Positions 1 through 40,357 of a stretch of DNA of 40,357 nt are shown in pieces. Where the stretch lies: IMG/VR virus record IMGVR_UViG_2740892106_000010; one strand, written 5' to 3'. The position numbers and the translations under genes were made by a program. Origin of the DNA: a virus. Lineage: Duplodnaviria > Heunggongvirae > Uroviricota > Caudoviricetes. The notes below the pieces were generated by a model. The model worked only from the letters and a program-made list of their open reading frames with translations, was not told where the DNA came from and made no database searches. Each line of letters opens with the position of its first letter. Within the stretch, counting starts at the first letter, position 1.

Positions 1-1251
1 GTGCTTACCGATACAAAATTAAAAAACCTCAAGCCGCAGGACAAACTGTACAAGGTCTCCGATCGTGACGGGCTGTATGTAGCTGTGCTTACGTCAGGCA
101 CGGTCTCGTTTCGCTATGACTACCGTATCAACGGTCGCCGCGAAACACTGGTAATCGGGCAGTATGGGCGTGACGGTATCAGCCTGGCAGAAGCGCGAGA
201 AGAACTGATTGCTGCAAAGAAGCTGCTTAAAGCAGGCCAGTCACCGGCTGCGGCTAAACGTGACGGTATCAAAAAGATTCGTGGTGCCGAGACGTTTGCG
301 GTACATACCGACAGTTATATGAAACATGTCATCCTGGCTGACAGTACCCGCGCAATGAAGCAGGTGGTGATCGACCGTGACATACTTCCGGTTCTTGGCA
401 ACAAAATGATGACTGAAATTACCACATCGATGGTTCGTGATTTGTGTGACCGGATTGTCGAACGCGGCGGCCGGGCAACAGCAGTGCAGGCCAGGGAGAT
501 CATCAGCAGCGTATACCGTCATGCCAATGACCGTGGTCATGGTTTGTTTAATCCTGCGGCTGACATTAAACCTTCGTCTATCGCCATATTTAAACCACGA
601 GAGCGAACACTGACACCAGAAGAAATTGGTCTGTTCTTCCGCACGCTGGATGCCATTGGTGCTATGGGCACTATGAAAATGGCTTTAAAGCTGGTGCTTA
701 TCACTATGGTTCGTAAAGGCGAATTCACCAATGCAACGTGGGATGAAATAGATTTTAAAAAATGGACATGGACAATTCCTTCAGACCGCATGAAGGGAAG
801 CCGGGCGCACGTTATTTACCTGCCTAAACAGGCACAGGATATATTGGTTGGGTTGCAGATGTGCGCTGGTGGAAGTGAATATCTGGTTCCTGGTCGTTAC
901 AATTTCCGGAAGCCATTATCTAATGCCGCGCTGAACTCTCTGATCGACAGAACGGTGAAAATAATAAATGAAGATGGTGAGCATATTCAGGGCTTCACCG
1001 TACACGATATGCGCCGTACAGCCAGTACGTTGTTGCATGAGGCTGGTTATCCTTCAGACTGGATTGAAAAGGCTCTGGCACATGAGCAGAAAGGTGTGCG
1101 CGCCGTATATAACAAAGCGGAATACGCCAGACAGCGCGCCTACATGTTGCAGCAGTGGGCCGATATGATTGATTCCTGGATTAACGGGGAGCATACGGAT
1201 CTGATTCCGTTCTCCCCGTCGAAGTTTGAGAAGTGGATGGCGGGGGAATAA
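1..1251 (+). CDS. int: Tyrosine recombinase (phage integrase); 5-prime end may be clipped by the window edge
   Basis: 416-aa ORF beginning with GTG at position 1; C-terminal catalytic region with HDMRRT and VRAVYNKAEY motifs typical of the R-H-R-Y tyrosine recombinase fold; N-terminal arm-binding-like region. Confidence 0.88.
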   Translation: MLTDTKLKNLKPQDKLYKVSDRDGLYVAVLTSGTVSFRYDYRINGRRETLVIGQYGRDGISLAEAREELIAAKKLLKAGQSPAAAKRDGIKKIRGAETFAVHTDSYMKHVILADSTRAMKQVVIDRDILPVLGNKMMTEITTSMVRDLCDRIVERGGRATAVQAREIISSVYRHANDRGHGLFNPAADIKPSSIAIFKPRERTLTPEEIGLFFRTLDAIGAMGTMKMALKLVLITMVRKGEFTNATWDEIDFKKWTWTIPSDRMKGSRAHVIYLPKQAQDILVGLQMCAGGSEYLVPGRYNFRKPLSNAALNSLIDRTVKIINEDGEHIQGFTVHDMRRTASTLLHEAGYPSDWIEKALAHEQKGVRAVYNKAEYARQRAYMLQQWADMIDSWINGEHTDLIPFSPSKFEKWMAGE

Positions 1252-1254
1252 CGT

Positions 1255-1449
1255 TTAATAGTTCTGCTGATTTTCTTCCATCTCTGCTTCTGCTGCCAGT
1301 GATTCAATTTTGTTTTCGAATATTGCTGACAGTGTTGCAAATTCAGCATCAGTGACAGCGGGAATTGGAACAAACCTGATCCCGCTGTGTGCAAGCATGT
1401 TTGCAGTTTCAAGGCATTTTCTTAAATCTGCTGGTGATGCCATGTTCAT
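1255..1449 (-). CDS. Small acidic hypothetical protein (64 aa)
   Basis: Internal ATG of track ORF 1255..1569; its ATG overlaps the stop of the upstream methyltransferase gene (ATGA overlap), suggesting translational coupling. Confidence 0.4.
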   Translation of the reverse strand: MNMASPADLRKCLETANMLAHSGIRFVPIPAVTDAEFATLSAIFENKIESLAAEAEMEENQQNY

Positions 1450-2096
1450 GCAGCACGCTCCCGCCCCTGGTTGTCTGTTGGTGACAGCGGAGAATTGCTG
1501 AATGCATTTGTTAATCCGCCAATATCCAACGCGTATCCAGGGTGTAGTTGCACTGCCGAGTCTTCGCACTGATTACCCCAAACATCGAAGCCATGAGACG
1601 ACTGGCGGGCGAACAGTTCAATGCGAGAAACATCGCCTAACAATTGCACAAGTTTTTCACGAACGACATCTGGTTTTCTTGAGTGCTCAAGCCGCGGTGC
1701 GGTAAATGACTGAACGATCCCTGCATTAATGCGCGGAGGTAGTTTTCCCTTTACCGCAAACAGGCAATCTTCACTATTGGCGCGAGTCATGTGTCCCATA
1801 CCCATAACCAGTTTATCTGGTTGTCGACTACCACATTTTATCCACGTGAAGCCCTTCATGGTCATAAGACGAAATCCCCAGGCTTCAACAACTTTTAGTG
1901 CTTCGAGTGGTTGTGTTGGCACCCACCACATGGCCAACAGACAGTTTTCAGCGGCCAAATCCCACACAGGAAGGCGGCAGATATCCAGCACACTCATAAC
2001 TGGATATTTAAAACCGGCACCGCGATTACCATCTGCGGCTTTGTCCCGGTATACCCATGGTGGATCTGCATAGATTAGCGTGTATTTCTTAGTCAT
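1446..2096 (-). CDS. MT-A70 family DNA N6-adenine methyltransferase
   Basis: 216-aa ORF with the DPPW catalytic motif (LIYADPPWVY) near the N-terminus, as in phage Dam-like methylases. Confidence 0.85.
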   Translation of the reverse strand: MTKKYTLIYADPPWVYRDKAADGNRGAGFKYPVMSVLDICRLPVWDLAAENCLLAMWWVPTQPLEALKVVEAWGFRLMTMKGFTWIKCGSRQPDKLVMGMGHMTRANSEDCLFAVKGKLPPRINAGIVQSFTAPRLEHSRKPDVVREKLVQLLGDVSRIELFARQSSHGFDVWGNQCEDSAVQLHPGYALDIGGLTNAFSNSPLSPTDNQGRERAA

Positions 2097-2388
2097 AAAC
2101 CACCCCGCAACATCCTATACCGCTATAGTCTCCACGGCGAAGGCCGTTACCTTTTGTGATACATTGGTCCCTGCGAACCGCGATCCTTGCACGCTCAACA
2201 TCACCAGAAGCAACATCCATACACTGAAGCCAAAGGTGGGCGGCAATGCGGAACTGCCCTTTTTTCTCTCTTTCAATCGCGCGTTTTTCGAACTCTATCG
2301 CCGCAGGAGTAACGGCGATAACCTTTGAAGGACGGCGCATTGAAACCTTGTTCATGTGATATTTTTCAAGTCGGCTTAACTTTCTCAC
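2089..2388 (-). CDS. Hypothetical protein
   Basis: 99-aa ORF with a GAGAGGG Shine-Dalgarno before a GTG start; an in-frame ATG at 2355 is an alternative start. Confidence 0.4.
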   Translation of the reverse strand: MRKLSRLEKYHMNKVSMRRPSKVIAVTPAAIEFEKRAIEREKKGQFRIAAHLWLQCMDVASGDVERARIAVRRDQCITKGNGLRRGDYSGIGCCGVVYD

Positions 2389-2497
2389 TTAATCCAACCC
2401 TCTCTGAAAATTAATGCCAGCAGATAAAGCCATGCTGAAACAGAGGCCAGGAATAAGTACCATCCTGACCATTTGCTCCAGTGCCTTAGCAGCGCAC

Positions 2498-2746
2498 TCA
2501 TGCAGCGTTGCTCACAGGACGATATACACGTTGCTGAACAGGAGGCTTTTTACCCTGGAACTCTGCCGGGCTTGCTGCCTGACGTTCATCAAGCCAACGC
2601 TCAACTTCGTCACGGTTCCATGCGCAGCGTTTGTCAGTGATATACCAGCGTTTAGGAAATTCCCCTGCGCGCTCCATACGGTCGATAGTGCTCCATGACA
2701 GTGGCACCACCGCCAGGAGTTCCTTCTTACCTAATGCACCTTTCAT
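2498..2746 (-). CDS. AlpA/Xis-like small HTH DNA-binding protein (excisionase or transcriptional regulator family)
   Basis: 82-aa ORF with GAGG RBS; sequence LSWSTIDRMERAGEFPKRWYI...WNRDEVERWLDER resembles the AlpA/excisionase winged-helix family. Confidence 0.65.
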   Translation of the reverse strand: MKGALGKKELLAVVPLSWSTIDRMERAGEFPKRWYITDKRCAWNRDEVERWLDERQAASPAEFQGKKPPVQQRVYRPVSNAA

Positions 2747-2795
2747 AAATACCTCTCTTGGTTGCAGTGCGGCGCGCGTGGCGCCGCGGTGGTGG

Positions 2796-3737
2796 TTACA
2801 TAGATGTTTCGTTTAATTCTTCCCGACGAACGCTGTAAACGTCGGTGGCTTTTGCCAGCAGTTCGTCATCATCTGAAAGTTTCTGTTCAATGTATTTGTA
2901 AGCCTTATCCAGTTCGGAGACAGTGCTGTAATTCATCGCTGCGCTGGTAAAGGCCATCAGCATTTCTTCTGGATCACGGCTATCCGCTTTACGCGTTTGC
3001 TCATCAGGCTTTTTCACTGGTTTAGCGTTGATCAGACTGTTCATTCCCGCAGCAGTGGTCGTTTGCGGAGTAATGTCTCGCTCAACGCGCGGTGCCGTTT
3101 CCTGTAATTCGTCAGGGGTGTAGACGCCCATGATTACGTCAGGACAGTGCAAGCGAGACCAGCGTTTTGTCGCAAGGTATGCGAGTTGTTGTTTCGGATC
3201 ACTGGCCCAAAGTGTGGAGTTTCTTACCTGTGCTTGAGACAGCATTAACTCAAGCACTCGAGGTTGATCCTCGCCCTTCATGGTTGCCCATACGCGAACA
3301 CCGCAGCCTTCTTCGTCTTTTAGAGTCCAGCCTGGTGCGATATATGGATTGCCGTTTTTGGATGTTTTCTCAACAAACTTACCGATCACGCGTTCCCACG
3401 GCCCGAACCACTCGTAGTTGATGCGATCTTTTGTTGGCGACATCGTTGAGATAACTGCGTTTACTAATTGGGCTTCATAACCTAGCGTGCCGTTCACAAC
3501 ATGGGTTTTCTGAGCCACGGCAAACGGGTTCATTCCCCACTGCGCAGCCTGCATTGCCACGGCCATGCAATCAGCTGGTTTCCCGGCGAGGTGCGCCGGT
3601 ACCGTTACGCGGCTTTGCGCCATTACCTCGGCGAATTTCATCAGTTGGTTCAAGCCGTCTGGGCTGAAAATAGTTGCAGCAGTTCCAGCGATTGCTGTGT
3701 CTACTGGTGCGTTGATGTTTGCGATGTCGTTGCTCAT
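2796..3737 (-). CDS. Single-strand annealing recombinase (RecT/Bet-like)
   Basis: ATG at 3737 overlaps the stop of the upstream exonuclease gene (ATGA); size and position immediately downstream of a RecE-type exonuclease match a phage recombination module; family assignment is from memory of similar proteins, not a search. Confidence 0.6.
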   Translation of the reverse strand: MSNDIANINAPVDTAIAGTAATIFSPDGLNQLMKFAEVMAQSRVTVPAHLAGKPADCMAVAMQAAQWGMNPFAVAQKTHVVNGTLGYEAQLVNAVISTMSPTKDRINYEWFGPWERVIGKFVEKTSKNGNPYIAPGWTLKDEEGCGVRVWATMKGEDQPRVLELMLSQAQVRNSTLWASDPKQQLAYLATKRWSRLHCPDVIMGVYTPDELQETAPRVERDITPQTTTAAGMNSLINAKPVKKPDEQTRKADSRDPEEMLMAFTSAAMNYSTVSELDKAYKYIEQKLSDDDELLAKATDVYSVRREELNETSM

Positions 3738-4555
3738 ATGTACATATCCTGTTTGCGTGCCCACTCAGGGCGTTTAATGATTTCCACACCGCCCCATTCA
3801 TCATTGATGCGGCATTCGTGATAGGTATTCAGATCCCGGCGGAACAGAGCGTGCCCGGCATCGACATCCTGCGCATCCAGCTCGAACACGCGTACCGGAT
3901 ACCGACCACAATCAATGCTTTCGCTCACGGCAAGAAAGAAAAAACCATGCGGCTGACCAGTAACCCTCATTGCGCCTTCGCGGTACATTGCGTCCTGCAC
4001 GTGGTAGCGGAATTCCTCGATGTGGCGTGCAAAACGGTCCATATCTGCAACCTTTTTCACGTCGACGATCACGTTGTGCTCGTTCAGCCATTTGTCTGGA
4101 CGAATTCGGCACAACTCCCCCGTCTCTTCATCGTTCCAGTACATTGATGCTTCGCAGTAACCAGGTGCTTCCAACATCCAGCGTGCCGCCGGGTGAGCCA
4201 TTGCGCTATCACGCATCAGCTCCAGTTTCCGCCACTGCTCTGCATCAAGTACCGAAATCCCCATATCCGCAATATCACGAAGAAATGCCTCTTCGTCAGC
4301 TTTACCTTGTTTCGTCCGACGTTCGAATTTCGGTGAAACAATGAAGCGTTTGTCGAACTCTCCAGGCTCCAGAAGCAGACAGTGCAATGCGGTTCCCATA
4401 TCCAGTGCAGACTTTTTCTCTTCGTCTTCTGGTGCTGCCTGAACCCATTTAAGAAGCGCCGGATTCTTGGCAACCATGTCCAGTTGCGACTTACTCACGC
4501 CGTCACCGGCGTGGTAGTCTTCGTTGCTGATGTCGAAATAAATTCCCGGTTTCAT
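3734..4555 (-). CDS. PD-(D/E)XK recombination exonuclease (RecE C-terminal domain / YqaJ-like)
   Basis: 273-aa ORF with AGAGGGA RBS; N-terminal FDISNEDYHAG...SKSQL motif and IVDVKK motif typical of phage PD-(D/E)XK exonucleases. Confidence 0.7.
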   Translation of the reverse strand: MKPGIYFDISNEDYHAGDGVSKSQLDMVAKNPALLKWVQAAPEDEEKKSALDMGTALHCLLLEPGEFDKRFIVSPKFERRTKQGKADEEAFLRDIADMGISVLDAEQWRKLELMRDSAMAHPAARWMLEAPGYCEASMYWNDEETGELCRIRPDKWLNEHNVIVDVKKVADMDRFARHIEEFRYHVQDAMYREGAMRVTGQPHGFFFLAVSESIDCGRYPVRVFELDAQDVDAGHALFRRDLNTYHECRINDEWGGVEIIKRPEWARKQDMYI

Positions 4556-4851
4556 GCCGCGTCCCTCTGCCCATCAAGCTGATCAGCCAGATCCCAGCGG
4601 GCGATAATTGCCATTGCCTCTCGCCGGTAGGAATCCATCAGTTCTTCGAACTCTGGACTGTCTTTAGCGGCCTCCAGTACTTCCTGGCGAACGCCTTTAC
4701 CTGTTACAGCGTCGAAAGTTGAGGCCAGTTGATGAAGCCGGATGCTCTCGATCAGTTCAACTTGTCGGTCATATAGCTGTTCTGACAGGCGGTAGTCCTT
4801 GTCGAATGCCAGCATGATTTTTTGAAGATTTTTCTGCTGATTAACGTTCAT
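4552..4851 (-). CDS. Hypothetical early protein
   Basis: Track ORF 4552..4866 trimmed to the ATG at 4851, which has a strong GGGAGGG RBS; stop overlaps the start of the exonuclease gene. Confidence 0.5.
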   Translation of the reverse strand: MNVNQQKNLQKIMLAFDKDYRLSEQLYDRQVELIESIRLHQLASTFDAVTGKGVRQEVLEAAKDSPEFEELMDSYRREAMAIIARWDLADQLDGQRDAA

Positions 4852-4853
4852 TA

Positions 4854-5006
4854 TCAGCCCTCCCATATCTCGTTATCGTTGGCCACATCGCGAGCTTCTT
4901 TGCTGACGAAAGCCCACTTAATGCCTTCCTGTAAGGTGCGGAACTTCCAGCTCATGAATCCGCATGCAGTAACGCAGTACCAACCGTTGATGATTTTCCA
5001 CTGCAT
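4854..5006 (-). CDS. Small hypothetical protein (50 aa), first ORF of the leftward early operon
   Basis: ORF below the track length cut-off; GAGGT-like RBS upstream of ATG at 5006; lies directly downstream of the leftward early promoter. Confidence 0.3.
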   Translation of the reverse strand: MQWKIINGWYCVTACGFMSWKFRTLQEGIKWAFVSKEARDVANDNEIWEG

Positions 5007-5025
5007 AACTTGTTACCTCGGTCTG

Positions 5026-5102
5026 TTACCGTTGAGGTAATAATTATGCGTATTTGGTTTGATGTCAATAGATATGAGTTAAAAAAATTACCCATTAGGT
5101 AA
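5026..5102. promoter_or_regulatory. Leftward early promoter bracketed by two TTACC-N5-GGTAA palindromes
   Basis: Perfect palindromes at 5026..5040 and 5088..5102; on the minus strand a consensus -35 TTGACA (plus coordinates 5063..5068) and a TAATTA/AATTAT -10 about 17 bp downstream, with the -10 abutting the 5026 palindrome. Confidence 0.55.
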
Positions 5103-5114
5103 TAGTATAGGCAA

Positions 5115-5138
5115 TAAAAAAGCCGCCAGAAGGCGGCT
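5115..5138 (-). terminator. Rho-independent terminator after the repressor gene
   Basis: GC-rich hairpin AGCCGCC-agaa-GGCGGCT followed on the minus strand by a T-run, just downstream of the stop at 5160. Confidence 0.6.
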
Positions 5139-5159
5139 TACTTACTGAAAAATATGATT

Positions 5160-5744
5160 TTATTGTTTGTTTTTTTCGTTCTGGTTGATGACAAATTCAA
5201 TGTAACTTTCGATCTTTGCTTTCTCGGTTTCGGGTAACAATGCGTAGCGCGAGCGGTCATAGTTGATGGTCGCAGGGTCGTGCGGGTGAATCAGTAATTC
5301 ATAGCCGTGACGCCCGAATGCTGATGCAACATTCTCCAGGGTGGAAATGGAAACACTGACCTCATTGTTTAACAGGCGGCTGATTGTCACCTGGGCGACG
5401 CCGGATGCGCGGTGAAGTTTTCCCTGAGTTGAAAGGTCGCGGCTTTCGCTCATCCAGCGTTCCAGGTTGTGAGCCGCCAGCTGACCAATGTCGCTTGGGC
5501 CGACAGGCTGAAAACCTTCCTGAGAAAGCGAGCGATCGATATCAAGCCAGTTACGTGGTTTATTGGCGGCAGCTTCAATTTTTCGCGCAACCTGGTCGCC
5601 GATAACCTTCTTGCCAAGAGCCCAGCGGTTTACCAGATTTGCCTGAGTTCCAAGTTTTTCTGCCATCCGCGTCTGAACACCATTGAATTCACGGTCGATC
5701 AAGTCGTTGAGATTTTGCCTGCGGACGTCCTGGATACTTTTCAT
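5160..5744 (-). CDS. Prophage repressor candidate with two helix-turn-helix (XRE-type) domains and no peptidase S24 domain
   Basis: 194-aa ORF; two HTH-like segments (QTRMAEKLGTQANLVNRWALGKK and VAQVTISRLLNNEVSVSISTLENVA); divergent from a cro-like gene with operator-like palindromes between them; no Ala-Gly/Ser-Lys autocleavage module evident. Confidence 0.7.
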   Translation of the reverse strand: MKSIQDVRRQNLNDLIDREFNGVQTRMAEKLGTQANLVNRWALGKKVIGDQVARKIEAAANKPRNWLDIDRSLSQEGFQPVGPSDIGQLAAHNLERWMSESRDLSTQGKLHRASGVAQVTISRLLNNEVSVSISTLENVASAFGRHGYELLIHPHDPATINYDRSRYALLPETEKAKIESYIEFVINQNEKNKQ

Positions 5745-5799
5745 TTTCTGGAAAATCGCCTCATATATGAATCAGTAGATGATTCAATTTAAAGCAATA

Positions 5800-5862
5800 T
5801 TACCCAACAGGTAAATGCACCTCATGGGTAACTATCCTTGATTTTTGTTACCTTATGGGTGA
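5800..5862. promoter_or_regulatory. Immunity-region operators between the divergent repressor and cro-like genes
   Basis: Three adjacent sites: TTACCcaacaGGTAA (5800..5814, perfect), GCACCtcatgGGTAA (about 5817..5831, degenerate left half) and TTACCttatgGGTGA (5848..5862, one mismatch); a TTGATT -35-like hexamer lies between them. Confidence 0.6.
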
Positions 5863-5898
5863 ATATTTATTATCTGAAATAAATATCAGGCAATAGCT

Positions 5899-6129
5899 AT
5901 GAGCGATAACGGACATTTCGATTTCAAAAAGCACTGGCTTGCACTTACTCCGGATGAGCGTGAAGCCTTCGCACAGGAAGCCGGAACGACGAGTCACTAT
6001 ATCCAGACTCACTTAACAGGTAAGCGCAAAATGCCAGGTAAAGTATTGATGAATGGGCTTTTTAAAGCCTGTAAAACAAGACAATGGCTGCGCTCAAAAG
6101 CAGAACTGGCATACTTCTTCTACTCATGA
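5899..6129 (+). CDS. Cro-like small HTH regulator
   Basis: 76-aa ORF divergent from the repressor; HTH-like segment AQEAGTTSHYIQTHLTGKR; followed by an intrinsic terminator. Confidence 0.55.
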   Translation: MSDNGHFDFKKHWLALTPDEREAFAQEAGTTSHYIQTHLTGKRKMPGKVLMNGLFKACKTRQWLRSKAELAYFFYS

Positions 6130-6151
6130 TATCCAGCTACAACCCTCTGTA

Positions 6152-6174
6152 GACCGCCACCCGGCGGTCTTTTC
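6152..6174 (+). terminator. Rho-independent terminator after the cro-like gene
   Basis: Hairpin GACCGCC-accc-GGCGGTC followed by TTTTC. Confidence 0.6.
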
Positions 6175-6184
6175 ATATCTATTC

Positions 6185-6199
6185 GTACCTCAAAGGTAA
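6185..6199. promoter_or_regulatory. Operator-like site GTACC-N5-GGTAA (one mismatch to the TTACC-N5-GGTAA palindrome)
   Basis: Lies between the cro terminator and the downstream replication genes. Confidence 0.4.
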
Positions 6200-6277
6200 T
6201 AAAAAACCAAATCTGGTTGATCAAATTTTCCAATTGTGCAAAATAGCCAATATCAATAACAAAAAGGGGCGGAAAAA

Positions 6278-6490
6278 TTGAAGATAGTAACCAGAATGGA
6301 GGCCGCAAAAGCCGGGTTAAATCGCTATTTCACAGGAAAGCGGTGCCGTCACGGCCATCTCTCTGAAAGGTATGTTCTGAACGGAACATGTGTTGAATGT
6401 GCAATGAATAGCGCCAACCGCCATCGTAATGAATTTGCTTGTGCACTAAAGAGTGCAAGAGGGGAAACCTATGGCAAGCAGCTGGATTAA
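6278..6490 (+). CDS. Small Cys/His-rich hypothetical protein
   Basis: 70-aa ORF (TTG start in track; alternative ATG at 6296); C-x-H-G-H...C-x-x-C pattern suggests a small zinc-binding protein; sits where cII-like genes occur in lambdoid phages. Confidence 0.4.
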   Translation: MKIVTRMEAAKAGLNRYFTGKRCRHGHLSERYVLNGTCVECAMNSANRHRNEFACALKSARGETYGKQLD

Positions 6491-7301
6491 GGTTGAAGTT
6501 ATCACTCCTGATAAACCTGAAATTTTTCAGATAGCAGAAATTCTGGGTATTGATCCAGATGCTGTTCTTGGAAAGCTGGTTCGTATATGGGCATGGGCTG
6601 ACCAGCAAACAATAGACGGTAACGCTGGCAGCGTTACAAAAGGAGTACTTGATAGACTCGCTTTTATTACAGGATTTGCTGACGCCCTCATTAGCGTCGG
6701 ATGGCTTGCTTATCATGACGGCAAACTAATTCTTCCAAACTTTGAGCGACATAATGGAGAATCATCGAAAAAACGTGCACTTACGAATAGAAGAGTGGCA
6801 GAGCATCGAAAACGAGTAACGCAAAAAGTAACGCCAACAGCGTTACAAAAGGAGTTACCAGAGGAAGAGGAAGAGGAAGATATATATAAAACCCCACACA
6901 TAGCGCACGTGCGCGAGGGTGCTCCGACCAGTGAAGCGAACGGTATGCCGTTGCAGGTGGCTGAACCTGAATTTCTGGATGGCCTGAGTGAACCCATCGG
7001 GAAATTTCCGATGACCGATGGCTGGCATCCGTCGCCGGATTTTCGACGGCGTGCTGCGCTGTGGGGAACGGCCCTGCCGGAACCGGAATTTACACCTGCT
7101 GAACTTGCTGCATTCCGGGATTACTGGATGGCTGAGGGCAAAGTGTTCACGCAGGTTCAGTGGGAACAAAAATTCGCCAGGCACGTAAATCATATCAGGG
7201 GAAAATCAAAAAACGCCGGGAAAAGCGATGAGCTTGACTGGAATAACACTGACTGGATAGAAGGGGTGTGGGATGAAATCAACTCCAGAACTTCTCAATG
7301 A
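6471..7301 (+). CDS. Replication initiator, lambda O-like replisome organizer
   Basis: ATG at 6471 with GGGGAA RBS, in frame with track ORF 6453..7301; acidic linker (EEEEEED); contains DNA-level iteron-like repeats as lambda O does; immediately upstream of a lambda P-like gene. Confidence 0.65.
   Translation: MASSWIKVEVITPDKPEIFQIAEILGIDPDAVLGKLVRIWAWADQQTIDGNAGSVTKGVLDRLAFITGFADALISVGWLAYHDGKLILPNFERHNGESSKKRALTNRRVAEHRKRVTQKVTPTALQKELPEEEEEEDIYKTPHIAHVREGAPTSEANGMPLQVAEPEFLDGLSEPIGKFPMTDGWHPSPDFRRRAALWGTALPEPEFTPAELAAFRDYWMAEGKVFTQVQWEQKFARHVNHIRGKSKNAGKSDELDWNNTDWIEGVWDEINSRTSQ
6619..6855. repeat. Iteron-like repeats (putative replication origin) inside the O-like gene
   Basis: Palindrome GTAACGC-N5-GCGTTAC at 6619..6637 and 6828..6846, an extra GTAACGC at 6816..6822, and the 16-mer GCGTTACAAAAGGAGT at 6631..6646 and 6840..6855 read in different codon phases; followed by a GA-rich then AT-rich stretch. 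Confidence 0.5.
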
Positions 7302-8049
7302 GTACGATCGCTTACGTGAGCATGGTGTTGCTGTGCATGAAGAGCGGCGTGACAGCAATGGCAAAAAGGAGCAGGTTGCTAGAATTTTCAATGAACTATT
7401 TGTCCAGTTACAGGCTGCATTTCCTGCAAGCGTTTCGACCATAAGGGAGCAGAACAAACTTAATGAATTCCGTAAGCAATGGATGCTTGCGTTTCTGGAG
7501 AATGGGATCACAACAATGGAACAGGTTAACGCTGGTATGCGCCACGCCCGCGCCAGTGAATCTCCGTTCTGGCCGTCGCCTGGGCAATTCATCAAGTGGT
7601 GCAAAGACAGCAAGATGGTTCTTGGCGTCACCATTGACGATGTGATGGCGGAGTTTCACCGGTACAGCAAGGAAAAAAGTTTATATCCTGGTGGTCCCGA
7701 AAGATTCCCGTGGCGACATCCGGTTATGTACTGGGTCGTATGTGATACCCGCCGTGCAATGTATCAGCGCCAGCTTAGCGAGATTGAGGTTGAGAAACAC
7801 GCGCGCAGGCTGCTCGATGATTGGGCGAAAAAGGTGGCTTCCGGACAGCAGATACCCGATCCGGTGATCAGCATACAGGCAAAGCCAGAACCCATGAGTA
7901 CACCTCCGGACACAGGGAGAGACGTTTACCATCCACCAGGGCGAAGTTTCGGGTGTATGCCTAACGCCGCCACCCTGGGGGGAATAACACCGGCGCAGTG
8001 GCTGATGGAGGAATACAGGCGGGGAAAGGCGGCAGGATTTATCAAGTAA
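7273..8049 (+). CDS. Lambda P-like replication protein (helicase loader)
   Basis: Recalled similarity to lambda P: FPAS...REQNKLNEFRKQWMLAFLENGITTMEQVNAGMRHAR...PFWPSPGQFIKWC. Confidence 0.85.
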   Translation: MKSTPELLNEYDRLREHGVAVHEERRDSNGKKEQVARIFNELFVQLQAAFPASVSTIREQNKLNEFRKQWMLAFLENGITTMEQVNAGMRHARASESPFWPSPGQFIKWCKDSKMVLGVTIDDVMAEFHRYSKEKSLYPGGPERFPWRHPVMYWVVCDTRRAMYQRQLSEIEVEKHARRLLDDWAKKVASGQQIPDPVISIQAKPEPMSTPPDTGRDVYHPPGRSFGCMPNAATLGGITPAQWLMEEYRRGKAAGFIK

Positions 8050-8086
8050 TACCAGCGCGATAGCGCATTTTTTTACGTCTTGATAA

Positions 8087-8163
8087 TTACCTGTTTGGTA
8101 ATAAAATATTCTAAACTCTATTGATTTCGTGTCTTATGTGGTTTTTAATTACCTCAGGGGTAA
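8087..8163. promoter_or_regulatory. Promoter bracketed by two TTACC-N5-GGTAA palindromes upstream of gene 8167
   Basis: Perfect palindromes at 8087..8101 and 8149..8163; between them TTGATT (-35-like), a 17-bp spacer containing ATGTGGTT, and TTTAAT (-10-like) abutting the second palindrome. Confidence 0.55.
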
Positions 8164-8166
8164 ATC

Positions 8167-8511
8167 ATGAGAAAACAGATACAGGCTCTTGGTCGACTCA
8201 AAACAGGCCAGATGAACAAAACAGAATCTGCGTATTGCCAGCACCTTGAGCTGCGTAAACGTGCAGGGGAAATCGCCTGGTATCGATTCGAGGGTATCAA
8301 GCTGCGGTTAGCTGATAACACGTTCTATACGCCAGATTTCGCTGTGATGCTCGCCACCGGAGAGATGGAACTGCACGAAGTGAAAGGTTTCTGGACCGAC
8401 GACGCCAGGGTGAAAACCAAAGTCGCCGCAGATCAATATCCGTTCCGAATCATCGGGGTAACTGTTAAGCCAAAGAAAGCAGGTGGCGGATGGAAAATCG
8501 AAGAGTTCTGA
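8167..8511 (+). CDS. PD-(D/E)XK-like nuclease family protein (DUF1064/VRR-NUC-like)
   Basis: 114-aa ORF; YTPDF...ELHEVKG motif consistent with a PD-(D/E)XK fold; family name recalled, not searched. Confidence 0.45.
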   Translation: MRKQIQALGRLKTGQMNKTESAYCQHLELRKRAGEIAWYRFEGIKLRLADNTFYTPDFAVMLATGEMELHEVKGFWTDDARVKTKVAADQYPFRIIGVTVKPKKAGGGWKIEEF

Positions 8512-8572
8512 ATCGACGATCTTTTTAGTTATCAATGTAATCAATAAGTTATGTGGATAAGCGAGGGTAAAG

Positions 8573-17220: not shown

Positions 17221-17513
17221 CAGATTACGAAGACGATCAACTGAAAGAAGAAAACGCCCGTAAGCAACGTGACATGGCACAGCGTGAAATTGATGACATT
17301 CGCTTTGTCATGAGCAGTGAACAGGGGCGTCGCGTTGTCTGGTCGGTGCTGGAGAAAGGCCGTGTGTTTTCCGCTATCTCACCGATGGACGCTATGGCAA
17401 TGGCATTTAATGAGGGGCAACGCAATCTGGCGCTGGAACTGTTTCAGCGCGTTATGGCGCATTGCCCTGAACAGTATTTGAAGATGGCCAAAGAGGCCAG
17501 TGAACAGGAGTGA
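17217..17513 (+). CDS. Hypothetical protein between portal and scaffold genes
   Basis: 98-aa ORF, start overlaps the portal stop. Confidence 0.5.
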   Translation: MTDYEDDQLKEENARKQRDMAQREIDDIRFVMSSEQGRRVVWSVLEKGRVFSAISPMDAMAMAFNEGQRNLALELFQRVMAHCPEQYLKMAKEASEQE

Positions 17514-17515
17514 TC

Positions 17516-18211
17516 ATGAATTTATTTGAGCGTTTGCTGTATCGCCGTCTTTGCAATGAGCAACCAGTCGATGGTGGAGCAGCTCCGGCTGCGTCAGAAC
17601 CGTCAGCGCCTGCAGGTGATAACCCTGCTCCAGTTGGTGATCCATCACAACAGGAAGGTGATAAGCCACAACCTGTTGCTGATGGCGATAAACCTGCTGA
17701 TGACAAAAAGCCTGAAAACGATAAGCAGGATGAAAAAAAGGACGGCGATAAACCAGAGGGTGCGCCTGAAAAGTACGAGTTTCAGGCTGCCGAAGGCGTA
17801 GAGCTGGATACAGAAGCGTTGAAGGAATTCGAGCCGGTGGCGCGAGAACTAAACCTGACCAACGAGCAAGCGCAAAAGCTGGTTGATGCTTATCCGAAGA
17901 TTCTGGCAGGTGTGCAGCAGCGCCAGGCAGAAGCCTGGCAGAAAACAACCGAGCAGTGGGCTGCTGATGTAAAAGCTGACAAAGAAATTGGTGGCGACAA
18001 GTTGATTTCTAACCTTAGCGCCGCACAGCGTGCGCTTGACCAGTTCGGGACACCCGAGCTCAAAGAATATCTGAACACCACCGGACTGGGTAATCACCCT
18101 GATCTGGTCAAAACGTTCGTGAAAATCGGAAAGGCGATGTCTGAAGATGGCATGGTCACCGGTGGTAATGAAGGCCAGCGTAGTGCGGCCGAAGTGCTCT
18201 ATGGCAAATAA
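17516..18211 (+). CDS. Capsid scaffolding protein
   Basis: ATG at 17516 with GGAG RBS; acidic low-complexity N-terminal region and helical C-terminal region; positioned between portal and major capsid genes. Confidence 0.65.
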   Translation: MNLFERLLYRRLCNEQPVDGGAAPAASEPSAPAGDNPAPVGDPSQQEGDKPQPVADGDKPADDKKPENDKQDEKKDGDKPEGAPEKYEFQAAEGVELDTEALKEFEPVARELNLTNEQAQKLVDAYPKILAGVQQRQAEAWQKTTEQWAADVKADKEIGGDKLISNLSAAQRALDQFGTPELKEYLNTTGLGNHPDLVKTFVKIGKAMSEDGMVTGGNEGQRSAAEVLYGK

Positions 18212-18225
18212 GAGAGGAAATGACA

Positions 18226-19212
18226 ATGGCTGTTAAAGGCTTAACTGCGCTGACGCTGGCTGACTGGGGTAAGCGCGTCGATCCAAACGGGAAAGTCGAT
18301 AAGATTATCGAGCTTCTCGGTCAAACTAACCCGATCCTTCAGGATATGCCTTTTGTCGAAGGGAACCTTCCTACCGGACACCGAACCACCATTCGTTCTG
18401 GTTTACCTTCAGCTACCTGGCGTTTGCTGAACTATGGCGTACAGCCAAGCAAATCAACCACAGTGCAGGTAACCGATTCCGTGGGCATGCTGGAAACCTA
18501 TGCTGAAGTCGATAAGTCACTGGCTGATCTGAACGGCAATACCGCCGAATTCCGCCTGTCTGAAGACCGCGCATTTATTGAAGCGATGAATCAGCAGATG
18601 GCGCAGACGCTGTTTTATGGTGATTCCAGCGTTAACCCTCAGCAGTTTATGGGACTGTCCTCCCGCTATTCCAGCCTGTCTGCGGGTAATGCTCAGAACA
18701 TCATTGATGCTGGTGGCACGGGTACAGATAACACCTCAATCTGGTTAGTAGTGTGGGGCGAAAACACCGTGCATGGCATCTTCCCGAAAGGGAAGAAGGC
18801 TGGCATCCAGATGGAAGATAAAGGCCAGGTGACACTGGAAGATGCGAATGGCGGCAAGTACGAAGGCTACCGTACCCATTACAAATGGGACAACGGACTT
18901 GCTCTGCGTGACTGGCGTTATGTTGTTCGCATTGCAAACATCGATGTCAGCAATCTTTCAGAACCTTCCTCTGCCGCAAATATTGCGAAGTTGATGGTTA
19001 AAGCACTGCATCGCATTCCGAACCGTGGCATGGGGCGCCCGGTGTTCTACATGAACCGCACTGTAGGCCAGGCTCTTGATTTGCAGTCTCTGGAGAAAAC
19101 ATCTCTGGCGATCAGCGTAAAAGAGACAGAAGGCGAGTGGTGGACTTCATTCCGTGGTGTACCAATCCGTGAAACTGATGCGCTTCTGGAAACAGAAGCC
19201 CGCGTGGTGTAA
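18226..19212 (+). CDS. Major capsid protein
   Basis: ATG at 18226 with GAGG RBS 8 nt upstream (track start 18220); about 330 aa, directly after the scaffold gene and followed by a stem-loop. Confidence 0.75.
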   Translation: MAVKGLTALTLADWGKRVDPNGKVDKIIELLGQTNPILQDMPFVEGNLPTGHRTTIRSGLPSATWRLLNYGVQPSKSTTVQVTDSVGMLETYAEVDKSLADLNGNTAEFRLSEDRAFIEAMNQQMAQTLFYGDSSVNPQQFMGLSSRYSSLSAGNAQNIIDAGGTGTDNTSIWLVVWGENTVHGIFPKGKKAGIQMEDKGQVTLEDANGGKYEGYRTHYKWDNGLALRDWRYVVRIANIDVSNLSEPSSAANIAKLMVKALHRIPNRGMGRPVFYMNRTVGQALDLQSLEKTSLAISVKETEGEWWTSFRGVPIRETDALLETEARVV

Positions 19213-19228
19213 CGCCTGTTATTAACCT

Positions 19229-19248
19229 GTGGGTCGTAACAGACCCAC
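19229..19248 (+). terminator. Stem-loop immediately after the capsid gene (possible partial terminator or RNA stability element)
   Basis: GTGGGTC-gtaaca-GACCCAC hairpin; no strong T-run. Confidence 0.3.
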
Positions 19249-19263
19249 TAATGGAGAAAGAAG

Positions 19264-19701
19264 ATGATCACCGACAAACTGTTGATGTTCTCCGAAGCAC
19301 AGGCGGTAACTGATACCGCGGCTTCTACTGACGTAATCGATCTCGGTCCAATTGACGGAAAACGTCGTGATATCGGCGTTGGTTACCCGCTTGAGTTTTG
19401 GGCGCTGGTTAACACAGCCGCCGCGGCAAGCGGTGATGCAACTGTAAACATCCAGTTGCAGACGAGTGAGAATAACAGCTCATGGACCACTATTTATGAT
19501 AGTGGCGCACTGGTAAAGACCGCCCTGACAGCAGGTAAACGAGTTGTTTCTGCAAAGGTGCCTGCCGGTGTTCAGCGATATCTGCGTGTTAACTACTCCG
19601 TCGCAACTGGCCCACTAACGGCTGGCGAATTCACTGCTGGTATCAGTCTTGATGTTGATGCCAATACGCCGTATCCGATCCGCTCAAAAGTAACTGGTTA
19701 A
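19264..19701 (+). CDS. Putative minor capsid or decoration protein
   Basis: 145-aa Ala/Thr/Val-rich ORF directly after the major capsid gene; function is from position only. Confidence 0.4.
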   Translation: MITDKLLMFSEAQAVTDTAASTDVIDLGPIDGKRRDIGVGYPLEFWALVNTAAAASGDATVNIQLQTSENNSSWTTIYDSGALVKTALTAGKRVVSAKVPAGVQRYLRVNYSVATGPLTAGEFTAGISLDVDANTPYPIRSKVTG

Positions 19702-19711
19702 GGTGATATCG

Positions 19712-20047
19712 ATGTCAGGTGAGAAACCAAGATACCGCGTTCTGCGCCTCTCTCATATCCATAACACTCTGTGGCCGGAGGGGGCAGAAATCGAATACGA
19801 AGGTGAGCCTGGTAGCGCACTGGAACCTGTTAACGATGCAGCCAGACAGGCAAAAGCAAAAGTTGCAGGAAAGGTGTCAATGGCAGCAACCAGCACCAAA
19901 ATCATCAACGATGTGTCAGATGATGGTGAACTGGATAAGCTCCGTGAAGAGTACGAATTGCTCTTTAACGAGAAGCCACACCATAACGCCAAAGCAGAAA
20001 CGCTCCGCGAGAAGATCGCAGATAAGCGTAAAGAACTGGGCGTGTAA
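19712..20047 (+). CDS. Hypothetical structural-region protein
   Basis: ATG at 19712 with AAGGTGA RBS (track start 19703); followed by an intrinsic terminator. Confidence 0.45.
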   Translation: MSGEKPRYRVLRLSHIHNTLWPEGAEIEYEGEPGSALEPVNDAARQAKAKVAGKVSMAATSTKIINDVSDDGELDKLREEYELLFNEKPHHNAKAETLREKIADKRKELGV

Positions 20048-20064
20048 GCCTCGCGAATCAGACA

Positions 20065-20085
20065 AGGGGCTTCGGCCCCTTTATT
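20065..20085 (+). terminator. Rho-independent terminator
   Basis: Hairpin AGGGGC-ttcg-GCCCCT followed by TTATT. Confidence 0.55.
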
Positions 20086-20103
20086 GCAGGAGTATAGAAA
20101 CTT

Positions 20104-20709
20104 ATGGCCTCTGTAGTAGAGATCTGCAATCGTGCGCTGTCCAATATTGGCAACAGCCGCAGCATTAACAGCCTGACGGAAGCCAGCAAGGAAGCTGGGG
20201 AATGTTCGCTGCACTTTGAGGCCTGCCGTGATGCTGTGCTTTCTGATTTTGACTGGAACTTTGCTACCAAACGCGTGGCGCTTGCAGATACGAGCAATCC
20301 ACCGCCTGACTGGGAATATGCGTACCAGTACCCGTCCGATTGTCTGCGCATTACTGAAATTATGCTTCCTGGTGTACGCAATCCAACAGCAGCAATGCGC
20401 GTTCAGTACGAAGTTGGTGCAGACACCAACGGAACAGGAAAATTGATCTACACAGACCAGCCGCAGGCATGGCTCAAGTATGTCTCTCGCGTTACAGATG
20501 TGAACATGTTTGATGCCATTTTTATGGAGGCGTTGGCTTGGCGTCTTGCGGCAGCTATTAACATGGCGCTGACTGGGAATGCAGACCTCGGTACGTTTGC
20601 CCTCAATATGTACAATCGCGTGATTCTTAGTGCTGGCTCGCATAGCCAGAATGAATCACAGGAACCACTGCCACCGGTTGACGAGTTTACCATTGCGAGG
20701 TTGTCCTGA
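20104..20709 (+). CDS. Tail tubular protein A-like (tail adaptor)
   Basis: 201-aa ORF with GGAG RBS; size and position (before a roughly 820-aa protein and internal virion proteins) match the T7 gp11/gp12 arrangement; sequence similarity is tentative. Confidence 0.45.
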   Translation: MASVVEICNRALSNIGNSRSINSLTEASKEAGECSLHFEACRDAVLSDFDWNFATKRVALADTSNPPPDWEYAYQYPSDCLRITEIMLPGVRNPTAAMRVQYEVGADTNGTGKLIYTDQPQAWLKYVSRVTDVNMFDAIFMEALAWRLAAAINMALTGNADLGTFALNMYNRVILSAGSHSQNESQEPLPPVDEFTIARLS

Positions 20710-23180
20710 TGGCTATCAGTTGGATCCAGCCCAGCTTTGCCGGTGGTGAGATTGGACCGTCGTTGTACGGTCGTATCGACATGGCGAAGTACCAGGTGGC
20801 ATTGCGCAAGTGCGATAACTTTATCGTGCGGCAGTATGGCGGAGTTGAGAATCGACCTGGTACGCGTTTTGTCGGTGCCGCCAAATACCCAAATCGGAAA
20901 TGCCGCCTGATCCCGTTCCAGTTCTCGACGGTTCAGACCTATGCTCTGGAGTTCGGACACCAGTACATGCGCGTTATCAAAGATGGTGCGTTGGTGCTGA
21001 ACAGCAGCAATGTTATTTATGAAATTGCCACGCCATATACTGAAGCCGATCTGTTCCGAATTAAATTCACGCAAAGCGCCGACGTGCTTACGCTTGTTCA
21101 TCCGGCATACCCGCCGAAAGAGTTGCGTCGCTATGCGCATGACAACTGGCAACTGGTTGATGTGGTAACGAAGAACGGACCATTTGAAGATATCAATATT
21201 GACGAGTCAGTGACGGTTTATGCCAGCGCCAGCACCGGGACAATTACGCTAACGGCAAGCGCCTCTATTTTTGGCGCGGAGCAGGTAGGCAAATTGTTCT
21301 ATCTGGAACAGCCTGCAGTGGATTCTGTGCCGGTATGGGAAACCAGTAAGAGTACGTCGATTGGCGATATTCGCCGAGCAGACAGTAACTACTATCGCGC
21401 CGTTAAAGCAGGCAAAACAGGTACTTTGCGCCCTTCGCATACAGAAGGCACATCATGGGATGGCTGGGGCGGATCCGGTGATGATGATACTGGCATTGAG
21501 TGGGAATATCTGCACAGTGGTTTTGGCATTGCCCGTATCACTGCTGCAAATGGAACTACTGCAACTGCCGAGGTGATTTCCTATATCCCTTCGCAGGTAG
21601 TTGGCGAGGATAATGCCAGCTATAAATGGGCTAAATATGCCTGGAACAGTGTTAACGGTTATCCTGGCACTGTTGTTTATTATCAACAACGCCTTTACTT
21701 CGCCGCATCGACTGCGTTCCCTCAGACTATCTGGGCCAGCCGTACCGGGGATTATAAGGATTTTGGCAAAAGCAATCCTACGCAGGATGACGACAGAATT
21801 ATCTACACCTATGCCGGGCGTCAGGTTAATGAGATCCGTCACCTGATTGATGTTGGTTCGCTGGTGGCGCTGACTTCCGGAGGTGAGTACGTCATCACTG
21901 GCGACCAGAACAAAGTGCTTACCCCATCATCATTTGCATTCAGCTCTCAGGGATCAAATGGCTCGAGCAATGTCCCACCAATTGCCGTGGCGAATATTGC
22001 TCTGTTCGTCCAGGAGAAAGGCAGTGTTGTCCGTGATCTGGCCTACTCATTCGATGTTGACGGCTATCAGGGGAACGACCTGACCATCCTTGCCAATCAT
22101 CTTTTTCAGAAGCACAGCATTGTTGACTGGTGCTTCTCTATTGTCCCTTACTCCAGCGCCTTCTGCATTCGTGATGACGGTAAATTACTGGTGATGACCT
22201 ATTTGCGTGATCAGCAGGTTTTTGCATGGGCACCACAATCCAGTACCGGAAAATATGAAAGCACATGCAGTATCAGCGAAGGCAATGAAGATGCGGTGTA
22301 TTTCGTCGTTAACCGAACCGTTAACGGGCAAACAGTGAGATACATCGAGCGGCTGTCCAGCCGTTTATTTACCGGCGATGAAGATGCTTTCTTTGTTGAT
22401 TCTGGACTTAGCTATGATGGAAGAAATACGTCTGACAGAACGATGACCATCACTGGTGGTTCTGGTGAATGGGATTACCGTGCGGAATATACAATCAGTG
22501 TTTCTGGTGGTGCGTACTTCACCAGTAGTGATGTCGGCGCGCAACTACAGTTCCCTTATACCGGAACTGATCCTGATACTGGCGATGAAGTGTCAAAAGA
22601 ATTACGTTGCGACATTATTTCTGTAACCAGCAATACCGCTGTAGTGGTTCGTGCTAACAGGAACGTCCCGCCATCCCTCAGGAATGTGGCCACCACGAAC
22701 TGGCAGATGGCGCGCCGGACATTTGGAGGCCTGTCTCATCTTGAAGGCCAGACCGTAAACATTCTTTCTGATGCGAATGTTGAGCCACAGAAAGTTGTTT
22801 CCGGAGGTGCCGTCACACTGGAATCACCGGGGGCTGTAGTGCACATCGGCCTGCCAATAACTGCTGAATTCGAAACACTGGATATCAACATTAACGGACA
22901 GGAAACGCTGCTGGACAAAAAACAGGTGATCCCCTCCGTTACTCTGGTTGTGAATGCCAGCCGCGGCATCTGGGCGACTACGCCTGGCGGTAAATGGTAC
23001 GAACATCCACAGCGTGAATTCGAGTTCTACGATGATCCTGTTGATGATGCTACCGGAAAAGTAGAAGTGAAACTGGACAGTAACTGGGGCAAAAACGGAC
23101 GTGTAAAAATCCGTCAGCTTGACCCGTTGCCGCTGTCTGTTCTTGCCGTTATTCCTCGCCTTACTGTTGGGGGATTCTGA
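20709..23180 (+). CDS. Tail tubular protein B-like (nozzle)
   Basis: 823-aa ORF directly after the gp11-like gene; Gly-rich N-terminus reminiscent of T7 gp12; assignment by synteny and size. Confidence 0.5.
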   Translation: MAISWIQPSFAGGEIGPSLYGRIDMAKYQVALRKCDNFIVRQYGGVENRPGTRFVGAAKYPNRKCRLIPFQFSTVQTYALEFGHQYMRVIKDGALVLNSSNVIYEIATPYTEADLFRIKFTQSADVLTLVHPAYPPKELRRYAHDNWQLVDVVTKNGPFEDINIDESVTVYASASTGTITLTASASIFGAEQVGKLFYLEQPAVDSVPVWETSKSTSIGDIRRADSNYYRAVKAGKTGTLRPSHTEGTSWDGWGGSGDDDTGIEWEYLHSGFGIARITAANGTTATAEVISYIPSQVVGEDNASYKWAKYAWNSVNGYPGTVVYYQQRLYFAASTAFPQTIWASRTGDYKDFGKSNPTQDDDRIIYTYAGRQVNEIRHLIDVGSLVALTSGGEYVITGDQNKVLTPSSFAFSSQGSNGSSNVPPIAVANIALFVQEKGSVVRDLAYSFDVDGYQGNDLTILANHLFQKHSIVDWCFSIVPYSSAFCIRDDGKLLVMTYLRDQQVFAWAPQSSTGKYESTCSISEGNEDAVYFVVNRTVNGQTVRYIERLSSRLFTGDEDAFFVDSGLSYDGRNTSDRTMTITGGSGEWDYRAEYTISVSGGAYFTSSDVGAQLQFPYTGTDPDTGDEVSKELRCDIISVTSNTAVVVRANRNVPPSLRNVATTNWQMARRTFGGLSHLEGQTVNILSDANVEPQKVVSGGAVTLESPGAVVHIGLPITAEFETLDININGQETLLDKKQVIPSVTLVVNASRGIWATTPGGKWYEHPQREFEFYDDPVDDATGKVEVKLDSNWGKNGRVKIRQLDPLPLSVLAVIPRLTVGGF

Positions 23181-23644
23181 TGATCGATGTTCAAATTATT
23201 CCCGCAACCGAAGAGCATCTTCAGATGATTTTGCCGGATGTTCGTCAGGCTGATATTGACGAACTGTATGCGGTATCGCTGATGACTACCGAAGATGCGC
23301 TGCGTGTTGGTCTTCGCACTGCGACTATGGCCTGGTCAGGGTTCGCGAACGGAGAACTGGTAACCATGTTTGGTGTATCTCCGGCGTCAATGATCGGTGG
23401 CAATGGTACGCCCTGGCTGGTCGGAACCAGCCGTATTGAAAAATATCAGAAGACATTTCTTCGCCACTGCAGACCTGTATTGCAGCAGATGCTGGCAGTT
23501 TATCCGCGCCTGGAAAACTACGTCGACGAGCGAAACCATATTGCCAAAGCATGGCTGCACTGGCTTGGATTTAGGCTTGAAGAAGCCGCGCCTTATGGTG
23601 CTCTTGGTCTTAATTTCCACAGATTTCACATGGAGAGAAAATAA
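23180..23644 (+). CDS. Virion protein (gp13-position)
   Basis: 154-aa ORF overlapping the upstream stop; position matches T7 gp13. Confidence 0.45.
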   Translation: MIDVQIIPATEEHLQMILPDVRQADIDELYAVSLMTTEDALRVGLRTATMAWSGFANGELVTMFGVSPASMIGGNGTPWLVGTSRIEKYQKTFLRHCRPVLQQMLAVYPRLENYVDERNHIAKAWLHWLGFRLEEAAPYGALGLNFHRFHMERK

Positions 23645-24189
23645 TGTGCGATCCGGTTATTGCTGGTGGCGCAATGCTCGCCATGAGTGGCATTCAGGCA
23701 TACACCCAGTACCAACAGGGAAAGTATGCCTCGAAGGTTGCAGAAGCGAACGCAGATATAGCCACTGCTCAGGCAAATGATGCAATAAACAGAGGTAACG
23801 CTGAAGCTGAGCAACGGCGCAGAGAGACCCGACAGCGGCTTGGTACACAGGCGGCGACAATGGGGGCGACCGGCGCTGATTTATCTACAGGTAACGCGCT
23901 GGATATATTTGGCGACACTGCCCAGTTTGGCGCTCTTGATTCTCTGACGACGGTGAATAACGCGCAACGCGAGGCTTACGGTTATCAGGTTCAGGCTGCC
24001 AACTATAAAGCAGAAGCCAGTTCAGCCCGTAAACAGGGGAATGTGGGAGCAGCAACAACATTGCTCACTGCGCCTCTGAAGGCATACGGTGCGTACCAGA
24101 TGTTTGGTGGGACGTGGAGTCCGTTTACTCAAAGCACCCCTGCGCCAATCGGGGCAGCAGCAGGAACCAGATTACCCGGAGGATTATAA
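23644..24189 (+). CDS. Internal virion protein (Ala/Gln-rich, gp14-position)
   Basis: 181-aa ORF with low-complexity Ala/Gln-rich composition. Confidence 0.45.
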   Translation: MCDPVIAGGAMLAMSGIQAYTQYQQGKYASKVAEANADIATAQANDAINRGNAEAEQRRRETRQRLGTQAATMGATGADLSTGNALDIFGDTAQFGALDSLTTVNNAQREAYGYQVQAANYKAEASSARKQGNVGAATTLLTAPLKAYGAYQMFGGTWSPFTQSTPAPIGAAAGTRLPGGL

Positions 24190-26810
24190 TGCCAGTCGTA
24201 CCAACAGTATCCGGCCGTCAGGTTCAGAGCCGTGGAGTTCAGTCAGCAGGCTTGCAGACGTTTTCTCAGCCAGGTATTGGTGATGCTTTTGTTCGGGCAG
24301 GGACAGAGGCAATTGATGTTTTTGGTCAGGCAAAACAGCGTGCCAATATCGCTCTGGCTCAGGAGGCATCTCTTAACCTCAGTCAGATAAGCAGTGATCT
24401 GCTGAATAATCCTGAAACAGGATTGCTTAACCTGAAAGGGAAAAATGCTATTGGAAAAGGTCAGGAGTATACGCAGCAGTTTGATGCTCAGGTCGAACAA
24501 CTGGCTATGTCGCTGCCGGATGAACAGGCTCGTAATGCTTTCATGCAGCAGGCGCAGCAGCAGCGCATTCAGTTCACTACGCAGGCCGGGAGGTACGAAA
24601 TAGGACAGGTTCGCCAGTATGAGGCGGATATGCAGGATGCGACACTAAAAAACCTATCGATGCAGTTCCGTAACCCGACAATGGCAAACCAGGCAGGATT
24701 GAAGGCATATCATAGCATCATCGCTTACGGCGAAGCCCACGGCCAGAGTCAGGAAGAGATCGAACAGAACTGGGTTTCGTGGCGCGAGAATGCCGCGAAC
24801 GGTGCGGCGGAGGCGTGGTATGTGCCGATGTATCAACAGATGATGGGTCCGAACGGCAAGATTGAGGTAACCGATACACCGAGTGAGGCGCAGTTATTCT
24901 CTGCAATAATCTGGCAGGAGAGTGGCGGAAATCAGTACGGAAAGGACGGAACACCTCTGGTGTCGCCAAAAGGCGCTGTTGGCGTAGCGCAGGTGACGGA
25001 AGATACTGGCCCCGAAGCTGCCCGCCTTGCTGGCGTGCCGTGGGACCGCGATAAATGGTTGAATGACCCGCGCTATAATGCCCGCTTGGGGCAAGCTTAT
25101 TTCGGCGCGCAGATGAAGAAATACGACAATAACCCGGTTCTGGCAGTAGCTGCCTATAACGCTGGCCCAGGAAAGGTTGACGGCTGGATTAAACAGATTG
25201 GCGATCCGCGCACAGGCGAAGTCAGTAACGCCCAGTTTGCCGCAGCTATCCCATACGACGAGACGCGCAATTATGTGGCAAAAGTAACTGGCAGTGCTGG
25301 AGCTATTCCTGGATCTGCGACGATGGAAAACCTCATCGCACAGCCATTCTGGAACGCCATGAGTCCGGACAAAAAGTCGCAGATGATGAGCAAGGTTGCT
25401 GGCATGTACGACATGCAGGCTTCAGCCGGTCGCGTTGCGCTACAGAGTCGAATGCAGGACGACCTATCCAAAATTGAGGCCGGTAAGCAGGTGACGCCTA
25501 TTTCAGCGCACGAATGGGCCGCCGTTATGCCGCTTCAGGCAGCGCCTGCCGAGCGCCTGCAGATGGAAAAAACCTTCCAGCAATACCAGCAGGCAATGAC
25601 GCTACAACCTGTTTATCAGACCATTATGCAGGGCAACGTCCAGCAGGGTACCGCCGCCGTGCAGGCAATGGCACCGCAGGAAAACGACCCTGACTTTAAA
25701 TACAAAGCAGAGCTTTATGCATCGGCAAAGGTCAAGCTTGGGCAGGTACTGAAGGCGCGGGAAGCGGATCCGGGGGCATGGCTGCAACAAAACTCTCCGG
25801 TTGTGCAGGCTGCATTCCAGCAGTACCTGAATGACCCTTCATCTGGTGAATACCTAGTTTCCCGCATACAGTCTGAAAAAGACCGCCTGGGGATAATGAG
25901 CAAAAAAGTTTTACCGGAGTCCATGGTCAATGATGTACTGCAGCGTATTGACAACACGCAGGAATCTAGCGTTAAGGCCATTCAGTCGGTGGCGCAGTCG
26001 TTCGGCAAATACTCGGATCAGGTGATGCAGCAGGTTCAGAAGAGCGCTTATCCTGCGTTGCAGGTTGTCATGGCTACCGAGAACCCGCGCGCGGCAAATG
26101 CGCTCTGGCAAAACCGTAGCGTTAAAACTGCTGACTTACGCGGCAGTCTTGAGAAAACCGACGCGGATAGCGCCGACTCGTCATGGAATGACCAATCGAA
26201 AGATTTTGCTGGCACGATGGTTGTTCAGCCTGGTGGCACTGCCGTGTGGAATAACTTCAACGAGCAGGGAAAACGACTTACTTACATCAACATGCAGCGC
26301 GGAATGTCGGCGTCTGATGCAGCAAAACAGGCGTATCAGGACATCCTCGGCGAGCAGTACCAGACCAATGGCACTTGGCGGCTACCTAATCGTGCAGGGA
26401 TAGATATTCGTGACGTTAACGATGGTGCCAATGCGTATCTGAAAAACCTGTCAGCAGATCAGATTATGCCGCTTATTGGTGACCCAAGGCTACCTGATGA
26501 GGTCAACCGTGAGCAGAGTATCTCCCGCATTCGTGATAATGCGCAGTGGGTTACCAACAGCGACGAAACAGGACTTACCCTGATGCTCAACGGGCTGATC
26601 GTCAACGGTGCCGACGGCAACCCGATTACGGTGCCGTTCAACGATCTGGCGAAACTGGGAACAACCAACCGATCAGTATGGAACAGCATTACCAAGTTCA
26701 TTGATACTCCGGTGAAATATACTCCCGGACAGTCTAAGGAATACAGCGCAGAAAGTCAGCGCGACAACCTGATTAACATTTTCCAGAACGGCCAGCAATC
26801 AGGACGATAA
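24189..26810 (+). CDS. Internal virion protein with lytic transglycosylase (SLT) domain
   Basis: ATG at 24189 with GGAGG RBS (track start 24114 overlaps the upstream gene); SLT motifs AIIWQESGGNQYG, GAVGVAQV and AYNAGPGKV. Confidence 0.8.
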   Translation: MPVVPTVSGRQVQSRGVQSAGLQTFSQPGIGDAFVRAGTEAIDVFGQAKQRANIALAQEASLNLSQISSDLLNNPETGLLNLKGKNAIGKGQEYTQQFDAQVEQLAMSLPDEQARNAFMQQAQQQRIQFTTQAGRYEIGQVRQYEADMQDATLKNLSMQFRNPTMANQAGLKAYHSIIAYGEAHGQSQEEIEQNWVSWRENAANGAAEAWYVPMYQQMMGPNGKIEVTDTPSEAQLFSAIIWQESGGNQYGKDGTPLVSPKGAVGVAQVTEDTGPEAARLAGVPWDRDKWLNDPRYNARLGQAYFGAQMKKYDNNPVLAVAAYNAGPGKVDGWIKQIGDPRTGEVSNAQFAAAIPYDETRNYVAKVTGSAGAIPGSATMENLIAQPFWNAMSPDKKSQMMSKVAGMYDMQASAGRVALQSRMQDDLSKIEAGKQVTPISAHEWAAVMPLQAAPAERLQMEKTFQQYQQAMTLQPVYQTIMQGNVQQGTAAVQAMAPQENDPDFKYKAELYASAKVKLGQVLKAREADPGAWLQQNSPVVQAAFQQYLNDPSSGEYLVSRIQSEKDRLGIMSKKVLPESMVNDVLQRIDNTQESSVKAIQSVAQSFGKYSDQVMQQVQKSAYPALQVVMATENPRAANALWQNRSVKTADLRGSLEKTDADSADSSWNDQSKDFAGTMVVQPGGTAVWNNFNEQGKRLTYINMQRGMSASDAAKQAYQDILGEQYQTNGTWRLPNRAGIDIRDVNDGANAYLKNLSADQIMPLIGDPRLPDEVNREQSISRIRDNAQWVTNSDETGLTLMLNGLIVNGADGNPITVPFNDLAKLGTTNRSVWNSITKFIDTPVKYTPGQSKEYSAESQRDNLINIFQNGQQSGR

Positions 26811-26811
26811 C

Positions 26812-28509
26812 ATGCCAATTTACACAGATGATCCGGGACAGGGAATTAACCAGCCAATTGGCAACGCGCCAGCAGGGCTTGGCGAATCGCTGCTTTCTTC
26901 CCTTAAGCAGGGATTTGAAGAGGGGCCGGTCATGTCCGGCTACCGCTTTGCGCAGGCCGACTCGCTGGCGAATGACCCAAACTCTACAGTTATCAGTAAG
27001 CAGGAAGCGGATGAGCTCCTGAAGCAGTACGGCGTAAAGAGCATAAACGTGCCAGATTCTGGCGTTACGCAGGCTTTTCTCGATCATGTTATTGCCGAAC
27101 GCAAAGATTCTCTGGCACGCCAGCAGATCGCGATGTCGGCACCGAGCGGATGGGTAGCCACGCCGCTTAATTTCGCAGCCAGCCTAGCTGGTTCAATGGC
27201 AGATCCTGGTAACGTGGCGCTGGCGCTGGTTCCGTTCGCTGGAGAAGCAAAGGCGGCTTCTGTGCTTGGCCGATTTGGCGAGCGATTTGTTGCTGGTGCA
27301 CGCATGGGGGCAGCGCAGGCGGTGGTGACCGTGCCGCTTACCGGGCTGGCAGCGGCGGCGGAAGGTGACGACTTCACCTATAGCAACGCGTTGGAAAGTA
27401 CTTTCTTTAACACGATGGCTGGCGGTCTAATGCATGCCGGCGGCGGCCTTATCGCCGATATCGTGCGACCGCGTCGCGTTCCCGATGCTGCAACGGGAGA
27501 GTCCCCGGCGTTTTCTGGCGATGCGCAGCCAACCCCGGTGATAACGCCTGACAACATTCCGGCGGGCGTGAATATCCCTGAGGTTGGCGCTAACGCAGAT
27601 CTGGCGGCGGCCATTTCCAGTGAAGCGGAGAGCTACGCATACAGCCGGGCTTATGACGACGTGGTTCCTGACTATATGGCGCGCCAGCAGGAATTACAGA
27701 GCGGTCAGATCGGTAACGTTGCCGACCTGCGTGCCGAGCTTGCGGCTAATCAACGTCATGCTGACTCGCTTGATGCGACGCTGCAGCAGCGCACCAAAAA
27801 GTATCAGGGGCAGCGGATGAAGTTTAAGGATGCGCGCTCTAGGGCACTGAAAGAGATTCAGGCCGAGAAAGACGCCATCGCTGCACGCAATCAGGAGATC
27901 AACACATCGCTGGAGCAGAACGCGACAGCAGAGCAGGCGCGCTGGCGCCAGTCTCAGATTTCCCGCGGTGAGATCCCAGACGACCTGAAAGTCACCATTT
28001 CCGAGCGTGCGCAGCAGATCCTGGACGGCATGCAGATGTCGCCGGTCGCTGGCGCAGTTCGCACTGCCGCAAGCGCCATCAGGGATGCTGACTGGAACGT
28101 GAACCAGCAGGCGTATCGCGCTGCGCTGGCACACATGATGGAAGGACGTAGCCCAGATGTTGAGCCCTTCTATGAACTGCACAAACCGGCACTGCGTGAA
28201 CGCGCCATCCATCGCATACAGAACCCGGCACGGCAGGTTGATGAAACGGCTCGCCCAGCAAGCGAAACAGCCGATCGGGTTTATCAAGAAACGCAAAAGG
28301 CAGATCATGAAATTACCGCTGCCGCTGCAGACCTTGATAACGAGCTCAACCTGAGTAACGCCCTGCTTGACGATATCGCTGTCGATAACCCTGATCTTGC
28401 GACCACGTTGCGCCAGAAACTCAATGATATTCGTGCCGACGCCAGCGACAATAGCATGAGCAACGCTTTCCGGGCATTTGCCGCCTGTATGATTAACCGG
28501 GGGATGTGA
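26812..28509 (+). CDS. Internal virion/ejection protein
   Basis: 565-aa ORF in the same array; Ala-rich with predicted coiled-coil segments. Confidence 0.55.
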   Translation: MPIYTDDPGQGINQPIGNAPAGLGESLLSSLKQGFEEGPVMSGYRFAQADSLANDPNSTVISKQEADELLKQYGVKSINVPDSGVTQAFLDHVIAERKDSLARQQIAMSAPSGWVATPLNFAASLAGSMADPGNVALALVPFAGEAKAASVLGRFGERFVAGARMGAAQAVVTVPLTGLAAAAEGDDFTYSNALESTFFNTMAGGLMHAGGGLIADIVRPRRVPDAATGESPAFSGDAQPTPVITPDNIPAGVNIPEVGANADLAAAISSEAESYAYSRAYDDVVPDYMARQQELQSGQIGNVADLRAELAANQRHADSLDATLQQRTKKYQGQRMKFKDARSRALKEIQAEKDAIAARNQEINTSLEQNATAEQARWRQSQISRGEIPDDLKVTISERAQQILDGMQMSPVAGAVRTAASAIRDADWNVNQQAYRAALAHMMEGRSPDVEPFYELHKPALRERAIHRIQNPARQVDETARPASETADRVYQETQKADHEITAAAADLDNELNLSNALLDDIAVDNPDLATTLRQKLNDIRADASDNSMSNAFRAFAACMINRGM

Positions 28510-31058
28510 TGGCAGCAAACGAATTTTTGACGCAGTGCGAGCGCAGTGTAAATGCTGCCGCTGGTCGCGAGCTTTCTTCCGATGAGATGGAGTCGCTGGT
28601 GCGTGACATGAACGACACCACTAGGCGAATTCTGGCGACCAATGAGGCGCTGTCTCTGGAAGAGGCCGCGATGCGCGCAGCGGAAGAACTGAGCAATGCC
28701 GATATGCTGGCAAAACAGATTGAGGCTCGCAATAAGGCAATCAACGCCCGTATTGCCGCACAACGACTTAGAGAGCTTCGTACTATCTGGAAAGACCGCC
28801 CGGATATCGGGCTTGAAGCAATGCTGGTTGGCCGCAACGATGCGCGTACCGGCGCCCGCCGGTCGGTATCTTCGGAGGTGGCGCAACTGCGCGGCAAGTA
28901 TCATTCCGGTATCAACTACGATTTTGACCGTGCCGGGCTGGTGCAATTCATCGCCAGCGGCAGCAATGACCGGGAAATTGCCGATGCAATGTGGCGCATA
29001 GGGCGCGGGCAGTCAACTGACGGTATGACAAAGCAATCCGTAAGCGCTGCACAAATCATCATGAAATGGCAGGAAACTGCGCGCATTGATGAGAACCGCG
29101 CCGGGGCATGGATACGCAAAGAGCCGGGCTATATAGTGCGCCAGTCACACGACATCATGAAGATCCGCGCCGCAGGTTATGAAGCATGGCGAAATGCTAT
29201 TCTCCCGCGCCTTGATGAGCGCACTTTTGACGGCGTGGCTGACCGCGAGCAGTTCACGCGTAACATTTATAACGGGCTGGCTTCCGGCGTGCATCTTACA
29301 TCTGAAAAGCCCGATTGGATGAATGGCTTTAAGGGATCGGCGAACGCAGCTAAACGCGCCAGCCAAGAGCGAATTTTGCACTTCAAAGATGGTATCTCGT
29401 GGCACGAGTACAACCAGCAATTCGGCACCGGCAGCCTGCGAGAAGCGCTGTTTGGTGGCTTAAACAGCGCTGCCCGCACAACGGGCATGATGCGCGTACT
29501 GGGCACTAACCCACAGAACATGTTTAAGTACCTGACGGACGCCATTGCTGAAGATATCAGCAAATCCGGAAGACCGGCAGCGTTGGCTGACTACATGACG
29601 AAGGTGCGTCGCATTAACCGTACCGTAATGCCGCAGGTTGACGGCTCGCTAAATATTCCTGGCAGCGTAGGCTGGGCCAATGCGTCGGCGGCTGTACGCG
29701 GCTGGTTGCGTATGAGCCAACTTGGTGGCGCGGTAATCTCATCGTTTAACGACGTGCCTATCGCCGCTACCGAGATGCGCTACCAAGGGCAGAATTTTAT
29801 GCAGGCGTTGCTTGGTGCTATGAGAGGCCGCTTCACGCGTTACAACAGCGCGGAGCAGAAAGAGATCCTTTCCTCTATCGGAGTTTATTCCGACTCCATG
29901 ACGCAGGAAATCATCCGGCGCATATCTGGTGATGACACGCTGAATGGAAAGCTTGGTCGCGCGCAGCAGCTTTTCTTTAAGTACAACCTCATGAACTTCT
30001 GGACCGAGAGCGGTCGCAACAGCAACGCCATGATGATAACCAACTGGCTTGCAAAGAATGCTGACCAGTCTCATGCGCGGCTACCGGAAGACCTGCGACG
30101 CGTGCTGGATCTGCACGGTATTGGCGAACGTGAGTGGGAAATTTTTCGCAACATGGACATGGCCGATAGCGAAGGTCGTAAGTTCATGACGACCAGCGGC
30201 ATCCGCGGCGTGCCTGACGAAGTGATTGCCGGTTATGTAGAGAGTAAGGGGATCAAACCAACGCAGCGCGCTATCGCTGACGCACGCGATCAATTGGAAG
30301 GGCAGTTGCGCGGCTACATCCTTGACCGCCTGAATATCGCCATGTCAGAGCCTGGCGATCGCACGCAGGCGTTTATGAAGATGGGCACGGTGCCAGGAAC
30401 GGTGGCTGGGGAAGCAATACGATTCGCTGGTCAGTACAAATCGTTCACTGCAAGCTTCATGCAGAACGTACTAGGACGCGAAGTATTCGGGCGTGGTTAT
30501 ATTCCTGCTGGGCTTGGTGAGTCGAAAACCGGATCGCTGACGAATGCGCTGCTACGTAACGGGAAGGGGGCTTTCCTTGGTGCTGCAAACCTCTTTGTCT
30601 GGGCGACTATGTTTGGTTATATCTCCATGCAGTCAAAACTCATGCTGAAAGGGCAAACACCACGCCCGGCAGATGCCAAGACGTTTCTCGCAGCCGCATC
30701 TCAGGGGGGCGGTCTTGGCATCTTGGGTGACTTCATGTTTGGCGAGGTCAACCGCATGGGGGCCGGGCCGGTTACGTCGCTAATGGGGCCAGCAGCATCG
30801 AACGCTGACAGCATTATCACGCTGCTCCAGCAGACCACGAGAGGGGATGCAGATTTGGGTGACTGGTATCGCACGGCACTTGACAATACGCCATTCCTCA
30901 ACGTGTTCTGGCTTCGTACGGCGATGAATGGTTTAATATTGAACCGGATACAAGATGCCCTTGACCCAGGCTCTCTTGAGCGTTATCAGCGCCGTGTTGA
31001 GCGTGAGCAGGGTAACGACTTTCTGATCCCACCATCGCAGTTCATGCTAGGTAAATAA
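28506..31058 (+). CDS. Large internal virion/ejection protein
   Basis: 850-aa ORF overlapping the upstream stop; last gene of the virion array before the moron island. Confidence 0.55.
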   Translation: MMAANEFLTQCERSVNAAAGRELSSDEMESLVRDMNDTTRRILATNEALSLEEAAMRAAEELSNADMLAKQIEARNKAINARIAAQRLRELRTIWKDRPDIGLEAMLVGRNDARTGARRSVSSEVAQLRGKYHSGINYDFDRAGLVQFIASGSNDREIADAMWRIGRGQSTDGMTKQSVSAAQIIMKWQETARIDENRAGAWIRKEPGYIVRQSHDIMKIRAAGYEAWRNAILPRLDERTFDGVADREQFTRNIYNGLASGVHLTSEKPDWMNGFKGSANAAKRASQERILHFKDGISWHEYNQQFGTGSLREALFGGLNSAARTTGMMRVLGTNPQNMFKYLTDAIAEDISKSGRPAALADYMTKVRRINRTVMPQVDGSLNIPGSVGWANASAAVRGWLRMSQLGGAVISSFNDVPIAATEMRYQGQNFMQALLGAMRGRFTRYNSAEQKEILSSIGVYSDSMTQEIIRRISGDDTLNGKLGRAQQLFFKYNLMNFWTESGRNSNAMMITNWLAKNADQSHARLPEDLRRVLDLHGIGEREWEIFRNMDMADSEGRKFMTTSGIRGVPDEVIAGYVESKGIKPTQRAIADARDQLEGQLRGYILDRLNIAMSEPGDRTQAFMKMGTVPGTVAGEAIRFAGQYKSFTASFMQNVLGREVFGRGYIPAGLGESKTGSLTNALLRNGKGAFLGAANLFVWATMFGYISMQSKLMLKGQTPRPADAKTFLAAASQGGGLGILGDFMFGEVNRMGAGPVTSLMGPAASNADSIITLLQQTTRGDADLGDWYRTALDNTPFLNVFWLRTAMNGLILNRIQDALDPGSLERYQRRVEREQGNDFLIPPSQFMLGK

Positions 31059-31060
31059 TA

Positions 31061-31621
31061 ATGAAGGCAATTATATTTTTTGTTTCAATATTGATGTCTG
31101 CATTTTCTTTTGCAGGGCAAAATGTTAAATGCGAACTTCAATACTTTGGAGATAGCGATAAATTTAAGGTAACTCAGTTTTCTTTTATGGGGATTCCATC
31201 TGATTCATACCTTTATACCTGTGCCGACTGTGGAGGCATCCAGATAAACGTGTTCCCATCTATTCAGACTGTTGCTTCCTACTCATTTGAAAACAACATT
31301 GATTTCGAAAGGAAAATCAATGCTGAATACAACAGAAAAGACATAGCTAAACTTGAGATGGAAAACGTTACTCAAGGCGGGAGAATAAAATATTCAATCA
31401 CCGATACTGGTTTGGCAGAGTTTTACCCAGAGGGCAAAAAGATAAGCTACCTCTACTTTTTAGCCAAGCAACAAAATGGTAAAGAACAAGTAGGTTATTC
31501 AGGATTTGTTACCTCTAACGGGGATAAGTCATGCTCAATTATTGCGACATATCCAGGAAAAGAAATTTCTTTTCTGGGAAGTAAATCTTTAAGCTACTTT
31601 ATGAATCATATATCAATGTAG
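31061..31621 (+). CDS. Secreted protein of unknown function (AT-rich moron)
   Basis: 186-aa ORF with N-terminal signal peptide (MKAIIFFVSILMSAFSFAGQ); markedly lower GC than flanking virion genes; followed by a strong terminator. Confidence 0.6.
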   Translation: MKAIIFFVSILMSAFSFAGQNVKCELQYFGDSDKFKVTQFSFMGIPSDSYLYTCADCGGIQINVFPSIQTVASYSFENNIDFERKINAEYNRKDIAKLEMENVTQGGRIKYSITDTGLAEFYPEGKKISYLYFLAKQQNGKEQVGYSGFVTSNGDKSCSIIATYPGKEISFLGSKSLSYFMNHISM

Positions 31622-31635
31622 TGTGACATGTCACA

Positions 31636-31660
31636 GGCCGCTTTCGCGGCCTTGTTTTTA
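31636..31660 (+). terminator. Rho-independent terminator
   Basis: Hairpin GGCCGC-tttc-GCGGCC followed by a T-rich run. Confidence 0.6.
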
Positions 31661-31819
31661 ACGAATGCCACCGCCGCCCGGACGGGAATCCGCAGAACGC
31701 CCACCGCAGCGGGAGCCGTCAGCAGCAGTGTCGCTGTCGTGCTGACAACGACCGGCAAAGGCCTGAGTTGAAGCTACCAGAGACAACAAAACGAACAGTG
31801 CAGCAAATGCTTTTTTCAT
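31658..31819 (-). CDS. Small secreted Cys-containing peptide (53 aa)
   Basis: Internal ATG of track ORF 31658..31924 giving MKKAFAALFVLLSLVASTQAFA signal peptide followed by a Cys/Gly/Asp-rich tail; weak RBS. Confidence 0.3.
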   Translation of the reverse strand: MKKAFAALFVLLSLVASTQAFAGRCQHDSDTAADGSRCGGRSADSRPGGGGIR

Positions 31820-31911
31820 TGTGAAATTTCCATCTATAAGCCACCTCAATGTGGCGTCAATGAGTGTAGCACTGACTTTTGTTTCGTCCACAAAAAAGCC
31901 CGCGCTGCGGG

Positions 31912-32457
31912 CTATTCCTTCCATTTATCAGAAAAAAGATCTTCTTCTAAAGGCATTGGTTCTGTTTTTGTTTTCTCAAAGAATTGATAACTGATAGTGA
32001 TTGCTGCCTCTTTAAACTCTTCTTGCTCAGTTATGTTGTGGGCATCTGCGTCAACAAAAAACATAACCAGCGCATCACGATTGTGATTTACCGAATAAAC
32101 TAAAAAGCAATCACTTGTTGGTATGCATTTTACTTGCACAGACGCTATATTTTTCCATGCATCCCAAGATGATTTTTTACCAGTGTGTTTTTTATCACTA
32201 TATTCTGGAATATAGTCTTGGTTATCGACATGAGTATGCCTGACATTTAGTTTAAGCATTTCTGTCGGACGAGCAAATGCAGCATCTTTACCAAGAGATG
32301 GATGGTATCCCGTTTTCCAATACTGGGTAAAGGCATCAGATACTTTCTTCAGCTCAAGATCAGATGCACAAAGGGCCGAGAAATTTTGCGTATGCAATAC
32401 TCGACCCTTATATCTGACAATTTGATTTTTATCATTCTGCGACGCAGACGAACTCAT
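31912..32457 (-). CDS. Hypothetical protein (AT-rich moron, 181 aa)
   Basis: ATG at 32457 with AAGGA RBS (track start 32484 is TTG); AT-rich; no recognisable motif. Confidence 0.5.
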   Translation of the reverse strand: MSSSASQNDKNQIVRYKGRVLHTQNFSALCASDLELKKVSDAFTQYWKTGYHPSLGKDAAFARPTEMLKLNVRHTHVDNQDYIPEYSDKKHTGKKSSWDAWKNIASVQVKCIPTSDCFLVYSVNHNRDALVMFFVDADAHNITEQEEFKEAAITISYQFFEKTKTEPMPLEEDLFSDKWKE

Positions 32458-32611
32458 AATTTTCCTTATTGTTACGAGAATCAAAGAAAGCGCGGGATAC
32501 GCGACTTGCGTGATCTTTTGTCATAGTAACTTTTACGTACTCTACGCTTCCATTGAAAGAACGTCTTGCGGCAGCTTGCGCTCTACGCATCTGCAATTTT
32601 TCGTTTCGCAT
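32432..32611 (-). CDS. Small basic protein (59 aa) overlapping the start of the downstream gene
   Basis: ORF below the track cut-off with GAGGT RBS; overlaps the 181-aa gene by about 26 nt in another frame. Confidence 0.25.
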   Translation of the reverse strand: MRNEKLQMRRAQAAARRSFNGSVEYVKVTMTKDHASRVSRAFFDSRNNKENYEFVCVAE

Positions 32612-32671
32612 GACATTACCTCATATCTCATAAGTTCATTACACGGATTAATAAAAATGAAACCAATCCGT

Positions 32672-32714
32672 TTACCCTTGAGGTAATAGTACGCTATTCA
32701 CCCACAGTCTGCAA
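32672..32714. promoter_or_regulatory. Leftward promoter with overlapping TTACC-N5-GGTAA palindrome
   Basis: Perfect palindrome at 32672..32686; on the minus strand TTGCAG (-35-like), a 17-bp spacer and TACTAT (-10-like) abutting the palindrome. Confidence 0.45.
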
Positions 32715-32758
32715 TCTGTACAGAATTATTTAAAGGCACATCCCTGTGCCGCCGCCCG

Positions 32759-33493
32759 TCAGAAGAACCCTGCCTTGTCGTTGATGTACTCCGCGTGCGT
32801 CTGGATATCACGCAGGCATTTGCTCACACCAACGATGTAGCAGAACATGGTGGTCAGCTCCGCCGCCGCGCCCGATACGTCGTGCCCGTCGTCCTGTAAC
32901 TGGTTCAGCAGATTCATCAGCAGTGAGTTCTCCGTCAGGCCGAGAACACCAGACGGAGAATGAATCAGACTGCGGTAGCCGGGCTTCAGTGGGGCACTGT
33001 ATTCTTTTTTGTCTTCCAGCTTGATCGCCTCCATAATGGCGGGCATGAATTTTTCAATTACCTGAGTGGCCTTTGATAAATCAGCTCCACCTGAGAGACG
33101 AACATCTCCGCTGACATTTGCGGGTTTTCTGTCGAAGTAGCAATCTTCCAGTTTTTCGAAGACCTCCCACGCTTTTTCAGTCTCAAGAATTTTCGCATGT
33201 CGTGCTGCACCGCGAGCGGTCCATAAGAAAAGATGACTTACTTTTGGTGCAATATTAAGCAAACCTCTTTGAGAGGACTCGTTCTTAAATGCTCGTAATT
33301 CTTCGCCTATCAGCTTGAAACAATGTTTTCCCTCAATGAATCGATCTGCATTTCGTTGATAGTTTTGACGAATCAGTTTGGGTTCTGTGTCATACAAATC
33401 AGCAAGCATTTCTGTAGTCATTACAGGGATGTTGCAATGAGTTGTTATCGGCAACTTATCAATAGCTATATTACGCATTTTCATTGCCTCCAT
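32759..33493 (-). CDS. Antirepressor-like protein (ORF6N/Rha-type N-terminal domain plus C-terminal domain)
   Basis: 244-aa ORF; N-terminal region (IPVMTTEMLADLYDTEPKLIRQNYQRNADRFIEGKHCFKL) resembles ORF6N/Rha antirepressor domains; C-terminal about 70 aa is paralogous to the small protein encoded at 34292..34549. Confidence 0.65.
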   Translation of the reverse strand: MEAMKMRNIAIDKLPITTHCNIPVMTTEMLADLYDTEPKLIRQNYQRNADRFIEGKHCFKLIGEELRAFKNESSQRGLLNIAPKVSHLFLWTARGAARHAKILETEKAWEVFEKLEDCYFDRKPANVSGDVRLSGGADLSKATQVIEKFMPAIMEAIKLEDKKEYSAPLKPGYRSLIHSPSGVLGLTENSLLMNLLNQLQDDGHDVSGAAAELTTMFCYIVGVSKCLRDIQTHAEYINDKAGFF

Positions 33494-33977
33494 CTTTCAC
33501 GACGAAATAGCAATTATCTTTATAATCTAACTGGATGAACTTTATGTTTTCAGGGAGTTTTACAGAAAGAGTTTTTGCACAAGCAAAACCAAAATCTGCG
33601 CCAGAAGCATCCATATACCTTAATAATTGTTTTAATGCTGAAGGAGAAAAAGTATCTACCTTCACCTCAACAGGGTAACCATCTTTTGTTTTTAGGTCTG
33701 GTTGACCTGGTCCACCAAGTATTTCAGCGTTAAGGTATTTTGCTATTTCTGGATAAGCGTTGTATTCAGAGCGTAGTTTTGCCTTGTTATCGACTGCTAG
33801 TTGCATAAGATGATCAAACAAATTGGTATCTAAATCTGCCCCTTCATCCCACATTCTATTTCTACAGCTAATCAATTCACTGACCAGTGGTGCACTTTCT
33901 TGCCTTAGCATAAGAAGGAGTGGAGAATTAGAAATTAACCAATACAGATCGTCGTTTGAGATTTTTTGGCCTGGCAT
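33471..33977 (-). CDS. Hypothetical protein with PD-(D/E)XK-like motif
   Basis: 168-aa AT-rich ORF with GAGG RBS; D-x(n)-EVK motif (DGYPVEVKVD); overlaps the start of the Ant-like gene. Confidence 0.45.
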   Translation of the reverse strand: MPGQKISNDDLYWLISNSPLLLMLRQESAPLVSELISCRNRMWDEGADLDTNLFDHLMQLAVDNKAKLRSEYNAYPEIAKYLNAEILGGPGQPDLKTKDGYPVEVKVDTFSPSALKQLLRYMDASGADFGFACAKTLSVKLPENIKFIQLDYKDNCYFVVKDGGNENA

Positions 33978-34132
33978 AGCGATACCTCTACTAGTAAGTT
34001 ACCCACCACCGCAACGCCAATTGCTGGTGGTGAACTGGACAAGGTTGGCGTACCGGCCTAGTAGGTACCGGCGCACCTTTCGGTGCCCCTGCCCAGCCCA
34101 CCATAATTCGGATATGACTGTGCTATACGCAT

Positions 34133-34154
34133 AAAAAAACCACGTCTGGCGTGG
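34133..34154 (-). terminator. Rho-independent terminator (minus strand)
   Basis: Hairpin CCACG-ccaga-CGTGG followed on the minus strand by TTTTTTT. Confidence 0.55.
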
Positions 34155-34245
34155 TATGCGCCTACTAGTAATCCGGGACGCCAATCCCGGCACTGGATTT
34201 TGCCAGTGCCCGATTACTATGGCACAAGAGGAGTGCGATGTAAAT

Positions 34246-34288
34246 TTACCGCAAAGGTAAATATAAGCACTCCATTTGGTAATTGCAA
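34246..34288. promoter_or_regulatory. Leftward sigma70-like promoter with overlapping TTACC-N5-GGTAA palindrome
   Basis: On the minus strand: -35 TTGCAA (34283..34288), 16-bp spacer, -10 TTATAT (34261..34266), then the perfect palindrome TTACCgcaaaGGTAA (34246..34260) over the predicted start site. Confidence 0.45.
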
Positions 34289-34291
34289 ACC

Positions 34292-34549
34292 TTATCTGGT
34301 TTGTTTTCGTAATTGTTCGGCACAATAGTCGAGATGTGTTTGCAGATCCTGCATAGACATCTGTGAGCTGGTGACGTAGTTAATCAGTGCAGTCAGTTCG
34401 GCAAGTGGGCCATCGACATTAAATCCATCCTTATCGAGATCCCGGAGTAATTTCATCAAGTGCGATCCCTCCACCAGTGACCTGACGCCTCCCGGCGTGT
34501 GAATCCTTTCGGTAAATCCGTCTTCCAGTGGATAGTGATACTGCTGCAT
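34292..34549 (-). CDS. SOS-regulated small protein (85 aa), paralog of the Ant-like C-terminal domain; antirepressor candidate
   Basis: ATG at 34549 with GGAG RBS (track start 34567 is TTG); near-consensus LexA box 22 bp upstream; alignable by eye to residues about 170-240 of the protein encoded at 32759..33493. Confidence 0.55.
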   Translation of the reverse strand: MQQYHYPLEDGFTERIHTPGGVRSLVEGSHLMKLLRDLDKDGFNVDGPLAELTALINYVTSSQMSMQDLQTHLDYCAEQLRKQTR

Positions 34550-34570
34550 CTTATCTTCTCCATGCAATAA

Positions 34571-34586
34571 CTGTATAAATATACAG
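34571..34586. promoter_or_regulatory. LexA (SOS) box
   Basis: aaCTGTATAAATATACAGta matches the CTGT-N8-ACAG consensus with an AT-rich spacer (one spacer deviation from TACTGTATATATATACAGTA). Confidence 0.8.
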
Positions 34587-34624
34587 TATCAAATAATTTG
34601 TTTGCTATCCAGCACGTTTTGCAA

Positions 34625-34689
34625 ATTACCTGAAAGGTAATATCTATTCATATTCACAGTCTTTCTATCCATATGTGGTTTTTCAGGTA
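34625..34689. promoter_or_regulatory. Divergent regulatory region upstream of the tailspike gene
   Basis: Perfect palindrome TTACCtgaaaGGTAA at 34625..34639 followed about 32 bp later by ATGTGGTTtttcaGGTAA (34672..34689); on the minus strand a TTGCAA -35-like hexamer abuts the palindrome and leads into the LexA box. Confidence 0.5.
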
Positions 34690-34744
34690 ATAGAATAACC
34701 AGATATGCGGCGCAACGGGTGCTGCGACTATCTGGAGATTTAAC

Positions 34745-37207
34745 ATGACGGTCTCAACAGAAGTTGACCACAACGAATACACAGGTAACGGCGTTACGAC
34801 ATCATTTCCGTATACCTTCCGTATTTTCAAAAAATCCGACCTGGTTGTTCAGGTGTCTGACCTTAACGGTAACGTTACAGAACTAGTGCTGGATGCTGGT
34901 TATACGGTAACAGGGGCGGGAACTTATAGTGGCGGTGCAGTGGTTCTTCCGTCGCCGCTTGCTGCTGGCTGGCGAATCACGATAGAGCGTGTGCTTGATG
35001 TGGTGCAGGAGACTGATCTTCGCAATCAGGGAAAATTTTTCCCCGAAGTTCATGAGGATGCATTTGACTACCTGACGATGCTGATCCAGCGATGTTTTGG
35101 GTGGTTCAGACGTGCATTGATGAAACCATCTTTGCTTGCAAAATATTACGATGCAAAGCAAAACAGAATATCTAACCTTGCAGATCCATCATTTGAGCAG
35201 GACGCTGTAAATAATCGCTCAATGCGCAATTATGTCGATGCTGCAATCGCCGGGGTTGTTGGTGGTTTTGGTTGGTTTATTCAGTATGGTTCTGGAGCGG
35301 TATACAGAACACTCCAGGATAAGATGCGTGATGGTGTCAGCATTAAGGATTTTGGAGCTCAAAATGGAATCTTAAATGATAACAAGGAGGCTTTTACAAA
35401 ATCATTACATTCGTTTAGCAGTGTTTTTGTTCCGGAAGGGGTATTCAATACATCTTTAGTTTCTCTTTCACGTTGTGGCTTGTACGGAACAGGTGGGGGA
35501 ACGATAAAACAGTATGACAGAGATGGTAATCATCTGGTTTTTAACATGCCCGATGGTGGCATGCTTAGTACGCTAACAATTATGGGAAATAAATCAGATG
35601 ATAGTGTGCAGGGACACCAGGTGTCATTTTCAGGTGGCCATGATGTATCGGTTAAAAATATCAGATTTACAAATACGCGAGGACCAGGATTTAGCTTGAT
35701 CGCTTATCCGAATAATGGTATTCCGTCAGGTTACATTGTTAGAGATATAAGAGGAGAGTATTTAGGGTTCGCAAATAATAAAAAAGCAGGTTGTGTGCTT
35801 TTTGATTCATCGCAAAACACGCTAATTGATGGTGTGATAGCCAGAAATTATCCTCAGTTTGGTGCAGTGGAACTTAAAACAGCAGCAAAATATAACATTG
35901 TCAGCAATGTTATTGGTGAAGAGTGTCAGCACGTTGTTTACAATGGAACTGAGACGGAAACTGCCCCAACGAATAATATCATTAGCAGTGTAATGGCTAA
36001 CAACCCAAAATACGCCGCAGTAGTTGTTGGCAAGGGGACTGGTAACCTGATTTCGGATGTGCTGGTTGATTACTCTGAATCGGACGCAAAGCAGGCGCAC
36101 GGCGTCACCGTTCAGGGAAATAATAATATTGCCAGTAATATTCTAATGACTGGGTGTGATGGGAAAAATGAATCAGGAGATCTGCAGAAATCTACAACCA
36201 TTCGTTTCTTAAATGCTGCAGGCAGTAATTATGCGTCAATATTCCCCATGTATAGTTCTTCTGGCGTGGTTACCTTCGAGGAAGGGTGTATCAGGAACTT
36301 TGTTGAAATTAAACATCCGGGTGATAGAAATAATATTCTGAGTTCTGCATCAGCGGTGACTGGTATTTCCAGTATAGACGGCACTACAAATAGCAATGTT
36401 GTTCATGTCCCTGCTCTTGGTCAGTACATTGGGACTATGTCAGGGCGTTTTGAATGGTGGGTTAAATATTTTAACCTTGCTAACCAGACGCTTGTTTCTG
36501 CAGATAAATTCAGAATGCTTGCTGAAGGCGATGTATCTCTGGCTGTGGGAGGCGGTATAAGTTCGCAATTGAAATTATTCAATAGTGATAATACTAAAGG
36601 CACTATGTCGCTAATAAATGGAAATATTCGAATATCTACTGGAAATTCAGAATATATACAGTTTTCTGATTCAGCCATGACACCATCGACAACGAATACT
36701 TATTCTCTTGGGTTGGCTGGTCGTGCATGGTCGGGGGGATTTACCCAGTCAGCATTTACGGTGCTGTCCGATGCGCGTTTCAAGACTGCTCCAGAGGTTA
36801 TTGATGAGAAAATACTGGACGCATGGGAAAGAGTGGAATGGGTTTCATACCAGTACCTTGACAGGATCGAAGTGAAAGGTAAAGACGGAGCAAGATGGCA
36901 CTTTGGTGCAGTTGCGCAGCATGTTATCAGTGTATTTCAGAATGAAGGCATAGATGTGTCACGACTGGCATTTATCTGTTATGACAAGTGGAATGAGACC
37001 CCGGCAGAATACAGGGATGTGACGGAAGAAGAGCATTCTGCAGGAGTTTACCCACTTATACAGACAAAGGTTCTGGTACGCGAAGCCGTCGAGGCTGGTG
37101 AATGTTACGGTATCCGTTATGAAGAGGCTCTGATTCTGGAATCTGCGATGATGAGACGCAGGGTTAAAAAGCTGGAAGAGCAAGTTTTGCAATTAACAGG
37201 GAATTGA
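34745..37207 (+). CDS. Tailspike/tail fiber with beta-helix-like central region and C-terminal intramolecular-chaperone-like domain
   Basis: 820-aa ORF; conserved podovirus-type N-terminal adaptor region (YTGNGVTTSFPYTF); Asn/Gly/Ser-rich repetitive middle; C-terminal GARWHFGAVAQHVISVF...RLAF motif like peptidase S74 chaperone domains (recalled). Confidence 0.75.
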   Translation: MTVSTEVDHNEYTGNGVTTSFPYTFRIFKKSDLVVQVSDLNGNVTELVLDAGYTVTGAGTYSGGAVVLPSPLAAGWRITIERVLDVVQETDLRNQGKFFPEVHEDAFDYLTMLIQRCFGWFRRALMKPSLLAKYYDAKQNRISNLADPSFEQDAVNNRSMRNYVDAAIAGVVGGFGWFIQYGSGAVYRTLQDKMRDGVSIKDFGAQNGILNDNKEAFTKSLHSFSSVFVPEGVFNTSLVSLSRCGLYGTGGGTIKQYDRDGNHLVFNMPDGGMLSTLTIMGNKSDDSVQGHQVSFSGGHDVSVKNIRFTNTRGPGFSLIAYPNNGIPSGYIVRDIRGEYLGFANNKKAGCVLFDSSQNTLIDGVIARNYPQFGAVELKTAAKYNIVSNVIGEECQHVVYNGTETETAPTNNIISSVMANNPKYAAVVVGKGTGNLISDVLVDYSESDAKQAHGVTVQGNNNIASNILMTGCDGKNESGDLQKSTTIRFLNAAGSNYASIFPMYSSSGVVTFEEGCIRNFVEIKHPGDRNNILSSASAVTGISSIDGTTNSNVVHVPALGQYIGTMSGRFEWWVKYFNLANQTLVSADKFRMLAEGDVSLAVGGGISSQLKLFNSDNTKGTMSLINGNIRISTGNSEYIQFSDSAMTPSTTNTYSLGLAGRAWSGGFTQSAFTVLSDARFKTAPEVIDEKILDAWERVEWVSYQYLDRIEVKGKDGARWHFGAVAQHVISVFQNEGIDVSRLAFICYDKWNETPAEYRDVTEEEHSAGVYPLIQTKVLVREAVEAGECYGIRYEEALILESAMMRRRVKKLEEQVLQLTGN

Positions 37208-37279
37208 ACCGTAAATGGTGTGTTGTTGCGCGGTATACTTTTCCTGAAGCAGGGTGTTTGCAAATAAACGGGTTTCGTT

Positions 37280-37684
37280 ATGTCATTCCAACTAACCAAT
37301 GAAACTTCAAATCAGTGGCTTAGTGTTAGTTCTCTTGCTGCGGTTATTGCAGGTGTCCCTCCGGAGGTTGCTTTAGGGGCTTTGGCTGGGGCGGTAATTT
37401 TTGTTACCTCTGCAGTAGAGTACCCCATCCGTCGCCGGGTGCTCCTGTCGATGCTCAGCTTTCTTTGCGGCCTTCTCTTTTACAAACCAGCAGCATCAAT
37501 TCTTATCGGCATAGCCAGCCTGATCCCTACCATCACGCAGGACTCTTTTGAAAAAGGGATTGTTTTCTCTGCAGGCGCATTCGTGTCAGCAATTGTCGCC
37601 GTGCGTATTGGCATCTGGCTCTATCACCGTTCCGATAATCCACGCGAGTTAATTCCGGGGAGAAAAGACGATGGTAACGCATGA
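37280..37684 (+). CDS. Holin-like membrane protein
   Basis: 134-aa ORF with 3-4 predicted transmembrane helices and a charged C-terminus; first gene of the lysis cassette. Confidence 0.5.
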   Translation: MSFQLTNETSNQWLSVSSLAAVIAGVPPEVALGALAGAVIFVTSAVEYPIRRRVLLSMLSFLCGLLFYKPAASILIGIASLIPTITQDSFEKGIVFSAGAFVSAIVAVRIGIWLYHRSDNPRELIPGRKDDGNA

Positions 37685-37979
37685 GTTTTTTTTGCTTATC
37701 ACCAATGCAGTTATTTGTACTGGCATAGCAATTCGCGTTGTCACATTCCGGCGTAACGGCTCTCAACATCGAAGATGGGGAGGGTGGCTTGCTTATTTCC
37801 TTATTGTTGCTGCGGCAAGTATTCCTGTTCGTGTCGTCTATGCAATCTGGTTACGCACGCCAATGGCTGTGGATTTATCTGAGGTCATTATCAACGCTGT
37901 CATGCTTGCCGCGGTTATTAAAACACGCGGTAACGTTGTTCATATTTTCAAAATATCGAGGTCTAAACATGGAGATTAA
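37671..37979 (+). CDS. Holin/antiholin-like membrane protein
   Basis: 102-aa ORF with 2-3 predicted transmembrane helices and a basic C-terminal tail; immediately upstream of the endolysin. Confidence 0.45.
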   Translation: MVTHEFFLLITNAVICTGIAIRVVTFRRNGSQHRRWGGWLAYFLIVAAASIPVRVVYAIWLRTPMAVDLSEVIINAVMLAAVIKTRGNVVHIFKISRSKHGD

Positions 37980-38598
37980 ACAATTCCAGCGAGCTGCTGG
38001 TATTAGCGAGGCGCTGGCCGCTCGCTGGTTCTCGCATATAACTTCTGCGATGAAAGAGTTTGGTATCAGCAAACCCGAAGATCAGGCAATGTTTATTGCT
38101 CAGGTCGGGCATGAGTCTGGTGGCTTCAACCGGTTGCAGGAAAATTTCAACTACAGCGTCACCGGACTGGCTAACTTCGTTCGGGCTGGGCGTCTCACCC
38201 AGGGACAGGCTAACGCACTGGGCCGCCGTGCTGGTGAGCCACCATTGCCACTTGAGCGCCAGCGCGCGATCGCAAATCTGGTGTACAGCAAACGCATGGG
38301 TAACAATGCCTCTGGTGATGGCTGGAATTACCGTGGTCGCGGACTTATCCAGATTACCGGTTTGAATAACTATCGTGACTGTGGAAACGGTCTTAAGGTT
38401 GACCTGCTGGAGAGTCCTGAACTGCTGGCGCAGGACGAATACGCGGCTCGTAGCGCGGCGTGGTTCTTTGCCAGCAAAGGATGCATGAAGTATACCGGCG
38501 ATATTGCACGTGTAACTCTGATTATCAATGGTGGCCGGAACGGCATCGACGACCGGCGCGCGCGGTACATCACTGCCAGTAAGGTGCTGGCGGTATGA
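37969..38598 (+). CDS. Endolysin, glycoside hydrolase family 19-like
   Basis: ATG at 37969 with GAGGT RBS (track ORF starts further upstream at 37738); motifs AQVGHESGGF and NYRGRGLIQITG typical of GH19-type phage endolysins (recalled). Confidence 0.8.
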   Translation: MEIKQFQRAAGISEALAARWFSHITSAMKEFGISKPEDQAMFIAQVGHESGGFNRLQENFNYSVTGLANFVRAGRLTQGQANALGRRAGEPPLPLERQRAIANLVYSKRMGNNASGDGWNYRGRGLIQITGLNNYRDCGNGLKVDLLESPELLAQDEYAARSAAWFFASKGCMKYTGDIARVTLIINGGRNGIDDRRARYITASKVLAV

Positions 38599-39092
38599 TC
38601 TGGGCATTCGCAAAAGCATACTGGAAACAGTTGGTTATCATGGCGATGCTTGCTGTTCTGGTCATATCAGGAGTTGTAGCCTGGAATGCACACGGCAGTC
38701 GTCAGTACGACGCCGGGTATGCGCAGGCACAGGAAGATCAGAAACAGGCTGATGATAAGGCCAGGTCACAACGTGATCAGGAGAAAACACAAATTGAACG
38801 TGAAGCACAGTCCCGTATCGATGTGGCGCGTGTTGATGCTGAGCATGCTAATGCCGCTGCTGACAGCCTGCGCGCCGAGCTTGACAAAACCAAGCGACTC
38901 GCCGAACACTATACCGGATCTTTCCCCACTGGCACGCCAGCCAGCAAGGTCATCGGTGTGCTCGCCGACATGCTTGAAGAAAGCAACCGAGTTTACAACG
39001 CAACAGCAGCTGAGGCTGAAAAGTATCGGATTGCAGGAGAATCCTGCGAACAGCAATACGATTCACTGAAGAAGCAAAAATCGTGGCACTGA
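38595..39092 (+). CDS. i-spanin (Rz-like)
   Basis: 165-aa ORF with N-terminal transmembrane helix and charged coiled-coil-like periplasmic domain; start overlaps the endolysin stop. Confidence 0.7.
   Translation: MIWAFAKAYWKQLVIMAMLAVLVISGVVAWNAHGSRQYDAGYAQAQEDQKQADDKARSQRDQEKTQIEREAQSRIDVARVDAEHANAAADSLRAELDKTKRLAEHYTGSFPTGTPASKVIGVLADMLEESNRVYNATAAEAEKYRIAGESCEQQYDSLKKQKSWH
38836..39069 (+). CDS. o-spanin (Rz1-like lipoprotein) embedded in the Rz gene in another frame
   Basis: Within track ORF 38686..39069: MLSMLMPLLTAC lipoprotein signal with lipobox Cys followed by a Pro-rich segment; exact start uncertain (38836, 38845 or 38851). Confidence 0.55.
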   Translation: MLSMLMPLLTACAPSLTKPSDSPNTIPDLSPLARQPARSSVCSPTCLKKATEFTTQQQLRLKSIGLQENPANSNTIH

Positions 39093-39220
39093 TTTCCGGT
39101 GACGGTATATAAAACGGTACGGTGAAAATCATTTGGAAGAAAGTTGTTATCAGTCAATTGTTTATGTGTATCGTAAATAATTGAGTGGGAATGATTTGAC
39201 CCTGCACTATGAATGAACAA

Positions 39221-39250
39221 AACCCTCTGTTACTACAGAGGGTTTTTTAT
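39221..39250. terminator. Strong hairpin terminator, potentially bidirectional
   Basis: 9-bp perfect stem AACCCTCTG-ttacta-CAGAGGGTT followed by TTTTTTAT on the plus strand and flanked by an A-run on the other side. Confidence 0.65.
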
Positions 39251-39286
39251 CCTAAAGAATTATAGGTTTGAAGTTACTAACATCGT

Positions 39287-39826
39287 TTAGTTAAACCAGC
39301 TATCTGATTTATTCTCTTCTGCTTTACCCACGCTTTTCATCAGATCGCGACCGCCTTCAGTCATATTTCTGTTTGCGTCAGCTTCAGATTGCACCACATC
39401 GGTTTGCGCAGCTTTGTGCTTCAGTTCCTGATCGATAAATTCGTTTTCGCGCTTAACGCGGGCTTCTTCTTTCGCCAGCGCCAGTTTTTGTTTCTGAATC
39501 TCTAAGCTACGTAGCTCATCTTCATAACTTTGATCGCGTTTTTTGTCCGCAGTGGCTTCGGCGTCCAGTTTATCCTGACGAGCTTTCTTATTCGCTGCTG
39601 CCGTTGCCGCTCTTTTATTAGCCGCGGCCTGGGCGTTTGCGCGACGTTGCTTCTCTTGCTGGATTTCCCTGTTGCGCTCCGCGACCCATTCGTCATGCTG
39701 CCTTTGCTCTTCATTTTTACCTTGCTGTTCCGCTTCTGCGACAGCCGAGAGTTGATCCTGCAATGATGAGGCGATAGCCGGATAGCTTAAGGAGGCTAAG
39801 ATGGCGCAAAGAAAAACTTTCTTCAT
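39287..39826 (-). CDS. Periplasmic coiled-coil protein with signal peptide (probably host or cargo)
   Basis: 179-aa ORF; N-terminal signal peptide MKKVFLCAILASLSYPAIA; Lys/Glu/Ala/Gln-rich helical remainder. Confidence 0.55.
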   Translation of the reverse strand: MKKVFLCAILASLSYPAIASSLQDQLSAVAEAEQQGKNEEQRQHDEWVAERNREIQQEKQRRANAQAAANKRAATAAANKKARQDKLDAEATADKKRDQSYEDELRSLEIQKQKLALAKEEARVKRENEFIDQELKHKAAQTDVVQSEADANRNMTEGGRDLMKSVGKAEENKSDSWFN

Positions 39827-39841
39827 GACTCCTCCTGATTA

Positions 39842-40357
39842 TTAGCTCTTTTCAGGACATTTGGTATTTGGCTGAATACGCGTTTCGTTATACGTCGTGG
39901 TAATAACAACGGCTAAACCTGTCGTAAACTGGCACTCTTTACCCACTTGGGTGGAGGTATACACTTTGGTGCCTTCCTTATATGTTAAAGAAACACCTTC
40001 CACTAAGGTTTTATCATTCACCATAGAACCCGCTGCCGCGCCTACAGCTCCGCCGCCAACTGCACCTGCCGTCGTTCCGGAATTGCTGCCAGACCCGACG
40101 TTGTGGCCGATAACACCGCCAGCGACAGCGCCAATAAGCGCGCCGAAGGCTTGTGCGTTCCGTTTATTTTGGGCGTTGTCTACGGCAACTTTTGCGGGAA
40201 GAATGGAAATAATATTAACGGTTTTAGTTTCTTGTTTGGTATTCAGTTGATCGGTTTGATAAACATCGGCGGCATGATCATCAGCATTTGACTGGCATCC
40301 TGCCAGAGTGAATGACGCTAACATTGCCACAGGCAGAAGACATTTTTTAAATTTCAT
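39842..40357 (-). CDS. Lipoprotein with glycine-zipper motif (probably host or cargo)
   Basis: 171-aa ORF starting at the last base of the window; lipobox LAGC; Gly-rich GAxxGxxxG segment as in small outer-membrane lipoproteins. Confidence 0.6.
   Translation of the reverse strand: MKFKKCLLPVAMLASFTLAGCQSNADDHAADVYQTDQLNTKQETKTVNIISILPAKVAVDNAQNKRNAQAFGALIGAVAGGVIGHNVGSGSNSGTTAGAVGGGAVGAAAGSMVNDKTLVEGVSLTYKEGTKVYTSTQVGKECQFTTGLAVVITTTYNETRIQPNTKCPEKS

Follow-up and report, generated by a model that had tools for sequence, protein, structure and literature searches.

Tandem IsrK-type and C4 RNAs upstream of an antirepressor operon in a Uetakevirus-type Escherichia coli prophage

What does a structured, operator-flanked RNA do immediately upstream of an antirepressor operon? 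The window (the whole 40,357-nt stretch of DNA analysed here, IMG/VR record IMGVR_UViG_2740892106_000010) is an E. coli prophage of the phiV10/epsilon15 (Uetakevirus) type, sharing 96% identity with phage HEMP4 and 92% with phiV10. The original prediction, made from the sequence without database searches, placed at this locus a repressor-controlled promoter driving an RNA of about 110 nt that ends at an intrinsic terminator, to be understood either as a small RNA or as a terminator-containing leader of the Ant-like operon. The structured RNA is real, and it is an uncharacterised member of a long-known module (P1 immI, P4 CI, Gifsy-1 IsrK). The key regulator was missed: a C4 antisense RNA at 34023..34108, just beyond the stretch considered. 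The feature very probably forms the 5' half of a module for antirepressor control of the immI type, as found in P1/P7 (c4-icd-ant), P4 and Gifsy-1.

Two RNA families in tandem

The predicted RNA belongs to the isrK family (Rfam RF01394), matching the full-length model (1-77) at 68.1 bits (threshold 50, E = 1.2e-12). A second family, c4-a1b1 (RF03163), matches hairpins 1 and 2 (34170..34222; E = 4.5e-10) at 45.1 bits and misses its threshold of 46.7 bits by 1.6 bits; the a1 and b1 boxes are present nonetheless, and the same family scores above threshold in P1 and VT2-Sakai. Among 13 homologues, hairpin 1 is 96.6% paired, with compensatory changes in five of its seven pairs, and hairpin 2 is 94.9% paired across homologues. 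A linker of 20 nt separates hairpin 2 from the terminator. Both of the strong hairpins described originally are thus present, but two 'CC' bases had been counted in each of them and cannot serve both, since the hairpins abut. The terminator hairpin and its T-run were described correctly. The fold check proposed with the prediction also bears it out: for the 122-nt transcript from the upstream promoter the folding energy is -51.3 kcal/mol (z = -5.4), a value that none of 200 shuffled sequences reaches. The IsrK sequence is also the 5' part of the read-through leader. The choice between small RNA and leader would therefore be resolved as both, as in the Gifsy-1 homologue, where a fraction of isrK transcription continues past the terminator and both roles were demonstrated (Hershko-Shalev et al. 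2016, PMC4825925). Hfq binding by IsrK is known from the Gifsy-1 experiments only (PMC4825925).

Directly downstream, C4 (RF01695) matches model positions 1-87 at 76.7 bits (threshold 45, E = 2e-13). Its closing stem comprises 17 bp and surrounds two small hairpins, and nine of the predicted pairs show compensatory changes across 16 sequences. C4 is followed by an ORF6N/phrog_1760 anti-repressor gene, the gene context that marks the C4 family. Alignment to the annotated P1 C4, used to set the ends of the mature form, gives a predicted 77-nt RNA at 34026..34102 ending in ...CACCACC. By analogy with P1, C4 is probably excised from the leader to this length, RNase P being the enzyme expected for the C4 family. 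An Rfam scan of the whole window returned three matches: a tRNA (tRNA-Arg by ARAGORN), isrK and C4.

Table 1. Features of the locus and related genes in the window, from upstream to downstream on the minus strand; the repressor and cro-like genes are listed last
Feature	Position (strand)	Description
LexA box CTGTATATTTATACAG	34571..34586 (-)	near-consensus; upstream of 85-aa gene
85-aa ORF	34292..34549 (-)	phrog_450, E = 9e-48; stop codon at 34292
Upstream promoter TTGCAA-16-TTATAT	34261..34288 (-)	TTGCAA 34283..34288, TTATAT 34261..34266
Operator TTACCTTTGCGGTAA	34246..34260 (-)	perfect TTACC-N5-GGTAA palindrome; candidate prophage-repressor site
IsrK promoter TTTACA-17-TGcCATAGT (extended -10)	34216..34244 (-)	TTTACA 34239..34244, TGcCATAGT 34216..34224; P1 equivalent P1c4 (P51b)
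IsrK-type small RNA, 77 nt	34133..34209 (-)	hairpin 1, hairpin 2, single-stranded linker, terminator
Hairpin 1, GCACUGG/CCAGUGC	34190..34209 (-)	
Hairpin 2, CGGGA(U)/(G)UCCCG	34174..34189 (-)	
a1 AUUGGCGU	34178..34185 (-)	hairpin 2 loop of IsrK; complement of a'
b1 CUAGUAGG	34161..34168 (-)	IsrK linker; complementary to b' (8-nt exact complement)
Terminator ACCACG-CCAGA-CGUGGU + 7 U	34133..34155 (-)	stem 34139..34155, U-run 34133..34139
Bracketing helix	GCGCAU 34156..34161 / AUGCGU 34127..34132 (-)	surrounds terminator; whole element 34127..34161
C4 antisense RNA	34023..34108 (-)	Rfam RF01695; 25 nt downstream of IsrK
b' CCUACUAG	34058..34065 (-)	C4 hairpin loop
a' ACGCCAA	34045..34051 (-)	C4 internal loop; pairs with a2 UUGGCGU
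a2 AUUGGCGU	34014..34021 (-)	directly 3' of C4; complementary to a'
b2 CUAGUAGAGGUA	33983..33994 (-)	covers Shine-Dalgarno GAGG of 168-aa ORF
168-aa ORF	33471..33977 (-)	AUG 33977; first gene under C4; place of icd in P1
Ant-type antirepressor	32759..33478 (-)	ORF6N N-terminal domain (PF10543, E = 1e-18); phrog_1760, E = 1.5e-97
194-aa HTH repressor	5160..5744	operator palindromes flank gene
cro-like gene	5899..6129	operator palindromes flank gene

The order isrK then C4 was found in all 15 related loci examined, P1 included. In the 12 phage loci first fetched, C4 scored above threshold in every case and isrK in 11; the sole exception, SW-37, still shows the unit in the alignment. Both families are above threshold in two further loci reached through the 168-aa protein (L014 and L016). 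Several E. coli chromosomes, for instance that of strain MLI109, are 100% identical over the isrK-C4 locus, and blastn detected this stretch in 275 phage records, Stx phages among them, and its homologues in 456 of 5,426 complete E. coli genomes, which makes it a common module. A coding reading of the region (a 108-codon minus-strand ORF at 33999..34325 and plus-strand ORFs) was rejected: the homologues (alignments A1 and A3) carry indels whose lengths are not divisible by three, yet their RNA structure covaries.

Promoters, operator and neighbouring genes

The upstream promoter is present on the minus strand as originally described. As a match, it does not exceed chance (4 promoter-like sites in 1.5 kb versus 3.4 expected), so what speaks for it is its conservation: in a by-eye reading, eight of nine Uetakevirus-type loci retain TTGNAA with an A/T-rich hexamer 16-18 nt away, although the flanks have diverged. 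Its position is equivalent to that of P1 P2c4 (P51a), and the operator adjoins or overlaps its -10 and +1. The second promoter lies downstream of the operator, and its TGCCATAGT sequence is invariant in 9/9 Uetakevirus-type loci. In all lambdoid homologues the -10 element ends 6 nt before hairpin 1, as does the annotated P51b -10 (TATAGT) of P1, and the extended -10 of the window likewise ends 6 nt before 34209, a conserved distance. On this basis transcription most likely starts mainly at 34209, which would yield the 77-nt IsrK, and additional transcripts may begin at about 34253 from the upstream promoter. The site called a good promoter in the original prediction thus exists but is less likely to supply the main transcript, and the stated length of about 110 nt is open to doubt: the RNA would measure about 121 nt from that promoter and 77 nt from 34209. 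The tandem -10 elements stand 45 nt apart in the window versus 40 nt in P1.

The perfect palindrome directly following the upstream promoter was recognised correctly, as was its probable role as a repressor operator. The window holds 15 copies (10 perfect and 5 with one mismatch) versus 0.64 expected; they flank the repressor and cro genes (5026-6199) and also precede several operons. At this locus the operator occupies a fixed position, -51..-37 from the IsrK 5' end, in 9/9 Uetakevirus-type loci, with conserved arms and a free spacer; the palindrome is absent from the lambdoid loci compared. Judged by its number and placement, it is very probably a true phage operator. Its centre lies at about -44 relative to the 34209 start, a position from which repression, indifference or activation of the IsrK promoter cannot be told by sequence, and the promoter under repressor control would be assigned by analogy with P1 and Gifsy-1.

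The gene upstream of this region carries a LexA box whose position is conserved in phiV10, Tyrion, EC.W1-9 and Phi05_1387. Its 85-aa product is 42% identical to Ant residues 158-231, the Ant C-terminal domain, and is probably a small SOS-controlled antirepressor. A terminator scan found none between this gene and 34155, so its transcripts would run into the IsrK unit; the proposal that the IsrK terminator also stops them is upheld.

Downstream of C4, the operon consists of the 168-aa ORF and the Ant gene, whose start overlaps the stop of the former by 8 nt. The Ant assignment of the original prediction is confirmed by PF10543 and phrog_1760. The 'nuclease-like' label of its partner rests only on an invariant PD...ExK-like motif (P93-D94...E104-x-K106 in this family). 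The 168-aa protein belongs to a rare family with 11 homologues; it matched phrog_18738 only, with no Pfam, NCBIfam or PDB match and no tblastn match in 50,697 phage records, and its AlphaFold model (mean pLDDT 44) is too low in confidence for use. In the two contigs examined (L014 and L016), its homologues likewise lie between C4 and an ORF6N Ant gene.

The prophage repressor has HTH domains and no peptidase domain, and since it would not be able to cleave itself, phage induction probably relies on antirepressors. When the homologous repressor or an antirepressor is overexpressed in the related phage ZX5, the lysis-lysogeny balance shifts; RNA control is not mentioned in that paper (PMC9782041).

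Covariation of the pairing boxes

The C4 RNA of the window carries two boxes, a' and b', each complementary to one site in IsrK (a1, b1) and one in the leader (a2, b2); box names follow P1. Exact complements of the C4 loop extend over 8 nt in the IsrK linker and 7 nt in the 5'UTR, where b' (CCUACUAG) faces b2 (CUAGUAG(A)GGUA) over the Shine-Dalgarno GAGG. Across 15 related loci the boxes change together. The b boxes are hypervariable among phages yet change jointly in all three places (Table 2). The a boxes behave alike: in three loci (L002, L010 and L011) the variant AUUGGUCU (UUGGUCU) occurs with AGACCAA, all three places having switched together.

Table 2. The b boxes in IsrK (b1), C4 (b') and the leader (b2) of related loci
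Locus	b1	b'	b2
Window	CUAGUAGG	CCUACUAG	CUAGUAGAGG
phiV10	CUAAAAGG	CCUUUUAG	CUAAAAGG
Tyrion	CUACAGAGG	CCUUUGUAG	CUACAAAGG
2H10	GUUAUCGG	CCGAUAAC	GUUAUCGGA
L014/L016 (168-aa gene as in window)	CUAAACGG	CCGUUUAG	CUAAACGAGG

In the first 13 loci, cognate exact runs average 6.5 nt with IsrK and 7.9 nt with the leader versus 3.8 and 4.5 nt for non-cognate partners. Counts of exact complements were used in place of RNAduplex matrices, in which GC-rich spurious pairings are noisy: cognate RNAduplex means are 3.5-6.5 kcal/mol lower, and the cognate pair ranks first in no more than 3-7 of 13 rows. Because the b and a boxes change jointly in all three places, the pattern is, at the level of sequence, the signature of a specificity-determining antisense interaction.

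A further covarying element surrounds the terminator. RNAalifold on a MAFFT alignment of linker, terminator and gap gave no pairs owing to misalignment, and per-sequence folds with a permutation test were used instead. The bracketing helix was predicted independently in 15 of 16 loci, and its cognate partners give a higher pairing sum than all but about 5e-5 of 40,320 permutations. This helix cannot decide termination, because it forms only in read-through RNA. A candidate antiterminator hairpin, formed by the linker with the 5' terminator arm, is weak: it amounts to 4-6 bp in an inconsistent register, with a permutation fraction of 0.04, and non-cognate partners often pair better.

Proposed mechanism, known relatives and rival explanations

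The order of elements in the window is that of P1 immI: operator and tandem promoters (candidate elements in the window), a1/b1, C4, a2/b2, first ORF and overlapping ant. In the annotated GenBank record of P1, the source of this comparison, the order reads Oc4 (Op51), P51a, P51b, a1, b1, C4, a2, b2, icd, ant1. Oc4, a C1 operator, overlaps the -35 of P2c4 (P51a), and P1c4 (P51b) lies 40 nt downstream; C4 measures 77 nt, b2 sits just before icd over its ribosome-binding site, and ant1 overlaps the end of icd. P1 also resembles the window in having a terminator-like hairpin in its a1/b1 unit and many repressor operators scattered over the genome. Its C4 scores above threshold, whereas its isrK match (35.1 bits, beginning 7 nt after the P51b -10) does not. 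The repressor and operator of the window (194-aa HTH protein, TTACC-N5-GGTAA) are unrelated to those of P1, the first ORF encodes 168 aa instead of the 73-aa Icd, the window Ant is of the ORF6N type, and the b-box specificities differ. Moreover, the window element is an integrated podovirus-type prophage, whereas P1 is a plasmid prophage. The C4 RNA of P1 pairs around the ribosome-binding site and so prevents ant from being expressed (PMC12197685, a review; PMC8198154).

The Gifsy-1 locus of Salmonella (isrK - STnc1160/orf45 - anrP) shares with the window the IsrK family, three hairpins and a leaky terminator, with a C4-like RNA directly downstream and then an antirepressor gene. There, short IsrK supplied in trans activates anrP translation 139-fold, and pairing with the C4 region was shown by the mutations G28A/G31A and C162U/C159U (PMC4825925). 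These mutations map exactly onto a1:a', and the a1 bases G28 and G31 are conserved in the window (34182 and 34179). Relative to Gifsy-1, the window adds the Uetakevirus operator, a second upstream promoter and the 168-aa gene before ant; a LexA-controlled mini-antirepressor gene lies directly upstream, and the isrJ/antQ context of Gifsy-1 was not found. The Gifsy-1 authors regard IsrK as a structural homologue of P4 seqA (PMC4825925). In satellite phage P4 (seqA - CI RNA - seqC), two target copies flank a processed antisense RNA, the arrangement predicted for the window, but CI ends the transcription of replication genes prematurely and does not act by a translational block of an antirepressor. 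The sar RNA of P22 represses antirepressor translation, as proposed here, but it is a true cis-antisense RNA from the opposite strand, with no structural or sequence relation to the window element.

Given the element order and C4 action of P1 and the Gifsy-1 data, C4 would repress the 168-aa ORF and Ant, and IsrK would compete with the leader. Transcription would proceed mainly from 34209, with possible additions from the upstream promoter (about 34253) and from read-in of the LexA-box gene. Most transcripts would end at the terminator as 77-nt IsrK; we infer its efficiency, like the start site and C4 processing. The remaining transcripts would read through and carry C4, which would probably be cut to 77 nt. 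In analogy to P1 and Gifsy-1, from which processing, translational block and decoy action are taken, b' and a' would pair with b2 and a2 of the leader and hide the Shine-Dalgarno sequence of the 168-aa ORF. Its translation would be blocked, as would that of the overlapping Ant by coupling or polarity, and the silence of Ant would keep the non-cleavable prophage repressor active. IsrK is expected to compete for C4 because its a1 and b1 boxes are the same as the leader boxes, and the IsrK:C4 ratio would then set whether Ant is made. Some Gifsy-1 data depart from a simple decoy model: with G28A in the a1 box in cis, basal expression goes up and not down (PMC4825925).

The Gifsy-1 work itself suggests a different arrangement, a structural switch in cis coupled to an upstream ORF, which would need no processed, trans-acting C4 and which we consider a lesser possibility. 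The read-through RNA would be inactive, the middle of IsrK being paired with the C4 region, until short IsrK remodelled it in trans; a small ORF inside the C4 sequence would then be translated and hand its ribosomes to the downstream gene. Native gels and compensatory mutants in Gifsy-1 favour such a switch (PMC4825925), and the window offers both a 37-codon frame (33991..34104) ending 13 nt before the AUG at 33977 and an IsrK:C4 RNAduplex energy of -53.7 kcal/mol at full length (-32.9 for the C4 core against mid-IsrK). However, a conserved upstream ORF equivalent to orf45 had to be rejected, since its length and frame vary among loci, with a separate ORF of 8-37 codons in seven loci and an in-frame fusion to the downstream gene in the other six; the conserved parts are the RNA structure and the boxes. 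The Gifsy-1 double mutants that restore the cis helix nevertheless stay 50-80 times derepressed (224 and 327 versus 4 units), and STnc1160 is a stable processed RNA from the C4 region (PMC4825925). The lasting derepression is the outcome predicted by loss of a':a2 pairing.

The placement of the terminator between the promoters and the Ant operon invites the attenuation or antitermination control put forward originally, in which regulated read-through at 34133..34155 would mainly set Ant expression by way of an antiterminator hairpin, a protein, or C4 acting on a1/b1 (compare P4 CI on seqA). Read-through is partial in Gifsy-1, whose authors raise P4-like, C4-dependent termination as possible (PMC4825925), and the linker pairs weakly with the 5' terminator arm in most loci. 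This reading is unlikely, as the alternative hairpin described above barely beats shuffled partners, the strongly covarying contacts lie at the ribosome-binding site and not at the terminator, and the lone helix that covaries in the terminator region needs read-through to form. Conservation of the upstream promoter-like site, the operator covering its -10/+1 and a 45-nt 5' extension able to pair with the linker would also suit a small RNA of about 120 nt that is independent of C4, is controlled by the repressor, comes from the upstream promoter only and acts on other targets. Such an RNA is quite improbable: the homologues in lambdoid phages and P1 lack the extension and begin at hairpin 1, and at each locus the variable boxes change with the neighbouring C4. 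That the element is the first terminator downstream of the LexA-box gene might finally make it a mere terminator with incidental hairpins, an idea that can practically be discounted in view of two Rfam families above threshold, the covariation, and the presence of the unit in lambdoid phages without such an upstream gene.

The immI-type module would explain how the second antirepressor of phiV10/epsilon15-like prophages is held silent. It opens no new question, its biology having been known since the P1 c4 work, reportedly that of Citron and Schuster in 1990 (as cited in PMC8198154), and the IsrK study of 2016. Rather speculatively, the Uetakevirus-type switch might be wired to two inputs, the repressor operator and SOS-driven read-in from the LexA-box gene. 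If so, the operator between the tandem promoters could set the amounts of long- and short-form IsrK, and SOS-induced read-in from the 85-aa gene would supply extra a1/b1 decoy RNA. DNA damage would then produce the 85-aa antirepressor first and, by C4 titration, unlock Ant and the 168-aa protein, an RNA-based feed-forward amplifier of induction in which the terminator-bracketing helix would mark a processing or decision point.

In practical terms, both RNAs are unannotated in the phiV10 GenBank record, which lists only a 'putative rho-independent terminator' at this place, and in the one RefSeq chromosome checked, where nothing is annotated between the two flanking genes. Several phage records carry spurious 'hypothetical protein' or 'Ash family' ORFs that overlie both RNAs. 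More broadly, the P1-type immI module appears as a portable cassette of podovirus-type, lambdoid, Stx and P1-type phages, into which each lineage fits an operator and a variable b-box specificity of its own.

IsrK region: bracketing helix, box pairing and the frame within C4

The terminator of IsrK, the isrK-type small RNA encoded upstream of the antisense RNA C4, is enclosed by a further helix of 6-8 bp that both the Rfam isrK and C4 models lack. Its 5' strand follows the b1 box of the IsrK linker, while its 3' strand lies directly past the U-run, so that the helix can form only in read-through RNA. Its base pairs change in concert across P1, the lambdoid loci and the Uetakevirus loci (GCGCAU:AUGCGU, GCACAU:AUGUGU, GCGACAA:UUGUCGC and CGGACA:UGUCCG; permutation fraction 5e-5). 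The helix could have a role in processing. At the other end of the gene, a 3-nt deletion in phiV10 removes the TTTACA -35 element of the IsrK promoter, leaving the extended -10 alone.

In the specificity type found in the window, b1 and the b2 box of the leader each hold the 8-nt self-complementary sequence UACUAGUA. This would let IsrK base-pair directly to the leader or to itself, and the b1:b2 pairing is present in the minimum-free-energy structure of the read-through RNA. The self-complementarity may be a coincidence.

A reading frame that starts inside C4 corresponds to orf45 of the Salmonella prophage Gifsy-1. Across 13 loci, neither its length nor its frame is conserved: at the short end it has 8 codons, and at the other extreme it is fused in frame to the downstream reading frame. 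RefSeq leaves the isrK-C4 interval of the E. coli MLI109 chromosome (L013) unannotated, and locus tag RS07900 is missing from the numbering between the flanking genes. In several GenBank phage records, a CDS named 'hypothetical protein' or 'Ash family protein' covers these RNAs.

Features of the window by position
Feature	Position	Strand	Remark
Likely prophage repressor, 194 aa	5160..5744	-	HTH_3 match, residues 106-147
Cro-like protein, 76 aa	5899..6129	+	divergent from repressor gene
tRNA-Arg gene, anticodon TCT	14816..14892	-	
YafO-like toxin ORF	31912..32484	-	PF13957, 25.9 bits; preceded by small overlapping ORF
168-aa ORF	33471..33977	-	in the place held by icd, first ORF of the ant operon, in P1
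37-codon reading frame	33991..34104	-	AUG in C4 5' end; equivalent of Gifsy-1 orf45
UACUAGUA in b1 and b2	34163..34170 and 33988..33995	-	
Helix bracketing IsrK terminator, 6-8 bp	34156..34161 paired with 34127..34132	-	covariation
LexA box and 85-aa protein gene	34292..34586	-	box in front of gene
Operator sites, 15 bp each	starts 5026, 5088, 5800, 5848, 6185, 8087, 8149, 12070, 12088, 15215, 31423, 32672, 34246, 34626, 34858		

The 168-aa ORF and the YafO-like ORF

The 168-aa ORF belongs to a rare enterobacterial family with 11 homologues, each at least 71% identical, and has no homologue in any of 50,697 phage records. An overlapping ORF6N Ant gene follows the homologue in both of the homologous loci examined. 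Because P93-D94...E104-x-K106 is invariant and falls within predicted beta strands, the sequence suggests a PD-(D/E)xK nuclease; the AlphaFold model, at pLDDT 44, was too poor to use.

Downstream of ant, the YafO-like ORF and its small overlapping partner may form a repressor-controlled toxin-antitoxin pair. An operator copy (32672..32686) lies upstream.

Dispersed operators and a probable small antirepressor

The window contains 15 copies of the TTACC-N5-GGTAA palindrome, versus 0.64 expected; TA often borders them, and they are spread over the entire phage genome. Some lie within promoter spacers (8087 and 5848), one sits on top of a ribosome-binding site (8149), and further copies lie on either side of the repressor and cro genes. 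In phiV10, a perfect 35-bp palindrome, GTGCTTATATTTACCGCAAAGGTAAATATAAGCAC (L001, 2475..2509), has the operator in its middle. This scattered arrangement resembles the dispersed operator network of the P1 C1 repressor; we found no description of such a network for phiV10/epsilon15-type phages.

Another copy (34626..34640) lies just upstream of the LexA box and the 85-aa gene, whose product corresponds to just the C-terminal domain of Ant (42% identity) and is probably a small antirepressor under SOS control, adjoining the full-length antirepressor controlled by C4. A further HTH-like match in the likely repressor, to the YdaS family at residues 21-61, stays below threshold. Since the protein carries an HTH but lacks an S24 peptidase domain, its architecture implies that prophage induction runs through antirepressors.
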